Shown: positions 1 to 64,000 of the stretch, piece after piece
Position numbering within the stretch: position 1 is the stretch's first letter
How the letters are laid out: each line of letters starts with the position of its first letter
IMG/VR virus record: IMGVR_UViG_3300025314_000001
Location: 42,686 to 106,685 of that record
Direction: 5' to 3' (one strand)
DNA length: 64,000 nt
Source of the DNA: a virus
Translations under genes and position numbers: made by a program
Notes under the pieces: generated by a model
Told to the model about the DNA's origin: nothing
Databases searched by the model: none
Seen by the model: the letters and a program-made list of their open reading frames with translations, nothing else

Positions 1-200
1 GCCATCGTCAACGCCAGGTCTCCGATGTTCGTCGGGTGAAAGGGCGTTGCCTGGTCGACATGGGTGGGACCCCACGGGAACTGTCCCAGTAGTAACGCGG
101 TAGCGGTCCCGGCGGACTGCACCAGCGCCGGGGGCTCGCGCTCGATCGCGTAGATCCCCATCAACGTTGGAGTCGTGATGGATTGGACGAATACAGGCAT
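1..200 (-). CDS. Contractile tail sheath protein, N-terminus (continues beyond the window)
   Basis: Manual translation from ATG at 200: MPVFVQSITTPTLMGIYAIEREPP...ALLLGQFPWGP. The GIY..E and G-x-F-x-WGP motifs resemble sheath N-termini, and it follows the tail-completion gene. Confidence 0.65.
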   Translation of the reverse strand, partial: MPVFVQSITTPTLMGIYAIEREPPALVQSAGTATALLLGQFPWGPTHVDQATPFHPTNIGDLALTM

Positions 201-336
201 TGCGCCCTCGTTTTGGTTGTGACGAGGGCAGAGCTTGCCCTCGGGTTCCTACGTCAGCTGAGCTCGTGGCTCAGGCAACCCAGATCGCTTCACCGTCTAC
301 GGTGATGTTTGCTCCGCCCAGTGTCAGATGGTCGTG

Positions 337-960
337 TTACGGAATGCGATTGTCGAACACGTCAATCTCTTCACGCGGTAAGGCGCTGTCGAGCAGAATA
401 CCCAGCGCAATCCGTAACAGCTGCGGGCTTTGCGCGGTCACCGTCGCCACCATGTGGGCCTCCCCATCGATAGTGGCGCGCCACTCATTGACCCGAACTG
501 GGCTCGGAGAATCCGTGATGTCCGGGGGGTCGAAATCGAAGTCGACGTGCCCTTCGAACCCGTCGAGCTGAGCGTTGAACTCGAGCAGGATTCCGTCGCG
601 TACCGGGTTGCCGGCGCCCAACGTGAAGAGCGGACCCTTGTGCAGTACGTCCTCCAGGTCCGCCAGCATCTGGTCTCGCTCGGCCTGGGACTGCGACCAG
701 ATGTCGATCTGGATGGGCTGATTCCGGTCTGCGAAACGCCACGTGTAGAGCCCCGTGGTCGCGTCCACCGGTACCATATCGACGTCGTCGATGTTAACCT
801 GCTCGTCCTCGGCAGAGCCGGCGCACAGGATGGTCACGGCCCGCGGGGGAAGCGGTGCATCAGCCGCCGGCCACTCGTAGCTGATGACGGTGTCCGGCAT
901 CTGCCCAGCGATGAACCGCCCAAGCGCCGCGCAGGCGGCTTTCTGGATGGGCTGGGTCAT
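337..960 (-). CDS. Tail terminator/completion-like protein
   Basis: Position between neck and sheath genes; acidic, with a QIDIWS..QAERD motif. Confidence 0.5.
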   Translation of the reverse strand: MTQPIQKAACAALGRFIAGQMPDTVISYEWPAADAPLPPRAVTILCAGSAEDEQVNIDDVDMVPVDATTGLYTWRFADRNQPIQIDIWSQSQAERDQMLADLEDVLHKGPLFTLGAGNPVRDGILLEFNAQLDGFEGHVDFDFDPPDITDSPSPVRVNEWRATIDGEAHMVATVTAQSPQLLRIALGILLDSALPREEIDVFDNRIP

Positions 961-963
961 GGG

Positions 964-1227
964 TCAAGCTTCCGGGAAGTCCGAGGCGCCGCAGCACTCA
1001 CAGAAGTTGAATTCCTGTCCCATCCATAGACGCAGTACCAATGGGCGAAGGTGGTAGACGACCTCCGTGTCCTCGTGCCTCGGAGCATCGCAGAGCCGGG
1101 CGCGGCCCATGCGCAAGAGTAGGTTATCATGCGCCCTGTCCCACACCTGTACGTCGCAACGTTCAGGATCTGATTCCGCCTCGCCTAGAGCCACGAGTGC
1201 CGCAGCGGTCTGCCTGTCGTAGATCAT
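964..1227 (-). CDS. Hypothetical protein
   Basis: ORF packed in the late operon with ATGA overlap to the upstream gene. Confidence 0.45.
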   Translation of the reverse strand: MIYDRQTAAALVALGEAESDPERCDVQVWDRAHDNLLLRMGRARLCDAPRHEDTEVVYHLRPLVLRLWMGQEFNFCECCGASDFPEA

Positions 1228-1802
1228 CGGTTCCCGCCCCGGTCGGGCAATGCCCTGCGTACTTCCTCAGCAAGAATCTCGCGAACCCGGGGTATGGACG
1301 ACCTCATGAACCAGTGAGGTCTGGTCCCGTGGGCCGCGATGGACCGCTGGATGCCGCGGGCGATGCGCGCAGCGTCTTCGACCTGCTGGCCTCCGGCCGC
1401 GGCGGCCATGGCGTGCAGCTCTCCAGCGATGCGTGCTGCATGATGCCGAGTCGTGCTTCCGGTAAGCCTACGGTGAGGGTTCACTCGCCCACGGGTGTCT
1501 ATCCCCTGCATCCCTCGGAGATTCACCCAGTCGATAAGGGGAGCCAGTGGGGGCCAGTGGGGCCTAGACCCGCGCTCCACCGAAGCAGCATGGGGAGCGT
1601 CGGCGATGATGGTGTGGAAGGGGCCCGTGTGGACGGAGTCCCGGAGTTCCCCGAACGCCACCGGCATGTGCCGCCGGACGTACTGGGCTCCCCGATCGGC
1701 GGCCCGTCGCCTGGCGTCGTCAAGCCTGCGCTCACGCGACTCGTGGTCCCTTGAGATCTTCCTTAAGGCCGCCGCGAGCGACTTGAACTTGAACTCAGCC
1801 AC
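1224..1802 (-). CDS. HK97 gp10-like neck/tail-completion protein
   Basis: PVAFGELRDS, APHAASVERGSRPHWPP and GTRPHWFM motifs. Confidence 0.7.
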   Translation of the reverse strand: MAEFKFKSLAAALRKISRDHESRERRLDDARRRAADRGAQYVRRHMPVAFGELRDSVHTGPFHTIIADAPHAASVERGSRPHWPPLAPLIDWVNLRGMQGIDTRGRVNPHRRLTGSTTRHHAARIAGELHAMAAAAGGQQVEDAARIARGIQRSIAAHGTRPHWFMRSSIPRVREILAEEVRRALPDRGGNR

Positions 1803-1811
1803 GGGCGTGCC

Positions 1812-2903
1812 TCAGTGAAGCTTCTCCACCGCAAACCGCAGGTTCTGCTCAATGCGGGGCCGGTGCTCTACAGGGAGCAGACCCATGAGCAACCGCCGAG
1901 CTACCCTTGCGCTCTCTTCGTACTTGCCGACCCAGTAAGCCGCGATAGAGAGCTCATCGAGGCTCCGCCACCGGTAGACGCCTTCGTCCAGAAATAGCGT
2001 GTCGTCCGGCTTATCGATGCGCGTAGCGGCGGAGGCAAACAGGTAAGCGGGCCAGAGGGCTCCGGTTTCCCGGTGCATCCGTGCGAGCTCGCAGAGCGGC
2101 TCGGCGCGCGTCGGGCGGACCTGGTAGGCCCGGAGATAGGCCTCGATGGCCTCGGCTCTGCGCCCCAGGTGTTCGAGGTTCCGCGCTACCTGAAACTCAG
2201 AGTACCAGACCTCTTCATCCCAACCGCCCATTTGGGCTCGGCGCCGGTAGGCTTCTAGCGAATTCTCGTACTGCTTGGCGTCCCGCCAGCTCTGGCCGAG
2301 GTAGAAGACGTAACGCGAGTTGTTCGGTTCCTTCTCGAGCGCCTTGGTGATGCCCAGGGCGTGCCGCGTGTACTTCTCCTCCGGGCTCAGCTGGTTCTGC
2401 GCCGAGTCGAAGAGGCCGTGCACGAGTGGCCCCGGCAGACGAGATTCAGTGTGCGGGGCGTCGCAGTAAATGGCCTCGTGGTAGGCGCCACGGTACTCCC
2501 ACGGGGTCGAGCTCCGGACCAGCTTCGTCAGCCAGAACCGTACTTCTGAAGCGCCAGACCGTAGCTGCAGCTGGTAGCCGTCGTGTTCGAGCTTTGGCCA
2601 GCTGAAGCGCTCTGGAGCGACAAAGACTTCGTCGGCGTCGAGCACCAGGATGTAGTCGGCTTTTCCGCGCGCCAGTTCCAGAGCCTCGGTTCGGTTGGTG
2701 CCGAAGTCCTGCCAGGGGCGCCGGTGGAGCTCTCCGGGCTTCTGGGCGCCGGCCATGAACTCGCGGATGACCGCGTCGGTTCCGTCCGTGGACTCCAGGT
2801 CGTCAACGATGACCCAGCTATCGATGAACGGCGCGACGGAGCCGAGGCAACGCCGGATGACGTGCGCCTCGTTCTTCACGATCATGTTGAGGCAGACGCT
2901 CAT
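1812..2903 (-). CDS. GT2 glycosyltransferase with C-terminal TPR repeats
   Basis: SVCLNMIVKNE, STDGT, DFGTNR, LVLDADE (DxD); helical TPR-like C-terminus. Start reassigned to the ATG at 2903 (ATGA overlap). Confidence 0.88.
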   Translation of the reverse strand: MSVCLNMIVKNEAHVIRRCLGSVAPFIDSWVIVDDLESTDGTDAVIREFMAGAQKPGELHRRPWQDFGTNRTEALELARGKADYILVLDADEVFVAPERFSWPKLEHDGYQLQLRSGASEVRFWLTKLVRSSTPWEYRGAYHEAIYCDAPHTESRLPGPLVHGLFDSAQNQLSPEEKYTRHALGITKALEKEPNNSRYVFYLGQSWRDAKQYENSLEAYRRRAQMGGWDEEVWYSEFQVARNLEHLGRRAEAIEAYLRAYQVRPTRAEPLCELARMHRETGALWPAYLFASAATRIDKPDDTLFLDEGVYRWRSLDELSIAAYWVGKYEESARVARRLLMGLLPVEHRPRIEQNLRFAVEKLH

Positions 2904-3421
2904 CCAAACGTTCCGTACCGACTCGGCTTGATGGCGTGCATCGAGAAGAATAGGTTTCCGCCCTGCCGCTGCGTCCACATCTTCCCGAAGTCGGCCTTGA
3001 AGAGCCACCGGTAGTCGGACATCCAGGTGTGGCCGACCTGAATCCAGTATTGCTCCTGATCGAGAAAGACCAGCGTCTGCTCGGTGAGCATCCGGCGGTG
3101 CCCAGGGTCGCCCCAGGCGTGCTCATGGCTCGCCAGCGGGACCGAGGCCGCAAACAGACCGCCCGGCTTCAGGATGCGCCAGAACTCCGTGAACTGCTCG
3201 AAGAAGAACCGGTAGTCCCCCTGCATACCCGTGTGCTCGAGCACTTCGTAGGCGTGAATCTCGTCGAAGGCGTCCGCCTCGAAAGGGAGGGGTAGGCGCT
3301 CGAGGTCATGCAAAACGTCGGGCTTGTGGTCGGGGTTGATGTCGAGCGTGACCAGCTTCGTCCACGGCGTATTGCCGACGCGCTTTTCGTGCAGCGCGCC
3401 GCAGCCAAGGAGAAGTTCCAT
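2900..3421 (-). CDS. Class I SAM-dependent methyltransferase
   Basis: LLLGCG, LDIN, LPF..DAFDEIHAYEVLEH, RILKPGG; GGGGAG RBS before the ATG at 3421. Confidence 0.85.
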   Translation of the reverse strand: MELLLGCGALHEKRVGNTPWTKLVTLDINPDHKPDVLHDLERLPLPFEADAFDEIHAYEVLEHTGMQGDYRFFFEQFTEFWRILKPGGLFAASVPLASHEHAWGDPGHRRMLTEQTLVFLDQEQYWIQVGHTWMSDYRWLFKADFGKMWTQRQGGNLFFSMHAIKPSRYGTFG

Positions 3422-3423
3422 GA

Positions 3424-3534
3424 TTACTCCCCCCGCGAGGCGCATCGACGCGCTCGTCCGCGTTCAATTAGTGCGCGGTACTGCTTGCCTGTGAATCGTT
3501 GCAGATCATCGAATACCAGGACGCTGATGGACAT
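3424..3534 (-). CDS. 36-aa micro-ORF resembling the terminase Walker B segment
   Basis: MSISVLVFDDLQRFTGKQYRALIERGRARRCASRGE; TGATG overlap with the bfr stop; fills the gap to the next gene. Confidence 0.5.
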   Translation of the reverse strand: MSISVLVFDDLQRFTGKQYRALIERGRARRCASRGE

Positions 3535-4007
3535 CAGCCCCCCGCGACCTGATTCGCCAGGTAGTTGTCGATTCCGATCTGGGCAATCTGGTCAAGCTGC
3601 TGCTCGCTCCACAGAAGGTGGTCTTCTTCGGACTTCAGATGCTCCTCGAAGAGCGCCCGGCTGCCTTCGTCCTTGAGCTCCACGGCGAGCAACACGGACT
3701 CGTTGTACTTGGATACGGCGTCGGCTTCCGCCGCCCGGTCGTTCTCGAGCATGGCCTTGGGTTCCGCACCGATCCGGATCTCGTTGAGCTTGCTCACGAT
3801 GGGCTTTCCCTCGAGGAACAGGATCCGGTCGATGAGTTCATCGGCGTGCCCCATCTCGGAGCGAGCGAGCCCCATGACGTGTTTTGCCAACGCCGCGTAT
3901 CCCCATCGGCCATACATGGCCGCGTGTACCACGTACTGGTTGATCGCCGTTAGCTCCTCGGAGAGACGCTCGTTCAGAGCTGCGATGATTCTTGGGTTGC
4001 CTTTCAT
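3534..4007 (-). CDS. bfr: Bacterioferritin
   Basis: MKGNPRII..LN..L..ELTAINQY..H, EMGHADELIDRILFLEG, EEDH, IGIDNYL: ferroxidase ligands and the heme-binding Met. Confidence 0.93.
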   Translation of the reverse strand: MKGNPRIIAALNERLSEELTAINQYVVHAAMYGRWGYAALAKHVMGLARSEMGHADELIDRILFLEGKPIVSKLNEIRIGAEPKAMLENDRAAEADAVSKYNESVLLAVELKDEGSRALFEEHLKSEEDHLLWSEQQLDQIAQIGIDNYLANQVAGG

Positions 4008-4010
4008 GAC

Positions 4011-4670
4011 TCACCACTTGGGGTAAAAAACTGTGTTTCCGTCGGTGTGGCCCAGGACGACTCCGGGGTGCGCCCAAATCTGCGTGCCGATGTCGCGCAC
4101 TCGGCAATGGAAGGCGGTGTCCTCACCTTGCAGGATCCCCTTGTGGAAGAACTGCATGTGCAGGGCCCTAGTCATTCCGGCCTTCTCGGAAGTCTTGTAG
4201 GCCAGTGAGCGATACTCATCAAAGAGCCGCACCACCAACCCCCGCTTGACAACCTGGAACCCATACCCCGCACTCTCGAACGTCCAGGGTGCCGACGGTT
4301 TCGGCTTCGGACACGGCATGATTACCGGCTCTGCCGCCGCGTTCTTGTAGCAGTAGACGCCGATCGCCAGGTCGACGTTCATGTCGATCAGTGTCTCGGC
4401 TTGCTCTGGAGTCCACCCGATGTCGGCGTCGACGCTCAGGAAGTGCGACAACCCAGAGTCGAGAAACCGAAGAATCATCTCGTCGCGTGAGTTGCAGATC
4501 CCCATTGCTTTGAGGCTATCCACGCGCACGCGCCCTTGCCAGCGCACCCTTGCTTCGAGCATTCCGGCAACGCAAACGTCGTGGATCTGCCCTTTCTCAC
4601 TCTGCACGCCGACGAAGATACCCGCCGTCTCGCTCACACCCATACTCTGCTCCTGTTCTTCAGCCGACAC
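4011..4670 (-). CDS. GT-A fold glycosyltransferase
   Basis: FLSVDADIGW (DxD), GYGFQVVKR, GEDTAF, VVLGH. Confidence 0.75.
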   Translation of the reverse strand: MSAEEQEQSMGVSETAGIFVGVQSEKGQIHDVCVAGMLEARVRWQGRVRVDSLKAMGICNSRDEMILRFLDSGLSHFLSVDADIGWTPEQAETLIDMNVDLAIGVYCYKNAAAEPVIMPCPKPKPSAPWTFESAGYGFQVVKRGLVVRLFDEYRSLAYKTSEKAGMTRALHMQFFHKGILQGEDTAFHCRVRDIGTQIWAHPGVVLGHTDGNTVFYPKW

Positions 4671-4715
4671 CCCGGGCCAACGGGGAGAGGACTGGTTCCT
4701 TGCGCTACCCCGCGT

Positions 4716-5150
4716 CTACGGAGTGCGCCTTGATCGCGTCAGCACGACGAACCACGCCAACGGGTCGGTCGTGTCGAGATTCTGTACCTTGAATTCCCCC
4801 TCGTAGTCCCCGCTCAGCATGTACAGGATCTCGGTGTGCGTCGATCCTGTCGGCATCAGCTGAGCGCGCGAAAATCCTCCACCACTTCCTTGGGTAAAGG
4901 GTGGCGTGATGGGCCCGAGCTTTACGTCGCCCATCTCGTAGAGACCCCCGGAGCTGCTGACCTCACGCGCCGAGAGCTGGCGAACTGGGTATCGAATCGG
5001 GAGCACGGTATCGACGTCCCGGGGCGTGGTATTGGGCTGTCCAATCTTGCTCGGCCAGGTTCGTTCGCGTACCGTGACGGTGATGGTACGGATCGGGGTG
5101 GCGACGTTCCGAATTCGGTCGGCCACGAATCGGAAGCGGTCGAGGTTCAT
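4716..5150 (-). CDS. Head closure/stopper-like protein
   Basis: Position after the adaptor gene; beta-rich, 144 aa. Confidence 0.5.
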   Translation of the reverse strand: MNLDRFRFVADRIRNVATPIRTITVTVRERTWPSKIGQPNTTPRDVDTVLPIRYPVRQLSAREVSSSGGLYEMGDVKLGPITPPFTQGSGGGFSRAQLMPTGSTHTEILYMLSGDYEGEFKVQNLDTTDPLAWFVVLTRSRRTP

Positions 5151-5153
5151 CCC

Positions 5154-5528
5154 TTACCGCTCCCTATAGAGCACCGGCGACCCAAAGACGTCACAGCGGG
5201 GTGAGTAGTTCATAGCGTTGAAGAGTCGCCCAATCAACTGCCTCCCCCGCTTGCACAGAATCGCTAACCCGCGCGCCGGATCTATCGTGAGCTCGTTGAC
5301 CTTGAAGGCCTCGGGTGCTGTCAGGACCTCCTGAATCTGAAGGTCCAGCGCTGCCAGCTCTGTAAGGTACCCGATGATCAGCAGCTCGGCTGACGAGTCC
5401 GGGTTGATCCCACCGTCCGCAATCGACTGGCACGCCGTGATCTGGCGCTCCAGCTGGAGATCTCGATGAGCAGCCGCCCATCCTCCCCAGGCTCGGATTG
5501 CGGCGCGGTGGGACTCGGTAAAGGCCAT
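5154..5528 (-). CDS. Head-tail adaptor-like protein
   Basis: Position downstream of the capsid genes; helical, 124 aa. Confidence 0.5.
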   Translation of the reverse strand: MAFTESHRAAIRAWGGWAAAHRDLQLERQITACQSIADGGINPDSSAELLIIGYLTELAALDLQIQEVLTAPEAFKVNELTIDPARGLAILCKRGRQLIGRLFNAMNYSPRCDVFGSPVLYRER

Positions 5529-5532
5529 TGGT

Positions 5533-6036
5533 CTATCTGCCTTTGGGTCCCTTCGGGGCCTGGTCGATCTTGGCGATCTCCGCCTGAAGCTCGGCGAGCT
5601 CTTCGTCTTCGCCGACCACGACCTGGGGCCGCTGTTGCATCATGTTTTGCACGATGGCCGCGGTCTCGGCGGCCGCCGTGACCTTTTCCTTGAGCTCACG
5701 CTTGCGTGCCGTAGCGGGGTCGAGCGCGGGGTGCATCGGCGCCGGCTCGCGGCCGCGCTTCTTGAGCTGCGGGGCGAGTCCAGACTGGATGACGCCGTTC
5801 TTGTCCGTGAACTGGACCGCTTGGTCGTAGATCTTCTCCAAACGGATAGACCCACCTGGTGGTACCACGACATCCTTGTACTTACGGGGCCGTGTCCCTT
5901 CAGCCCACTGCTTTTGCGAAAACTTGTGACCCGCCGCGTCTATCCACAGTCGCAACGTCACGATCTGTTTGGTTGGATTTTCCCAGATGGTGTATTCGTC
6001 CTCATTGACGACTGTCGACATGGTTTCTTGTGGCAT
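5533..6036 (-). CDS. Hypothetical head-module protein
   Basis: ORF in the late operon. Confidence 0.5.
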   Translation of the reverse strand: MPQETMSTVVNEDEYTIWENPTKQIVTLRLWIDAAGHKFSQKQWAEGTRPRKYKDVVVPPGGSIRLEKIYDQAVQFTDKNGVIQSGLAPQLKKRGREPAPMHPALDPATARKRELKEKVTAAAETAAIVQNMMQQRPQVVVGEDEELAELQAEIAKIDQAPKGPKGR

Positions 6037-6094
6037 GAGACTCTTTGACTCCCTGTTCGTTGTGAAGGTGTACCCGAAGCGTTGTTTGCTTCGA

Positions 6095-6631
6095 CTACGG
6101 ATCGATGGGCTCGATATGCGCTCCGGCTAACCCAGCCACCACGTGGGCGTTGAGCTGGACAGCTTCGTCGTTGACCAGCGTGATGAGTGTAGCCGTGTTG
6201 GTGCAGGTCGCTGCCGTGATGGCGTTGACGGTGTCGTTGGTCGCGTGGACTCCCGATGCCGTTCGGTGAGCCGTGTATCCGGTGAGGATCGCGTTGGCCA
6301 GCGTGATGCCGGTCGTGACGTCGGTCGCATCGGCTACTGTGATCGACGCCGAGGCGGTCGTTCCGTGGGGAACTCCGTCGGGTGCGTGCTGGTTGTAGAT
6401 GCCCTTGACGTCGTTGACGAGCGTTACGGCTGTCGCCGCCGTTGTCGCCGCTACGGTGCTACATGCCAGCGCACCCGGCATGGTGGGCTCCATCGGGTCA
6501 TCCACCGAAGCGCGCGAAATGTCGTAGTGGATGTTCGTCGAAACCACTGCTTCGCGCAGCGCATTGAATGCCAGCGCGATCGTCTTGAGCAGCGAGGCCG
6601 GCTCGATGCCTTTTCTGACTTTCAGACTCAT
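6095..6631 (-). CDS. Head decoration/cement-like protein
   Basis: Ala/Thr-rich with internal repeats (TLVN/TLAN...H); directly after the major capsid gene. Confidence 0.5.
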   Translation of the reverse strand: MSLKVRKGIEPASLLKTIALAFNALREAVVSTNIHYDISRASVDDPMEPTMPGALACSTVAATTAATAVTLVNDVKGIYNQHAPDGVPHGTTASASITVADATDVTTGITLANAILTGYTAHRTASGVHATNDTVNAITAATCTNTATLITLVNDEAVQLNAHVVAGLAGAHIEPIDP

Positions 6632-6729
6632 GGTGTTGCTCCAGGTCCAGAGGAATGGAAAGGGGTTGGCCTGGACGGCGCCGCGCCGCAGGGAGTCACC
6701 CCAGCGCGGCGCCCTCCAGAGCGGCTTGG

Positions 6730-7770
6730 CTACTCGGCGATGTCCGCGATGTACCCGAAGGCACCACGGCGCTTCAGACAGAGCGCCACGGTCGCTTCCA
6801 TGACGAACTGCACGTAGCTGCCCAGACGTCCCAGCGGGTAGATCCTGATCGGAATGCTCGACGCGTCGAACACGTTTCCGTCGGCGGTACCCCTAGCCTG
6901 GACGATCTGTTGCATCGTCTGTTCCCCGAAGGGCGCCGGGGGCAGAAACTGCATCTCGCATTGGTCGGGGTTGAAGGCGACCATGTATCCCGCGCTGCAG
7001 TCGATGTCGTCGTCGATTGGACGACCTCTCCAGAACAGGTCCTCGGCTCCGAGGTTCGCAGCTCCGCCCATGCCGGCAACGACGGTCTTCTGGTTGAAGA
7101 GCCCTTCGTACTTGGTCTTCACTCCGGGCGAGCAAAGGAAACGCTTCGGCGTGTTGGCCTGGCCGGCGTGCGTTCTGATTCCCTGGTTCAGCTGGGCGAT
7201 GAGGTCCAGCGTCAGGGGGCGGTCCGTTCCGCCATTGGCCAACACGGTGCTGACCCAGTAGGTCGAATCGGTGATTGCCGCATAGGCGCCAGACGACGCA
7301 ATGGCTCCGCCCAGGAGACCCACGCAGTTCGCGTTCCCTGATCCGTCGGTTCCATCGCCGGTCCACATGTCGGTATTGATGGCCCGAGCGATCGTGGCCG
7401 CACCTTCCATGATACGGTTGGCGAGCTTGTTCCCGATGATCAGGGGGTTACGTTGCCCGGTCGACGCCAAGACATCGAGCTCGGTCGTCGTGAAACCGAA
7501 GGTGTGCCGATAGATGCCCCAGCTCAGATAGGCGTTGTCTTCGACCATCTGCGTCGCGTCGCTGGCAGCCACGGTCGCGCCTTCGGCAACGGTTGCGGCG
7601 GTTGCACCACCGAGCTGGGCAGCCCACGCGGCTCGAGGACCACGGGGAACTCCGGTGGGGGCCGGCACCAACGACAGGAGTTTACACTCCTTGTTCCACG
7701 TGCGGGCGATATCGGGCCCGAACTGATCGACGAGAATTGCCGCAGCAACGGTCAGGGTTTCGACAGCCAT
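6730..7770 (-). CDS. Major capsid protein (HK97 fold)
   Basis: 346 aa after the scaffold gene; VAEGA, MWTGDG, FWRGRPIDDD, C-terminal beta-strands. Confidence 0.8.
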   Translation of the reverse strand: MAVETLTVAAAILVDQFGPDIARTWNKECKLLSLVPAPTGVPRGPRAAWAAQLGGATAATVAEGATVAASDATQMVEDNAYLSWGIYRHTFGFTTTELDVLASTGQRNPLIIGNKLANRIMEGAATIARAINTDMWTGDGTDGSGNANCVGLLGGAIASSGAYAAITDSTYWVSTVLANGGTDRPLTLDLIAQLNQGIRTHAGQANTPKRFLCSPGVKTKYEGLFNQKTVVAGMGGAANLGAEDLFWRGRPIDDDIDCSAGYMVAFNPDQCEMQFLPPAPFGEQTMQQIVQARGTADGNVFDASSIPIRIYPLGRLGSYVQFVMEATVALCLKRRGAFGYIADIAE

Positions 7771-7811
7771 GATGACCTCTTCTGGGCGGATCCCCGCCCT
7801 CTTGGCTGGGC

Positions 7812-8603
7812 CTACTGGCCCAGCAGATTCGCAAACGCGTTACCCACAACCTCTTGCGGGGTGCGCTTTTCACCTGCAGCTGGCGGGAGTCCAGCGCGTT
7901 GTCCCGGCTTCTCGCCGGATCCCGAAGCCCCGACAGGGGGCAGGTACAGTTTCGCCTCTGGCGTCTTGATCCAGGATGAGAGGCCCTGAGTTAACGGGAG
8001 TTCTCCCTTCTCGGGGTCCTTGTAAACGAGCGTTTCTCCGTCTTCGGAGTAACCGATGCGCTTCTTGCCGTCGTAGAGGAACAGCTCCGCCGCTTCGGCG
8101 GCCTCTTCCGCGGTGATGCCGTTCTTGCCGAGTTCCTTGCGGAGGGCTTGCCGCAGGTTGAGCTCGGTCCGGGCTTTCTTCTCGGCGTCGCGCTGTTGCT
8201 CAGCCGACTTGAACTTCGTGTCGAGCTCGGTGCTATGCTTGGTCAGCAAAGCGATCTGCTTCTTGAGCTCGATGACTTGTGGATCGTCGGGCTTCTCGCC
8301 CTGCTTACCCTTGAGCTCCTTGCCCTTCGTTTCGTCCTCTTCGGCTCGCTGGGTCGGCTGAAGTTCGGACCTCAACTTCGCTTCGAACGCATCGAAGGTC
8401 GGCTTCAAGGACTCGCCCACGGCAGACCCAATTCCTGCAGTGAGCTCCTTCTTGAGCCGCGTACCGAGGCCCGTGATCATCTCGGTTTGCTGAACTTGGA
8501 ATCCCTCGAATCGCTTCCCGATGTCGTCGTTCAGCGTCTTGAGGTCATCGGTTCCTAGAACTTCGTGCTCGTTTCCAAACGCATCCTTGATCTTGACGGT
8601 CAT
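7812..8603 (-). CDS. Capsid scaffolding protein
   Basis: Charged coiled-coil with a GASGSG C-terminal tail, upstream of the capsid gene. Confidence 0.7.
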   Translation of the reverse strand: MTVKIKDAFGNEHEVLGTDDLKTLNDDIGKRFEGFQVQQTEMITGLGTRLKKELTAGIGSAVGESLKPTFDAFEAKLRSELQPTQRAEEDETKGKELKGKQGEKPDDPQVIELKKQIALLTKHSTELDTKFKSAEQQRDAEKKARTELNLRQALRKELGKNGITAEEAAEAAELFLYDGKKRIGYSEDGETLVYKDPEKGELPLTQGLSSWIKTPEAKLYLPPVGASGSGEKPGQRAGLPPAAGEKRTPQEVVGNAFANLLGQ

Positions 8604-8740
8604 GTGCCATTCACCTTGTCGGTGCCCTGGGATGGAAAACGACGTCCCAGCCGCGTCGCTCGGCTGCTGTTAACCCGTGCTCACTCGTTGCCGCGAACGA
8701 GTGCGGGGGTGACTTTTTGTTGGCCGCCTTACGCCGGGGC

Positions 8741-9391
8741 CTAAACTGGGCGCTCTACGCCAAGGATCGGATTCAGGTACTCCGAGGCTCTGCGTTTCGG
8801 TCGCTCACTGACTACTGAGGTCAGGTAAATCGAATTCGCGGGCTGTGCGAGCTCGTACTCGATCCAGTCCGGCAACGGCTCGAACAGGCGCTCCTTTTCC
8901 ACGGAAGCGACAATGCGCGCTGGGGCCGTTGGAAGGTCACGTAAACGATCCACAATCTGCTTGTACTGTTCTCTCGTGAACCTGGTCAGATGATCGAATG
9001 CCACGATGTTGAGCTCGAGCCCGCAAAGCTCGTTTCCGGTTTCTACGACTTTGCCAATGAACGTGCCCCCATCGGGGAACACGAACATCGGGAAAGGATC
9101 ACGTCGGAATGAGTACTTCACCCACTCGAATGCTTCGGTCGCCTGCCCCACCAGGAACTGTAAGTGGTGCGGATTGGTTGACACGAGCGCCGCGCGGTAG
9201 CTGCTGCCGTATCCCCTTCGCAGCCTGCTCGCCATGACGGACAGAAGCCCCATCGTCTTTCCGGTGGCACGCGGACCGACAATGAAGCTCTGACGGGACT
9301 TACTCTCGATGAGCGCCTGCTGGTGAGGATATGGGTGGAAGTTGAACATGGTTCTTTTGTAGATCTGGCGGCTTGTGCTGACCGGGCTCAC
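8741..9391 (-). CDS. Stand-alone terminase-type ATPase domain (truncated TerL paralog)
   Basis: PYPHQQ, GPRATGKT (Walker A), IVAFDHLTRFTREQY (Walker B with DE>DH); no nuclease domain. Confidence 0.7.
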   Translation of the reverse strand: MSPVSTSRQIYKRTMFNFHPYPHQQALIESKSRQSFIVGPRATGKTMGLLSVMASRLRRGYGSSYRAALVSTNPHHLQFLVGQATEAFEWVKYSFRRDPFPMFVFPDGGTFIGKVVETGNELCGLELNIVAFDHLTRFTREQYKQIVDRLRDLPTAPARIVASVEKERLFEPLPDWIEYELAQPANSIYLTSVVSERPKRRASEYLNPILGVERPV

Positions 9392-9418
9392 TCGCGGCCG
9401 CGGGCGAGTGGCGGGGAC

Positions 9419-10297
9419 CTAAGCGCTGAAGAGCGGTCCGCTGCTGGCGCTTCGTCGCCGGTGATACGTCTTGAACTCTGCCTGTCTCTCTTCGCGGAAT
9501 ACCGGAGACTTCAGACGCTCATTGCATTCCGGGCAGACTGGCCACGTCGCGACCAGACTCGCATCAGAGACCTTGAAGTTGTGGTCGATGTGGCCAACGA
9601 ATCGTCCCTCTGTGAACAGGTCTACCCCTCCGCAGCAAGGGCATTTTCCGCCTGACGCATAGAGATAGTCCAAGTGCAGCTTCTGGGTCAGCTTGGAAGG
9701 GTTCTTACGCTTCGCGTCGAGGCACCGGAGATTGGACTCTTTGAGTCCGTCTACGTCGGTTCTCAGCCGCGCAAGTTCATGTCCCTGCCGATGTTGCTCG
9801 TCCTGAATGGTTGCCAGAACCGGACCGATCCTTCGCGCAGTAGCTTCCCCAATCATCTCGCATGACTCGGGGGCCAGCCGGACCATGGCCTCTGATGCCT
9901 CTTGCCCAAGCTTCCCCCGTCGCACAGCTTTGAGGGTTCTAGCGAACTCCTGCCGGAGAACCTTTGCCGTGTCCGATCGGACCCGCATAATGACTAGGTA
10001 GACTGCCTCTTCTGGCAGGTAGCATTCGTCGAAGTCGTAGATTCGCTGACCATCGCTTCCTGGATGGCCGGTTCTTTGGCGTCCGGATTCTGGACGCCAA
10101 AGAACCCCGCAAATTTCACTATCTGCCTCCAGTTCTCGGACCGCAGACCGGACCTTTCGTGGCTCTCTTCCGAGCTTCTCGGCTAAGGCCGTGCCAGAGA
10201 CCCAGTACTCGACGTCTCCATCCAGTTCACGAGGCAGGAAGGCCCATCCATCACGCAGTACCAGTGCGGAGTTAGGTTCGTTCATTACGCTTCCCAA
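9419..10297 (-). CDS. Antirepressor-like N-terminus fused to an HNH-like domain
   Basis: N-terminal LAEKLG..CYLPEEAVYLVIMR..AK..RQ; coiled coil; CPCCG..GHIDH..VCPECN. Confidence 0.6.
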   Translation of the reverse strand: MGSVMNEPNSALVLRDGWAFLPRELDGDVEYWVSGTALAEKLGREPRKVRSAVRELEADSEICGVLWRPESGRQRTGHPGSDGQRIYDFDECYLPEEAVYLVIMRVRSDTAKVLRQEFARTLKAVRRGKLGQEASEAMVRLAPESCEMIGEATARRIGPVLATIQDEQHRQGHELARLRTDVDGLKESNLRCLDAKRKNPSKLTQKLHLDYLYASGGKCPCCGGVDLFTEGRFVGHIDHNFKVSDASLVATWPVCPECNERLKSPVFREERQAEFKTYHRRRSASSGPLFSA

Positions 10298-10461
10298 AAA
10301 GCCGGGCGTCCGTCGCCCGGGGTAGAATCGCCGCTATTCACCGCGTCCGTTGGGGTTCGGGCTCGGCTAGGCCAGCGGCGTGGCCCGTAGTGTTAGCGTC
10401 CCAGCCCCTGAGAGATCCTCGGCGCCAGAGTTCCTGCGCTTGAAGCGGGAACCGGCCGTGT

Positions 10462-11049
10462 CTACTCAGCAGCGTCGGCGAGCGGCTCCGGACTCGGTGC
10501 CCGGCATTCCGGTGACAAACCAAACGTGTCGTCTATTTTCGACCCCAAAAACCCGACACGAATCAGCGCAGATTGCTGGTGCTTGGTCAGCTCTGTGAGC
10601 TCCACTTGGAGCTTCCCGACCTTGTCGTCCCACGATCGTTTCTGCGACATCTGGTCCTCTAGCAGGGCCCAGATTTCTGCTAGCTCAGAGAGCTTTTGCC
10701 CCCAAGAGTTACGATGCTGCTCTAGTTTACCGATAACATCCCCAGCCCACTGGATTCCCGTCTCCAAAGACGTGCAATCTCTCTGTATCGTGTAAGTTCC
10801 CCCTGGACGTTGGTTCAACACCACAGCAACGGTTACTTTGCACTTGTTCGTGTGAATCGACATCATGCTTCGGATGTCGCCGGGGTCATATTTGTCGGAA
10901 CTCCAGTTCCAATAAGCGCTTACACCACCGTGGTTCCACGTGCATACCCTCCAGGTTCTACCTTGGTGTGCTTGCTGTTCTTCGTGGATGATGCTGTTCT
11001 CGGACATAGACTTCTCCTGTTTACCCGTCGCCAAACGGGCATGAATCAC
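10462..11049 (-). CDS. Hypothetical protein
   Basis: ORF with a C-terminal coiled coil in the late operon. Confidence 0.45.
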   Translation of the reverse strand: MIHARLATGKQEKSMSENSIIHEEQQAHQGRTWRVCTWNHGGVSAYWNWSSDKYDPGDIRSMMSIHTNKCKVTVAVVLNQRPGGTYTIQRDCTSLETGIQWAGDVIGKLEQHRNSWGQKLSELAEIWALLEDQMSQKRSWDDKVGKLQVELTELTKHQQSALIRVGFLGSKIDDTFGLSPECRAPSPEPLADAAE

Positions 11050-12287
11050 TCTCGTTTTCCCCGCGGACCCGGAGGAGGGTAGAGCCTCGGGCGGGTCGCT
11101 CCCGCGCTCGACCGGAAACGGCTGCCCCTGCCGGCGGGCTTCTGCATGTCGTTCAGCCGCTTCAGAAGCGCTTCCGGGCTGCTCTGCCGCACGCCGGGGC
11201 GAATACCCTGTGGCCCTTGCGTAACGGCCCTGATGTAACGGAGGGCGCTTCGGTCCTGGATCTGGAAGACGTTGACAGGGTTGGTCGCCGCCAGCGCGTT
11301 GCGCGCTTCCGGTGTCATCCTTCCCCGTGGAGAGCGCGCCCCAATGAGTTCTCGGAGCTCAGCCTTGATCTCGCCGTAGTCGACCTGGAGCCCCGGGAGC
11401 CGGCGCCGCATCGCCTCGGGGATGACCATGCTCACGACGGCGCACCGGCAGCGGTTGTGCAGTGGTACTTGGGCGTCTTCGTCGAATGGCTTGTCAAACG
11501 GGACCATCTGGGCATCGAGTCTCCAGCAGACCGCGCAGGTCCGACCGTCCAGGAACGCCGACCAGACCTTGAAGGTCATGGCGGTCCAGCCCCATGGGAG
11601 GCCGATGTCCGAGTCGGTGACCTCGTCGACCCGGGGTCGTGTTCGTCGGGCTGCCTCGTCCCGGAGCCGAGATATCTCGCCCCAGGCGCTTCGGTGCTCG
11701 TGGCCGTAGGCCTCGAAGGCCTGGTAGCTCGCGTGCCCCACGAGCTTGTCGGAGAGCGTTCCGCCGGCGCGCTTCAGCGCTTCCTCGAGTCGCCCCCCGT
11801 CGCGCCCCCAAAGCGAGGTCCCGAGCATCATTGCGCTCGCCCACTGCGACACCGCGGAGCCGGTGGCGATCGTTGCGGCGAGCTCGTCGACCTGTACCGC
11901 CTCCCAGACCTTGGGGGCCGCTGGGATCGTCCAGCCGAATCCCTTGGCCTTCCCGTAGGCCCCGACGATGGCCAGCTCGGACGCTACCTGACCCTGGGCG
12001 AGGTCGCGGGCCGCCATCCGGCCCCGGGTCGTAGCCTCCCAGAACTGGTCTTCGAGCTGCCCGGTCTCCTGGTGGATGGCCTGGCGAAGGAACCGCTGGG
12101 ACTCGTCGGCGTCTCGCGTCTTGGCCCGGCGCCGGTTCGCCTCGATGAGCCTCCCCGTCGCTGCCTGCGTCGCCTCGGTCATCATGCCGAGGCTGACCGC
12201 CTCAGCGGCGACGACCCGTTGAATTGCGTCCCGGTGCTGAGCCAGCAGACGCTTTCGGGTTTCCTCGCTCAGTACCTTCGGCGGCAT
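11046..12287 (-). CDS. Minor head morphogenesis protein (SPP1 gp7/Mu gpF family)
   Basis: KVWSAFLDGRTCAVC..LD and PLHNRCRC motifs; follows the portal. Alternative start at 12362. Confidence 0.8.
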   Translation of the reverse strand: MPPKVLSEETRKRLLAQHRDAIQRVVAAEAVSLGMMTEATQAATGRLIEANRRRAKTRDADESQRFLRQAIHQETGQLEDQFWEATTRGRMAARDLAQGQVASELAIVGAYGKAKGFGWTIPAAPKVWEAVQVDELAATIATGSAVSQWASAMMLGTSLWGRDGGRLEEALKRAGGTLSDKLVGHASYQAFEAYGHEHRSAWGEISRLRDEAARRTRPRVDEVTDSDIGLPWGWTAMTFKVWSAFLDGRTCAVCWRLDAQMVPFDKPFDEDAQVPLHNRCRCAVVSMVIPEAMRRRLPGLQVDYGEIKAELRELIGARSPRGRMTPEARNALAATNPVNVFQIQDRSALRYIRAVTQGPQGIRPGVRQSSPEALLKRLNDMQKPAGRGSRFRSSAGATRPRLYPPPGPRGKRE

Positions 12288-13911
12288 TTCGCGGCTTTTC
12301 CTCTTCGAGCTCTTCGTTGCCCTCTTCCGTCCCCTCTTCTCCCGCTCGGAGCGCAGCCTCACGAAGCGCGTCGGTCATGGCCTGGTTCTCGTCGATCCCT
12401 TCGTCGATTTCCTTCTGAATCTGCACCCGCGTCTCGGGCGAGCAGTGCGGGACCAGGGACAGTGCCAGACTGGTCTTGTACTCTTTTTGGAATGTGCTCG
12501 ACGGGATCGGAATCGTCTCCACCGTCAGTGCTTCATCGACCAATTCTCCGCGCTCGTTTAGCCGGAACTTCGAGCACCCGTACACGGCCCAGACGACTGC
12601 TTCTCTGCGCGCATCACTGAGACAGCTGTAGACCTCTTTGGTGGCACGGCGAACGAACTTCCCGAGCGCACCCAAGACCTTCTCGGCTGACGACGAATCC
12701 TCTTTTTTGCTCTCCCCGGAGCGTCCGACCGTGGACGCCGTGTTGGGCAGCGATAGCGCCATCGCCGTTACGGTCAGGTAGATCTCTTCCTTGAGACTTT
12801 GGAGGCTCTTGTCGGCAATACTGAAGGCGTTCCCGCTCGGACTGGCATAGCCGATCTCATCCTTGTCCCCGATGGGTACGATGCCTTTCTCAAGTAAGGC
12901 CTGTAGGGTCTTTTCTCCGCGCTTCTCGTCCTCTCCGGTGGCACTCGGAAGTGCTTCTCCGACTCCTCGGACTTCCGAACCCTGTCGATACCACGGGATT
13001 TCGATCAGATTCCTGCCTATCGCACCGAAGAGATCGGAGCGCCGCTGGAAGTGCTCTTCGGCTAACGCTCCGATCTTATTGCCCGCCCAAAGCCCATCCG
13101 GTAGCTCAAGCACTACGATCGGAATGCGATTAAACGAGGTCGTTCCCTCACCCACCTGGAACATGATCTCGTTGTCGCCGATGGGATCTCCGATCTTGTG
13201 GAGTTTTGACTCGAGCACCACGAACTTGGCAACCCCGCCCTCCATGTACCAGCACTTGAATCGGCACTTGTACTCGGTGCGCTCGTTCCAAGGGTCAAGG
13301 CGCTCGATGAGTTTGCGCATCGTGATGGCCCATAGCCACTTGCCATCATCTCCGATTCGCCAATCCAAGAGCTCTTGCTGGTCCAGTCCCTCGTCCCAGC
13401 AATACCCGCGCCCCGCCCCCGTCTTCTCTTCTTGGGCCCGGTTCGTGATCTCTGCGCCAACAGGGGGGAAGTCGAGATAGATGACGCCACGCTTGAAGAG
13501 CAGCGCCTGCGTCACGATGCGGCGCATCACTTCTGCGAAAGGGCTTCCGGCTCGGTCCGCGTCGTTTGCGAAGTCTGGCCAGAATGCCTTGTCCGGTAGC
13601 TCCCCCGGAGTGTTCGGGTCTTTGGCGTCCCCCGCTGCGGTTACCGAAAGCTCTTCCTCGAAAAGCGCCGCGACCAAGTAGTCGACGACCTGGCCAAAGT
13701 AGTTGATGTACGAGACGCGCTGAATCCGGTACTCGTAAGTCTGCTGCGTCTCGTTGATCGCTTTCTCGATGAATTTTCGCGCCTGCTCCTTGAGCTCATA
13801 CCCGCCCTTGTAGAGCAAGCGGATGCGCTGCCAGATCTCCGGCTTGTTCTCCGGATTCTGCTGCGACAGCTTCTTGAAGCCGACGCTGGAAACAGACTCG
13901 GCGAAGGCCAT
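12202..13911 (-). CDS. Portal protein
   Basis: 569 aa between TerL and the minor head gene; YINYF, RIPIV, RSGESK motifs. Confidence 0.8.
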   Translation of the reverse strand: MAFAESVSSVGFKKLSQQNPENKPEIWQRIRLLYKGGYELKEQARKFIEKAINETQQTYEYRIQRVSYINYFGQVVDYLVAALFEEELSVTAAGDAKDPNTPGELPDKAFWPDFANDADRAGSPFAEVMRRIVTQALLFKRGVIYLDFPPVGAEITNRAQEEKTGAGRGYCWDEGLDQQELLDWRIGDDGKWLWAITMRKLIERLDPWNERTEYKCRFKCWYMEGGVAKFVVLESKLHKIGDPIGDNEIMFQVGEGTTSFNRIPIVVLELPDGLWAGNKIGALAEEHFQRRSDLFGAIGRNLIEIPWYRQGSEVRGVGEALPSATGEDEKRGEKTLQALLEKGIVPIGDKDEIGYASPSGNAFSIADKSLQSLKEEIYLTVTAMALSLPNTASTVGRSGESKKEDSSSAEKVLGALGKFVRRATKEVYSCLSDARREAVVWAVYGCSKFRLNERGELVDEALTVETIPIPSSTFQKEYKTSLALSLVPHCSPETRVQIQKEIDEGIDENQAMTDALREAALRAGEEGTEEGNEELEEEKPRNAAEGTERGNPKASAGSAPGRNSTGRRR

Positions 13912-13914
13912 CGA

Positions 13915-14547
13915 TTACCACTGCACGCCGAGGCCAGTCGGGGCTCCGGTGGCGGTTCCGTTCGTCACCCCCACCGAAAGGCCCAGGGTCGTCCCGACGC
14001 CCGCAGCGCTGAACGCAACGACCTCCACCGCTGCGGCCGTCCCGTGGGCGCGCCCGGTCAGAACGTACTCGTCGATCACCACGGCTACGAAGGCGTGGGT
14101 TGTGGCCTTGCCCTCTAGTACCAAGACAGCAGCCTGAACCGCCGCGTTGATCCGAGCGGCGACCAGCGCCTGCGTATCGTCCGTCGCTAAGAACGTGACC
14201 ACAACGTCCCCGGTGTCGTAGATCGTTCCTTCGTCGAAACGAAGCGTGACCGTTTCGCCGCCGGCAAAGGTCGGCGTCGTGTCTGCGCTGCTACTCGTGA
14301 CCGTGGCTGCCGTCCCGGTCCCAACGGTCTTCCACGGCCCCATGATTCCGTTGGTGTAGCCCGCTCCCAGCGGGATCGCCTTCGTACCCCGACTATCCGT
14401 CAGGTAGATCGTCGCCTCTGAGTTCGCCCATACCAACGCCGCCGGCTTGCCGCCTCCGCCCTCGGCGACCAAGTCGAGGTCGCTGGCAAGCGACGTGTAG
14501 TACTCGGTAACGATCGGCGAAAGGGCCGCCAGAAGCTTGTTGCTCAT
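13915..14547 (-). CDS. Hypothetical virion protein
   Basis: Ala/Thr/Gly-rich beta protein with VAARINAA, between TerL and portal. Confidence 0.45.
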   Translation of the reverse strand: MSNKLLAALSPIVTEYYTSLASDLDLVAEGGGGKPAALVWANSEATIYLTDSRGTKAIPLGAGYTNGIMGPWKTVGTGTAATVTSSSADTTPTFAGGETVTLRFDEGTIYDTGDVVVTFLATDDTQALVAARINAAVQAAVLVLEGKATTHAFVAVVIDEYVLTGRAHGTAAAVEVVAFSAAGVGTTLGLSVGVTNGTATGAPTGLGVQW

Positions 14548-14551
14548 CGGT

Positions 14552-16189
14552 TCAACTCATGGTCGGCAGAAACCTAGACCGCATCGCCCGGTCACGTTCC
14601 GCCTGTTGGGTGTTGCAGAGTTCGTCGTGCAGGGCCGCCAACGCATCCACGATATCGTCGTGGTCGTCTTTCTTGGGGTCCCCGGTGAACGACAGGACCT
14701 CGTTCAGGAAGACGTCGACCCATTCGCCGTAGAGCTCAGAGTCTTCTCCGGGCACGAATATGTGTCCCCGTTTCCCTTCGATGGGTTTTCCTTCGTCGTC
14801 GGTCGGAACGTTCCAAGTGGATGAGACCGGGGTTGCGCGGACAAGCTTGTCGGCCGTCGCGCGCAGGGCTCTCAGATAGGTTCGGTTGTTGGCGTCACAG
14901 AGGTGCTTTGCGATGAACTGCGCAGTGCCCTTCTCTCCTCCGCCACCGATGTACCATCGGATGATTCCCCGGCGTTCAGTCAGCTTCGCCTTCATCGTCA
15001 GGACGAACGACGTTGCCTCGACCTGCTTTCGCTCCATCCCGACAACGTAGATGTCACTTCCGAAGATGTAGCCGCGGAGCAGCACCGACCAGTCGGATTT
15101 GGTGCCCACCGTGTAGGCGAGGTCGGCGCCGTAGGCGATCGCGTACCCGCCTTCGCTCGGGAGCCTGGTGAAGCGCTGAACTCCATTAAAGAGCGCTCCC
15201 TCGACGGTCTTGACGAGCCAGTTACCGTCGCGGAGCTGAAGGCGCCTGACGCGGTCTGGAATCGACGCAACGCGCGCCCCGTACTTCGGGTCTGCCCTCG
15301 GGTTGTCCGCGAGCATTGCCGGAATGAAGGTCCGCGAAAGTGACTTCGGTGTGCCGTCTGGGTTCAGGACCCGTTCTCGGCAGTAGACCTCGTTCCCTGC
15401 ATCATCGAGGTAGACGTGCCAGATTTCTCCGGGCTTGGCCGGAGGAAGCTGTCCAGCCTCGTCTTTGCGCTCTGTCAGTCCCTGCGCTTTGAAGTTCGGG
15501 TTGAGCCACGCCCCCCAGCGTCGGAAGACCCACTCGTGCCCGTTGCCGCCGGGGTTGGTGGTAGCCCGCACGTAGACCGGGAGTCCAGGACGACTTGATC
15601 GGTTTCGTCCAATGAGGAAGGTGTACTGCTGCTCGGTGAAGTGAGTGAGCTCATCGAAGATCAGAAGGTTGATTTCCCAACCGTCGTAGTTCTTCCAGTC
15701 GTCCTCGTTGTTGCAGTGGCTGAGACTGACCTCGGCACCGCTCGGAAACGTCCACCGATAGTGAGGGCTCTGGACCTTCGTCGCACCGGGGCACACCGCC
15801 GGGTATAAATCCCAGCTCTTGTGAATGAGGTCGTCGAGATCTTTGCTTTGGCGACGCAGGATGAGAGTCCGCATCCCCGGCAGGTGACCCCACTTGAGCG
15901 GGAACGCGACGGATGCGGCGGATTTGCCACCCCCAGCGGCCCCGCCATACAGTACCTCATCGCAATCGATGTCCCAGAAAAGCTCCTGAGGGCTTTTCCC
16001 GTTGTCGTAGGTGGGCCTGCCTTCGACGGGCGGATTCGGATTCCAGACTGCGGAGACGTCAAGCGGAACCGGGTCCGACTCTTCGTCCTCAACCGCCCGC
16101 AGTCTCGCCAGCCTCGCGCCGGCGATCGAGCTCCATGAGGTCTTCGAGGATCCCCTGGAGAATCTTTCTTGCAAGAACCCCTTTGACAT
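14552..16189 (-). CDS. terL: Terminase large subunit
   Basis: LYGGAAGGGKS, IFDELTHF, ATTNPGG, GADLA, HDDIVDA. Confidence 0.93.
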   Translation of the reverse strand: MSKGFLQERFSRGSSKTSWSSIAGARLARLRAVEDEESDPVPLDVSAVWNPNPPVEGRPTYDNGKSPQELFWDIDCDEVLYGGAAGGGKSAASVAFPLKWGHLPGMRTLILRRQSKDLDDLIHKSWDLYPAVCPGATKVQSPHYRWTFPSGAEVSLSHCNNEDDWKNYDGWEINLLIFDELTHFTEQQYTFLIGRNRSSRPGLPVYVRATTNPGGNGHEWVFRRWGAWLNPNFKAQGLTERKDEAGQLPPAKPGEIWHVYLDDAGNEVYCRERVLNPDGTPKSLSRTFIPAMLADNPRADPKYGARVASIPDRVRRLQLRDGNWLVKTVEGALFNGVQRFTRLPSEGGYAIAYGADLAYTVGTKSDWSVLLRGYIFGSDIYVVGMERKQVEATSFVLTMKAKLTERRGIIRWYIGGGGEKGTAQFIAKHLCDANNRTYLRALRATADKLVRATPVSSTWNVPTDDEGKPIEGKRGHIFVPGEDSELYGEWVDVFLNEVLSFTGDPKKDDHDDIVDALAALHDELCNTQQAERDRAMRSRFLPTMS

Positions 16190-16619
16190 GCTGGTTCAGG
16201 TGCTTTTCGACGATGTCGAGAAACTCCTCTTTCGCTTGCTTGACCTCGACATTGACCTTCTGCCCGTACTTGCCGGGCCTGGTCCGCTCAAGCAGGAAGG
16301 CCAGCGCCGTCCATTGCCCATTACGAATAAGATGTTCGTTGCCGTTGGCGTCGGTGGTGAATGCGTCTTGACCCGCTTTTTGGATGGCTTCGAGCGCCGT
16401 CTGCTCGAACATTGCCTGAGCCTGGTTGACCTTCGTGGCGAAGTCCGTGTAGGCGTTCGTTCTGCCTTCACTCAACGCCTTGTCTCCCCAGCGCTTCCAC
16501 TCGTAGATAAGCTGGCGAGACAGCCCGCATCGCTCAGCTGCTGTGGATAGCGGCATCCCCTTGTTGGCGCAGACGCAAATCTTGTTCGTGGTCTCTGTGT
16601 CGGGTTTCTGTGCTGCCAT
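16089..16619 (-). CDS. terS: Terminase small subunit
   Basis: N-terminal HTH (AAERCGLSRQLIYEW) and WTALAFLLERTRP.KYG; adjacent to TerL. Confidence 0.75.
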   Translation of the reverse strand: MAAQKPDTETTNKICVCANKGMPLSTAAERCGLSRQLIYEWKRWGDKALSEGRTNAYTDFATKVNQAQAMFEQTALEAIQKAGQDAFTTDANGNEHLIRNGQWTALAFLLERTRPGKYGQKVNVEVKQAKEEFLDIVEKHLNQHVKGVLARKILQGILEDLMELDRRREAGETAGG

Positions 16620-16622
16620 GGA

Positions 16623-17342
16623 CTATTCCGCGGCGGTCGACTCGGGCTCTCCGGCTTTGCGCATTCGGAAGATCTCACGGAGCTTGTCACCGGACTGGAA
16701 GCGGTTCGCCTCGAGTCCAAGCTCTTCCAGAAAGGCCGCCGCGTCTTCTGGCGACTTGAACACCGAGACGAAGTAGAAGTCCGTGGTGTTGTAACGAGCC
16801 CCAGCCTCGGCCGTCTTCGCAACAACCTCACGCGCTGCCCGTAGCCGGTCGGCCATTTCCTCAAGCTTTTGTGCCTCGGCGTTGTCGACCTGGTCTCCGA
16901 GCATCCGCATGACGTCGGCATCGTCGAATCCGGTAGCCTCCAGGTCGAGCCCCGGCAGCATCTCGTTGAGCTTCTCTGGATCCCAATCGCCCTGAGCGGA
17001 CCAGTTGTTCAGGAGCAGGTTCGCTTCCTTCTCCTGCTTTTCGTCAAGGTCGACTACCGCAACAGTCAGCAGATAGTCTGGCTTCGTCTCCATCTGGTCT
17101 AGAATCGAGAGCCGCTGGTGCCCGCCAACGAGGTTCCCTGTGCGCTTGTTCCACTGCACGGGCCCCAATAGTTTCAGCTTCTTGATCCCGTTGCGAAGCT
17201 TCTTTCGTGCCGCATCGCTGATGCGGCGCGGGTTGTAAGGCGCATTCTTGAGCTCACTCCGTCGCCTTACCTCACAGACGAATCCTTCGAATTGCGTCAG
17301 CGTGAGCTCTTCGAGTGAACTAGCCGAGTCCATAGAACTCAC
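16623..17342 (-). CDS. ParB/Srx N-terminal domain protein
   Basis: LKNAPYNPRRIS, WNKRTGNLVGGHQRL, EKEANLLLNN. Confidence 0.88.
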   Translation of the reverse strand: MSSMDSASSLEELTLTQFEGFVCEVRRRSELKNAPYNPRRISDAARKKLRNGIKKLKLLGPVQWNKRTGNLVGGHQRLSILDQMETKPDYLLTVAVVDLDEKQEKEANLLLNNWSAQGDWDPEKLNEMLPGLDLEATGFDDADVMRMLGDQVDNAEAQKLEEMADRLRAAREVVAKTAEAGARYNTTDFYFVSVFKSPEDAAAFLEELGLEANRFQSGDKLREIFRMRKAGEPESTAAE

Positions 17343-18003
17343 GTCGCGCCGGGACTACCCCGACGTAGGGAAAGACCTGGGCAATCCGATCGAAGTCATC
17401 AGGGTAGTTGTCAAAGAGCCACAGCAATCGAGGGATCGACAGATCAATCCCGGTCGTTTGGGTGCCCTTCTGAGCGTCTGGCAGCGGTATGTTCCGAGCC
17501 TTCAAGTACGCCAGCACGTCGAACTTGTTCCACCCGACAATCGGGCAAATCGTCTTCGTTCTCTGCGCCTTCCGCGCGTTGGATGCGCGGAACATGTAGT
17601 CGGCTCGACGCTGCCCGTTGGCTATCAGCCGAATTCCCGTGTCTTGCGCAGCCACCTCGTAGATATCCTGAATGGAGAGCTTCTCGAGGTCGCTGTATTG
17701 GTCGCGCACAGGGCAGAAGATCTCGTTCTGTAGCGACACCAAGACTTGCGGGTGAATGTACTCCCGGACCGTTACCCCCCAGCGCTCCTTCGCGTAATCC
17801 ATGAGCGGCTGACAGCACCGCAATCCAGGCAGGAACGACATGAAGAAAGCCTCCATCCGCTTGAAGGCTCTCGAACAGAGGTCGATGACAGCGAGACTGT
17901 CTTTTCCGCCTGAGTAGGCGACCAGAACAGCCTCGCTCTCATCCGCGGCTTCGCGCAGGATCCTTTCGGTCTCCTGCCATGGCCGCTCCATCGCTTTCGG
18001 CAA
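17320..18003 (-). CDS. PAPS-reductase/DndC-like PP-loop ATPase
   Basis: VAYSGGKDS PP-loop, GQRRAD..R, CPIVGW. Start may be the ATG at 17991. Confidence 0.85.
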   Translation of the reverse strand: MPKAMERPWQETERILREAADESEAVLVAYSGGKDSLAVIDLCSRAFKRMEAFFMSFLPGLRCCQPLMDYAKERWGVTVREYIHPQVLVSLQNEIFCPVRDQYSDLEKLSIQDIYEVAAQDTGIRLIANGQRRADYMFRASNARKAQRTKTICPIVGWNKFDVLAYLKARNIPLPDAQKGTQTTGIDLSIPRLLWLFDNYPDDFDRIAQVFPYVGVVPARREFYGLG

Positions 18004-18005
18004 GT

Positions 18006-18119
18006 TCAGCCTGCGGAACTGCCCACGCCGGGCGTAAAGCGGATCGCTCCGCCGCCAGATGCCTTACTGAACCTCACGGGCGCCTTTCGCACGGGAGCCT
18101 TCTTTTTTCGAGCTGCCAT
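18006..18119 (-). CDS. 37-aa basic peptide ending RFTPGVGSSAG
   Basis: MAARKKKAPVRKAPVRFSKASGGGAIRFTPGVGSSAG; GGAGGT RBS. Not in the ORF track. Confidence 0.75.
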   Translation of the reverse strand: MAARKKKAPVRKAPVRFSKASGGGAIRFTPGVGSSAG

Positions 18120-18229
18120 TGTTCAACCTCCGGAGGGTTGTTGTTGTCGAACGCCGGACGACCCGGCGAGTCGTCTGTTCACCCAGCAGAACTACCAGCG
18201 CCGGGCGTAAAGCGGATCGCTCCGCCGCC
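18026..18229. repeat. 31-bp direct repeat (18026-18056 and 18199-18229)
   Basis: CGCCGGGCGTAAAGCGGATCGCTCCGCCGCC occurs twice, encoding the shared peptide tail. Confidence 0.95.
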
Positions 18230-18340
18230 GGCTGCTTTACTGAAACGCGCCGGGGACTTCCTACTCTCCCGACGCAATTTGGACTTCACGTCGTAGGGTC
18301 CACCCTTGCGGGTGTAGCTGGGTAGCTTTGCTGATGCCAT
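18179..18340 (-). CDS. 53-aa basic peptide ending RFTPGAGSSAG
   Basis: MASAKLPSYTRKGGPYDVKSKLRRESRKSPARFSKAAGGGAIRFTPGAGSSAG; GAGGTG RBS. Confidence 0.75.
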   Translation of the reverse strand: MASAKLPSYTRKGGPYDVKSKLRRESRKSPARFSKAAGGGAIRFTPGAGSSAG

Positions 18341-18425
18341 TTGTCACCTCTCAAAGTTCGGTGTTGACCTGGTGTCGTGATGTCCCCGCGCGCGCGTAGG
18401 CGTCGGTCGCTGATCGGGTGTAAGG

Positions 18426-18518
18426 CTACTTCCCCTTACCTTTTCCCTTGCCCTTGCCGCCCTTGGGCATCTTCGGACCGCCGTTTCCCTTACCTTTGCC
18501 TTTTCCGCCGCATCCCAT
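18426..18518 (-). CDS. 30-aa Gly/Lys peptide
   Basis: MGCGGKGKGKGNGGPKMPKGGKGKGKGKGK; AGGAGA RBS; varied synonymous codons. Confidence 0.6.
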   Translation of the reverse strand: MGCGGKGKGKGNGGPKMPKGGKGKGKGKGK

Positions 18519-18572
18519 GATGGTTTTCTCCTGTTGCTGCCGCCGGACGGCGGCTTGAAGTCTTCGAATCTA

Positions 18573-18647
18573 GGCCCGGAGGCGGGAGTCGAACCGCGCT
18601 GCTTCCGGGGTATGAACCTCAGTGCCCTTCCGTTGGGCCACTCCGCA
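18573..18647 (-). tRNA. Degenerate tRNA with CAT anticodon (Met/Ile2-like, possibly pseudo)
   Basis: TGCGGAG-TG-GCCC AACGGAA GGGC...TTCATAC...GGTTCGACTCC..CTCCGGG. D arm is good; acceptor, anticodon and T stems have mismatches; no CCA. Confidence 0.6.
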
Positions 18648-19446
18648 GTAGCCCCCTTGGTGCCGTTGCGACGGATCGCAGAAGCTCGGGGGCCTGTCGG
18701 TGCTCCCGGCGTCTCGAGCCCTCGAGTGGTGCCGACCCACTCCCCGGCGGGTACAGGCCGCCGGGCATCGCCGGATGGCGAGGGCTTACGTTCTGACCAG
18801 AGGGTTCTCGGTTCCAAGCCGAGCGGCCCACCCCGGGCCATGACGCTTGAATCGGTTGATGATTTGTGGCCCGTCCTTGCTGCTCCCGGAAGTGGCCCTA
18901 GCCAAACGGGTATGTCCCAGGATGAGCTCTGCGAGACGACCGAGGCGGACTTGGAGGCGGCCCTATCTGCGCCCGGGGTCCACATCTACACCTGCATGGT
19001 AGCGACGGGAGGGACCCCCGAGCACATCCTCGCGATCCGTGGGCACAGCGGCCGATGCTTCGTCTCGACTGACGCTGTCCGGGGCGAACCGGAGGCCTCG
19101 TCTGAACCGCGCGGGATCCTGACCTGACAGGTTGTTCCGCCTGGGTGCAGAGGGTCGCTCGCTTCGCTCGCTCCGGCTCCTCCCCCCAGTCTTCGGGCTC
19201 GCCCAGAGGCGATCCCTCAGACAGCCCCCAGGTTCGAAACTGCCACCCTCCTATCCATCTCGCTTTCGCGTGGTTCGTGCTGGTCAGTAATGGTCAGTCT
19301 AACACCGGCCAACCGAGCGTATTTCAGAGCCTGAATCGGCTGAAGTACGAATAAAATTCAGGAATTTTCAAAAAGGCTCCGGAACCCATGGGCCGGGCGT
19401 ACATCTCCGGACATCGTGGCCCGTACTTTGCACTGCTGGGGCGGCT

Positions 19447-19893
19447 ATGCCCGACCCATGCTCCGTTGAACTCGGAAGACAAATCTACGAAGCCATTAGA
19501 GACCAAGCCTTTGGCTCTTTCGAGCGACGGCTAAGCAAGCGTGCAGGGGGCCGAGCTCCGGAGAAACCTGTTCTTGTCGAGCATTTCCTTCCCAAATTTC
19601 GCCAGGAAACTGGCCGGCGACAGCCCACGCAGGTCGTTTATTTCATCCAATCGAGCTCCGGGGCGATCAAAATTGGGACAAGCTTGTCGGTCCGGTTAGC
19701 CAAGAGGCTCACCGAGCTCCAGAGCGGTAACGATGGCGATTTGAGCGTGATTGCTACGCTTCCCGGTGGCCTCCCGCTCGAGCGCAGGCTTCACCGCAAG
19801 TTTCGGTTGGCTCGAATTCGACACAACAACGAATGGTTTCGACCGGTTGAGCCGCTTCTGGCCTTCGTTCGAAGGGTCGCGCAAGCGCCATGA
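19447..19893 (+). CDS. GIY-YIG (T5orf172/MUG113-like) protein
   Basis: VYFIQ..IKIG.S..RLTELQSGN..ERRLHRKF..EWF. Confidence 0.85.
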   Translation: MPDPCSVELGRQIYEAIRDQAFGSFERRLSKRAGGRAPEKPVLVEHFLPKFRQETGRRQPTQVVYFIQSSSGAIKIGTSLSVRLAKRLTELQSGNDGDLSVIATLPGGLPLERRLHRKFRLARIRHNNEWFRPVEPLLAFVRRVAQAP

Positions 19894-20228
19894 CCAACGA
19901 CCCACGCACTTGGGCCTATGGCCACTTACTGAGAGAGCCGGGCGGCAAAACCCCGCCTCTAGTTCGCCAGTTGCGCCGGACGGCCATTGCTGGCATCAGG
20001 CGCGCCCTTAGGGACGCCAATAGCGCCACTGCCGCGGCCAGGGCACTAGGACTGAGCTACCACGCTCTGATGCGTTTAGTGCGAGCCCATAGGAGCGAGC
20101 TCGGAGCAGCCTATGAGGCCTGCGCCAATACGGCCTGCCGACCCAAGACGGGGCCCACGCAACCATTGCATGGTGCCTATGACGTGGACGCCATACCGGT
20201 CGAGCGCGGGGACCAGGGCACCAAGTAG
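19890..20228 (+). CDS. Fis-like HTH protein
   Basis: IRRAL...ATAAARALGLSYHALMR. Confidence 0.55.
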   Translation: MTNDPRTWAYGHLLREPGGKTPPLVRQLRRTAIAGIRRALRDANSATAAARALGLSYHALMRLVRAHRSELGAAYEACANTACRPKTGPTQPLHGAYDVDAIPVERGDQGTK

Positions 20229-20589
20229 CCGTAACCACTAAGGTTTCTTGGCGCACCGGGCGTTCGACTGACTGTCGGCCAGTCGTTAGCTATGACATTA
20301 GCGCCATACCGGGCTAGTGGACCAGATCGGTACCCGGCCTGGTTTCGCGGACTTGGCCTACCCGTTGCGGCTATGGCGTGCATGGCATAGCTCATGCATT
20401 AGCAGTGGGCATGAGCCGCAACGCAAGGCGGCCCAGGCCCGCACCCCGCAAGGGGCCGGGCCTTCGGGCGTTAGAGGGAGCCCCGCCGTAGGCGGCCGTC
20501 ACCCCTCGCCCCATATCGAAACGGGAGTCGGCTCGTGTCTAGCGAGCGCCACCCAACCCACCCAACCCACCCAACCCAAGGGACCAATC

Positions 20590-20901
20590 ATGAACACCGT
20601 CGCAACCGTCTCATGCACCTACGCGAAACTGCACAACGGCAGTTGGGGAATTCGTGCCAAGGGCATCGTAACGGCCGGCGAGACCGTTACGGTCACCAAA
20701 CGGGACGGCACCACGAAAACCGAAACGGTTGGCCGGGTGCTGTCTTGCAAAGACGGCCTGAGCATTTGCGCCATCGAGCAGGCTACCTCAGGCAGCCGGG
20801 GCGGACGGCGAGGCAGCCGGAGCGCCCGCCGGGAATGCGACGAATGCGGGGAGTATGCCACCCCCGGCACGGTTTGCTGGGAGACCGGTTGCACACACTG
20901 A
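20590..20901 (+). CDS. Small hypothetical protein with C-terminal Cys cluster
   Basis: YAKLHNGSWGI..VTVTKRDG; CDECG..CWETGCTH. Confidence 0.55.
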   Translation: MNTVATVSCTYAKLHNGSWGIRAKGIVTAGETVTVTKRDGTTKTETVGRVLSCKDGLSICAIEQATSGSRGGRRGSRSARRECDECGEYATPGTVCWETGCTH

Positions 20902-20909
20902 TCTTTTGG

Positions 20910-20937
20910 TTGACAATACCGTATCATGCGCTATTCT
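20910..20937 (+). promoter_or_regulatory. Sigma70-like promoter
   Basis: TTGACA-N16-TATTCT upstream of a run of small plus-strand genes. Confidence 0.45.
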
Positions 20938-20946
20938 AGGATCAAC

Positions 20947-22881
20947 ATGAGCCGCACCGACCTTCTCACCGAACTGACCGGTATTCTCGCCGAGACGGCC
21001 GACCCTAGGTCGCGCAACGACCGCCACCTAGGGGAGGTCATCTGGCAGTTGGTCGACCGGCTGCGCTTTTGGGGCGCCGGTGTTTACGAGCCGCGCGGGC
21101 TCTCGGACGCCGGGCTCTCGGATGATGATCTGCACAAGGTCTCACTCTACCACCTACCCCCCTACGCCCAGGACGAACTGTTCGCCCGGTTCGACGCTCA
21201 AATCGCTGCAATGCTCGGGAGCGATGCCCAATGAACAAGCGCTCTAATCACCCTGCCTACGCCGCCATGCTGGCCGCCAGCAAAGCAACCGGCCTACCCC
21301 GATCTTTCGAGACCGACCTCACCAAACACGACCGGGCGGCTCTCACGCATTGGCTGCCCACCGAACCGTTCGCCTGGGCCCTCTACGATGCCGGCACCCA
21401 CCTAGTGTGGTCTCGCCAGCGACACCAGAGCAAGCTGACCTCAGCTGAACTCTGCCAGAGTGTTGACGAGATCTTCTCAGGCTGCCGCTGGTTTTGGTGG
21501 GATGGTCGGTCGCTAACGGTCAGCTCGGCTGCCGAGGTCACCGAACGCATGAGTGAGATTGACGAGTCGTTGCGACAAGCGAGAGCCGAGTAACCATGAC
21601 TGACTGGACCCGCACCAAGCGCCACCTGCCCGCTAAGGGTCAACGCTCGACACCCCGGGGCCCCGATGCGGGCCCCGGAAGCCGACCGCTCACCCACCCA
21701 CCGGAGGACTCACCCATGGCACGGAAAGCTCAACTCGTCGTCTCAGCACCGACTCATCAGATCGTCTCACTCGAGCAGGCCAAGATCGTTCGACAGTACG
21801 CTCGGATCGCGGACCTAAAGCGTGAGCTCAAGGCCCTCGAAGGGGAGGCCCGCCCGGCGGCCCTCGCGCTGGCCGAACCGGGTGACCGAGATGATTGACG
21901 AGTCGGCAGAGAAACGGGCTCGGACGCTCGCCAGCGATATGGCCGACGAACGCGTAAGGGAGCTCGAATCTCTCGAAGCGGCTCTTGATGCTGAGCGTGA
22001 GACTGCCGCCAGCATGGCCGCAGAATTGCGAGAGCTCAAAGAGCATTTCGTCAGCCGTGCCAACGCTATGGCCGCGCAAATCATTGCCGAGAACGCGCCT
22101 GCCAAGCGCTCGCGTAAGCCTCGCTCGCGCAAGCCTACGCCGGCACCATTGCCCGATGCCTCGCCCGAGCCAGACCCGGGGCCCACCCCGGTAATCGACC
22201 TCACCCTGGTCGGCCGCTTGCGCAAAAAACTGCCCTTGGCCGATGCCATCGAACGCGCGACCATGGATGCAAAGTGACCCCTTTTGAGCAAAAACTGCTC
22301 GCTCGGCGCGCGCGCATCGCTGGACAGCACGCCAATCGCAATGCCACCGAAGCCGCCGTTCGCGCCTACCCGGGACTCGACCTAGCACTGGCCGTCAGGC
22401 TGGTGCTTGACCAGGCCCGAACCCACTTTCAAGGGTGCGTCGCGGAGCGTACGCGCCGGGGTGCCCGGGTAGAGATCTGGGGCCAAAACGAGGCCCGCTT
22501 GGCACGATGGATGCTCAAGCACGCCGGCCTACAGACTACGGCCCGGCCCAAGCCGGGAGACGATTACATCACCATTTTGGAGATAACCTCATGATCAAAC
22601 ACCGAAAACCACGCAACCGGACCGCGGCTATCGTGCGCTACGCGGCCACGCCGGCCATCGTCTCGGCCCATGCCCAGGATGGGCTCGTCGCGCTAGAGCA
22701 GGCCGAAACCGACCTGACCCTTTCGCTCGGAGCCGACCGCCGGCAAGAGGCCATTGCGTCGCTGGAAGACCGGGCCCGGTGCGAGCTCAGCATAGAGCAC
22801 CGCGCAGCCGAACGCGCAACGGCGCGGGCAGCCCGCCTGGAAGCCTTTCTAGGACGGTTTGACGGGTCGGATGGACCATGA
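20947..22881 (+). other. Cluster of small hypothetical genes (20947-21234, 21231-21593, 21891-22277, 22274-22594, 22591-22881)
   Basis: Tightly packed plus-strand ORFs, several with 4-nt start/stop overlaps. Confidence 0.5.
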
Positions 22882-22989
22882 GCCGCTACCCGTCGCACGC
22901 CCTCTGTAGCGAGCTAGCAGGGGCGGCCCCGGGCGGCTCGGTTGCCGACAAATTCTCGACAAGGTCGATCTTCGCCTGGAGGTACTCCA

Positions 22990-23370
22990 ATGAAAGCCCT
23001 TTCTGTGAAACAGCCATGGGCCAGCCTGATTGCGGCTGGCGTCAAAACTCTAGAGGTTCGGTCACGCCGGACCCCCCATCGGGGGCCCCTGGTCATCTGT
23101 TCAAGTCGGGCGGACGCTCACAGTGACGAGGCTCTGGCCGCGTCAAAAAGGCTACCCGGGAACCCTTACCCTAGCGGGGTGACGATCTGTCTGGTCGACC
23201 TAGTCGACTGTCGCGAGGGCAAGCGCACGGACCGCCGAGCGGCACTCTGCGACCCGACGGGGGATTTCGTTTGGGTACTGGCCAACCGGAGGCCGTGCCC
23301 GGCCGTTCCTGTCAGCGGCAAGCTTGGGGTTTTCGAGCTACCCGACGAAATTGCGCGCCGGCTGGCCTGA
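22990..23370 (+). CDS. ASCH domain protein
   Basis: MKALSVKQPWASLIAAGVKTLEVRS..HRGPLVI..GKLGVF. Confidence 0.92.
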   Translation: MKALSVKQPWASLIAAGVKTLEVRSRRTPHRGPLVICSSRADAHSDEALAASKRLPGNPYPSGVTICLVDLVDCREGKRTDRRAALCDPTGDFVWVLANRRPCPAVPVSGKLGVFELPDEIARRLA

Positions 23371-23397
23371 TCGTGTATCGTTTGGTATTCTACCGCC

Positions 23398-23685
23398 ATG
23401 ATCTCCACAGTCTCAGGTGCCATTCTGTCTGCCCAACTACGTGACCCGCAGCTTAGGCCGACCGCGATCGCTAGGATCGTGTCGGCCGTGCGGGAGGCGG
23501 GCGGGAGCACCACGGAAGCCGCGCCGACCCTTGGCGTCTCGTACCAGACGCTAGGCAACTGGCGGTCCAAGTACCCGCAGCTCGAAACCAAAATTGCTTC
23601 CGCACAACGCGAGCTCGGGTGGACCCCACCGGGGGCCGCCCTAGGTTCTCGCCGTAAAAAGGCGGCACCCCGCAAACCCTCTTGA
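23398..23685 (+). CDS. HTH DNA-binding protein
   Basis: GSTTEAAPTLGVSYQTLGNWR. Confidence 0.65.
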   Translation: MISTVSGAILSAQLRDPQLRPTAIARIVSAVREAGGSTTEAAPTLGVSYQTLGNWRSKYPQLETKIASAQRELGWTPPGAALGSRRKKAAPRKPS

Positions 23686-24751
23686 CGATACCTAATCGTT
23701 TGCTGTTATAGATCTGTACACTCAGACCACCAAGGACGACCATGATTATCAGCCGCAAATACGCTCTATTGCTCGCCCGCGCCGGACAAGCCACCATCGA
23801 GGAGTGCTCCACGACGGACGACCGCGGTCGCCGGTGGGTCATCGTCACCCGGCACGACCTGCAGCGCGTGGATCATTTTCGCGCGTGACGCAGGGCGCAA
23901 GCTCTAGCCCCCGCGCCTCAGCAGCCACCCGGTTCGCGACCGGGGCGAGGGTCCGAGCCCACACGGCTCGCCGCACGCGCCTTCAGCGGGCGGTAAATAA
24001 AGACCGACAGGACAAGACCATCATGCACATCATCTTCAAAGTCGACCAGGCCGCCGCGCTCAAAGCCGGCGACGGCCACGACGCCACCCAGTACGGGGTG
24101 GATACCGACGGACAAAGATGTCGCTCGGAGGCTCCGCTCCTGCTCGAGCGTCCCGGGGCGTCGAGGAGACCAGCGAGTACAATGACCAAATACGACGTGA
24201 CCGAGATGCCGACTGAGACTCTCTACGACAGTGACACCAACGACTCCGTGACAGCCGAGGACCTCGGCTGCTCCGATGATGAGTACGCGGCTGCGGTAGC
24301 AGAGTCGCTGGCTGCGTACGGAGAAGGCCACATCCGGGTCAATGGCCGCCGAGTGTACGCGAGCTAACCATGGGCTTCGACACCCTGCTACTACTGTTAC
24401 GTGATACCTACCGCACCGGATATCTGGCTGGCTGGTGCGACGGTACCGGAGGTAGGCTAGCCCATGTGGTCGGCCCAGAGGCAGAGCAGATGCTGGATGG
24501 CATCAGGATGGTACAATGACCAAAACCAAAACCGCGACCACCGTAACCCTCCACGACTCCGATACCGAGCCGGTCACCTACCGAATCATTCTGAGCCCGC
24601 GATACGCGGGCGAACAGTACCGAGTACTCGACGCTGTCGTCGGCCTCGAGGCCGCGTCGGAAGCGGTCGGTCGTCTCGACGCCTTTTATGGGTGGGGTAG
24701 AGTATTCTACCGATCGGCCGAGCAGGCAGTCCCCACACTGCCACCGGTGTC

Positions 24752-25633
24752 GTGGTGCGGCATGTGCCGGTGCTAGAGACGCCACCCCGAAGCGCCTTCC
24801 GGTTTCGAGACGGCGAATTGACGCTAGCGAAGACGACGGCGCCCCTGGACATCAGCTGGAGCCGGCCTCTCCCGAAGGGTGTCGAGCCGACCTCTGCAAC
24901 GGTCAGCCTGGATGCGGCTGGACGCTGGCACGTGTCCCTGCTCTGCGAGGACAGAAGCATCAAGCCGCTGCCCAAGATCAAGACCGCGGTCGGCATCGAC
25001 CTCGGCATCTCGGCTCTTGCCACACTCTCGACCGGGGAGAAGATTCACAACCCTCGCCACTCCGACTCCGAGCAAGCGCGCAAGCGACTGTTCGCCAAGG
25101 CTCTCTCGCGCAAGCAGAAAGGATCCAAGAACAGATTCAAGGCACGGATGAAGCTTGCCCGGATGCACGCTCGCATTGTCGACCGACGTCGCGATGCTCT
25201 TCAGAAACTCTCGACCCGCCTGATTCGCGAAAACCAAGTGATCGTCGTCGAGAGCCTTAACGTCTCCGGGATGGTACGTAACCACTGCCTCGCACGGGTC
25301 ATCAGCGACGCCTCGTGGAGTGCACTGCTGAACATGCTGGCCTACAAGGCTGCCTGGTACGGGCGTCGGCTTGTCCAGGTGGACCGGTTCTTCCCGAGCT
25401 CCAAGACGTGCCATTGCTGCGGCTTCGTGGTCGAAGCGCTCCCGCTCAGCATCCGCGAATGGGCCTGCCCAGTTTGCGGTGTTGTGCACGACCGAGACCA
25501 CAACGCCGCACTGAACCTTCTTGCCGCGGGACACGCGGTATCCCGAGAGGGCAAAGCCTGTGGACCTGGCGTCAGTCGTCGGATTCTCCGGAATCAGGTG
25601 CAGCTGGGGCTGAAGCAGGAACCCGGCGCATGA
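24752..25633 (+). pseudogene. tnpB: IS200/IS605 TnpB, 5'-truncated
   Basis: VGIDLG, VIVVESL, CHCCG..CPVCG, DRDHNAALN are intact, but the protein begins mid-sequence at SAFRFRDG; N-terminal HTH and tnpA are absent. Confidence 0.85.
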
Positions 25634-25685
25634 GCTCCGGGAATCCCCCTGCTCGCCTTCCGAGGCAGCTGGGGGAGGATGTCAA
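25634..25685 (+). mobile_element. IS605 right end / omegaRNA 3' scaffold
   Basis: GAATCCCCC...GGGGGAGGATGTCAA: subterminal hairpin ending in TCAA. Confidence 0.7.
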
Positions 25686-25704
25686 AGTTTTGGGAATAAC
25701 CACC

Positions 25705-26214
25705 ATGCGAACCCACCGACTTTCTGCTCTCGTTCTGTCCGTGCTCGTTTCGGCGTGCGGAGGCCCTGCGGCGTCCCCTGCGCCGGAGACCGAAACGTTC
25801 GCCTCGCTCCCCGGGATCCCCGTCGGGGGAAGCGGTGGGCTCGAGCCGCCGGACTCCACAGCGGACGACGCGGTAGGGGAGGGGAGTCCACCGGAGGCAG
25901 CCGGTGGGGCTCCGGCTCTGCTGGACGTTGTGAGCGCTGGAGGCGCTGGCGGTGCTCCCGCGGCCGCCGAGGCTGACCCGTGCTGGGACCGACCCGGGAT
26001 CATGTGCCACTGCGGGCTTCCGAACGCGGCTCCCCCAGCCGGCTCTGCGTTCAGCATTGTCGACCGATGCCTGCCGCCCGCCACGCCTAGCCCAGGCCTC
26101 GAGTGGTGCTGCGATACGTGGGCCGGAATCTGCCGGTGCTACCAGCGTTCTCCCGGAGAATGCGCGTACTGGCGCGAAGAGGGGTCCTGGGTCGCAGGCT
26201 GCTCGGCGGTCTAG
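25705..26214 (+). CDS. Cys-rich lipoprotein
   Basis: Signal peptide with lipobox LVSA-C, low-complexity linker, Cys-rich C-terminal domain. Confidence 0.7.
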   Translation: MRTHRLSALVLSVLVSACGGPAASPAPETETFASLPGIPVGGSGGLEPPDSTADDAVGEGSPPEAAGGAPALLDVVSAGGAGGAPAAAEADPCWDRPGIMCHCGLPNAAPPAGSAFSIVDRCLPPATPSPGLEWCCDTWAGICRCYQRSPGECAYWREEGSWVAGCSAV

Positions 26215-26603
26215 CCATCTCGCGCTAGCTTCGCCATGGCGGACGCGAGCTTCCGCATCGCATCGGTCACCCTTGAGACTCTCTCGTCGGCCTCCGACTG
26301 CTGCTGCTCGAGCTTTGAGACCTTCTCGGCGAGTTCGGACGCATCCAGACGTAACCGTTCTACGATCTCGTCCCACTCCTCGGCGATCCGCTTGCGGCGC
26401 ATCCAGTGCTGCTCGACAAGGCCCCAATCGACCTCGGTGGGAATCGGGGGCTTGTTGTGCTTCAGGAGGGATTTGCCCGTTTCACGTTCTGCCCGGAGCA
26501 GGCGCCTTCGGAATCGGCGTACAGAGCTCACGGTTTCAGGTAAACCGCAGCGCTTCAAGGCTTCCTGTATCGGAATGAACCTGAGTTCCATGGTCGTGGT
26601 CAT
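26211..26603 (-). CDS. Hypothetical coiled-coil protein
   Basis: Last ORF of the long minus-strand operon. Confidence 0.5.
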   Translation of the reverse strand: MTTTMELRFIPIQEALKRCGLPETVSSVRRFRRRLLRAERETGKSLLKHNKPPIPTEVDWGLVEQHWMRRKRIAEEWDEIVERLRLDASELAEKVSKLEQQQSEADERVSRVTDAMRKLASAMAKLARDG

Positions 26604-27856
26604 GCCCGTGGCCTCCAGTTCGTAATCGTTTGCTGAATGACGTCTAAGGCTTCCGCCCAGAATTCATCCAGGTTTTCGGTGGGTATTGTCTCAATGCCCG
26701 CCTTGAACAGCCATGCCGCTTGGAGAGTCTTCCATGTGACTTGCCAGTATTCTGTTCTGTCTACGTCTGGCTCTGCCTTGGCGCTTTCTGTCTCGAGCCA
26801 TCCTTGTTGCGCTCTCCTGAGTAACCGTTCGGCCTCTCGGTCCAGTTGGGCTACGATTGAAGGGCCGCCCTTTCTGGTACAGACGTGCTCACGCATTCCG
26901 GTTCCGTCGAACCCTCGTAGCTCACGCTTGCCAAGCTTGGTCGCTGGCCAGAGCGCTTCGAGACGCGCTAGCCTGCCCAGGTACTGGGCCCGGATTCGGC
27001 GTTGCGGTAAGAGGAGGTCCCCAACCTCGATGGAGTCAGCGCTGAGCGGCGGAATCCACTTGTTGGTGAGCTCGGGTTTTTTGCGTGACCCAAACTCGTC
27101 GTTGAAGAGCTTGAGTCGTTCCCACAGGAGCTCTTCGTTGTCGACGCCAGGGGCGGAGGGTAGCTCGAGATTTCCGTCTTCCACGGCCTGGCGGAGCGTA
27201 CGAAGGGCATCGTCTGTGGTCAACGGTACCTCTTCTGCGGCGTAGTTTCGCCCTTCGGTGCCGTACCAGGCCTGCAGTACCGCCACCATCGTTGCACCGT
27301 GTGTACGCTCGACCTTGAGCAGCCGAGCCAGCTGTCTCCCTATCCACGCATACGCCGAGGGATCCGGTTCTCGGTACTCGGATTCATTGGCGTGGCACGC
27401 GCGGGGCCGCACCTCCTCGCTCCAGGCGTTCGCCCCGGAGCAGTTGTGGACCCCGTCCGGGCACCCTGGGGAGGGTTCGATGTACCACTCGGTGATGGGG
27501 TTGTGCATCCAAACGGAAACCACTCCGCTCCCGTCGCACCGCTCACACTGGCGGTCCCCCAGGGCCGCCTCAACCCCAGCCACCTCGGACTCCTCGCCTC
27601 CCAAGAGCCCGGTACCGTGGCACCTGTCGCAGGTCCGGATGGGGCGCCCAAATAGGAAGGCTTCGTTCAGCTGGTGCCCAGTCCTACTCGAGCCGCACTT
27701 GGAGAGCCACGCGAACACACCCTGCAGGCAGTTTTCCTCGCGTAGAGGGAACTCGGGTTGGACTTGGACGCTGCGTAGCCGCTTAGGCCTGGGCCGGCGC
27801 GGCTCGCTGAGGGACTCCAGGACAGCCGTTGCGACGGATTGCGCTCGGTTGCCCAT
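26600..27856 (-). CDS. Hypothetical protein with CxxCxGxG zinc finger (possible late regulator)
   Basis: CDRCHGTG and CERCDGSG; near the end of the early/middle operon. Start reassigned to 27856. Confidence 0.45.
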   Translation of the reverse strand: MGNRAQSVATAVLESLSEPRRPRPKRLRSVQVQPEFPLREENCLQGVFAWLSKCGSSRTGHQLNEAFLFGRPIRTCDRCHGTGLLGGEESEVAGVEAALGDRQCERCDGSGVVSVWMHNPITEWYIEPSPGCPDGVHNCSGANAWSEEVRPRACHANESEYREPDPSAYAWIGRQLARLLKVERTHGATMVAVLQAWYGTEGRNYAAEEVPLTTDDALRTLRQAVEDGNLELPSAPGVDNEELLWERLKLFNDEFGSRKKPELTNKWIPPLSADSIEVGDLLLPQRRIRAQYLGRLARLEALWPATKLGKRELRGFDGTGMREHVCTRKGGPSIVAQLDREAERLLRRAQQGWLETESAKAEPDVDRTEYWQVTWKTLQAAWLFKAGIETIPTENLDEFWAEALDVIQQTITNWRPRA

Positions 27857-28418
27857 TATGCGGCCCCCGGGCTCTGCGCCAGGATCGCGCGACTCGCGGT
27901 GTCTTCCTGCCGCCTCGCGGCTCTCTCCCGGAATGCATCGAGCTCGAGCTCGTTGATCGCGTCCCGGTAGGCCTCGTGCGCCCGGTCTAGCACCCGATCC
28001 GGGACCTTCAGGGGGACTGATTTGCCGAGGATTTCGGCAACCAGGGTGCACCTGTGGTGCCTCGCCAGGCGGTTCCACGCCCGGGCCAGCACGTCGATCG
28101 ACTCGTCGCTCCCACCGTCTTCGGCTAGGAGCTCTCCGCCGTCGAAGAGACGTAGCAGGGTGTAGGTGCTTGATCCGTCCGCGCGCAGACGGGGCAGGAA
28201 ACGATCGACGTGTGCGAGCAAGCACGTGCAAGCCGACGAATAAAACAGCCGGCGGAGCTTCACTCGGGTCTGAGAATTCCTTGACATAGACGGCTTTTCC
28301 ATTCCAAGCTTCTCCTTGGCGCCGTCTCTGATCTGGGCCCCTCGCCGTTCCCGCGGCGGGGGGTTCGCGTTTTGTGGGACTGGGCCTGCCTACCGGGAGT
28401 GCGGGACCAGTCTGGTTC

Positions 28419-28853
28419 TCACTCCTGCACGCGCTGGTACGTCGTGCCTTTTCCACCGCCTAGCTTCTGGATTTTGGCGTCGTCGCAGAGTGCTCGGAGC
28501 CCCTGGCGAACGTTGGGAGCTTCGAGGCCGAGCTTTTCGGCGAGCGATGCGGCGGTGATGGTCTGATCCGCCGGTGGAAACGCATTCAGGACCTTTAAGG
28601 CCACCACGTTCATCCCTTTGGACTCACCCGGGGACTTTCCCTTCTTGGGCTTAGGTTCCTTCGGTTCCTTGACTACGCGCGGCTTCGGAGCCTTTGGCTC
28701 GACTGCTCCGTTCGTTTTGCCGTTGGTTTGGGCAACCTTGCCCGGCATTGGGATGGGTGCCGGGCGCCTAAGCGCCTTTTCAATACAGGCCTCGACGACG
28801 AAGTCGGGCCCTTTAGCCTCAATGAACATCTGGATCTGCTTGTTCGCTTCCAT
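28419..28853 (-). CDS. Winged-HTH protein
   Basis: Lys/Pro linker, then ITAASLAEKLGL..VRQGLRAL..IQKLG. Confidence 0.55.
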   Translation of the reverse strand: MEANKQIQMFIEAKGPDFVVEACIEKALRRPAPIPMPGKVAQTNGKTNGAVEPKAPKPRVVKEPKEPKPKKGKSPGESKGMNVVALKVLNAFPPADQTITAASLAEKLGLEAPNVRQGLRALCDDAKIQKLGGGKGTTYQRVQE

Positions 28854-29150
28854 CTTGTATCGTCTCCTGTAAACCGGGCGTGGCCCGGGGTTGAGTCTTC
28901 TACGGCGCTATCGCCTTGATCTTCACTTCCCCGCCGCTGATCTCGGTCACCAGATGGACGGGTTGCCCGACGGCTAATTCGTGCAGCCACACTTGGTCCG
29001 GACGGTTCATCTCGCTCCGCATGACGCGGGGCATCTGGACGAGCACCGGGTAGCTGTCCGCGCCGCTCTGGTCTGCCTTGATGACCTCCACCCGCAGGTA
29101 CACGACGTCGCCTAGGCGGAGCTTTGGGGCCGCCTGCTTCATGGTTTCGA

Positions 29151-29843
29151 TCATCGAAGAACTACCTCCTCCTCTTCCACGCGACGAACGGGTGTGCCGG
29201 TTAACGTGAACGTTCGGTGCACTTGGTGATCGTAGTCGCGACCCAATCGTCGCATCATCCTGTCAACCAGGGTCTCGAGCTCGGTAACCCCATGCTCTGG
29301 CCCGTTCACCACGACATCGAAATCCAAGTCTGGGATCTCGTTGAGCTCGTTCTCGCTCGGGTGCGTCGTCTTGACAAAAAGCTCCTTCACTGGGCGCTTC
29401 ACCCTTACGGTGATGGCGCCGGCCGCCTTGAGCTGCTCGAGCTCGTTACGGAATCGCACATCGGACATCACCACCCGCTCGAGCTCCGTAGCCTTCCGGA
29501 TGGCGTACTCGACCCAGATCGTTGGGTAGCAGTTCCTTCCCCATTCGGTGGCCAGCAAGATCATGGCTTCCCGAGGGCTCAGCAGGGTTCCGTCGGGCCG
29601 CGGGTAGCGTGGGTCGCCGACGTTCTTGCCAGCGGTCTCGCCGTTGAGCATCGATAGCGGCCAGTCGAAGAGGTCGGCGAGAAACCGCTTCATGGGTGCG
29701 GCTAGCGCCAGCTCGGTGAATCCGTGCTTCGCCACCAGGCGGTTGGCCACGGTGGACTTCCCGGCGCCAGCTGAGCCCATTCGAGGACTGAGCTGCCACC
29801 ACTTTCGGCGAGCAACACAGAGGCCGGTGATAGCGACGATCAT
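29151..29843 (-). CDS. Deoxynucleotide monophosphate kinase
   Basis: AGAGKST, LAAPMK, SPRE..TEWGR, SDVRFRNE, HPSE. Confidence 0.88.
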   Translation of the reverse strand: MIVAITGLCVARRKWWQLSPRMGSAGAGKSTVANRLVAKHGFTELALAAPMKRFLADLFDWPLSMLNGETAGKNVGDPRYPRPDGTLLSPREAMILLATEWGRNCYPTIWVEYAIRKATELERVVMSDVRFRNELEQLKAAGAITVRVKRPVKELFVKTTHPSENELNEIPDLDFDVVVNGPEHGVTELETLVDRMMRRLGRDYDHQVHRTFTLTGTPVRRVEEEEVVLR

Positions 29844-30462
29844 GGTGACGGCTCCGTGGATACCTTGATCAAGTTCTGCACCTTAACCAGTGTCGCCTCG
29901 GCAGAAACGGCGCGCATGATAGCGATCGTTAGATCTTCCCCCCGGCGCACGTACCTTGCATAGAGACTCTTGACGTCGTCCAACGATGGAGACCATCGGA
30001 CATCTCCCTGATTGCATTCGTATTTGGGGCCACCGAGTGCGAATTCCCCACACACAGCAAGCTTTGTGCGCAGCTGCTTAACCGCATCTGTGGCTTCCTG
30101 AAGCTTTATTCGGAGCGCCTCGTATTCGCTTCGCAGTTGGTGAATCGGCGCGACATGTGCGTTTGCCGGAAGATACTCGGCGTCGTCGAAGGCGTTCTTG
30201 AACGCCGGTTGCGACCTCCAGCGGTCTCGGTCTGCTTCAGCCTTCTCGGCGCGCGCTACTACCACTTGTGCCTCCGCCATCGTTGGGACGAAGAACAGTT
30301 CGTCTAGGATCCTGCGTTGATCCTCCTTCGACTGTGCTTTGAACCAGGAGGACACGTCTTCGACCGTCGCGTCGCGTTCTCGGTGCCCATGGGTGTTTCC
30401 GTTGCCGAATTCTACGCGCAGCCGGTTGGTGTATTCGGTCTCAATCTTTGCTCGCCACTCAT

Positions 30463-30978
30463 TCATTGCGCCAGCTCCTTGCGAATCTTCCCCAACACGT
30501 CTCCCATGAAGTCCTTCCGTTTCTCCGCCCACGGGTAGTCGCAGCGCAGGCCGGCGTAGCCGGAGAAGGCGCCCCACCAGCCCAGGTGGCACCGCCCGTA
30601 GGCGCCGACGAGTTGCCGGTGAGCGCACTTTGCGCCGGCCTCGAGCCATTCGTAGGACCCGGGGATCATCTCCCGCAGCATCGGGCACACCGGGTGGTGC
30701 AGCTGCCACGGCGTGGCGGCGAGCCCCCCGTCGCAGTCCGGGGCGCCCTTCGGGATGTCATCCTTTCGGCATCCGTCCTGCACGTAGGCGGCGCCGGAGG
30801 ATTCCTTCCACCACAGGGTGACGAGGGCGGCCGTACGCGTCGGACTCCCGTTGGTTGCCGAGCAGATCGCCTCCGCGACGTCGGTCAACCGTGCCCGCCT
30901 AGACTCCGGGGCCTCGGTCTCGAGGGAGTAGGCCGGGAAGGCGAGCATGACGGAGAGGGTTGCGCTGAGGAGGTCCAT
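30463..30978 (-). CDS. Secreted lysozyme/SLT-like protein
   Basis: Signal-like N-terminus; WWKESS and PWQLH motifs. Confidence 0.4.
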   Translation of the reverse strand: MDLLSATLSVMLAFPAYSLETEAPESRRARLTDVAEAICSATNGSPTRTAALVTLWWKESSGAAYVQDGCRKDDIPKGAPDCDGGLAATPWQLHHPVCPMLREMIPGSYEWLEAGAKCAHRQLVGAYGRCHLGWWGAFSGYAGLRCDYPWAEKRKDFMGDVLGKIRKELAQ

Positions 30979-31679
30979 GTTAATTCTGTCCTTTCGGGGG
31001 TGCTTCACCGAGATGACCTCGGCGGAACGGGCGCCCACGAGGCGCCAGGCTTGGGCACCAAGACCCAAACAAGTCCGTTGCGTTGCATGATTTCGCGTTC
31101 TGACTTCTCTCTCTCGGTTTCGTAGCGGTACTCGATCTGGCAGAGCTTATCTGGGCAGTTCGTGCAGGGGTCGCACTTCGGGAGCTTCACAAGTGTCGGC
31201 CTCGTTCGATCGCTCTCTCTACCGCTGTTCGCACTGCTTCTTCTGCTGTCCCAGCGTCCTCGCTGGCTGCCCAATAACAGCCACTCAGGTATACACACGC
31301 TTCAAACGGCAGGTGTTTCTTGTAGGTCTTGTACAGGATCCTTACTTCAGCCCCGTTGCTACTCAAAGCTCCCACTGCCAGAAGTAATTCATCGATGTTG
31401 CTCATGGTTTACGCGCCTTTCAAACGTGTTCCTCTTTGTCATGCGCGCCCGTCAGGTTCTTGAGATCCGTCCAGTCTCGTAGCATCCGACGGAGAACCCA
31501 GAGGGGTAACCGCCGGCTCGGGTGATATCGCCCGTCGTTCCCGTTCAAACCGTATTCACTGATCTCGTACTCGTCAGTATCCCTTTTTGCCTCAACCACC
31601 GGTCCGCGTGGTGAGCCCCCCCAGCCGATTGCCTCCGACTCGACCGTGATGTGCCACCCCTTGAAGTCGTACTCGCGTG

Positions 31680-32135
31680 TCATAGCGCCACCTGCCGGTA
31701 GGTGCACCCGGCCTCCATGATCATGGATGCCGCTGTTTCTAGATTCTTCTCCCACCGATCGATCATCTCACCCGTGACCCGTCGAACCACCACGGACGTG
31801 ATTCCCGCTTGGATGATGGCTCGTCCACAGTCAGTGCACGGTGGGTGAGTGCAGTAGAGCGTGCAGCCTTTGAGGGACGCCCCGAACCTGCTCGCGTTGT
31901 AGACGGAATTTCTTTCCGCGTGTTCTACCCAGTTGTACTTTTCTGGACGCTCGTGCCGTTCTTCGATGTCGTCGCTTACTCCGCGGGGGAAGCCGTTGTA
32001 GCCAAGCGACCGAACCTCTCGGTCCGGTCCCACCACGACGGCACCCACCTTGGTACTTCGGTCCTTCGACCACGTTGCCACCAAGGTGGCTAGCTCCAAG
32101 AACCTCCTATCCCACTTGCTGGTTGACGTTTCCAT
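31680..32135 (-). CDS. dCMP deaminase
   Basis: WSKD.STKVGA, GYNGFPRG, HAERN, PCTDC. Confidence 0.93.
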   Translation of the reverse strand: METSTSKWDRRFLELATLVATWSKDRSTKVGAVVVGPDREVRSLGYNGFPRGVSDDIEERHERPEKYNWVEHAERNSVYNASRFGASLKGCTLYCTHPPCTDCGRAIIQAGITSVVVRRVTGEMIDRWEKNLETAASMIMEAGCTYRQVAL

Positions 32136-32901
32136 GCGCCAATCTCTCCTGGGTTACCCGAATCGCATCTGGGCTTTGGTCGATGCCGATGGCGTGGCGC
32201 CCGATGCGATTGGCCACGACGACGCCGGTTCCCGACCCGCACATTGCATCGACGAACACATCCCCCTTGTTGCTGGTGCAGCGGATGACCCGCTCGAGCA
32301 GAGCCTCGGGCTTCTGGGTTGGGTACCCCGTGCGCTCTTTGCTGCTCGGGGCCACGCAAGGGATGGTCCACACGTCGCACAGGGCCACGCCCGGGGACTC
32401 TTCCGCTGCGACCCCGGGCTTGCGGTGGCCCGACGAGAAGTCCGCGTGCTGCTTCCTGGTCCCGAAGGCCTTCAGGGTCGACGCAGCTTGGGGCTCGAAG
32501 AGCTGGCGGAACGTGTAGCCGCTGGGCTCTCGGGAGTACCAGAGCAGGACGTCGTGCATCTTCTGCAGCTGGTATGCCTTCGTGGTCCACCGACGGTATC
32601 GCCAGATGACCTCGTTCCGGAAGCGCTCGAGACCGAACATGCCGTCCATCGCGACCTTCAGGTAATGGCTCGTCCGGTTGTCGCAATGCACCCAGATCGA
32701 CCCCGTCGGCTTGAGTAGCTCGAAGAGCGCCTTGATCCTGATCGTCATGTAGTCGAGGTACTCCTTGGACTTTGGTCCCCACCGGTCATCAAACGCGCCA
32801 AAGTCGCGCTGCGTCATGAAGGGCGGATCCAGGTAGATCAGGTCCACCTTGTCCACGCTGGTCTCTGCCCAGTCGAGGCAGTCGCAGTGGTAAATCTCCA
32901 C
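32107..32901 (-). CDS. N6-adenine/N4-cytosine DNA methyltransferase (beta class)
   Basis: IYLDPPF, YPTQKPEALLER, DAMCGSGT; GTG start at 32901. Confidence 0.92.
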   Translation of the reverse strand: MEIYHCDCLDWAETSVDKVDLIYLDPPFMTQRDFGAFDDRWGPKSKEYLDYMTIRIKALFELLKPTGSIWVHCDNRTSHYLKVAMDGMFGLERFRNEVIWRYRRWTTKAYQLQKMHDVLLWYSREPSGYTFRQLFEPQAASTLKAFGTRKQHADFSSGHRKPGVAAEESPGVALCDVWTIPCVAPSSKERTGYPTQKPEALLERVIRCTSNKGDVFVDAMCGSGTGVVVANRIGRHAIGIDQSPDAIRVTQERLAHGNVNQQVG

Positions 32902-32903
32902 GG

Positions 32904-33542
32904 TCAAGGCACCGCCACCCTGTCGAAGCTCCGCTCTTGAAGCGGTGGGAGCGCCTCTTCGTACCGCGGTCTCCCGCACTTGCAAAGCCCGGTTTTGGGT
33001 CTCGCGTGTGGGAGGTCGTAGCACACCTTGCAGATCGGAACCCGGCGCCGGGGTGACTGGTAGTCGACGGAATTCCGAGCATCCTCACCCGTGGCGATGC
33101 GGTGTGTTTGGTGCCACTTCCGCACCCGTTCCTCTCTCGATATCCGGCGCTCTTCGGGGTTCAAGGTGTCGGTGCACGCATTGCAGATCTTGAGCAGCTC
33201 TGAGCACCCGCGGTTGACGCACCCAAATTCGAGACGAGGTTTCTGCTCACGGCATCGGGTGCACTCAATCCTGTGGGCGTCCACCGCTTCAGCACGCTCG
33301 GCTAGGTGATACACGTGGTTTCCCTGTGGGTGGTCCGAGCGATGCTTCCGGCACGCCATGCCGTAGGCCACGATGCCGCCGTGTGCGGTCGCCCCGCAAA
33401 TGGTGGCCCGCACCTTCTCGGCGCCGTCACCCGCGATCGAGTAGGCGATCTCGGTCGACGTTGCCCCGTCGAGTCCGCGAGTGGCGAGGTACTCTCGAGC
33501 TTTAATGTAGACGTTGTCTCGCCAGGATTGGTCAATTGGCAT
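32904..33542 (-). CDS. Hypothetical zinc-binding protein
   Basis: Several CxxC motifs; C-terminal cassette shared with 45555-46082. Confidence 0.55.
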   Translation of the reverse strand: MPIDQSWRDNVYIKAREYLATRGLDGATSTEIAYSIAGDGAEKVRATICGATAHGGIVAYGMACRKHRSDHPQGNHVYHLAERAEAVDAHRIECTRCREQKPRLEFGCVNRGCSELLKICNACTDTLNPEERRISREERVRKWHQTHRIATGEDARNSVDYQSPRRRVPICKVCYDLPHARPKTGLCKCGRPRYEEALPPLQERSFDRVAVP

Positions 33543-33780
33543 GGTAGCTACTCCTGGTTCCCCTCAGCCATGATGATCTCGGATGGACCCTCGTCCCAGA
33601 GGGGTACGCAGGTCGAAGTCTTCGTGTTGATCCAGCACTCCGGTTTTTCGCTTGACGCTTCCTGCGCAGCCAACTGCCTAGCTTCGACCGCGGAGTTAGC
33701 TCGCACCACGAACCCGGTATACGACCCGTACTGTGCACGTTGTTGGTCTCGTTGTCGCAGGATCCATAAATGGTCAGCCA

Positions 33781-34887
33781 TCAGTAGCCTCCTCGCGGGC
33801 GCTCATCTGGAATGGGTACTTCGAAGTCAGCGTCGGTCATGGCTGCGTCGTCAATGGTTGGGGCACCATCAGGGTCGCGGTATTGGTCCAGGTAGTCGTA
33901 TGACCCGTCGCGCCGATACTCAGCATCGAAGCTAGCAGTGATCTGGTTCCAATTCAGCGCCACAACGCCCCTCGTCCCGACCTTGGCCTTGTCGATGTTG
34001 ATGCACTTGGTTCCAGCAGCAATCTTTCGCCTCTCGTGCTCTGGTAGATGCTGGTCCTTTGGGTCCGTCCACTCGCTCTGGAGCTCGAAGCCAATGAGCA
34101 CCGCCTCGGCCGCGTGCACAACGTCTTTGCTCTCTCGTACACGGTATTTTCCGGGCATCTTCCCGGACTCATCTGGCGTGATCTGCGAGCAGATGATCAG
34201 GGGCGTCTTCAGTGCCTTACAGGTGTGGGTCAAGCGCTGAGCGGTCTCCCGGAATCGGACTCGCTCGTCTTGATAGCGGTGGGACGCTGGTATTGTTTGG
34301 AGGTAGTCGACGATGACTAGCGCGACTCCGTACTCCTTGACGATGGCACCAATCTGTTTACACAACTGGTCCTCTGGAACATCCCGGCCATCCAAATAGA
34401 TCGGTGTTAGTTCGGCTTTTTGGATGACGGTGTTGATCTTGGCCAGGTCTACATTATCGAGCGCGTGGTCTCGGATCTTCGTTGCATCCACGCCTGAACG
34501 GCGGGCTAGTAATCGATCGCCATAAATCGACTCGTCGTCTTCCGTTGCGACCACCAACACGACCTTGCCGAGTTTCAGGTTCTCGTCGGCAACCGATAGC
34601 GAAAACGCACTTTTCCCCCAAGATGTTTCGGCCGCCAGAATCCAAGCGTGTCCCGGCTGAATGCCGCCGGTATGGCGGTCGATTCTCCAGTTGCCGGTGG
34701 TGATGACCCCTACCTTTCGTTTCGACGTGGCCCGCCTCTGGGATCCAACGAGCAGCCGTTTGACGGTCAGGAGACGCGGGCCTTTGGCGACCTCGATCGT
34801 ACTCTCGGTTGGATCGTCAGGGAGCGTCCCAGACTTCAGACGGTCGTTCTCGTCGGGTGCTTTGGTGGGCAGCGGTTGCGCGTTCAT
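33781..34887 (-). CDS. DnaB-like replicative helicase (ATPase domain)
   Basis: AAETSWGKS, VIVDYLQ, CSQI, VRES. Confidence 0.88.
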   Translation of the reverse strand: MNAQPLPTKAPDENDRLKSGTLPDDPTESTIEVAKGPRLLTVKRLLVGSQRRATSKRKVGVITTGNWRIDRHTGGIQPGHAWILAAETSWGKSAFSLSVADENLKLGKVVLVVATEDDESIYGDRLLARRSGVDATKIRDHALDNVDLAKINTVIQKAELTPIYLDGRDVPEDQLCKQIGAIVKEYGVALVIVDYLQTIPASHRYQDERVRFRETAQRLTHTCKALKTPLIICSQITPDESGKMPGKYRVRESKDVVHAAEAVLIGFELQSEWTDPKDQHLPEHERRKIAAGTKCINIDKAKVGTRGVVALNWNQITASFDAEYRRDGSYDYLDQYRDPDGAPTIDDAAMTDADFEVPIPDERPRGGY

Positions 34888-35911
34888 GCGGCGAGCCTCC
34901 GCAGTGAGCACCGACCCTTCAGGGAGTCGAGTATCTGCTTCGCATACTTTTCCCCGGCGGTGTCCAAGTCGGTTCTGACGATGACCTCTGAACCGAGCGG
35001 AACCCGTGCGGCGAATTCTGGGGACCACGACCCCGAGAACACACCGAGCACCGCGTCTCCCGTAAACTGCACCGCATCCGTCAGGTAGTCGGGTTCTCCC
35101 TCAGCGACGACCAACCGTACTGGTGAGCGTTCGCCCTGGAGCATCCGTAACGCGCATTCGTTCGCTACCACCAACCCGGTCCCCTTGTGCCCTGACGGAG
35201 GCAATCGCTTTGGCGTATCGCCGCCACGGACCCGCCACGCCCGAACGCTCCGGAGCTCCCCCGACGCGTCGTAGGCGGGCAGAATCAACCGGTGCCCGGT
35301 TTCGATCCATGACCTTGGCTCTTCAGCGTCCCCTCGATACCGAGCCCACCTGGGCAGAATCTGGTCCGCTCGAATGACTCGAGCCAAGTCCTTGGCGGCA
35401 ACGGAATCCGGGTCGAGCATCCGTTCCACCAGGCACCTGCTTGCCTCCGGGTCCTCGTTCACGAATCCGGCATCCCGCCACAAGACCAGAACCTCAATCT
35501 CGGACGGGTAGACCTTCTCGGGCGCCGGCTCGGGCGCAGGAGGCGCCTTGCGTGGTTCACGTGAAGCTTCGCGCCCCGCCCGGACCTCCAAGGCAATCTC
35601 GTGTAGGCCTAACAGCTCAGCAGTCTGGGCCATGACCTCTGGCCAGTCCGTCCGGCAGTCCAACCCACGAGCTGCTGCGACCAGATGGAACCCGTCCCCC
35701 GATAGGTCACACCCGAAGCACTTTACCCGGACCGTGCCGTCCGGGCCCCTGGTGACCGAGCAGGAGGGGGTCTTGTCTGGATGGGCTGGGCATAGCACGA
35801 GCCAGCCATCCGCGTTCTGGCGGGCATCCTGACTCAAGCTGAGACCCTTGCAGAGCCGGACCGGGTCCGTGAGGTACCGACGAATCTCGTCCGCGTGGTC
35901 GGGGCGCTCGT

Positions 35912-35915
<4 letters not shown>
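34884..35915 (-). CDS. Primase-like protein (CHC2 zinc finger + TOPRIM)
   Basis: CPAH.DKTPS..CFGC..GD; VAEGEPD; TDLDTAG. Confidence 0.85.
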
Positions 35916-36922
<1,007 letters not shown>

Positions 36923-37034
36923 TGCACTCGGTTAGTTGCCTTCCCCCACAGCTCCAGAACCCCCTCTGGTTGGCCCACGTGTCCGTCTCGCACGCCGCAG
37001 ACCCGGCAGTGCCAACTACCGTCCTCGGAGAGCG

Positions 37035-37640
37035 TCACCATGTTGCACCTCGCACGATCAGGCTCACGTTCGTCTGGTGTGTTCCAAACCTTACAGCCAG
37101 CTGTTTCTGCGTAGTGCCCACCGCGTACTCTCTCCGAATCTCGGCTACTTGGTCATCGGTAAGCTTCGATGACCCGTTTCTGCTGCCTCGAAACTGCTCG
37201 CCTTTGCCGGTCCAATGGTGGTTTGCTCCTCGTCGCACGCTCTCTGGATGCGCGCGCGAATAATGGCTGTCACCGCGCTGGATGTGTAGCGCACCAGGTT
37301 TTGATGGAGCCCGGCCTTTGGCGGCCATGTCAGCCATGTTTTCTGCCTGGGTTCCAAGGAACAGATGCTCAGGCCGGATACACGGCTTATGGTCGCATTT
37401 GTGCAGCACCTCGATACCGTCCGGGATGGGTCCATTGTGCAACTTCCACGACAAGCGGTGAGCTCCGACTGGAACACCATCGACGTTCAGTTGGCCATAA
37501 CCCGATTTTGCGCAGCTGGCCGTCCAGACCCAGCACGGTCCCACTTCCGGACAGTGCGGTTGGATCGGACCGTTCTTGTTAACCTTGGACCAGAATCGCC
37601 GCTCGAGAGAGCGTTGGTCTTTGGGTACACCTGACATCAA
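37035..37640 (-). CDS. HNH homing-type endonuclease with C-terminal HTH
   Basis: RFWSKV, CWVW, AHRLSW, VLHKCD..CIRP.HL..GT..EN. Confidence 0.9.
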   Translation of the reverse strand: MMSGVPKDQRSLERRFWSKVNKNGPIQPHCPEVGPCWVWTASCAKSGYGQLNVDGVPVGAHRLSWKLHNGPIPDGIEVLHKCDHKPCIRPEHLFLGTQAENMADMAAKGRAPSKPGALHIQRGDSHYSRAHPESVRRGANHHWTGKGEQFRGSRNGSSKLTDDQVAEIRREYAVGTTQKQLAVRFGTHQTNVSLIVRGATW

Positions 37641-38479
37641 CCCACCTCCTTTTGCTCTAACGAACCCAGCTTATAGGGCCGCACCATGATCGGAGCGTCT
37701 TCTGGACCGCGCCAATACGGCTCGACCCAGATTACCTTGCGTCCAATCCTACCAACCCCGACCACTTGCCGCTTATAGTGTCCGCGCACAAGATGCTGAA
37801 CGGTTGGAGCAGCACCCTTGCGAGTTCCTTCGATCCACTGCCGTACCTTTGGTCGGCAGTCGACTTTGATCGCATAACCGCATACGAACACGCGGTGTTG
37901 CGGTGGGCCCTCTCGGCCGTCTCTCCCGGTCTTACAGTTCCCACTGCGCTCTTGAAAGTTATTGGTATTACAAATCGTGTGGATCAGCCCTATAAACAGA
38001 CGCTTCGCAAGCATCATAGCTCGCTCTTTGTCGGCCTTAGCGCTAACTGGATTGTTGTCGTCTTCGTATAGGTCGACTGATTCTCTCAATAACGTCACCG
38101 CGTCGGCAAACATGATCGTGTGAGCGCATGGCTCTTTTCGCTGTGGTGCCAACCATCCGCTCTCCGACATGACGAATATGACACGATTCTCGTTTCCTAA
38201 ATCTCTCGCGAAATACAAACGCGAGTAGCGTCGATCGCCGACGTCTAGTAATCCATTGGGGACTAGGACACGAACCCCCGACCAAGGGATAACGATGTCT
38301 GCATCGGTTGAATCCGTGCACATGAGCGCGGCCGCGTACTTATGGCCGCACACAAGGTCGACAAATGCCGATTCAGCCCATCTCCACCCGATCGTAACCA
38401 TTGCGCGAAAGTCCTCGATACTCTTTCCGGTTTCCCCTTTCCTCTCCATATCTTCGAAGTGGCTCCAACCTTCATGCAT
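37637..38479 (-). CDS. Hypothetical phage protein
   Basis: C-terminal HLVRGHYKRQ..IWVEPYWRG motif, common in phage proteins. Confidence 0.55.
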   Translation of the reverse strand: MHEGWSHFEDMERKGETGKSIEDFRAMVTIGWRWAESAFVDLVCGHKYAAALMCTDSTDADIVIPWSGVRVLVPNGLLDVGDRRYSRLYFARDLGNENRVIFVMSESGWLAPQRKEPCAHTIMFADAVTLLRESVDLYEDDNNPVSAKADKERAMMLAKRLFIGLIHTICNTNNFQERSGNCKTGRDGREGPPQHRVFVCGYAIKVDCRPKVRQWIEGTRKGAAPTVQHLVRGHYKRQVVGVGRIGRKVIWVEPYWRGPEDAPIMVRPYKLGSLEQKEVG

Positions 38480-38717
38480 TACGGACTCCTGTGACCCGCC
38501 GTGCCGCGTCCAGAGACGGAATGCTCCTAGGATGTCCTGATCTACGACCACGACAGCCTCCGTTCGCTGACTAAGTCGTGTGGCTCGTACTCCCAAGGCC
38601 ATCCAAGCTCGTCGAAGAAAGCAGCCCATCTGGCTTCCGTGCGGCTACGGAAGCGGATCCCGCGGTACGTGGTCTGAATTGCCGTAACGTGACGACTCAG
38701 TGGGTACACAGCCGTAC

Positions 38718-39395
38718 TCATCGGAGTCCCCTACGAAGAATTGAAAGGTTTGCTGTTCGGTGTACTGCTCGCAGAACTGCTTTCTCTGTATGAAACAGTT
38801 TCCAGTCGTCGCGCAGTTGCGCATCCATGATTACGGTACGAGTGGACCCGTCGTGCGTGTCTGACACCAACACATCGTCTAGTCCAATCTCTTGCGCGAT
38901 CAGGAATGCTGTAATCAGATCCATAAATGGAACCGCGTGATCAATGTGCGCCTCGACTGATCGGATCTCGATACCCGTAATCGGGCACTGCACTGGTCCG
39001 TTGGCAAATACTACCGACCTAAAGGCGGTAACTTGCGCTTGGATAGCCTCCCGAAACGCCGCTAACGCATCATCATGATGCGTTCTTGGACGCAGACACG
39101 ACAGGTAGGAGAAGTCGGTCCTCGACCCGTCTACTCGTGTGACCCAAAAACCAACGGTGCCATGTTGGTTGTTCTCGATCTGGACGGAATCTACCCCGCA
39201 CCCGATCTTCTGTTCTGCCTGTGGATGCAGCTGCAGAAGCTCTACGATGATATTTTGGTCATCGGCCCCCAATGACTCCGTGGGCCGGTACGCATAGAGA
39301 ATTCTACGGATGAACTCGCGCGCTTGCGATTTGGTTCCAAAGACATAGGTGCCGAGTTTGATCCCGCGTAGTGTGCTTCTTTTTGAATTTTTCAC
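38718..39395 (-). CDS. DCL/DUF3223-like protein with HNH-like C-terminus
   Basis: HP.AEQKIGCG..FWVTRVDGS..DFSYLSC; CPITG..HIDH. Confidence 0.7.
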   Translation of the reverse strand: MKNSKRSTLRGIKLGTYVFGTKSQAREFIRRILYAYRPTESLGADDQNIIVELLQLHPQAEQKIGCGVDSVQIENNQHGTVGFWVTRVDGSRTDFSYLSCLRPRTHHDDALAAFREAIQAQVTAFRSVVFANGPVQCPITGIEIRSVEAHIDHAVPFMDLITAFLIAQEIGLDDVLVSDTHDGSTRTVIMDAQLRDDWKLFHTEKAVLRAVHRTANLSILRRGLR

Positions 39396-40163
39396 GCCGC
39401 CTTCTCCGACCCTGGAAGAACCGTTGCTAGCTGGTCCCGAAGCCACCGGAGGAACTGAGCTGGGGTGTCCGCGTTCTTCCACGCCCGGTCGACCTCGAGC
39501 AGTACGGAGGCGCGCTCGGCGACCAGGATCTTGTGCCTGGCGTCAAGCTGCTGGGGGCCCTTGGGAGCGCTGGGGTTCCCGCCTTTCTGGCGAATGCGCT
39601 CCTTGACCACGCAGAGCTCGCACTTGGCCATGCCGGGCATCAGGGTCCGACCGTCGTAGGGACAGAGGCCTTGGCGTCTGTACTGGGCTCGGCGCTCACG
39701 CTGCCTGGACCTCTGCCGGAGCCTCTCGGCTTTGGCGACGGCTGCCGCGGCGTGGTCGGCGCGAACGTAGAAGACCAGGACGCCGTCGGGCAGTGCCCGG
39801 TCAAGCTCCAGGCACGAATCAAGCGTGCCGTCTGGTTTGAATTCGACGCGGAAGGTCTTCATGGTGCGTCCCTTTTCGGTTCTCGGGACCAATCATCGAA
39901 GTTCCGCTCGCATTCTTCACGTTCCAAAACCACGTCAGCTAGTTCCTTCGTTAATTCATCCACCCGAGCTCGCGCTGAGCGTAAGCTACCAGCTGCCATC
40001 CTGAGCGTCGCTTCATGCTCGGTGCGCAGCTTCTCCCATGCTTCACCCTCAAGGGCAAAGTGGGTGTTGTTGAAAATCGTTACCCCATCGGCATCCTTGT
40101 TTGGCCAGGATGGCTCTGGACATTCGACTGCAACAGGTTTGGTGCCTTCAACGCGGAACATGA

Positions 40164-40835
40164 TCATGGTTCGGTGTCTCCGGTCCAAATCTCAAGCAGC
40201 ACCCCGCCGGCCACTTCCTTCGGGGCCGGCTCCCACCAGGTGGCCCGGTTGAGGAGGGTGCCCTTGTCCTCTTTGATGAGGCCGATCCCCGAGATGTGAG
40301 TGATCTTGCCTGTTTTGCGGTTGCGCCGCTCCCGAGAAGGCTGGCAGATATCGAGCGCCTGCTTCTCGAAGCCGCAGTTCGGGTCACGCTCGCGTTGGCT
40401 GAAGCAGACGCAGCGGGCCGCCGGGAACCCGGGGAGTGTCTCGTAGGGGCGCACGTCCTGGTGGGACATCTGCGTCCACATCATGGAAAACAGCTGCTCC
40501 TTGATTTGCCCGTAACGCCACGGAGGCATCCTCCGGACCATGTTGACCGTCGGGCAGAGCTCGAGCGGGAGCGCAAAGCGCACGACTATCCTGCCCGGCA
40601 TACGGTCGCGGGCCGGCTGGTAGAGGCGCGCGTAGATACCGACCAGCGGATGCCAGAGCTGCTTATCCATCCATGCCAGTGTGTCGAGCCAGGCTCGCGA
40701 TTCGGCGCGAGGATCGAATGGTGGTGGCCTCTTGCGCTTCGAGGCTGGGGTCCCGTCGGATGCGAAGAGCTCACGCTGCGGCGCTCCCGAACGCGCAAGA
40801 TAGTCCTCTCGGCTGATGCTGTTGGCGGGCTTCAT
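40164..40835 (-). CDS. Hypothetical protein (possible RusA-like fold)
   Basis: PTVN, RDPN..KQALD, IKED resemble RusA acidic motifs. Confidence 0.35.
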   Translation of the reverse strand: MKPANSISREDYLARSGAPQRELFASDGTPASKRKRPPPFDPRAESRAWLDTLAWMDKQLWHPLVGIYARLYQPARDRMPGRIVVRFALPLELCPTVNMVRRMPPWRYGQIKEQLFSMMWTQMSHQDVRPYETLPGFPAARCVCFSQRERDPNCGFEKQALDICQPSRERRNRKTGKITHISGIGLIKEDKGTLLNRATWWEPAPKEVAGGVLLEIWTGDTEP

Positions 40836-42580
40836 GCTGCCTCCCGTTTTGCAAGGTACGCCGCGGCCAGGCGCTTGATATGGTCTCCGGACACGTCGAG
40901 CTTTTCGACGAGGCCACCGTTCGGGTCGCGTACCCCTTCGATCTGGCCGCGTTTCACTCCCAGAACGTCGGCTACGATGGGGTCGCTACCGCTTTCGGTC
41001 AGCAGGTAGTAGGCCAGCACCGGGTCTTTCTGTCCATCTCGCCACCTACGCGCCGTGCACTGCTCATGCACGCCGTAGCTCCAGTCGAGCTCGCCGAAGA
41101 CGACGACCCGGCCGTTGTCCTGGAGACCGTCTATTCCAGCACCGGAGCGCAGGCTCATGATGAGCACCTTGGTCTCCCCGGACAGAAACCGGCGCTTTGA
41201 CTCTTCCTTCTGCGTCTCGCTTTCGCTTCCGGTGTACATGGCCGGATTCAGGTCTGCGAGTCGCTCGCGAACGATCGCGTAAAACTCACGGTGCCACCCG
41301 AAGAGCACAACGTTTTCGCCGGTTTCCACGATCATCTGGACGAAGTCCGCGACGTAGGGAGCTTTGGCTACCCCGGTCGCTTGCCTGACCAGGTTGCTGA
41401 GCTCTTCCGAAGCCTTCCATTTGTCCCCACGCACCTCTTCGTTGTGGGCAAGAATAACGCGCGCCAGGGACATCGCGGATGATTCCACGCGGCTGATGGC
41501 GCCTTCGTCGCAGTCGATGGTGTGCGGGATCTTCACTAGATCTGGAAGCTCGCGCCCAACGTCGGCCTTCGTCCTGCGAATCATCAGGCAGCAGTCGCGG
41601 ATGTACGAACCGAATGCCTTTGGGTCCTTGATCTTCGCCTTGTCGCCATCCCATCCCGAGCACCACTCGGTCATGAATTCGCTTTTCGACCCCAGTGCCC
41701 CCGGGCGGATAACCTCGAGCACAGGATGGAATTCCGACCCGTAGTTGTAAATGGGTGTGCCGGTGATGCCGACGCGAAAATCCACCGCTCGGGCGAGCTG
41801 TGTGGCCGCGACGCCTTTTTTGGACTTCTCGCCGCGCCGGACCTCCTGTGCCTCGTCCCACACAACGGCTTTGGTGAACTTGCACAGGGTGTCGGCCCAC
41901 CCGGCGAGCTTGTGGTAGGTCATGATCAGAACGTTGGGGGTCGTCATTGAGGCATCGTCCAGCAATGCAATCTGCCCGGCCCGGGCACGCCGGGAACCCA
42001 ATCGCACATCGTAAGGCTCCGACTTCTGGACGATGTGCGTGGTGATGTGGGGAGCAAATTTCTTGAACTCGTCTCTCCACTGCCGCTGAAGGTGAGGGAG
42101 CGTCACCACCACAGCAGGCCGCGTCCGTGCGTCTGAGAGCACACAAATCGCCTCGCAAGTCTTCCCGAGGCCCATATCATCCGCGATCAGCAGGCCGCGA
42201 GTAGCCAGCGCGAGTTCGGCGGCGACCCGCTGATATTCGCGAGCCGGAAGCGCCAGTTCGAAGTCTCTGGGTTCCCGTTGCCCAGCCATCAATTGGGAAA
42301 CCAGAGTCTCGGTTTCCTTATGCTCGTGGGCCCGTCCGCAAAGCCGCTCTCGGTCTTCGTCCCTGACGAACGACAGCGGGTAACGCTCCATGAACCACTC
42401 GAGCTCACGGCAGAGCTCAACCGTGTCGGTCAGTCTTACCGTGCCCTTGTTGGATTTCGCGATCCTAGGGAAGAGTCGCTTGAGCCGAACTACAACATGC
42501 GGCTCGACGTCTAGCGCCCACTTCCCACGGTCATGCTTGATGGTTCCGAACGTCTTCACAATAGGCTCCCCAAGAGGCAA
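40832..42580 (-). CDS. SNF2-family helicase
   Basis: IADDMGLGKT, VWDEAQ, ITGTPIYN, SGAGIDGLQ, EQCTAR. Confidence 0.92.
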   Translation of the reverse strand: MPLGEPIVKTFGTIKHDRGKWALDVEPHVVVRLKRLFPRIAKSNKGTVRLTDTVELCRELEWFMERYPLSFVRDEDRERLCGRAHEHKETETLVSQLMAGQREPRDFELALPAREYQRVAAELALATRGLLIADDMGLGKTCEAICVLSDARTRPAVVVTLPHLQRQWRDEFKKFAPHITTHIVQKSEPYDVRLGSRRARAGQIALLDDASMTTPNVLIMTYHKLAGWADTLCKFTKAVVWDEAQEVRRGEKSKKGVAATQLARAVDFRVGITGTPIYNYGSEFHPVLEVIRPGALGSKSEFMTEWCSGWDGDKAKIKDPKAFGSYIRDCCLMIRRTKADVGRELPDLVKIPHTIDCDEGAISRVESSAMSLARVILAHNEEVRGDKWKASEELSNLVRQATGVAKAPYVADFVQMIVETGENVVLFGWHREFYAIVRERLADLNPAMYTGSESETQKEESKRRFLSGETKVLIMSLRSGAGIDGLQDNGRVVVFGELDWSYGVHEQCTARRWRDGQKDPVLAYYLLTESGSDPIVADVLGVKRGQIEGVRDPNGGLVEKLDVSGDHIKRLAAAYLAKREAA

Positions 42581-42909
42581 CAGGTCACAACAGACTTACC
42601 GAGAATCATCTCAGGTAGATGCCCAAGACGGACCCGTGAGGAAACGAGCACCAGTGCATCCAGCTTTGCCGATTCAGCGTAGCGGTACAACTGGCGGGCT
42701 AGGGCCGAGAATGAACCACCGATCTTCACCTCGACCCCGATACGGCCAACCATGAAATCGATCCGATCGCGCTGAGACAGCCGTACCTCGCGCACGAATG
42801 GGACGCCCGAGTTATGTAACGCTTGAGCGATCCCATCCTGCAGAACGCGCTCGGTGCTAGTATCAAAACGATACGAACCGAGCAGAAGCACGAGGTCGGC
42901 TGGTGACAT
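42556..42909 (-). CDS. PD-(D/E)XK nuclease-like protein
   Basis: E..LQ, REV, RIDF..IGVEVK, QLYRY. Confidence 0.65.
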   Translation of the reverse strand: MSPADLVLLLGSYRFDTSTERVLQDGIAQALHNSGVPFVREVRLSQRDRIDFMVGRIGVEVKIGGSFSALARQLYRYAESAKLDALVLVSSRVRLGHLPEMILGKSVVTCCLLGSLL

Positions 42910-43805
42910 CAGCTCTCCGGTGATCCCCGGTACAGCGGAAGCCCAGTGGTTCCTGCCGCGAGTGAGCAAACCTTGTCGAAGGCTTCTTTGAGGGCCAGGT
43001 CTGGCCGGTAGAGCTCGACCTTCCAGGTGATCGTCCCGTTCTTGACCTGGTAGCGGAGCCGCGCCGGAATGTGGTGCACCGCGCCGTCCCGGAAGACCTC
43101 GATCGAAAGCAGGAAGAGACCGGGTACCTTGAGCTTTTCGCCGGTGGCCGCGTCCTTGTGCTCTTCGGAGTAGGACAGCACCGCTTCACCGGAAGACCGG
43201 TTGACTTCGCGCCCTACCTTCATCTCGACGGTCAGCGCCATCTTGGCGCTCAACTCGAGCAGCTTGTTCGGGAGTGCATACTCCTTGTGGAGTTTGATCC
43301 CGATCTCGACGGCTTCCGCGTACTCTGGATTGCCTGTGTCGACTACCCCGATGTCCATGATCCGGTCTTCGAGAAACTCGGCCATCTCCTCCTGAGTGTG
43401 AACCTCGCACGCAAAGGCGTTCCATCCTTCCCAGGATTCGGACTTCGGGCATTCGTAATTCGCCCGGTGTTTTCCGAAGGCCGGCGTCGACTGATTGGAG
43501 TGGTAATCGAAGACGGTGGTGAGTGTGCAGTTAGCGTCGTTGGCGAATATAGATGACTCCTCAATCTTGAACCGATTCGTATGCGCGATAAACGACTCGA
43601 GGTCGGTCAGTACCGCGATGCCCACGATACGCTCCGGCCGGTCCAGATACTCGTCGAGAAACGGTTTGATTGACCGGATCTCTTTTCCCTTCGGCAAGAG
43701 CATCACGGTAGCTTTTCTTCCGTCGCGCTCGACGTATAGCGTCTCGCTAGTCGACAAGCTTTGGGTAAGCTCAGCAACACTCTGAGCAACGTTCTCTTTC
43801 GTCAC
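42909..43805 (-). CDS. DUF2303/YfdQ-like protein
   Basis: PERIVG..LESFIAH, VFDYH..FGKHRA.Y, QEEMAEFLED, ARLRY. Confidence 0.8.
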   Translation of the reverse strand: MTKENVAQSVAELTQSLSTSETLYVERDGRKATVMLLPKGKEIRSIKPFLDEYLDRPERIVGIAVLTDLESFIAHTNRFKIEESSIFANDANCTLTTVFDYHSNQSTPAFGKHRANYECPKSESWEGWNAFACEVHTQEEMAEFLEDRIMDIGVVDTGNPEYAEAVEIGIKLHKEYALPNKLLELSAKMALTVEMKVGREVNRSSGEAVLSYSEEHKDAATGEKLKVPGLFLLSIEVFRDGAVHHIPARLRYQVKNGTITWKVELYRPDLALKEAFDKVCSLAAGTTGLPLYRGSPES

Positions 43806-44170
43806 GATGGCATCCTCTTTCCTTTGCCGAAGGCCTCGGCATCATCCTGTTCGAATTGCAGTTTGGTTTGCGTGAAGGGAGACTTAGCTAGCTCTCCCTT
43901 CTTGTTGACGAAAAAGGCCGATGTGTCGCGTTCTGGTTGCGGAGCCTTCGTGTCCACCTTCCCGAGGCCGACGTAGCACTTGCCGCTGTTGATGACCTCG
44001 AAGTTGAGGGCGACGGTGATGGTACCCTTGGCTTTCGCAGAGGCTTGGGCCTCGTTCCAAAGCTTCTGGAGTAGCTCAGATACGCGCTCGGTGAGCTCGT
44101 CGTCTGCGGCGCCATCCTGGAGCTCGCTGATGAATTGGGAGAAGCTGGGTATTGTGGTCTGGTCAGCCAT
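43802..44170 (-). CDS. YfdP-like partner of DUF2303
   Basis: KGTITVAL, P..ER..FF..GEL...P.Q; adjacency to the DUF2303 gene. Confidence 0.6.
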   Translation of the reverse strand: MADQTTIPSFSQFISELQDGAADDELTERVSELLQKLWNEAQASAKAKGTITVALNFEVINSGKCYVGLGKVDTKAPQPERDTSAFFVNKKGELAKSPFTQTKLQFEQDDAEAFGKGKRMPS

Positions 44171-44421
44171 ACTGGTCCTTCTGCGCCCCGGCGGCGCGCT
44201 CTGTGAATCGTTTCGCTTCCTGCATCGCCTCGTGCATCGTCCTGCATGAGGCGAAGAACGTGAGCCCGTTGTTCTGGTTCGCTACTACGCGCGGTAGGAG
44301 CTTCGGGTGAGACTCAGCGGTCCAGAACCCAGCTGCCTCCTCTACAACGCCATACTCCGGATGGACGTAGTGACTCGGCCCGGTGCTGACCCAGCCTACC
44401 TTCGACCAAAGAGGGGCACGG

Positions 44422-44805
44422 TTAGGCATTGGCTAACCTCAAAAGGATTGCAGCGTGGCACAGATCAGGCTGTCCCTGCTCGGGCAGCGCGCACCAGCAA
44501 GCCAGGTTGAAGCCTTTGAGCTCACGGTAGATGTCTTCTGTGGTGAACCGAAGCATCCTTCCGTTTAGAAGGTCTTCTGTGAAGATTTCAATTGCGCGTT
44601 GTGTAGCTAGTTGGCGCATTGGGTAAGTAGCAAGCACCATGCACGCTACGGAATCGAGCACGTGCCATGTGCCTTTTGCACCCATCACCTTGTATGGGTT
44701 TCCCCACTTGGTGGTTCGGTCAACGCAACGAATTGGAAGACCGTTGGGGCTGACGAGTCGCGTCCCTTTCGCCCGGGAGCGCTGCAGGCGGACTAGGCTA
44801 GCCAT
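44422..44805 (-). CDS. DUF4326 protein
   Basis: R.TKWGNPY, ELKG.NLACWC, CHA.ILL.LAN. Confidence 0.88.
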   Translation of the reverse strand: MASLVRLQRSRAKGTRLVSPNGLPIRCVDRTTKWGNPYKVMGAKGTWHVLDSVACMVLATYPMRQLATQRAIEIFTEDLLNGRMLRFTTEDIYRELKGFNLACWCALPEQGQPDLCHAAILLRLANA

Positions 44806-44982
44806 TTACCGACAGGTCCATAAGCTTCAACATGTGGCGGACGTCACACTCGATGAGCTTCAGGATCGAGTGCACAATCTTCAGCAACTCGATGTCCTGG
44901 GTGTCCTTGGATTTCTCAAGGAGAGTAGCCGCTACTCTGAGTTGTGCGGGTGGCGACAACCCGTCTATTTGTGATGCAATTT

Positions 44983-45558
44983 TCAGCGCTTCGCGTCGGT
45001 CAACCATTTGACACCTTTCTTACCGAGCTCGTCCCCAAACTGCGTCCAACCTTCCCTTTGGGTCCGTGCGTATAGCTCAAGCCTCGGCCCCGGGCAGAGC
45101 CGCTCGACCTTCTCCATGAACTCTTCGGGCTTCTCGGAGTGCCCGATGCGCGGAGCAAACACCACGCTGTCTTCGCTCGCGGACAACCGGAGCGACGCCG
45201 CCCCCTTCCCGCGCACGCACACTAGGCACGTTTCGTGGGCGTTGCGGCAGTAGTGGCCCATGCCGATCTGGATCCGTTGCCGTTTGGGGTCTTTGGTCTT
45301 GATCCAAACGACGTCGGCTTTGACGATGAACCCGAGCGCCTTCACGAGCTCAAAGGCCTCTTCCTGCATCGCCGCCACGCGCCAAAGGAATAGCCAAGCG
45401 GTGGGAGCCACGAGCTCAGCAAAAACCTTCTGGTGGTAGTCGATGATCTTCTGGATGGGGCTGACCCTGTAGTGCTTTTTTGCCCCCCTGCCGCCTCCAG
45501 GGAGCTTGTCCCGGAACTGCCATCCCGGGTCACTCACGACGCACCGGTGAAGATTCAT
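44983..45558 (-). CDS. MT-A70 family adenine methyltransferase
   Basis: SDPGW, LFLW, GMGHYCRNAHE, HSEKP, LELYAR..GW..FGDE. Confidence 0.9.
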   Translation of the reverse strand: MNLHRCVVSDPGWQFRDKLPGGGRGAKKHYRVSPIQKIIDYHQKVFAELVAPTAWLFLWRVAAMQEEAFELVKALGFIVKADVVWIKTKDPKRQRIQIGMGHYCRNAHETCLVCVRGKGAASLRLSASEDSVVFAPRIGHSEKPEEFMEKVERLCPGPRLELYARTQREGWTQFGDELGKKGVKWLTDAKR

Positions 45559-46082
45559 GGCACAACCACCCGGTCAAAACATCGCTCGGGCGCCACTGGC
45601 TTCGGCTCGGGTATCCGAGGCCGGCCGCACATCGGGCATCCCGGTTGAGGGCGCGCGTGCGGCAGGTTGCAGCAGAGCTTGCAAACCGGGACGCGACGAC
45701 GCGGAGGCTCGTAAGAGGCGCGGGATACCGGAACCCTCGATAGGCCACCCGTTGCTCCCTTCATCTCCACTCGTCTATCGACCTGGAGATTTCGAACCCG
45801 CTCCCGCTGGTGCTCTGCTGAGGTCGGAGGCACGAAGGGCTCGTCGGGCGAGAAGATCCGGTAGGATGACTTGGGGACACGGTAGAACCCAAGTCCCTTG
45901 AAGAGCGCTGGACGGCCGGTTTTTGCCGCGCTGCTCCGCGCTCGTGAGTTGAGTCGCGCGTAGACGCTTTCGCGGGTGTCCTCGGCGGACTCGAGCTTCA
46001 CCGATAGCTCGGAGATCATCACGCCGTGCGGGTGCCCCTTGAGCTCGGCTCGGACCCTGTCCCAAAAGTCTTCGTAGTTCAT
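45555..46082 (-). CDS. Hypothetical protein with C-terminal zinc cassette
   Basis: RRRVPVCKLCCNLPHARP..C..CG..FDRVVVP. Confidence 0.55.
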   Translation of the reverse strand: MNYEDFWDRVRAELKGHPHGVMISELSVKLESAEDTRESVYARLNSRARSSAAKTGRPALFKGLGFYRVPKSSYRIFSPDEPFVPPTSAEHQRERVRNLQVDRRVEMKGATGGLSRVPVSRASYEPPRRRVPVCKLCCNLPHARPQPGCPMCGRPRIPEPKPVAPERCFDRVVVP

Positions 46083-47440
46083 GCGCGACGCTTCCTCTTC
46101 TCGCGCCGCGACACCGGCGGCTCTGGTGGTGGTGGGTGAAACGGATCGGCTAGTAGGTAGACGAAGATCGGAGCTCGAAACCGTGCCTGGTAGAACCCCA
46201 GGCCGTGGGTGTCTCGGCAGTCCGCTCGCGACCACATGTGGAGGCGGGACTGAATTGCATCAGCCGGTTCACGCTCGGTTGCAAGACGACACATCAGCTC
46301 GCTGAGCTGCATCCCTTGGCGCTGGCCCGACAGAATCGATTGGACGCGGTCGACGAACACCGACAGAGCTTCTGGCGTCACCCCCCACCCTTCCTTTCCG
46401 CATCTTCGGAGCAGCTCACGAGCCCGAGCCCGATGCTCTTCGCCTGGTCGGGAGTGAGCCAGAACTCGGATTCCTCGACCACTAGGTGACCGTCCCGCAT
46501 GTTCTGCGACGAGATGATGAACAGCACGGCGCCGGGTGATGACTGGATGACGATCCCGGTACCCGGAAAGTCTAGAATGCCATCTTCGGAGGCACGGGTC
46601 GCACGCCGAGCAGAAAGGTCGATCACGGGCATGATAGGGATTCCTCAACGCTCATGTTTCGTGGTGTAACTACTCCGACGTGTGCCGCTGGGACATACGC
46701 GATAGAACGCGCGCCTATCTTGCGTCCGCTGTAGGCTTCATACGCTTCATCCAGCACCACGAGTTGAACTCCAAAGTACGAACCAAAATCTCGGGCCGGA
46801 GCTAGCGCGACCGCTCGGAACCTGTAGCCCGGGCTCGGCTCGTACCAGACGAGCGAGCCTTCATGGATCCATGAGTAGTCGGCCATCACTTTGCCCCTTG
46901 ACGTTGGGCTGTCGCTCTAGTCATAGCGCGGCGTTTAGCGCGCTCGGCGAAGGTTTTTGCGCGATCCAAAATGTCCTGCGCCAGCTCTGGGTATTCTGCC
47001 TGGCAGGCCTCGGCGTAAGCTCGCATGGCCGGGATCGCGAACGGGTCGTGGTTCCAGTCGAGCACGAAGTATTCGCAGTCTGCGTGCTTCCCTCCCGGTC
47101 GGCTGCTGCCGTCGGTTCGACGCACCCAAAACTTATGATAGATCCCGACGTGTTCCTCCTCGGGATTACCGAGGAGCGGATCATGAATCGCTCCGCGGCA
47201 CCCGCAGCACACACGCCTGAACCCGTCACCTCCGCAGGCTTTGCATTCCCTCAGCATGGTTTCCGTCCTCTCGTAATTCTGCTCCTGACCCATCGCCATG
47301 CCGTTGGGATCCACGGCAGAGACAGCAACGCCCACATCGGAAGATCGTGCCAGAAAGAGCCGCAGGCGTGCATCACGGCGTGCACCTCGCGGTGACTGGT
47401 AGAACGGCGCGGTACCTCGGCACCAGGACACGATCGACCA

Positions 47441-47977
47441 TCATGGGCTATGATCCTTGCGGTCCCTGACTCGTCGCCAATCGCACGTCGGGCAATCCTC
47501 CTTCAGACAGGGAGGATTCGGACAAGACACTGGAACCAGGCGCATGGTTCCCGGTGGCCACTCACCTCGACGGAATGACCTCGATTCCCATTCGTTCAAA
47601 CAACGAATCTCCCAACGGTCTTCGACCGTTCTGTTCTCCACCGACTCCAGCATCCCGGCCGTCCAGGACAGGTCGACGTAATACGCGGCCAGCTTGGCCA
47701 GCTTCAGCATCCCGGCCGTCCAGGACAGGTCGACGTAATACGCGGTCAGCTTGGCCAGCTTGCGAACCTCTGCCACCGCCGCTATCCCGCGGGCTCGGTG
47801 CAACTCGTCTTCCGGGTATGCGGTCGTGTAGAGACCGTGCGAAGCGAACGGGGACTCTCCGCGGTCTAGGCTGTCTTTGATGCACCACGCGAGATAGCGC
47901 GCGTTCCGCGCACGCTCTTCTGGCGTTCCGTTGAACGGGGACTCGATGACGACCAAATCGGTCACGTCGCCCTCCAC
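47441..47977 (-). CDS. Conserved phage protein (nucleoside deoxyribosyltransferase-like fold) with internal duplication
   Basis: LVVIESPF, DSLDRGESPFASHGLY, YVDL..T.GM. Confidence 0.55.
   Translation of the reverse strand: MEGDVTDLVVIESPFNGTPEERARNARYLAWCIKDSLDRGESPFASHGLYTTAYPEDELHRARGIAAVAEVRKLAKLTAYYVDLSWTAGMLKLAKLAAYYVDLSWTAGMLESVENRTVEDRWEIRCLNEWESRSFRRGEWPPGTMRLVPVSCPNPPCLKEDCPTCDWRRVRDRKDHSP
47648..47761. repeat. 57-bp tandem duplication
   Basis: Two copies differing at one base; adds 19 aa in frame. Confidence 0.95.
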
Positions 47978-48512
47978 AGGAATATGCAGTCCACGACCTC
48001 AACCAGACCGCTCCGCTCCGGGTTCGGGTCGTGCCAGAGCTTGTCGTATTGGTAGACGCAGCAGTGAAGCGCCTGCTCCCCGTTCTTCCGCGGCGGGCAG
48101 AGTCCACTAGCGATCCAGAACACGTCTTGTCGTAGGTGCAGCCTGGCCCAATCGATACCGACGAGTAGGTAGGCAGAGCGCCACCCGCGATTCCCGCACC
48201 ACTCGACGAACCTCTCAAACCAGGGCTCCCCGTAGATGACGCAGAAGTTCGGAATCTCCGAAACCGGTATCTCCAAGAAGCAAGCCACGCACGCGGCGAA
48301 GCAGTTGCCCTGACCCACGCCGAACAAGGTTTGGTCGACCCGGATCATGCGACGGCCCTCCTCTCGCTGGAGGAGGAACGCAGGTTCCATCGCTCTACTG
48401 GTAGTGGGTCGGATTCTGGGTCGCCCGACCCACTATCGCGAGATCCGGTGCCCTGGAGTGCCCTCCTGTGCCTCTTGCGCCTGCGGTTTTTGTGCTGTCT
48501 AGCTGCTCGCTC

Positions 48513-48539
48513 CGAGGTTCGAGTCCTCGCGCTGGAGCC
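48513..48539 (+). other. Putative attP core (tRNA 3' end)
   Basis: CGAGG TTCGAGT CCTCG CGCTGGA G CC: T arm plus acceptor 3' strand, directly after the integrase stop codon. Confidence 0.7.
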
Positions 48540-48544
48540 CTCAA

Positions 48545-49654
48545 TCAGGCACTTTTCTTCGAGTTTTTGGACCGACCCGTTTTCTCCGACCCAGAATGCG
48601 ACCCAATAACCGCCAGAGCCGCGTTGAAAGACGGGCGGAAATACTTCGAGGTAGTGTGCGGGTCCCGATGCCCGGCCATGTACTGGATCCCCGCCAGCGA
48701 CGCTTGTGGCCGCTCCCCCATGTGTGTCAGAGCCGCGCTCCGAAAGTGCTGGCAGCACAGGCGTCGTTTCATCGGCGGCAGTTCCGCCGCTATGGCGGCC
48801 TGACGGACGTAGGGGTCGAGTCGGTGCGCTCCGAAGATCGGTCCCTGTTTGGGACACACCGAATCGAGTGCCTTGCGGGCGGTATCGCTCAGTGGAATGT
48901 CCCGAGCGAATCCCTCCTTGTCGATCTCCAGTGTGATCCTCAGGACGCTCTGTCCCTTGGAGTAGTGCTCGGGCACGGACAGTTGCTTGATCGTCGCAGG
49001 CCTGAGGGACGTCTCGTGCGCCACGATGGCCCACGATCGAATGGGCCACCCGTCTCGGGTTGAGCGCTCCGGCAGCCTGGCGATCACACGATCCACTTCG
49101 TCCCGTGACAGCTCTGGAGCTCGGACGCGGCGTGGCAACTTGGATTTGTTCCCAAGTAGACTTGACGGTAGCTCGGGGACCTCCGGCATTTCCGGAAGCT
49201 CTCCCTCGGCCACGAGCCAGCGCAGGAACTTGCGTAGCGCCGACCCTTCGTTTCGAACCGCCTTCCCGGTCACCACCTGCAGACGTTCCGTGAGGAGATA
49301 CTTCGCGATCGATGCGTCTGTCAGCTCGGAAACGCGAGCCCATCGTCGGCACCAGCCGAGACCATAGTCCTCGTATCGAACACGAGTAACCTCGCGCCCC
49401 GCGAGCGAACGCACCCATGAGGCTACGCACCCGAGCACCTCCGACTGGGAAACGGCACGACGTTGTTTGCCGTCGGCGCCTTTGCGGACGTGGAGCGCGT
49501 AGATCTCTCGAGCCCTAGTCTCAGCCGCTGCTCTATCTCTGCGGTCTCGGCATCCGGTGGACTCTTGCGTGCGGTGCCCTTCCGTGGTCCACCGGACCTC
49601 CCAGTATCCTTCTTTGCGCCACCTAAGCCGCCAACCCTGTGCTCGTCTACCCAT
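48545..49654 (-). CDS. int: Tyrosine integrase
   Basis: ETSLRP (R), DKEG (K), QHFRS (HxxR variant), AGH, SKY (Y). Confidence 0.88.
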   Translation of the reverse strand: MGRRAQGWRLRWRKEGYWEVRWTTEGHRTQESTGCRDRRDRAAAETRAREIYALHVRKGADGKQRRAVSQSEVLGCVASWVRSLAGREVTRVRYEDYGLGWCRRWARVSELTDASIAKYLLTERLQVVTGKAVRNEGSALRKFLRWLVAEGELPEMPEVPELPSSLLGNKSKLPRRVRAPELSRDEVDRVIARLPERSTRDGWPIRSWAIVAHETSLRPATIKQLSVPEHYSKGQSVLRITLEIDKEGFARDIPLSDTARKALDSVCPKQGPIFGAHRLDPYVRQAAIAAELPPMKRRLCCQHFRSAALTHMGERPQASLAGIQYMAGHRDPHTTSKYFRPSFNAALAVIGSHSGSEKTGRSKNSKKSA

Positions 49655-49794
49655 CTGTCCAGTACCTCGCGCTCGTACCGGACAATGCCCTCGGCCTCGA
49701 CCCTAGCCAATACTGGACGGATGTTCGCCTGAAAGAACCGAAGGGAAACGTGTAGATATGCCGAAGCCTCTTGCCTGGTGAACAGCTCAGCCAT
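49423..49794 (-). CDS. Excisionase-like HTH protein
   Basis: LFTRQEASAYLHVS..VRYEREVLDRWV. Confidence 0.65.
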   Translation of the reverse strand: MAELFTRQEASAYLHVSLRFFQANIRPVLARVEAEGIVRYEREVLDRWVDEHRVGGLGGAKKDTGRSGGPRKGTARKSPPDAETAEIEQRLRLGLERSTRSTSAKAPTANNVVPFPSRRCSGA

Positions 49795-50850
49795 GTCCAA
49801 GCCTCCGGTATTCAGTTACGCGAGCTGTGCAGGTGAGTACCAACCGCGCTTCAGTCATGGCCCGCGATCCGTCAGGTTATCTCGGTGGCACCATCCGCAT
49901 CGATCGGTCTGTCGCGCGTCGACCAGACCACGAATAACGACGCGCGCAGCTGCGGCGTTGCAGCGTAGGTCACCGTCATGCGCGTCAAGCCAGTCTTCCC
50001 CGAGTTTTACCGCTTGCTGCACCTCTAGGTCTGGGGTGAGCACACTCATCGGTGCTAGCTCCGCCAGAGCTGCCTTCAGCTCGGTCTTTGCATCATCGAC
50101 TCGCTTCTGCGCCATCGGTAGACGAAAATCGAAGCAGGACTGGCAGTAGCCGGCGCGCACGGTGGCGCAGCCACAATCCTCGTAGTCGTTGCCGTCCATG
50201 ACTCGACCTTTGCAGCGGTCAGACATCTCAACCATCTCGCACCACCCTGTACGCGACGACGCGGCTGCGTTGTCCTGCGCGATCGACGAGACCTGCCCAC
50301 CGGCGTAGCTTCGTTCCCTCTACCAGCAGGGGGCGCTCCGACTCCGCGAAGTCGTCGTCGCACAATCCCTCCCAGGACCTAGTAGTGATCCACCAGACGG
50401 TGTGCCCGCTGCCGCGGGCAATCTCAATGACACCGTCGCGTACCTCTGGCGGATTGACCCAGTTCGCGTCTGGTAGTCCGAGAATGTCGGCGGCTGATTC
50501 GTTCAAGAGATCAGCCACGCACCACCCCTTCCTCCGGCCTGCACTGGACCGACGCCGGGAGCGTCCAGCATTGGTTGGTCAGCGGTTCGAACGCCACGAA
50601 CACCAACTGCGCCACGAATTCTTCGAGCCAGTTCACGGGGTCAACCCCAGTCGCTTGCTCGCCCATCCCAATGCCTCGGGCTCTGAATCGAATCCACGCG
50701 ACTCGGAGTACATGGCGTCTGGCCTGTAGATATCGACGAACCATGCTTCGATGTGCCAATACACCTTGGCGCACCAACGCTCTTGGTTGATGACCTGCCA
50801 CGAAGTAACCGTCTTCTCGGTCCAGCCGAGCTTCTGTGCCTCTTCACGGG

Positions 50851-51615
50851 TCACTTGGCGACCTCTGGATTCTGGATCTTGGCGCACCGAATCGGTGGCC
50901 TCGTTCGCCTAGCGTCTACCCACTTTCCTCCCAGCCAGGTGTCGGTGAGCATCCGACCGTCGACTAGTTCGGTCAGATACTCACCGTCTCCTTCCGGTGC
51001 ATCCCGCCACGGACCCGCCGCCGCGCAAGTCGCGAGGTCTCGCTTGGCCTGGTCGCGTTCCGCCCAAGCCTTCCGGAGCGACGCTTGCAAGTGGAACAGC
51101 TCTTTGCGGTAGCTCTGCCCGATGTCCGAGATGACCTCGCGAGCGTGCTCAAGATCACGTCGAAGCCTATCCTTCTCGTCGCAGAGCTCCTTATTCACGG
51201 CTGTCACCGATTCATCCTTGGGCACCCCGGCATGTGCCACGTTTTCTACCGGGCCAAGGCCGAGCAACAACCAGTCGATCTCTGGCGCCTGGTTGTTCCT
51301 GCGCAGTTGTTGGAGTTCTCTGTTTTGCGCGGTCAACCGTTGAATCTCGGCTCGCTGGGTCTGCAGTTTTCGACTGGCCTGGTCAATATCACCCTGCGCC
51401 TGCGCGAGATCTATGCGGAGATGGTCGCGTTCGGATGTGAGGACCGAGAACGTTGTTCTAATCTCCTCGAGCCGAGCTTGGATCGCTTTGCGTTCATCCC
51501 GCAGGCGCATCATCTCGGATGTGATGTCCCGCAATACCCTTCCCAGATTTTCGGCGAACACCTCCTCCTTCTGAGCTGCGTTCACGGCCTGTGCTCCCCC
51601 CCGCAGTGCGGGCAA
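50851..51615 (-). CDS. Hypothetical coiled-coil protein
   Basis: Long heptad-rich ORF. Confidence 0.5.
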   Translation of the reverse strand: MPALRGGAQAVNAAQKEEVFAENLGRVLRDITSEMMRLRDERKAIQARLEEIRTTFSVLTSERDHLRIDLAQAQGDIDQASRKLQTQRAEIQRLTAQNRELQQLRRNNQAPEIDWLLLGLGPVENVAHAGVPKDESVTAVNKELCDEKDRLRRDLEHAREVISDIGQSYRKELFHLQASLRKAWAERDQAKRDLATCAAAGPWRDAPEGDGEYLTELVDGRMLTDTWLGGKWVDARRTRPPIRCAKIQNPEVAK

Positions 51616-52472
51616 TTGGACACGTCTGACTCGGGTTCGTTGGGACAGTAGAACGGAGCACGTAGGGCGCGGACCGTGTCCGGAGCCGGCGTGAAGCTCC
51701 TGTCCGGAGGGGGCGCAGGAATCGTGTCTGCCGTCTCACGCGGCGGGGGAGGGTAGGAGTGTCCAGCGTTGGGACCCGGCATGGCTTACCCCGCCCTCCT
51801 CGCCCGCCTCTCGCGCTTCGCGGCGTTCTTCTCGGCCTTGGGTAGGCCGGCGGCAGGGTGATGCGGGAAGAGTTTTTGGGTAGCGGTGATGGGCTTCTCC
51901 TCTCGGCCATGACCGGGGCGCGCTCGGCTCTTACGCGGCGGGTAGTAACGGTGCCCATCCTCGTCCGAGCCGCGAGGCCTCGCGGGCTCTGGCCCCTCCT
52001 CGGCGTTCTGGCCAGGCCCAACCATTCCGCACAACAACAACGCTGGAAGCAACTTCAGAATATTCACGCCTTCCTGCCTTTCCCGTTCCCGTTCGCTAGA
52101 ACTGCTTCGACCGCCCCGCGGGGCAGGCCGAGAATCCGTTCCCCCTTCTCGCGCGCGTCAAACCACAAGCGCGCCTCGACCTCGCAGGCACTGTTCGCGT
52201 TCATGCGCCCGTCGGGCGTCAACACGATGCCCGTGCATCGCCACTTGACCGGGCTATGAGGCGGAGGTGTCAAGTTGCTCACGGAGCTACTAGTCACTTC
52301 CTACTTCCGATTCGATCGATCAGCTTTTCGCCCAAAGCGATGAACAGGACCGGCAGGGCAAATGCTAAACCGAGGCACACCACGAAACCTAACGCAATGC
52401 AAACTTCAGCCACTTCGTTATCTTTCTTGAGCTGGCTACTCATGGATGGGTGAAGTGATGTTCATGGTCCGT

Positions 52473-52742
52473 TTAGTCTTCGACTTTCGTCCACCCATCT
52501 GGGGTGTACTGTCTCTTGTGCGACACGATGGGTTCTCCGATTGGTAGCTTGATGTCCCTGTGCTCCGCCGGAACGTCGTTTCGCTCGTGACGCAGCACCG
52601 ATGATCGCGGTAGCTTAAGAAGCATCAGCTCTCTCTCGAGCTGATACATGGACGCTTGTCGATCTCGTACCGTGTGCTGGTGGCCCGTTACTTCTCCATC
52701 ACCCAGTACAAGTTTCCCGTTTTGTCGCTTGATCTTGTCCAC
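52473..52742 (-). CDS. Small partner of the DUF6745-like protein
   Basis: GEVTGHQH..L.H..EH..I.LP..RQY.P motif. Confidence 0.6.
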   Translation of the reverse strand: MDKIKRQNGKLVLGDGEVTGHQHTVRDRQASMYQLERELMLLKLPRSSVLRHERNDVPAEHRDIKLPIGEPIVSHKRQYTPDGWTKVED

Positions 52743-52743
52743 T

Positions 52744-53817
52744 CTATGCCTCCTGAACGAATTCCAGTTGTGGGTTTGTGTTGCACTCGTCGACCGACGG
52801 CCAATACAGAGACTCTCTCGGGGCGTAAACCACCACGACGTCACCATGCCGGTAGTACCGAGCCCCAGGATCCCGACTAATCCGGATCTGCCATTTGCGT
52901 GCTGCTTGGGCGCTATTCAGTCCAGGGTCTACTGGTTCGATGAAATCTGGCTGTGATCCGTCGTGAAGTGGAGGACTCTGCATCTTCAAGTATCGCGGTT
53001 CCAATTCTCCACTTCTATGGACCGATTCTAGCAGTTGGTATTGCAGGCCTGTGCTCGGGCAGGTCCAGGCGTCAATCTTCGTGACACCACGAAGGTATAG
53101 GTAGCGTTCCCATCCGAGCCGCTCAGCGATACATCGGTGAATCTCTGAATTGCGCTCTTCCGCAAGCTCTTCGTGGGTAAACGACTCTGGAGAGTTGATC
53201 GCTCGCTCCGGAACAAGGACTCCGTGCCAACAATAGACCTCGTACCCGTCGCGGTAGCGTAATGCTGGACCTTTATCATTGTGGAGCCGCGGAGGCTCGC
53301 GGTTGGTTTCCCAGGAAACGTGCTCCGGTCGGTCAGAGCACACACAAAGCCCGTTATATGGCCACCACCATCCGCAGGACTTCGTCACCTCTGACCATAA
53401 CCGTAAGTCCGCACTGGACTGCGGTTCGTACCGGACATGGAGTTCATCCTCCATGAAGCGGTAGAAGGAGACCCAGTAAGCATCTTGGGATCCCCAAAAT
53501 ATCGAGTCCACAAGCGAGTCCTCAAGCGAGGCCCGAAGCGAGGCCCCAAGCGAGGCCCCAAGCGAGGCCCGAAGCGAGTCCTCAAGCGAGGCCCCCGGAA
53601 GCTCACGCATCACGGCAATCGCTAGTAACGCTGTAGCCGGCGACTGCGTCCACAGAAACTTTGGGGCAGGTTTTCCGATCCGGGCATACATCGAAGCTAT
53701 CGATTTTTCTGCGCGTGGGCGATCTGCCGGTTCCGTGGAAGATCCGATAGCGAACCATCGTGCGCGAAACTCGACGAGCGTTTTCTTCTGTTCTGGGGTT
53801 ATCTTCGTTAGCTTCAT
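52744..53817 (-). CDS. DUF6745-like protein
   Basis: T.PADRP.AE, SCGWWWPY, RLHNDKGPALRY.DG..WHGV, ERNSE; 12-bp repeats at 53511-53595. Confidence 0.75.
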   Translation of the reverse strand: MKLTKITPEQKKTLVEFRARWFAIGSSTEPADRPRAEKSIASMYARIGKPAPKFLWTQSPATALLAIAVMRELPGASLEDSLRASLGASLGASLRASLEDSLVDSIFWGSQDAYWVSFYRFMEDELHVRYEPQSSADLRLWSEVTKSCGWWWPYNGLCVCSDRPEHVSWETNREPPRLHNDKGPALRYRDGYEVYCWHGVLVPERAINSPESFTHEELAEERNSEIHRCIAERLGWERYLYLRGVTKIDAWTCPSTGLQYQLLESVHRSGELEPRYLKMQSPPLHDGSQPDFIEPVDPGLNSAQAARKWQIRISRDPGARYYRHGDVVVVYAPRESLYWPSVDECNTNPQLEFVQEA

Positions 53818-54039
53818 GGTATCCACCGAATTGACAACGCTACCCAACAGACCACTAGTCCGGCCATGAAGAGCCCTACCCAAACATCGAGCGCTCGGTC
53901 CTGCATCACGACCCCAACAGCAACTGCCCAACGGCAAATCCGATTCCGATCGCGAACAGTGCTCCGATGAGCCACCATCCTAGGATTTCGGACAACTTCA
54001 ACGAGCCACCATCCGCAGATGATTCACGCCACCCGTCGT

Positions 54040-54327
54040 TCATGCCGCCCGCTCCTTCTTCTTCAGGACTCCGCTCAGATCGACCAATTCGAGCTTCGCC
54101 AGAAGCTCCCCCGGCACAGGGCGCCGGCCGCTCACATACGCCTGCAGGGTGTTACGGTGGACTCCCAGTGCGATTGCCGCTGGCTCGAGCTTGAGCCCCC
54201 GCTCTTCCAGCTTACGAAGCAAGGCCCTTGCGACGTACCGGCGCAGCAATACACGTTCTTGTACGGCTGACGACTGATGAGTCGGCATACTTACCGGTAT
54301 GAATTGCGCAAACTCGAATCGTTTCAT
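54040..54327 (-). CDS. XRE-type HTH protein (CII-like position)
   Basis: AAIALGVHRNTLQAYVSGRR. Confidence 0.65.
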   Translation of the reverse strand: MKRFEFAQFIPVSMPTHQSSAVQERVLLRRYVARALLRKLEERGLKLEPAAIALGVHRNTLQAYVSGRRPVPGELLAKLELVDLSGVLKKKERAA

Positions 54328-54778
54328 GGGGCCTCTTCGTGTTGGCGAGCTCGGTAGCCGCCGGACTGTTGGTCGTACTGAATCTGCTGCTGTCCAAAGA
54401 GAAGCTCGCCCAGCGCACACACCAAGTCCCGGTGCTGGTCCTCGGTCGTCACGCCTAGCCGACGTGCGATTTCAGCAGCAGTCACGGCTTCGCCCGCGTC
54501 TTTGACGACCTCCAGAACCTGGCTAATCACGAACCCGCTCCCTTCCCGATGAAGCGCGCGTGGGCCAGGCATAGAATCGAGCCCTCAACCACAACCGCGC
54601 AGTTCCGGCACACCGGGCGCCCGCACACCGTGCCCTCGGGGGCATCCACGAGCTCTCCCTTGCGCCGGATCTTCACGATCGGGTGCTTACAAGCTCCGAC
54701 GGCACGCGTGCCGCAACCCGGTGTGTCGCATGGCTCACGCTTGCTTCCGCAGCTAAAAACGGTGATGCCGGCCATGGG

Positions 54779-55066
54779 CTAGGCCGCCGTTCTCTTTTGT
54801 CGTCTCGGTGTCTTGCATGGGCGCTGCGGAATCTTCGGCAGCGCGGCATCGGACCGATCTTCCTCTCCCCACGCACGAACCGGCACACCGAGCAAGCGCT
54901 CGATCGCGTTGGCCGAAGGGTGATTCGGTACCTGTAGTCCGTTCACCCACCTGGACACAGACGCTGGCTCCGTAGCCAGCACCCTGCGCATTCGACGTAC
55001 CAGATCGGCCTGGGTCCACCCGCGCTCCTGCAGAACTCGCCGAACCATACGCACCGCAGTCACCAT
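54779..55066 (-). CDS. Cro-like repressor
   Basis: GWTQADL..SVSRWVNG..P; divergent from the CI-like gene. Confidence 0.75.
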   Translation of the reverse strand: MVTAVRMVRRVLQERGWTQADLVRRMRRVLATEPASVSRWVNGLQVPNHPSANAIERLLGVPVRAWGEEDRSDAALPKIPQRPCKTPRRQKRTAA

Positions 55067-55073
55067 GCGGGCC

Positions 55074-55102
55074 ACTATGTTGCGGTTCAACAATGTTGTC
55101 AA
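55074..55102 (-). promoter_or_regulatory. Lytic (cro) promoter with overlapping palindrome
   Basis: Minus strand TTGACA-N17-CATAGT; CAACAATGTTG palindrome at 55088-55098. Confidence 0.6.
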
Positions 55103-55157
55103 GAAGTATCAGACGGGGCCAGTAGATCGGCGACCAAACGGCCGATACAAGAGAGAT

Positions 55158-55622
55158 ATGCCACGTCGATCCACGAAACCGACCCCGGAAGTCACGACGC
55201 TCCACTGCCGTCTTAACGAGGCCATGGAGTATGCCGGCTATTCTGGGGAACGCGGAGACCTACGGAAGTTCTCTGAACGCTCTCATATCGACGTCGCGCT
55301 GATTTCGAGATACCGGCGCGGGAAAAGTACGCACGGAATCACCGCCGACATGGTCGTGCGGCTGGCCAGGTTTCTAGATGTCCCGTGTGGCTGGCTTCTC
55401 GCGAGTGAAGGTGTTGCACCGTGGGGGCATGGGGACACGTCTCTCCGCGTCCACAACGCCGCAGCACTCAACTCGGTACGGGGCGGGGCCTCGACTGAGG
55501 CGGGCAATGACCCGACGACAGTAATCAAGGTTCCCGGTGGCGGTCGCCAAAAGTACGATAAATTGGCCGCACGCGCACCGGCGATAGACCCTCGCACACC
55601 ACGCATCGCCAAGAGGAAATAG
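55158..55622 (+). CDS. CI-like repressor
   Basis: RLNEAM..ISRYRRG..LARFLDVPCGWLLASEG. Confidence 0.72.
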   Translation: MPRRSTKPTPEVTTLHCRLNEAMEYAGYSGERGDLRKFSERSHIDVALISRYRRGKSTHGITADMVVRLARFLDVPCGWLLASEGVAPWGHGDTSLRVHNAAALNSVRGGASTEAGNDPTTVIKVPGGGRQKYDKLAARAPAIDPRTPRIAKRK

Positions 55623-56812
55623 TAGCGTCATCATTGCGGGTAGCGCCCTCCCTTCCGTTGGACCCACAGTCTTACCACGACTCTGTGGCTCCGCGTAACA
55701 CCAAAGCTCGCGCGCCCGCACGTACGCCGCGTCTACTAAACGCGTAGACGACGCGACCCGTAGGTCAGATGGCCTATCTTACGCCCGGTCAAGATTGTTT
55801 ATTGACAATGTTGTTTCTTTGCTGCAAGGTCGACCCATGACGCCATCCGCAGCCGTCGAAGCCGCCAAAAAGCGGATTCATCTCCTGGTGGCACTGCGGG
55901 ACGCCCAGCCGCAGGTCGCTACTCCAGAGGGTTTGGCGATGCGCGCGGTTCAATTGGCAAAACACGATGGAGCCATCGAAGCGTGGCAGGGAGCGATTCG
56001 CTTGATACGGCAAATCACTTAGTCAGCACATTGACGGTCTAGCGCCACGAAGCCGGGCCTGACGACTCGAATCCCACCGGTCCCCCCCTCTGTGCCGATT
56101 CTGTCGCTGGTCCGCCTTCGTAGCACAAGCCACCGCTAATCCAGCCTTGGGCTCGGCTCACCATTGCGATTCACGGGCGTTTCTTTTCCGCGGGTGAGCC
56201 GAGCCGAGGGAATGATGGCGAAACAACCCACCGAAGACCAGCTGCGCGACGCGAGGTCGCACCTGTACGTCGCGCTCGTCCAGAGCTTGCCGTCGGACGA
56301 GCCGTTGATCCTGGGCCACGTGCGAGAGGCCCTGCTCCTGTTGGGCGGCACCCCTCCAGACGCGGTTCATCTAGAGAGAGCCGCGTCATGATTCCGAGAG
56401 CACTCGCTCGGCGAGTTCTGTGCGACCTTTTGCGCGCAGCGACTAAGGCTCCGGAGTTCAGAACGACTAGAACGCTCCATTTGGTCGGACTGCTCGATGC
56501 GGCGCAGGAGGGGACTTGAAACTCGAAGACCTGCAAGGTCACCCGGACTTCCGGGACATCACCGCGCTCCTGCTGCGGGATCAGATCATGCTCGCTATCA
56601 GCCCCCCGGTGGGGCCGCGGGGCGGATGGTACGTCCAGCTCTACGACCGTGTGACCGGAGAGCTCGGGGTCGGACGAAGCCCCAACGCGGTAAACGCGCT
56701 CATCCTGGCGACCGCTAGCCTAGAGCGAGCAAACGTGCAGCACGCCCAGGAGAGCAAGGTCAGGAACGTGCCGGACTTGGGAGAGATTGTGGCCAAGGAG
56801 GCGAGCTGATCC

Positions 56813-57082
56813 ATGCAAGTCGACCTCGGTTCCACATGGCCCAACCCGGAGGGCATCGTCGAGATGACCGTCTTTGCCATCCACGATCACCCGTTGGACT
56901 ACCCAGAGGGATTCGTAGTGCGGCGCCACTGGGTGCGCCGGGGGCAGACTGAGCCGGTGGCGGACGTGGTCCCGAGGTTTGCGAAGAGCCTCGATGAGGC
57001 GAGGGAGTGGATTCCACAGGGGTTCGTGCGGATGGCGCGAATGCAGGGGGATGACCTTTCGATTTATGAAACCTGGATTTGA
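56813..57082 (+). CDS. Hypothetical protein
   Basis: HP.DYP.GFVVRR..R..GDD..I.ETW. Confidence 0.55.
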   Translation: MQVDLGSTWPNPEGIVEMTVFAIHDHPLDYPEGFVVRRHWVRRGQTEPVADVVPRFAKSLDEAREWIPQGFVRMARMQGDDLSIYETWI

Positions 57083-57110
57083 ACTGAAACACGAGAAGTG
57101 AGGGAATGAG

Positions 57111-58313
57111 ATGGCCGAAATCAAGCTACCTCCGAGCAAGGGAGAAGATCCGGTTCCGATCGCCTACCTGAGCGACCAACAGCTCGGCTTCTGGGAGAAG
57201 TATCTCGGGGACCAGTTGCGCGACGACCCCGACGGGAAGTGGGCCTCGAGCAACCGGCTCAAGCTGGACACTGTCCAGAAAGAGCGGGCTGCACGCGCCA
57301 ACGGGAAGTCCCAGGCTCCGTCGACTCCGGCGGCCACCAAAGAGGCGCTTCACGAGCGCGTCAAGATTCCGCCGGAGCTCCTCATGCCCATCGAGGACCC
57401 GAAGGATTTCACGGCCCGGATGGCTGAGCTCGACAAGTACGCCAACCTACTGACTAGCGCGACAACGCTCGATACTCTTCCCCCCGGGTGTTCGCTCACT
57501 CTTGGCAAGCTCGACGTCTACGGGGACCCCTCGGACGGCATGGTCTACAAGCAAAAGAAAGACCCCACGGAAGGCGGTCCAGACCGGTTCTCGCTCGGCG
57601 GCGGGGCGCTGAAGAAATTGGCGCTCTTGGCAAACATCAAATATCTGGACCACAAGCCGGAGTTCCTGCCCGGAAATCCAGGTTACCGCGACGAATACGG
57701 GAAGTACCCGTATGGCCCGCCGCACCCGTTCTTCCAGCGCTGGACCTGCCGCGGGACGCGCGAAGAGCTCGACGGTAGCGTGCTCGACAAGACCGAGGAG
57801 AAGACGGTCGACCTACGGGACGGATCCCCCGAAGCGTCGATCCAAAGCGATAAGCAGCTCGCGCGCTCTCGCGTGAACATCGAGCAGGCCACGAAGACCA
57901 AGGCGAAGTACCGACTGGTCCGGGTGCTGCTCGGTCTGAACGACGCCTACACCCAGGTCCAGCTCTCCAAGTCGTTCGTCGTCGTGCGGCTGTACCGGCA
58001 CGGGAACTACGTGACGGGCAACGCGGAATTCGACTCCCAGATCAAGATGCTGAACTACCTCCGGGTGCACCAGGCCAATCTGCTGCTCTTCGGGAAGGGG
58101 CCGACCGAGGCGATTCACGAAGCCTCGAGGCTCCTGGAATCGCAGCTCAAGACGTCGGTGCCGGCGCAGCTACCGGCGGGCAGCCCGAAGCCTGCCGAGA
58201 CCTTCGACCGGGACGGGGTATCGGACCAGACCCAGGGCGCAGAAGAGGATGGGGACGATCCGGACGACGAAATCGACGACATGTCGGACTTCGGCGACAC
58301 CGACAAGGTCTAG
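57111..58313 (+). CDS. Putative ssDNA-annealing/recombination protein
   Basis: ATKTKAKYRLVR resembles SSAP motifs; acidic tail; precedes the exonuclease. Confidence 0.45.
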   Translation: MAEIKLPPSKGEDPVPIAYLSDQQLGFWEKYLGDQLRDDPDGKWASSNRLKLDTVQKERAARANGKSQAPSTPAATKEALHERVKIPPELLMPIEDPKDFTARMAELDKYANLLTSATTLDTLPPGCSLTLGKLDVYGDPSDGMVYKQKKDPTEGGPDRFSLGGGALKKLALLANIKYLDHKPEFLPGNPGYRDEYGKYPYGPPHPFFQRWTCRGTREELDGSVLDKTEEKTVDLRDGSPEASIQSDKQLARSRVNIEQATKTKAKYRLVRVLLGLNDAYTQVQLSKSFVVVRLYRHGNYVTGNAEFDSQIKMLNYLRVHQANLLLFGKGPTEAIHEASRLLESQLKTSVPAQLPAGSPKPAETFDRDGVSDQTQGAEEDGDDPDDEIDDMSDFGDTDKV

Positions 58314-58323
58314 GAGGACACCC

Positions 58324-59004
58324 GTGGCACCACGACTTCGATTGCCGGACGGCGCAGTCGTCCCGGCCGTGACCTCGATCATCAACCGGTTCAAGGACTC
58401 CGGTGCGCTCATCAACTGGGCGTGGCGCGTCGGCAAGGCCGGCGAGGACCTCCGGGGATTCCGGGACCCGGCGGCTGCTTCGGGCAAGATCGCGCACGCT
58501 TTGATCGACGCCCACAACAAGAGCCAGGCCCCCAGGATTCCGACTGCCATGGAGCTCGGAGTAGACCCCGACGTCTATAAGGTTGCCCTCATGCAGGGAC
58601 AGAATGGGTTCGAGGGGTTCAAGGAGTGGGCGTCGGCTGAGGAATTCTCGGTCATCCATAGCGAAATAGCGCTCGTGAGCTCAGAATACCGATTCGGTGG
58701 TGTGCTGGACGCCATCGGACGGTGGCGGGGCCGCCGGGTGGTCGCCGACTGGAAACTCGCGTCCGGGGTGTACCTGGAACACCTGTTGCAGTTAGCGGCC
58801 GAGCGCGTGCTTGCCCAGCAGAAGAAACCCGACGAGCCGCCGGACGTTCTGCTGCTCCAGATCGACAAGGGGACCGGGGAATGTATCCCCCACACCTGGT
58901 CGGTGGAGACCCTGGACGAAGCCTTCGAGATGTTCATGGCGCTTCGCCGGGCCTACAGCTTCGACGCGAAGCTCCAGGGGCTGTGTCGCGAGGTGGCGGC
59001 GTAA
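58324..59004 (+). CDS. PD-(D/E)XK exonuclease (RecB/Cas4-like phage exonuclease)
   Basis: PAVTSII, GKIAH, GGVLD..VADWK, QLAA. Confidence 0.82.
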   Translation: MAPRLRLPDGAVVPAVTSIINRFKDSGALINWAWRVGKAGEDLRGFRDPAAASGKIAHALIDAHNKSQAPRIPTAMELGVDPDVYKVALMQGQNGFEGFKEWASAEEFSVIHSEIALVSSEYRFGGVLDAIGRWRGRRVVADWKLASGVYLEHLLQLAAERVLAQQKKPDEPPDVLLLQIDKGTGECIPHTWSVETLDEAFEMFMALRRAYSFDAKLQGLCREVAA

Positions 59005-59450
59005 CCCTAAAGGCAAACCACCATGCGTATTTACAAGTACCAGTTCAATCCCCAGTTTGGGGAGTTCTCGATTCCTATGCCCAGAGGGGCACGTGTCCTT
59101 GGCGTGCAACTGCAGGCAGACACCCCATGCATCTGGGCGATTGTCGATCATCTCTGCAGGGAGATCCAGCACGGGTTCGTGTCGGTAGGTACCGGTCATG
59201 AACTACCCATGCCGAAGCATTCGGCGTTCGTAGGAACGGTCCAAATGGGTCCGCTGGTCTTTTCACCTGTTCGACCTGGGCGAAAAGTCGGGCTCCACGG
59301 CGTAGCCAAAAGACGTTGCCGGCCTTCTAGCGCTGTCCCGCGAACGTGGTGGGATGGCTCGAGTGAACGCCGGGGGAGGAACGCGGCTCCCTGAACCATG
59401 CGTGGCACCCCGGAGAGACGGGAACCCCACAAACCCAACCCGGAACCTGG

Positions 59451-60299
59451 ATGAAAACTCTATGCTTTTATCACCGCTCGGACCTTGACGGCCACTGCTC
59501 GGGCGCCATCGTGCACCGAGCTCATCCGGACGCCGAGCTCATCGGTATCGACTACGGGGACCCGTTCCCGTGGGACAAGATCGACAAGGAGACCGAGGTC
59601 ATCATGGTCGACTTCAGCATCCAGCCCATCGATGGCATGGTGCGGCTCCAGGAGTCCTGCGAACGGCTCGTGTGGATCGATCACCACGAGTCGGCCATCA
59701 AGGAGTCCGCGAAATACCCGGCGCTCTACATGACGCCCGGTCTCCGGTTGATCGGAAAGGCCGCCTGTGAGCTCGCTTGGGAGTGGTTCTTCGAACGATC
59801 GACAGTTCCGATGTCTGTGTTCCTGTTGGGGCGCTACGACGTTTGGGCGTTGGATGCTCACCCAGACGTCCTGCCCTTCCAGTACGGGATGCGGTCGCTA
59901 AAGAAAACCACCCCTGACTTCTCCCCGCTCTGGGTGGCGTTGTTCTCGGGCGACCCCGACTGCGTACAGCACCTTTGCGAGGTCGGCCGCACAGTGCTTG
60001 ATTTCCAGGACACTCAGGACGCCCAAGCCTGCGCCGGTTGCGCGTTTCCGGCAGAGCTCGCTGGCCTCAAGGTGATCGCGCTTAACCGTTCACTCGTGAA
60101 CTCGCGCTCCTTCAAGAGCGTTTGGGATCCGTCGCTCTACCAGGCCATGTGCGCGTTCGTTCGGCGACCGAACGGTATCTGGTCCGTGTCCCTCTACACG
60201 GACCGGGAAGACGTGGACGTCGGCGAGTTCTGTAAGCGGCACGGCGGTGGAGGGCACCGGAAGGCCGCGGGGTTCCAGATGAAGGCCTGCCCGTTCTGA
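59451..60299 (+). CDS. DHH/DHHA1 phosphoesterase
   Basis: DLDG, VDFS, IDHH, GGGGH.KAAGF. Confidence 0.92.
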   Translation: MKTLCFYHRSDLDGHCSGAIVHRAHPDAELIGIDYGDPFPWDKIDKETEVIMVDFSIQPIDGMVRLQESCERLVWIDHHESAIKESAKYPALYMTPGLRLIGKAACELAWEWFFERSTVPMSVFLLGRYDVWALDAHPDVLPFQYGMRSLKKTTPDFSPLWVALFSGDPDCVQHLCEVGRTVLDFQDTQDAQACAGCAFPAELAGLKVIALNRSLVNSRSFKSVWDPSLYQAMCAFVRRPNGIWSVSLYTDREDVDVGEFCKRHGGGGHRKAAGFQMKACPF

Positions 60300-60313
60300 G
60301 AAAGGAGACCACC

Positions 60314-60709
60314 ATGCTTCCAGAAAAGGTGATCGATATGGTCGAGCAGTGCGGAGGGAAAGTGGACGAAGTTGGGGTTTTACCCGACGGTTCGGGCTTC
60401 GCCACCGCGAGCTTTCCGCTTCGCGCCGACCACTGGCTCCACAAGCCGGGGTACAACGTACCGCCTATGCCGATGCGCGTTGGTACGGGTCCGGAGCGAG
60501 ATAGGCTTGCGGCACAAATCAGCGAAGCCGCGCGCTACGCCGTTCGCGTAACGACGGTGAACGGAGAGGATAATGACTACGACCCGGACGCCTGGGTACA
60601 GAACATGATCGTCGGCCTGCTCGGTTACTGGACTCAGGACGGGTTGAGTGCCGAAAGTTCGGATAACCCAGACGTGCTCCCTGACCCGTTCCCTCCGGGT
60701 AGCGAATGA
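60314..60709 (+). CDS. Hypothetical protein
   Basis: AGGAG RBS; coherent ORF. Confidence 0.6.
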   Translation: MLPEKVIDMVEQCGGKVDEVGVLPDGSGFATASFPLRADHWLHKPGYNVPPMPMRVGTGPERDRLAAQISEAARYAVRVTTVNGEDNDYDPDAWVQNMIVGLLGYWTQDGLSAESSDNPDVLPDPFPPGSE

Positions 60710-60714
60710 TTCTA

Positions 60715-61190
60715 GGGCGCGCACCTCGTCCTGCGTTGGAAGGCAGAACTCCCCGGCGGCGCACGCCTGGGGGGGAAGGTGCAGCTTTGCTGGCTCAAGG
60801 AAACCAGTACCCGAGGGCGGTGGTGCTCAGCCCCACGCGCCGGAGCGGACAATCCGGACCAGGCCCTGGAGGGCTAACGGTGGTGGCGGCGTGGCCAGAT
60901 GACACGCGCGTGCGAGCCATGCCCGCGGCTGCCGGCTCAACGGAGGTCGGCAGTGCTTGCGTACACCCACGGAAACGGGGTGCTCGTCCGGCCTCTCGTG
61001 TCTCGCTACGGGGCAGGGGTACAAATGCGTTCCGGACGAGTGTTCCGGCTGCACCACCGCCAAGCCCACGTGCTAGTTCACTATGAGGACCGACAGCAAC
61101 AATATCGATTCCTGCTCGTTCAATCAGTGCCAGTAGGCACTACCCCCCGCGACGTTCAGAGCGCCGGTTCGAGTCCGGCGCTCGGGGCAA
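60715..61190 (+). ncRNA. Candidate large structured ncRNA
   Basis: Nested long-range stems and many hairpins; ends in a T-loop hairpin. Strand inferred from the T-loop and GAAA loop. Confidence 0.5.
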
Positions 61191-61233
61191 CAATTATCAC
61201 CAACACAGTTGACATCTAACGACGGAAATACTA

Positions 61234-62961
61234 ATGACACGCACAGTACAACGTTCGAGTCTGGGTCGTCGCAGGAAGGGTGACCTCCACTCACCCAAAG
61301 GCGAGGCCAAGATGCACTCAGCCAAACTTGAGCTCACGCGCTCAAGTCCTCTGCATCCCGGCGACCTGGACTCGAGCGCTGCACCGTCTAAGGGACCCAA
61401 GTCGCTTGGGTCAGCGGATCTTGACCTGGCTCGGGAGTGGCTCACATCAGAACTCCTGTTGCGTGGAGTTCAGAAGCCAGTCGTCTTCCGTGCCCGCAAG
61501 GGCCACGGCGTCGAAGTAAAAGACGGAAAACGCAAGCTTGGGCAGCTCGATAACACTGAGTTGCTTACGCATGATACATCGGCGATCGATGGGTTGTTCC
61601 GAATACGAGGATGCCTCAAGGTTGAGTTGAACCCTGCGGATGCGGCAGAGAGTAGCTGGCTGTTGTTCGGTCTCTCTCGGGCTGTTGTAGCCGGGCAGAG
61701 AGCGGCAGTATTATCGCTGTTCCGTGGTGACAACGGAACAGTCAACGCAGGAACTCACGCATATCGGGTTCTATCCGCGACAGTGACCGATTTCTTGTCG
61801 AAGTCCAAAGATGACCGCGTTCACGGTCTATCCGTGTGCGGAGATGTCATGGCGATGGCCAGCAAATTGGCGGCCGACAAGTTTGCTTTGTGGCAACGTT
61901 CGAACCAAGCCGACCAGTCTCCGCCATGGTTCACATCTATCTCGATGCCAATCAAGGATTCCCGCTATCGGCTTGAGTTGCAGGGCAGAGAACTGTATGT
62001 GACCCTGGGAGTCCAGGGTGCTGTAGAGCGTCGGATCCCTGAGATCCGATTCAAGGCCTACGGTAGGGGGCCATCGGCTTGGGCGGATATCCGGCGACTT
62101 CTCTCTGGTGAGTACGCGCGCGCCGCGGCCCGGCTGGTATGGGACTGCAACAGACGACGTTGGACGCTAAATATCTCCTACTCGCGGGCGCGTCCGGAGC
62201 TGCAGAGCGGGACCGGCGCGATGGCCGTATGCCCCGGCATTGACTCGTTCGTGCGGTGCTACACAGACGATGCCTGGAAAGGTCCACAGGACAACACAGC
62301 GAGCCTGGTAGCGTTCAAGCTTGGGCTTGACGCCCGCAAAGCGAGCCGCGGTCAACACAAGGACTTCCAGGGCCATGGTGCACGCGGCCACGGAGTGAAA
62401 CGGTTCACTCGATTACTGCGGCACTTCTCCGAGTTGGAAACAAACTTTACACGAACCCACATCGAACAGGCAGCGTCTCGCGTCCGGCGCCTCGCCACTG
62501 GGGACCGGCTAGGGAAACATGGCTGGAATGAGACGCGAGGCCCCGTCGGGGAGGTCCTAGTTGCTGATTTCGGTAACTTCTGCCCCACGCACTCGAATGC
62601 TCGGGTGGAGAAGATCCTGCGCCGATATCCAATCTGTACCGCACGCGACAAGATCTGCTGGGCCCTTACCAAGGCAGGAATCCCCCATCGAGTCGTCAAG
62701 CCGACAAACGTTTGCCCTCACTGTGGCAAATCCAAGCTGAAGCACTTTTGCGGTTATGACTGGGTCTGTCCGGAATGCCATCTGGTGGCACCTAGAGACC
62801 TATGGACCGGATGGCAGACATTTGTCGCCGGTGGCGCCAGCTCCCACTACGACCTAATCGAGGTAGGTAAGGCTTTCAAAAAGGCAGCCGAATTCGCGGA
62901 CTCTGTCCGCAGAAAGGCGATCAACCATGGAACCGAAGAAACTGACGAAGCTGCTCAATGA
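61234..62961 (+). CDS. Cas12f/TnpB-family effector, predicted nuclease-dead
   Basis: GEY..ARLVWD..RRWTLNISY (WED), AVCPG (RuvC-I, D>C), RGHGVKR..NF (Cas12f1-like), VLVADF (RuvC-II, E>A), CPHCG/CPEC zinc finger, PRDL (RuvC-III); adjacent CRISPR array. Alternative start at ATG 61312. Confidence 0.8.
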   Translation: MTRTVQRSSLGRRRKGDLHSPKGEAKMHSAKLELTRSSPLHPGDLDSSAAPSKGPKSLGSADLDLAREWLTSELLLRGVQKPVVFRARKGHGVEVKDGKRKLGQLDNTELLTHDTSAIDGLFRIRGCLKVELNPADAAESSWLLFGLSRAVVAGQRAAVLSLFRGDNGTVNAGTHAYRVLSATVTDFLSKSKDDRVHGLSVCGDVMAMASKLAADKFALWQRSNQADQSPPWFTSISMPIKDSRYRLELQGRELYVTLGVQGAVERRIPEIRFKAYGRGPSAWADIRRLLSGEYARAAARLVWDCNRRRWTLNISYSRARPELQSGTGAMAVCPGIDSFVRCYTDDAWKGPQDNTASLVAFKLGLDARKASRGQHKDFQGHGARGHGVKRFTRLLRHFSELETNFTRTHIEQAASRVRRLATGDRLGKHGWNETRGPVGEVLVADFGNFCPTHSNARVEKILRRYPICTARDKICWALTKAGIPHRVVKPTNVCPHCGKSKLKHFCGYDWVCPECHLVAPRDLWTGWQTFVAGGASSHYDLIEVGKAFKKAAEFADSVRRKAINHGTEETDEAAQ

Positions 62962-63658
62962 CGCTGGAATCGTATTTGCGCACTGGACCGACTGGGAACT
63001 AGTCCAACGCGAGCTGGCGAACTTTCGAGTTGCACGGGACAAAGCAGAGTCGAGTTACTGTCTGTTCTTGCACGCGGTCGAAACGCGGTCGGCAGATTGG
63101 CGCTCTGGATTGGACTCCAAAGAACCACAGACGTTCGATCACTGGTTACGGAAGAACGCGCTCCACGAAGACCCGGCGCGCTATCGAGCGATGCTATCGG
63201 TAATCGACGATAATGGCTTGGAATGGGTGCAGCGTGTTGGTCCTCTTGCTGCCGCTACGGTGGCCAAGAACCTTCCTCCCGAACTCCGCTCTGAGGGTTT
63301 TGCACGACTAGCCGATAAGCGTGCGGAGATTGGTCAACCGGTCTCACCCAAGACCGCACCGTCAATCATTCAGTCAATCAAGTCGGCGCATCCCGATGTG
63401 TGCCCTTCAACTCCTAAGCGTCCCGAGATTGCGAAGCTACGCGACAAAGTACACACAGCCCGCGTTCATTCCCATTCGCTGGAGAATGAGTTGCGGGAAG
63501 CGAGAACTGCTATCACCGAGCGCGACCGAACGATCGCCCGACTAGAGATTGAGAATATGGAACTTCGCGAGCGGCTCAGTGCTGCTCAAACAGCCTTAGG
63601 CGCTCGCGCTACGCGCAAACCATCGGAATCGCATACTTCTCCGGCTCCGGCCGAGTAG
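62927..63658 (+). CDS. Unknown CRISPR-adjacent protein with C-terminal coiled coil
   Basis: 243 aa; overlaps the effector by 35 nt; lies between effector and array. Confidence 0.75.
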   Translation: MEPKKLTKLLNDAGIVFAHWTDWELVQRELANFRVARDKAESSYCLFLHAVETRSADWRSGLDSKEPQTFDHWLRKNALHEDPARYRAMLSVIDDNGLEWVQRVGPLAAATVAKNLPPELRSEGFARLADKRAEIGQPVSPKTAPSIIQSIKSAHPDVCPSTPKRPEIAKLRDKVHTARVHSHSLENELREARTAITERDRTIARLEIENMELRERLSAAQTALGARATRKPSESHTSPAPAE

Positions 63659-63755
63659 GCGATAACCCATCGGGTAGTGAAAAAGGACACCCGTGCATGA
63701 CCCGCTCGCAAGTTGCTGCGCAACGCATCAGGATCGTGGAGGTTCTAGCGAGCGG

Positions 63756-64000
63756 GTCGGAACGGAGAACAGGATGCGGAGGCAGTGGAGCTCGATGGGG
63801 CTCCGCCTCCTAGGGAGGACTGGACCGGTCGGAACGGAGAACAGGATGCGGAGGCAGTGGAGCATACCGACCAGCGTGCGCGTGGGTGAGCGGGTCATTG
63901 TCGGAACGGAGAACAGGATGCGGAGGCAGTGGAGCCCACTCGTCGGGCGGCTCGTCGTGCAGGGGTGCTGCAGTCGGAACGGAGAACAGGATGCGGAGGC
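63756..64000 (+). CRISPR. CRISPR array (at least 4 repeats, truncated by the window end)
   Basis: 36-bp repeat GTCGGAACGGAGAACAGGATGCGGAGGCAGTGGAGC at 63756, 63828, 63900 and 63973 (partial); unique spacers of 36, 36 and 37 bp. Orientation inferred. Confidence 0.95.

Follow-up and report, generated by a model that had tools for sequence, protein, structure and literature searches.

We describe a type V CRISPR module, residing in the circular genome of a soil phage (106,685 bp, 107 kb), in which a Cas12f-derived effector with an eroded RuvC site is encoded together with an overlapping partner gene and an array of 22 spacers. By analogy with Cas12m, we consider it on balance probable that such a module, consisting of a putatively dead effector, its partner and an array, serves RNA-guided DNA binding without cleavage. 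The features of the locus are collected in Table 1, in which all positions refer to the window, i.e. the whole stretch of 64,000 nucleotides that was analysed.

Table 1. Features of the phage-borne type V locus (positions within the window)
Feature	Position	Strand	Remarks
Non-coding stretch upstream of the effector, 520 nt	60710..61233	+	
tRNA 3'-half-like element (T-arm and acceptor strand)	~61150-61189		candidate attP core
Effector, 575 aa, assigned to the Cas12f1 branch	61234..62961	+	profile, AF2, Foldseek, tree, dN/dS
Disordered N-terminal tail of the effector, residues 1-55			conserved motif KGDLHSPKGEAK.HSA
RuvC triad codons	C333 62230-62232; A444 62563-62565; D522 62797-62799	+	
CxxC...CxxC zinc finger, C494/C497/C512/C515	62713-62778	+	
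Accessory (partner) gene, 243 aa	62927..63658	+	overlaps the effector stop by 35 nt
Leader	63659..63755	+	last 57 nt (63699-63755) ~85% identical to the leader of locus L009
First 3.8 array units	63756..64000	+	continues across the contig junction to G000:C1:1-1447

A Cas12f-derived effector with an eroded RuvC site

Judged by sequence profile and predicted structure, the effector is a Cas12f-derived protein of the Cas12f1 branch with the WED-REC-RuvC-TNB fold of Cas12f and TnpB proteins, in agreement with a first-pass annotation of this DNA, which had called it Cas12f-like. Its family profile matched AsCas12f over the full length (E 2e-57), and the top Foldseek matches of the AF2 model (pLDDT 87.4) were all AsCas12f structures (8j12, E 1.4e-21, TMt 0.70). 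PADLOC matched it to the Cas12u3 and Cas12f models only, and a match to the Pfam family Cas12f1-like_TNB (1e-3) lay below the cut-off. The GHG..R helix motif and the zinc finger are invariant across the effector family, and the C-terminus is full length, including the zinc finger and D522.

The closest relative by both sequence profile and predicted structure is AsCas12f (V-F1; PDB 7wju/8j12), and the likeness extends from the GHG..R helix and the zinc finger to the array beside the gene, with its 36-nt repeat. However, AsCas12f is a nuclease with an active D-E-D site, 422 aa in length, and uses a tracrRNA, whereas the present protein has C/A/D at the catalytic positions and is 575 aa long, having gained an N-terminal tail of roughly 60 aa and other insertions. 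V-F1 loci usually carry cas1, cas2 and cas4; compared with that of AsCas12f, the present locus has a dedicated partner gene and no adaptation genes.

The annotation had also claimed that only the RuvC-III Asp is left of the catalytic triad, and the alignment bears this out. Since the M-G-I-D-L-G segment of AsCas12f aligns with M-A-V-C-P-G, the RuvC-I Asp position is C333; the catalytic Glu position of RuvC-II is A444 (within V-L-V-A-D), while the RuvC-III Asp is kept as D522 (within P-R-D), so that two of the three catalytic residues are missing. From these substitutions we infer that the effector is nuclease-dead and, the catalytic residues being lost, that its most likely activity on DNA targets is binding and not cleavage.

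The substitutions recur in three homologues that are 56-78% identical to the effector, and dN/dS relative to the nearest locus is ~0.16; the effector is therefore not decaying, and a pseudogene was rejected. The annotation had allowed that the Asp of PGID might substitute for the lost residue, or that this might be a decaying copy whose close homologues are intact nucleases. Neither holds, because D337 is not conserved within the clade and the substitutions are under purifying selection. In the 12-member clade, position I is occupied by C, V, L, I or M and position II by A, S, N, V, H or D. It is very unlikely that the protein is still a nuclease, through a rearranged site or a cutting partner, or else a non-functional relic. 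TnpB proteins with rearranged yet active RuvC sites are known, and the closest homologues still have D522 and D445, but the clade has a conserved acidic residue at neither position I nor position II, position III drifts as well, and the partner is purely helical. A relic is argued against by the purifying selection and the intact 22-spacer array.

A tree of about 110 effector relatives places the protein in this fully eroded clade, which is nested in a larger Cas12f-derived superfamily, mostly phage- and metagenome-borne, without the RuvC-I Asp (R/H/N-E-D; position I is R, H, N or K in the superfamily and C in the effector). The inactivation of Cas12f in this lineage is independent, and its carriage is by phages rather than cells. 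The phage also encodes a TnpB at 24752, which the annotation had used as an intact comparator. Its RuvC site is indeed D-E-D; with only 293-310 aa, it is judged N-terminally short against the typical TnpB length of about 400 aa.

A partner gene private to the module

The accessory gene accompanies the effector in every close locus, and its homologues are confined to contigs that also carry effector homologues. Its dN/dS is 0.10. The arrangement of effector, overlapping accessory gene and array is present in this phage (G000) and in loci L009 and L013; the L013 effector (P0023) has 29% identity and belongs to the R-E-D clade, and the distant accessory copy of that locus was recognised with hhalign (92.9%, E 3.7e-7). 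An effector of the H-E-D clade, residing in a 392-kb phage, also adjoins an array.

The accessory protein (AF2 model, pLDDT 83) starts with an N-domain made up of helices only (1-155), continues with a long leucine-zipper-like helix (166-229) and terminates in P-A-E. Sequence searches returned coiled-coil families only, with no Pfam HTH match and no enzymatic or sigma-like domain, and no structure in PDB or BFVD was matched by Foldseek at E<=0.001, so that the N-domain lacks a significant match by structure or by sequence; the annotation, too, had found an overlapping gene that it could not assign. Weak leads for the partner are the ParB-DBD (VIA Z 6.8, rmsd 7.7) and DUF3102 (Atlas 0.92), the latter without confirmation by Pfam; the VIA-wide structural list consists mostly of coiled coils. 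A prediction of the effector-accessory complex scored 0.00 and returned no verdict, which counts neither way for binding.

Two short sequence features recur in these proteins. The motif in the N-terminal tail is common to inner-clade and R-E-D-clade effectors, and a C-terminus of the form [AP]-[AT]-[EQ] was found in 26 of the 131 HMMER matches that were checked, in the effector itself and its three closest homologues (which lie outside these 131), and in five of six accessory copies examined. Both features, found on a disordered tail and on the C-termini of effectors and accessory copies alike, lend some weight to a reading that we nevertheless regard as rather unlikely, namely that the dead effector would provide only the address, the activity being delivered by the partner or by a host factor docked at the N-terminal motif or the A-A-E tails. 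By analogy with dCas12f-sigmaE and Cas12k, this activity might lie in activating transcription, recruiting a nuclease or controlling replication. The partner co-occurs strictly with the effector and is translationally coupled to it, and other dead type V and TnpB derivatives act via partners (PMC13472631). Nevertheless, the partner has no enzymatic or sigma-like domain, and the weak ParB- and DUF3102-like hints suggest DNA binding rather than catalysis.

The array, its leader and the genomic setting

Followed beyond the end of the window, the array contains 22 identical copies of a 36-nt repeat and 22 spacers that are 34-39 nt long, and it ends in a truncated repeat. The identical repeats and distinct spacers noticed in the first pass were thus found again, with the exception of one duplicate pair (spacer 11 = spacer 19). 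The contig closes via a 76-bp terminal overlap that holds a unique spacer, and a contig from run X2 spans the junction between the array and the start of the phage contig; both the presence of the phage and this junction were seen in contigs from soil and wetland DNA sequencing. The spacer lengths, the near-unique spacers, the truncated terminal repeat and the conserved leader show that the array is genuine. The leader is conserved in spite of saturation at synonymous sites in the genes on either side (pS 0.72), and the 3' half of the repeat recurs in it as a degenerate copy. The repeat forms no hairpin, and BLAST and RNAduplex, which short interrupted duplexes of the Cas12f type could escape, detected no tracrRNA anti-repeat above background.

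When the complete genome (106,685 bp) was searched with HMMs in all six frames, no Cas1, Cas2, Cas4 or Sigma70_r2 was detected; the extension past position 64000 that the annotation had called for yielded further spacers but no cas1, cas2 or cas4. The upstream neighbours of the effector are phage recombination genes (a DHH phosphoesterase, a PD-(D/E)XK exonuclease and proteins without assignment), and the array downstream is followed by small phage genes, so the reported lack of an adjacent cas1/cas2, transposase or sigma factor gene was upheld.

The non-coding stretch upstream of the effector contains no ORF with homologues, no tRNA detectable by ARAGORN and no Rfam match, its fold z-score is only -1.0, and it is not conserved in L009 or L010, in which a small HTH ORF directly upstream of the module takes its place. 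The tRNA 3'-half-like element within it is a candidate attP core by its sequence. Together with the integrase encoded by the phage, this candidate attP suggests a temperate lifestyle. One might ask whether the dead effector selects sites for integration or homing, acting with the phage tyrosine recombinase or beside attP. The cassette begins about 45 nt downstream of the tRNA-like element, the phage Lalka Cas12r targets rivals that use tRNA attachment sites, and inactivated TnpB proteins are repeatedly linked to tyrosine recombinases, according to Altae-Tran 2023 (PMC10691335). We consider this extremely unlikely, since the integrase lies 11.6 kb away on the other strand and no recombinase adjoins the module in L009, L010 or L013.

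A search for spacer targets, likewise proposed in the first pass, yielded none: no protospacer was found in the genome of the phage itself or of its relative G001, nor in sets of 50,697 cultured phages and 72,556 plasmids; spacers 1 and 11/19 had no match in two exact IMG/VR scans. The arrays of relatives share no spacers, and the large array looks acquired rather than fixed. These observations bear on the idea that the guides control host or phage genes (e.g. defence genes or a lysogeny switch), as is proposed for TldR and the array-linked dCas12f of Bacteroidota. The dead nuclease, the signs of a temperate phage (integrase and candidate attP) and the small HTH gene directly upstream in L009 and L010 would fit it; known regulators, however, have one or few fixed guides, while here the 22 spacers are diverse, variable in length and unmatched in the phage itself, and those of relatives differ altogether. 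Such a regulatory role therefore appears improbable.

The host was sought among 185,579 species genomes, in which neither a match to the conserved 24-nt half of the repeat nor a relative of P0014 was found. The closest TerL matches (26-37% identity; best full-length match 31.5%) come from very different hosts.

Relation to known systems

Cas12m (V-M; e.g. Cas12m2, with an HDD triad; PMC10442227) resembles the present system in that its effector is compact, its RuvC site is non-canonical or eroding, and an adaptation module is lacking. It is found on mobile elements and interferes by tight DNA binding, the mode proposed here by analogy, and Cas12m clades also have H or N at RuvC-I. Nevertheless, membership was rejected: the profiles matched Cas12m weakly and at the C-terminus only (E 1.6e-9 to 1.4e-4), against E 1e-57 and 1e-44 for Cas12f, and the Foldseek TM for the Cas12m structure 8hhl was 0.36. 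Moreover, the Cas12m papers describe no partner protein, whereas a partner gene is present here, and the repeat differs in having no hairpin.

The dCas12f-sigmaE proteins and the array-linked dCas12f of Bacteroidota (PMC13472631) are likewise independent dead Cas12f derivatives performing RNA-guided binding with a partner, and 9n9c matched the profile (E 4e-9). However, those proteins are about 365 aa long, C-terminally truncated with loss of RuvC-III, linked to rpoE/HTH genes and guided by single scaffold gRNAs (PMC13472631), whereas the present protein, encoded by a phage, is full length with its zinc finger, no sigma gene (Sigma70_r2) occurs genome-wide, and the array has 22 spacers; it was therefore not assigned to this group. 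TldR, defined by derivation from TnpB, a fixed guide of the omega-RNA type, no array and a genomic link of the fliC/oppF type, was dismissed because the locus has an array, its effector is most closely related to Cas12f and not to TnpB, and the neighbours are phage recombination genes. Type V-K (Cas12k CAST) was rejected since none of the flanking genes examined is a Tn7-like tnsB, tnsC or tniQ. CasPhi repeats start with GTCGGAACG, and the present repeat has this start in common; the profile match to CasPhi was nevertheless only 5e-4, and this assignment was not retained.

The annotation did not recognise the gene combination. The parts of the locus stand as it saw them, but its novelty has to be qualified, as these proteins may belong to what Altae-Tran 2023 (PMC10691335) named V-U24, to which they are likened by description. 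That description fits the R/H/N-E-D superfamily with its helical partner: a non-canonical RuvC-I is present here, and the HTH-domain protein of V-U24 may correspond to the all-helical partner, which has weak ParB-DBD and DUF3102 leads and no Pfam HTH match. The description mentions neither a fully eroded inner clade nor a phage location; V-U24 is not experimentally characterised, and we found no further paper on it.

Several phages carry type V systems made up of an effector and an array without cas1/cas2 (Cas12j/CasPhi, Cas-lambda, Lalka Cas12r, Cas12p-TrxA and the myxophage MvCas12m), and these are thought to act against competing mobile elements, as proposed here. Cas12r and Cas12p are reported to be active, in interference or as nucleases, and D-E-D is intact in MvCas12m, whereas the present effector appears dead from its residues; the conserved accessory gene of its own is a further difference.

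Proposed function and significance

In the mechanism that we favour, namely binding without cleavage, the array would be transcribed from the conserved leader on the + strand, and the 3' half of the repeat, which is conserved, would stay on the crRNAs as a handle. The effector, probably with a dimeric partner, would bind complementary DNA and block transcription or replication without cutting, as Cas12m does; Cas12m2, which has a non-canonical triad and silences by strong binding, offers a precedent for interference of this kind (PMC10442227). The heterogeneity of the 22 spacers suggests that the targets are foreign, with rival phages or integrative elements of the same host as the most likely ones. 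With neither cas1 nor cas2 on the phage, acquisition of new spacers would have to take place in trans.

More tentatively, the two proteins may form an obligate RNA-guided complex representing a new, mainly phage-borne type V subtype, in which the partner gives the output and the array is filled via host Cas1-Cas2. The partner would then be a dimeric clamp or roadblock, or else a recruiter of host machinery via the N-terminal motif and the A-A-E tails.

Each nuclease-dead type V effector has revealed a new use of RNA-guided binding: transposition in the case of Cas12k, silencing by Cas12m, repression by TldR and activation by dCas12f-sigmaE. In the lineage described here, a dead Cas12f has gained a partner protein of its own, one with no recognised fold. 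If the proposed function is correct, it would show a phage fighting rival mobile elements, or manipulating its host, without cutting DNA, and would provide a compact, naturally dead DNA binder of Cas12f size with a natural adaptor protein. The stepwise loss of D-E-D, by way of R/H-E-D and ending in complete degeneration of the site, also forms a clear natural series for studying the retirement of RuvC sites.

Effector identity and erosion of the RuvC site

Searches with the single effector sequence gave weak matches (Pfam TNB, 1e-3; PADLOC Cas12u3, 3.6e-5; AsCas12f, 2e-3). When 1.84 billion representatives were searched exhaustively with HMMER, 132 relatives were returned, of which 61 had E<1e-10; all ten relatives checked by cluster record came from metagenome assemblies, and none carried an informative name. 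A 50-sequence profile matched AsCas12f along the whole length (E 2e-57), the sigmaE-type dCas12f at 4e-9, and Cas12m at the C-terminus only (1.6e-9 to 2.5e-4), while the best Foldseek matches of the AF2 model (pLDDT 87.4, pTM 0.79) were all AsCas12f (E 1.4e-21, TMt 0.70). In the alignments neither the zinc-finger cysteines nor the G.GARGHG..R motif varies; C333 of the effector stands opposite the catalytic Asp of AsCas12f (M-G-I-D-L-G), A444 opposite the Glu of M-E-D-L, and D522 opposite the RuvC-III Asp. On sequence grounds, the effector derives from Cas12f and its RuvC site is dead, as the first-pass annotation had proposed. The phage TnpB used there as an intact comparator does possess the D-E-D triad and the zinc finger, though its open frame spans just 293-310 aa, with ~95 residues ahead of RuvC-I; since a typical TnpB has ~400 aa, we judge this copy to be N-terminally truncated or frameshifted.

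The possibility that the effector is a decaying copy, raised in the first pass, was ruled out: three homologues (78, 56 and 56% identity) keep C-P-G in motif I and have A, S or N in motif II, and dN/dS against the homologue at locus L009 is ~0.16, an approximate value with dS near saturation. A FastTree phylogeny of ~110 full-length relatives, rooted on the five most distant matches with canonical G-V-D-L-G, E and D, recovered a monophyletic superfamily (support 0.94) lacking the RuvC-I Asp; its members carry R, H, N or K at position I and in most cases retain E and D. The fully eroded clade of the query is nested (support 0.98 and 0.96) within the R-E-D group. Across its 12 members, neither position I nor position II has a conserved acidic residue, and D, G, V, T or L occurs at position III; D337 of the PGID stretch, suggested earlier as a substitute residue, occupies a position that is not conserved in this clade. 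Such stepwise inactivation mirrors the gradual process reported for Cas12m (clades HEK, HDD, NED and DED; PMC10442227), but it took place on the Cas12f1 branch. A profile built from H-E-D sequences only still matches AsCas12f at 1e-44 (vs 1.4e-4 for Cas12m).

The partner protein and the conserved module

The partner protein is the most original element of the system. Its homologues were found on no contig other than those with effector homologues, and its dN/dS is ~0.10. Sequence searches matched only leucine-zipper and coiled-coil families. The AF2 model (pLDDT 83) shows an N-domain made up entirely of helices and, after it, a helix of 64 residues; structure searches gave no significant match, the recurring ParB DNA-binding-domain and DUF3102 hits being weak.

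The overlap of the partner and effector genes noted in the first pass was confirmed, and the arrangement recurs in relatives. The L009 locus has the same order, with a partner gene overlapping the end of the effector ORF and a three-repeat array downstream. On L013, a 44-kb viral contig whose effector (P0023; 29% identity) belongs to the R-E-D clade, a 211-aa ORF recognised as a partner homologue by hhalign (92.9%, E 3.7e-7, 173 columns) overlaps the effector and precedes a seven-repeat array. L015 (IMGVR_UViG_3300029893_000001), a 392-kb huge-phage contig, encodes an H-E-D effector of the same superfamily (5992-7968), followed by a five-repeat array whose repeat likewise begins GTCG.AAC and includes GGATGC; here an ORF overlapping the effector start partially matches the partner N-domain (75%, E 2.5e-5).

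Features of the locus and the phage genome (window coordinates)
Feature	Position	Strand	Remarks
Effector ORF	61234-62961		575 aa
Partner ORF	62927-63658		243 aa; 35-nt overlap with effector
Leader			97 nt, between partner ORF and array
CRISPR array	starts 63756		runs on across contig junction
[AP]-[AT]-[EQ]-COOH tail, effector	62947-62958
[AP]-[AT]-[EQ]-COOH tail, accessory (partner)	63647-63655
N-tail motif KG.L.SP.GE.K..SA	61273-61329		effector residues 14-32
tRNA 3'-half look-alike	61150-61189		GCCGG/TTCGAGT/CCGGC T-arm and acceptor strand
400-aa unknown, PD-(D/E)XK exonuclease (phrog_298), DHH/DHHA1 phosphoesterase (phrog_4771)	57111-60299	+	directly upstream genes
Tyrosine integrase	48545-49654	-
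TnpB, short	24701-25633	+	encoded on phage genome
TerL, DnaB-like helicase, SNF2 helicase			encoded on phage genome

Array, leader and upstream region

The array, earlier described as having identical repeats and distinct spacers, consists of 22 identical 36-nt repeats, a truncated terminal repeat and 22 spacers (34-39 nt), all distinct except spacers 11 and 19. These two are identical 37-mers (G000:C1:592-628 and 1176-1212, in the part of the array outside the window), indicating internal duplication or repeated acquisition. Since spacer length varies, spacers are unique and the last repeat is truncated, the sequences indicate genuine acquisition. Cas1, Cas2 and Cas4 were absent from the whole genome searched, extending the initial observation that no cas1/cas2 adjoins the locus; acquisition would therefore need supply in trans. 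Searches with the 22 spacers found no match in the genome that carries them, in cultured phages, in plasmids or in the related phage G001; exact IMG/VR searches with spacer 1 and spacer 11/19 were likewise negative, and the relatives' arrays share no spacer with this one.

The repeats of the window and L009 share a conserved 3' segment of 24 nt but differ in the 5' part, which fits a type V crRNA with the repeat 3' end as handle, transcribed from the + strand. No hairpin was found in the repeat on either strand, and no anti-repeat was detectable. The leader is taken to be functional, because its array-proximal 57 nt (63699-63755) remain ~85% identical to the L009 leader despite saturated synonymous sites. 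This segment contains a degenerate copy of the repeat 3' half (AGGATCGTGGAGGTTCTAGC) flanked by CCGCTCGC...GCGAGCGG.

In the 520-nt stretch of non-coding DNA that precedes the effector, no structural signal was seen, and neither L009 nor L010 conserves the sequence. Both of these loci have, immediately upstream of the effector, a ~50-aa HTH-like ORF (L009:9815-9970 and L010:503-685; 44% mutual identity), in whose place the window has this non-coding DNA. The stretch closes with the tRNA 3'-half look-alike, a plausible attP core for the phage tyrosine integrase; ARAGORN did not detect a full tRNA there.

The phage genome

The two ends of the 106,685-bp IMG/VR record (window, G000:C1:42686-106685) share a 76-bp overlap in which a unique 37-nt spacer is flanked by the tail of one repeat and the head of the following one; because it includes a unique spacer, closure of the contig is genuine rather than a mere repeat artefact. 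A contig from an independent soil run, X2, links the array with the contig-start sequence. In this run, a 14.6-kb contig passes directly from the first repeat (window 63756-63846) to the last spacer, truncated repeat and downstream gene; either the array was collapsed in assembly, or this is a variant with a single spacer. The phage occurs in soil and wetland metagenomes and is novel: its closest TerL matches, from unrelated hosts, are just 26-37% identical (best full-length, 31.5%). The genes directly upstream of the effector region look like a phage recombination module; by Pfam, they are not Cas4.

Proposed function

The first-pass observations were confirmed and their structural interpretation supported; the function is what we infer. 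On the best-supported reading, the effector would bind DNA under RNA guidance, without cleaving it, and foreign DNA would be the target. According to two reports, Cas12m acts by such binding (PMC10442227; PMC11013384); the proposed mode is alike, whereas the lineage differs and a dedicated partner is present here.

The main rival is recruitment, where the output would come from the partner or from a host factor. It is favoured by the short motif conserved in the disordered N-tail of effectors of the inner and R-E-D clades, and by the [AP]-[AT]-[EQ] C-terminus, present in 26 of the 131 HMMER matches checked and also, outside those 131, in the query, its three closest homologues and five of six partner copies, a frequency far above chance. 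To our knowledge, no reader of this tail has been described. The diversity of the 22 spacers makes a role as a TldR-like regulator less likely, and for guidance of integration the only hint is the adjoining tRNA-like element.

Among published systems, sigmaE-linked and array-linked dCas12f proteins of Bacteroidota (Hoffmann et al., PMC13472631) differ in being C-terminally truncated (~365 aa). The phage type V systems in the literature found also differ: Cas12r mediates interference, Cas12p is described as a nuclease, and MvCas12m is a Cas12m that retains D-E-D. The superfamily lacking the RuvC-I Asp may correspond to V-U24, an uncharacterised type V group of Altae-Tran et al. 2023 (PMC10691335); V-U24 was not cited in the further literature searched. 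In the literature found, no Cas12f is described that is phage-borne, has a fully eroded RuvC site and comes with a conserved coiled-coil partner. The system belongs to a known kind, the nuclease-dead type V effectors, of which it represents a new variant.

Follow-up and report, generated by a model that had tools for sequence, protein, structure and literature searches.

What is the role of a small gene of no assigned family that lies, in a phage genome, between a probably inactivated Cas12f-like effector gene and a CRISPR array? Inactivated type V effectors act either alone as roadblocks (Cas12c and Cas12m) or together with output partners (TniQ/TnsC and sigmaE), and a first-pass annotation had proposed the product of this gene as a candidate Cas accessory subunit that supplies the output of the dead effector. 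The window, i.e., the whole stretch of 64,000 nucleotides analyzed here, covers the final part of a circular phage genome of 106.7 kb; all the features described below are on its plus strand except for one inverted sequence copy.

The gene occupies positions 62927–63658 with an ATG start codon and a stop codon at 63656–63658, as seen in the list of open reading frames (ORFs) and in its homologues, and encodes a protein of 243 amino acids, which we here call the accessory protein. When the gene was compared with its homologue in another locus, L010 (66% identical), mismatches by codon position were 66/35/140, and the two other frames had no such bias. Because the substitutions are mostly at third codon positions, the ORF can be considered to code for a protein; judged from this substitution pattern, 62927–63658 is a genuine gene and more than a chance ORF. 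We also confirmed the 35-nt overlap with the effector ORF (61234–62961) and the 97-nt gap to repeat 1 of the array (63756), both of which had been described in the first-pass annotation. Within the effector ORF, furthermore, a conserved Shine–Dalgarno-like sequence, CAGAAAGG (62909–62916), is located 11 nt upstream of the ATG of the accessory gene; its CAGAAAG element is kept in L010, L011, and L013 and hence, at 13–15 nt from the start codon, in both clades of the family described below.

In terms of architecture, the AlphaFold2 model of the full-length accessory protein (pLDDT 84.8) has ten helices in residues 3–154, followed by a linker, a long helix, and a disordered tail. Namely, the model and the homologues delimit an N-terminal helical domain (residues 1–155, 62927–63391), which includes the TFDHWLRKN sequence at residues 69–77, and the model further places a Pro-rich unstructured linker at residues 155–165 (with residues 156–165 at 63392–63421), a long coiled-coil helix at residues 166–228 (63422–63610), and a disordered tail from there to the stop codon at 63656–63658, with PAE as the last residues. 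The helical domain with TFDHWLRKN, the Pro-rich linker, and the coiled coil were thus all present as predicted from the sequence at first reading, and the helix spans 63 residues.

The neighboring effector ORF (61234–62961) is 575 amino acids long as listed, and its true start may be the ATG at 61312. Its profile matched the structures 7wju, 8j1j, 8dzj, and 8j12 at an E-value of about 3e-11 (profile 199–420 to chain 85–313), and its best models in PADLOC were Cas12u3 and Cas12f; by sequence profile, the effector is therefore a Cas12f homologue. The matches to AsCas12f structures span the WED and RuvC-I regions, and all of them stop before RuvC-II. The RuvC-I aspartate, D337, is invariant and aligned with the aspartate in GID(L)G of AsCas12f, the zinc ribbon is kept, and the third RuvC acid is either D or E across the effector family. 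In RuvC-II, the hydrophobic strand is followed by A, S, N, or H; indeed, the canonical motif (hydrophobic strand-E-D-L) is replaced by VLVADF, VVVSDF, VLVNSF, or VLLHDW. The effector is thus probably nuclease-dead for want of the RuvC-II glutamate. In describing it as dead, the first-pass annotation agrees with A/S/N/H at the glutamate position, but an invariant glutamate, E440, four residues upstream of that position, offers an alternative, being aligned with the glutamate of CnCas12f, albeit in a weak alignment of 9.5 bits. Compared with Cas12f (V-F) of the V-U3 type, the present effectors are larger (575–657 amino acids) and phage-borne.

The accessory family is tiny, 5.8 billion proteins having yielded only about 13 clusters: five proteins share full-length identity of 51–100%, six to eight further proteins have 22–30% identity, and no Pfam, PHROG, NCBIfam, or PADLOC family is assigned to them. 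In all of the seven loci with a readable context, the accessory gene was found between a homologue of the same Cas12f-like effector and a CRISPR array; this count leaves out P0003, P0008–P0012, and P0017, and P0004 and P0014 are probably on one contig, as are P0005 and P0013, since the contigs have equal lengths within each pair. The seven loci cover two clades, between which identity is only about 25% in the accessory protein and about 39% in the effector. The trio of effector, accessory gene, and array was seen in the window and in L010, L011, L012, and L013, and scans of IMG/VR by the effector and by the accessory protein returned the identical three contigs. The overlap between the two genes is also kept in both clades (35, 35, 47, and 4 nt). 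No other flanking gene was common to the loci compared, and the effector and the accessory protein are the only conserved proteins; with flanks otherwise unshared, the effector, the accessory gene, and the array thus constitute a portable module.

We found no further loci in the metagenome scan with A1, in the genome scans with A3 and P0012, or in the viral scans with P0009, P0011, and P0012. Two loci (L014 and L015) were set aside, as their weak partial matches lie within an unrelated 377-residue protein with no family match, and P0007, a 2054-residue protein with PKD repeats, was rejected as a member, its similarity (E-value 4e-9) being a chance one multiplied by the repeats. Homologues residing mostly apart from type V effectors would have spoken against an accessory role, but such a case was not seen among the readable loci; the co-occurrence in seven of seven instead supports, by the operational definition of a conserved neighborhood, that the accessory gene is specifically CRISPR-associated. 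It might still be supposed that an unrelated phage regulator or partition-type protein is hitch-hiking beside the module, given that the N-terminal domain has some likeness to DUF3102 and ParB-type domains, which are common in phages and plasmids. We nonetheless consider this highly improbable, because the linkage persists down to about 25% identity although the loci have no other neighbor in common, and because none of the family members found when 1.84 billion representatives were searched all-against-all with HMMER could be assigned to another context.

The likeness itself is weak. When modeled alone, the N-terminal domain was predicted with a pLDDT of 92.5 and a pTM of 0.85, and its structural matches of largest coverage included 6s6h_B (Z 6.8, rmsd 4.1, 115 residues aligned), 1vz0_A (Z 5.9, 104 residues), and 1r71_A (Z 5.0, 108 residues). 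All the Z-scores are below 7, however, and the alpha domain of the Rubisco chaperone Raf1 scores equally to the ParB-type matches. In Foldseek searches of PDB and BFVD, no match reached E ≤ 0.001; the BFVD list was topped by Spo0J/ParB-like phage proteins, all of which were non-significant. The nearest clusters in a protein language model were DUF3102 and plasmid-partition proteins (score 0.92, with DUF3102 in nine of 30 neighbors), and the TM-score to a DUF3102 structural neighbor was 0.46. In spite of this likeness in feature space to DUF3102 proteins of phages and plasmids, the Pfam model (PF11300) has no match at E ≤ 10 in 11 members or in the six-frame translated genome; to our knowledge, DUF3102 has no known function. 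The predicted N-terminal domain is hence considered to resemble ParB/KorB/DUF3102 only weakly, and no match at such low scores proves a helix-turn-helix (HTH) fold. As in ParB/Spo0J/KorB (6s6h, 1vz0, and 1r71), a helical domain of ~110 residues is followed by a separate, putative dimerization element, and the candidate DNA site is arranged as an inverted repeat; in contrast to them, the scores are within chance helical resemblance, no ParB or HTH family in Pfam is matched, and dimerization of the accessory protein is predicted to occur through the coiled coil. Also, no member has a Pfam or NCBIfam match to the ParB/Srx CTPase domain, the N-terminus being wholly taken by the helical domain.

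As the first reading had it, the accessory protein does not resemble Cas1/2/4, a sigma factor, or any Tns protein when compared with Pfam, NCBIfam, PHROGs, and PADLOC: there were no Cas1, Cas2, Cas4, or TniQ/Tns HMM matches in Pfam, NCBIfam, and PADLOC, and no sigma family was found in Pfam or NCBIfam, with structural matches to sigma-domain three-helix units at Z 4.4–4.7 only, over about 60 residues. The long helix attracts matches of its own, of leucine-zipper and GCN4 type; GCN4-type chains topped the PDB sequence search through this helix only, and bZIP_1 was hit in the member P0008 (E-value 4e-5, 24.0 bits, under the cut-off of 27.6) and more weakly in three other members. A fold search with the full-length protein was swamped by coiled coils and was discarded, as were PADLOC matches to PbeC and LmuB, which cover the coiled coil only. 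The N-terminal domain is basic in eight of the 11 members and the C-terminal part in all of them, and P83-x-R85-Y86 is invariant at the start of a candidate recognition helix.

What, then, would such a protein bind? The array in the window has 36-nt repeats and starts at 63756, running to 64000 and then, across the artificial break in the contig, on to position 1391 of the contig, with 22 repeats and 21 spacers of 34–39 nt, among which spacers 11 and 19 are identical. A new finding of this study is a box in its leader, GACCCGCTCGC(AAG) at 63699–63712, starting 57 nt upstream of repeat 1 and conserved in L010–L013. In each of the five loci (the window and L010–L013), one plus-strand copy of its 11-nt consensus, GACCC(G/T)CTCG(C/T), precedes repeat 1 by 56–57 nt, and the box is common to the two deeply diverged clades although the repeats and the remaining leader differ. 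An inverted copy of the sequence (63745–63758, minus strand) overlaps the first 3 nt of repeat 1. The 10-mer of the box is found only twice in the whole 106.7-kb genome, both times in the 97-nt gap downstream of the accessory gene; similarly, the exact 11-mer occurs once or twice per whole related record, and a reversed control pattern does not occur at all.

We tentatively prefer the explanation that the accessory protein is a module-specific dimeric DNA-binding protein that controls the array through binding to the leader box; the conserved box favors a leader-binding regulator of this kind over an output subunit. We infer both that the accessory protein is the reader of the box and what effect its binding has. 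In the three-part phage module of a probably dead Cas12f-like effector, the accessory protein, and the CRISPR array, an HTH-like N-terminal domain would bind GACCC(G/T)CTCG(C/T) with the helix starting at P83-x-R85-Y86 as a candidate for recognition, while the flexible Pro-rich linker and the coiled coil would pair two such domains and allow them to contact second boxes whose distance and orientation vary. Binding at 56–57 nt before repeat 1 might then control pre-crRNA transcription or mark the leader otherwise, and translational coupling with the effector gene would keep the level of the accessory protein in line with the level of the effector. A sigma-70 consensus scan gave no promoter-like site in the leader to which a regulatory effect could be anchored, and a host factor or the effector complex could also be what reads the box.

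There is some precedent for such a regulator. Experiments have shown that the HTH proteins encoded in dCas12f–sigmaE (rpoE-dcas12f) loci bind to inverted repeats adjacent to the HTH genes and are not required for targeting (PMC13472631). Like these proteins (Hoffmann, Wiegand et al., PMC13472631), the accessory protein is small, of predicted DNA-binding type, and linked to a probably dead Cas12f homologue, with adjacent inverted repeats and a divergence out of step with that of the effector. No sequence or family relation was detected between them, however, and the present gene overlaps the effector gene, encodes a long coiled coil, and is phage-borne with no sigma factor; its box is located between the gene and a multi-spacer array, not upstream of its own start. 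Another point of comparison is offered by plasmid proteins of the KfrA type, in which an N-terminal DNA-binding domain is combined with a long coiled coil and a site-specific operator lies next to the gene. The two-part architecture and the adjacent site are common to both, but the likeness is in architecture only, and KfrA_N has no match in the window protein.

The fixed distance of 56–57 nt in all loci could alternatively point to spacer acquisition. In type I systems, IHF serves as a leader-architecture factor for this process, and by analogy the accessory protein might, once bound at that distance, direct host Cas1–Cas2 to the phage array. Arrays of three to about 28 repeats with unique spacers across the loci would suit this role despite no Cas1 being found in any of the four phage records, but promoter geometry could equally explain the distance, and we regard a role in acquisition as improbable.

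Return to an output function, as first proposed, is possible but rather doubtful. Here, the accessory protein would bind the dead effector, and RNA-guided binding would lead to silencing or exclusion of competitors, with the coiled coil and the DNA-binding-like domain dimerizing, clamping, or bridging complexes on target DNA or recruiting a host factor. The strict co-occurrence with the effector is consistent with this, as is the overlap kept in both clades, which suggests translational coupling and would suit a stoichiometric partner no less than a regulator; since the RuvC-II glutamate is apparently missing, an added function for the effector is also plausible. That the arrays are long, hold diverse spacers, and come with no Cas1 suggests interference over single-target regulation. 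The spacers matched neither the phage's own genome nor GenBank phages, showed only array-to-array similarity in three related phage records, and, for the duplicated spacer, had no exact match in IMG/VR. Cas12k–TniQ/TnsC and dCas12f–sigmaE (PMC13472631) are precedents, in both of which an inactivated RNA-guided binder has a genetically linked partner that could supply the output; the accessory protein has, nonetheless, no homology to any of these partners. Furthermore, the divergences of the accessory protein and the effector are discordant (80% vs 51% and 73% vs 45%, but 56% vs 66%), unlike those of sigmaE and dCas12f, binding-only type V effectors such as Cas12c and Cas12m work with no partner (PMC12669027), and the conserved leader box is left unexplained. 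In a more far-reaching version, the protein would be a new kind of Cas accessory binding both the dead effector and DNA, in which a ParB/KorB-like domain and the coiled coil provide a new output, e.g., bridging- or spreading-type silencing of competitor DNA, and the box would be a loading or autoregulatory site; we deem this combination unlikely.

Finally, the accessory protein could act on RNA. The gap before the array had been pointed out as the usual slot of the tracrRNA, but that role is probably filled elsewhere, by a candidate structured RNA conserved within the annotated 5′ end of the effector ORF (61250–61397). This segment has 84–91% DNA identity to L010, compared with 50–65% elsewhere, with no codon-position bias and with fold z-scores of −5.6 and −6.4, and CCUCCAC in one of its hairpin loops is complementary to the 3′ GUGGAG of the repeat. 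Duplex energies across 60600–63760 singled out no long anti-repeat, Rfam found nothing in the locus, and the ~470-nt region upstream of the effector (60715–61190) is not conserved in L010. An RNA-binding helper of the leader, the pre-crRNA, or this 5′ RNA would aid guide processing or loading and would be needed because a dead RuvC site cannot perform these steps. The basic character of the protein and the structured RNA conserved next to the effector fit such a helper, and the window leader can fold both boxes into a stem including the start of repeat 1. This hairpin is, however, not conserved (fold z-score of −1.9 in the window but −0.2 in L010), the partner box lies at other positions in L011 and L013, and no known RNA-binding fold was found; an RNA-binding role is hence quite improbable.

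In conclusion, next to inactivated type V effectors that act alone and those with known output partners, we describe a third arrangement, in which a compact, phage-borne, and apparently dead Cas12f-like effector is always accompanied by a single protein of no annotated family, by a conserved box in the leader, and by an array of multiple spacers, and which moves between unrelated phages as a self-contained cassette. If the accessory protein controls the array, the module would be a simple and testable case in which a viral CRISPR array has a transcriptional regulator dedicated to it. Should the protein bind the effector as well, it would represent a new family of Cas accessory proteins and possibly a small module for programmable repression.

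The open reading frame at 62927-63658 on the plus strand, which encodes the 243-aa accessory protein from an ATG start, shares 35 nt with the 3' end of the effector ORF (61234-62961, 575 aa), and 97 nt separate its stop from the first 36-nt CRISPR repeat (63756), just as the first-pass annotation had described, and it is a real gene. Indeed, in the comparison with its 66%-identical homolog at the related phage locus L010, the mismatches at the three codon positions numbered 66/35/140 (codon changes: 85 synonymous, 83 non-synonymous), and the third-position excess was absent in the two alternative frames. As a translation signal, a CAGAAAG element is placed 13-15 nt before the accessory ATG in both clades, namely, the side of the window and L010 and that of the phage loci L011-L013. 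A word-indexed search of 5.8 billion proteins hit four full-length homologs with 51-66% identity, six further homologs of the same layout (183-228 aa, 25-35% identity) came from HMMER run exhaustively against 1.84 billion representatives, and a profile search found two more members; the family amounts to about 13 clusters. No fused form was found in the HMMER search, which has no length limit, and a 2054-aa PKD protein was dismissed as a chance match amplified by its repeats. In Pfam, PHROGs, NCBIfam, and PADLOC, the family had no match above the threshold, and the matches below it were all coiled-coil noise at residues 160-235.

In all seven readable contexts, the accessory was located between an effector homolog of the same family and a CRISPR array; these are the window, L010, L011, L012, L013, and the protein pairs P0004/P0014 and P0005/P0013, each of which is very probably on one contig (both records of 62,528 nt and both of 2,636 nt, respectively), and the count leaves out the members P0003, P0008-P0012, and P0017. 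Further scans for loci of the remaining members gave no match. A scan of IMG/VR with the effector alignment returned exactly the contigs found by the accessory alignments. The effector is of 603 aa at L010 (35-nt overlap, 3 repeats), 657 aa at L011 and L012 (47 nt when counted from the ATG matching P0016, ~20 repeats), and 629 aa at L013 (4 nt, ATGA, ~28 repeats). The same trio recurs, and the 6-10 kb flanking it on each side contain no other ORF common to the loci, not even in the pair formed by the window and L010, its closest relative; the effector, accessory, and array thus behave like one portable cassette, carried by phages that are otherwise unrelated and of which the independent lineages are effectively three (the window, L010, and two short contigs; L011-L012; and L013). 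That the accessory is just a hitch-hiker in this cassette seems extremely unlikely.

Just upstream in the window, 57111-60709 carries typical phage replication/recombination genes (400-aa, 251-aa, and a 282-aa DHH-like one, by motif reading only), none of which is common to the other module-bearing loci. The records holding L011 (G002, 98.5 kb) and L012 (G003, 67 kb) have a CheckV completeness of only 19% and 13%, so that in the distant clade the carriers of the module may be very large (jumbo) phages, unlike the window phage with its complete 106.7-kb genome.

The 97-nt gap between the accessory and repeat 1 has an inverted repeat containing GACCCGCTCGC, and the 10-mer ACCC[GT]CTCG[CT] has just two copies in the 106.7-kb genome as a whole, which lie in this gap in opposite orientations. 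This leader box, which is a new observation of this analysis, is also in the leaders of L010, L011, L012, and L013, and one plus copy begins 56-57 nt upstream of repeat 1 in five of the five loci. The exact 11-mer was found once or twice per complete related record, and the reversed control pattern not at all. Secondary copies vary in site and orientation: the window has one 46 nt downstream of the plus copy, L013 has one immediately upstream that forms a palindrome, and L011 and L012 have a pair ~200 nt upstream. The clades sharing the box have different repeats, otherwise unalignable leaders, effectors of 39% identity, and accessories of about 25% identity. For a box to keep its sequence and position over this much divergence, a conserved sequence-specific reader is needed, and the only conserved proteins of the module are the RNA-guided effector and the accessory. 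Because of this need, we favor, tentatively and at somewhat less than an even chance, the accessory as a leader-box-binding protein: its dimer would bind the box and, once bound, would control pre-crRNA expression or otherwise mark the leader, and translational coupling would tie its amount to that of the effector. Alternatively, the accessory might act on the leader like IHF and serve spacer uptake by Cas1-Cas2 of the host, with no Cas1 encoded in any of the four phage records; this we regard as decidedly unlikely. Pairing of the boxes into an RNA hairpin is not conserved (fold z-scores: window, -1.9; L010, -0.2), and a role of the accessory as an RNA-binding helper appears very unlikely. The last ~40 nt of the leader (63720-63755; 10780-10814 in L010) resemble a degenerate repeat (CAGGATCGTGGAGG versus CAGGATGCGGAGG of the repeat), and this stretch is conserved between the window and L010. 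As the "spacer" following it would be the inverted leader box, one can conceive of an autoregulatory guide at the leader end that is self-directed and CreR- or tracr-L-like.

The predicted structure of the full-length accessory, based on an 11-sequence alignment, has a pLDDT of 84.8, and residues 1-160 modelled alone reach 92.5 with a pTM of 0.85. The model is composed of ten helices (3-154), a Pro-rich linker (HPDVCPSTPKRPE), a helix (166-228), and a disordered tail; W58, F70, R85, Y86, G105, and P138 are invariant in the family, and P83-x-R85-Y86 starts the helix 83-96. The long helix had generic coiled-coil matches only (GCN4, and sub-threshold bZIP_1 in four members). VIA-align matches covering most of the N-domain were to the Raf1 alpha domain (Z 6.9) and to the DNA-binding domains of ParB (6s6h, Z 6.8), Spo0J (1vz0, Z 5.9), and KorB (1r71, Z 5.0), with all Z in the range that the tool itself calls common for helical models. 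Spo0J/ParB-like phage proteins top the non-significant BFVD list, and in the ESM Atlas the N-domain adjoins DUF3102 and plasmid-partition clusters (score 0.92). These three leads, independent but individually weak, point to a helical DNA-binding domain resembling those of the ParB/KorB/DUF3102 kind. The N-domain is basic in eight of the 11 members and the C-terminal part in all. Foldseek found nothing significant for the N-domain in PDB or BFVD, the DUF3102 Pfam model matched neither the accessory family nor the genome, and an assignment to the ParB, KorB, or DUF3102 family would be tentative. DNA-binding-like domains flexibly linked to a dimerizing coiled coil would suit half-sites of variable spacing.

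As for the effector, a profile of six homologs matched solved AsCas12f structures across WED and RuvC-I with E about 3e-11; the best PADLOC models were Cas12u3 and Cas12f, and Pfam gave a weak match to the Cas12f1-like TNB zinc ribbon. D337 (CPG-I/V/L-DS), which is invariant, aligns to the aspartate of GID(L)G; the ribbon CxxC...CxxC is likewise retained, and five sequences have D as the third acidic residue (PRD), whereas one has E. The database matches all stop just before RuvC-II, where Cas12 and TnpB proteins have a hydrophobic strand and then E-D-L. The effector family has VLVADF, VVVSDF, VLVNSF, or VLLHDW at this site, and in our reading the RuvC-II glutamate appears lost; as a caveat, E440, an invariant Glu four residues upstream, was paired to the CnCas12f glutamate in a weak 9.5-bit alignment. 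Judging from the sequences, the effector is probably nuclease-dead. The first-pass annotation had proposed the accessory as the subunit supplying its output, and an effector that probably needs no nuclease, the strict linkage, and the conserved gene overlap would all fit; the putative role leaves the leader box unexplained, however, and we consider it rather unlikely.

At the 5' end of the effector ORF as annotated, ~150 nt (61250-61397; 8243-8390 in L010) form a candidate conserved structured RNA. The DNA identity to L010 there is 84-91% versus 50-65% in the rest of the gene, with substitutions free of codon-position bias (8/10/14), and both sequences adopt one common long-stem, three-hairpin fold (z -5.6 and -6.4), in the closing stem of which the changes are compensatory. 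The sequence CCUCCAC in one loop is complementary to GUGGAG at the 3' end of the repeat, and the L011-L013 effectors lack the N-terminal stretch encoded by this segment. The segment probably represents a 5'-UTR element or a tracr- or scout-like RNA, and the effector may truly begin at ATG 61312 (GTG 8308 in L010). The ~470-nt region without genes upstream of the effector (60715-61190), which the first pass had taken for an ornate RNA, was not conserved in the corresponding region of L010.

The window covers the final 64 kb of a 106,685-bp IMG/VR virus record, the 76-bp "terminal repeat" of which is inside the array and contains a unique spacer; therefore, the assembly of the genome is circular, and the array runs on from the beginning of the contig. 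In total, the array has 22 repeats and 21 spacers of 34-39 nt, in addition to a truncated repeat at its end (GTCGGAACGGAGAACAGGAATG...); spacers 11 and 19 are identical 37-mers (array beyond the window end, contig positions 629-1391). The spacers matched neither the phage's own genome, GenBank phages, nor related phage records, and the duplicated one had no match in IMG/VR. At L013, a solitary repeat copy (4793-4824) is directly 3' of the accessory stop, ~250 nt before the array proper. The arrays of L011 (9885-10417), L012 (5660-6266), and L013 (5882-7092) mix at least two repeat variants (36-nt and shorter, 32-34-nt), interleaved or in blocks, which suggests array fusion or decay.

The divergences of accessory and effector are discordant: the effector is 80% and the accessory 51% identical between the window and the 2,636-nt contig, 73% and 45% between L011 and L013, and 56% and 66% between the window and L010. 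The closest tested precedent is the HTH protein of dCas12f-sigmaE loci, the divergence of which is likewise discordant with that of dCas12f; this protein binds inverted repeats adjacent to its own gene, and targeting does not require it (PMC13472631). Hoffmann et al. also mentioned a cluster of array-associated dCas12f without sigmaE (PMC13472631). Inactivated type V effectors are known in V-C, V-M, and V-K and predicted in V-O, V-P, and Cas12b3 (PMC12669027; PMC11656645), and known multicomponent loci combine Cas12 with Cas3, with IscB and an HTH protein, or with TPR-DUF3800 (PMC10910872). The phage Cas12r system, in contrast, is nuclease-active and has no partner of this kind. No description of the accessory family or the leader box was found in the open-access texts searched, where absence is not proof of novelty. 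From sequence and models, we class the module as a putative inactivated type V-F-like system with a dedicated DNA-binding-type partner, and the long, diverse arrays argue for a role in conflict or interference, not in single-target regulation.
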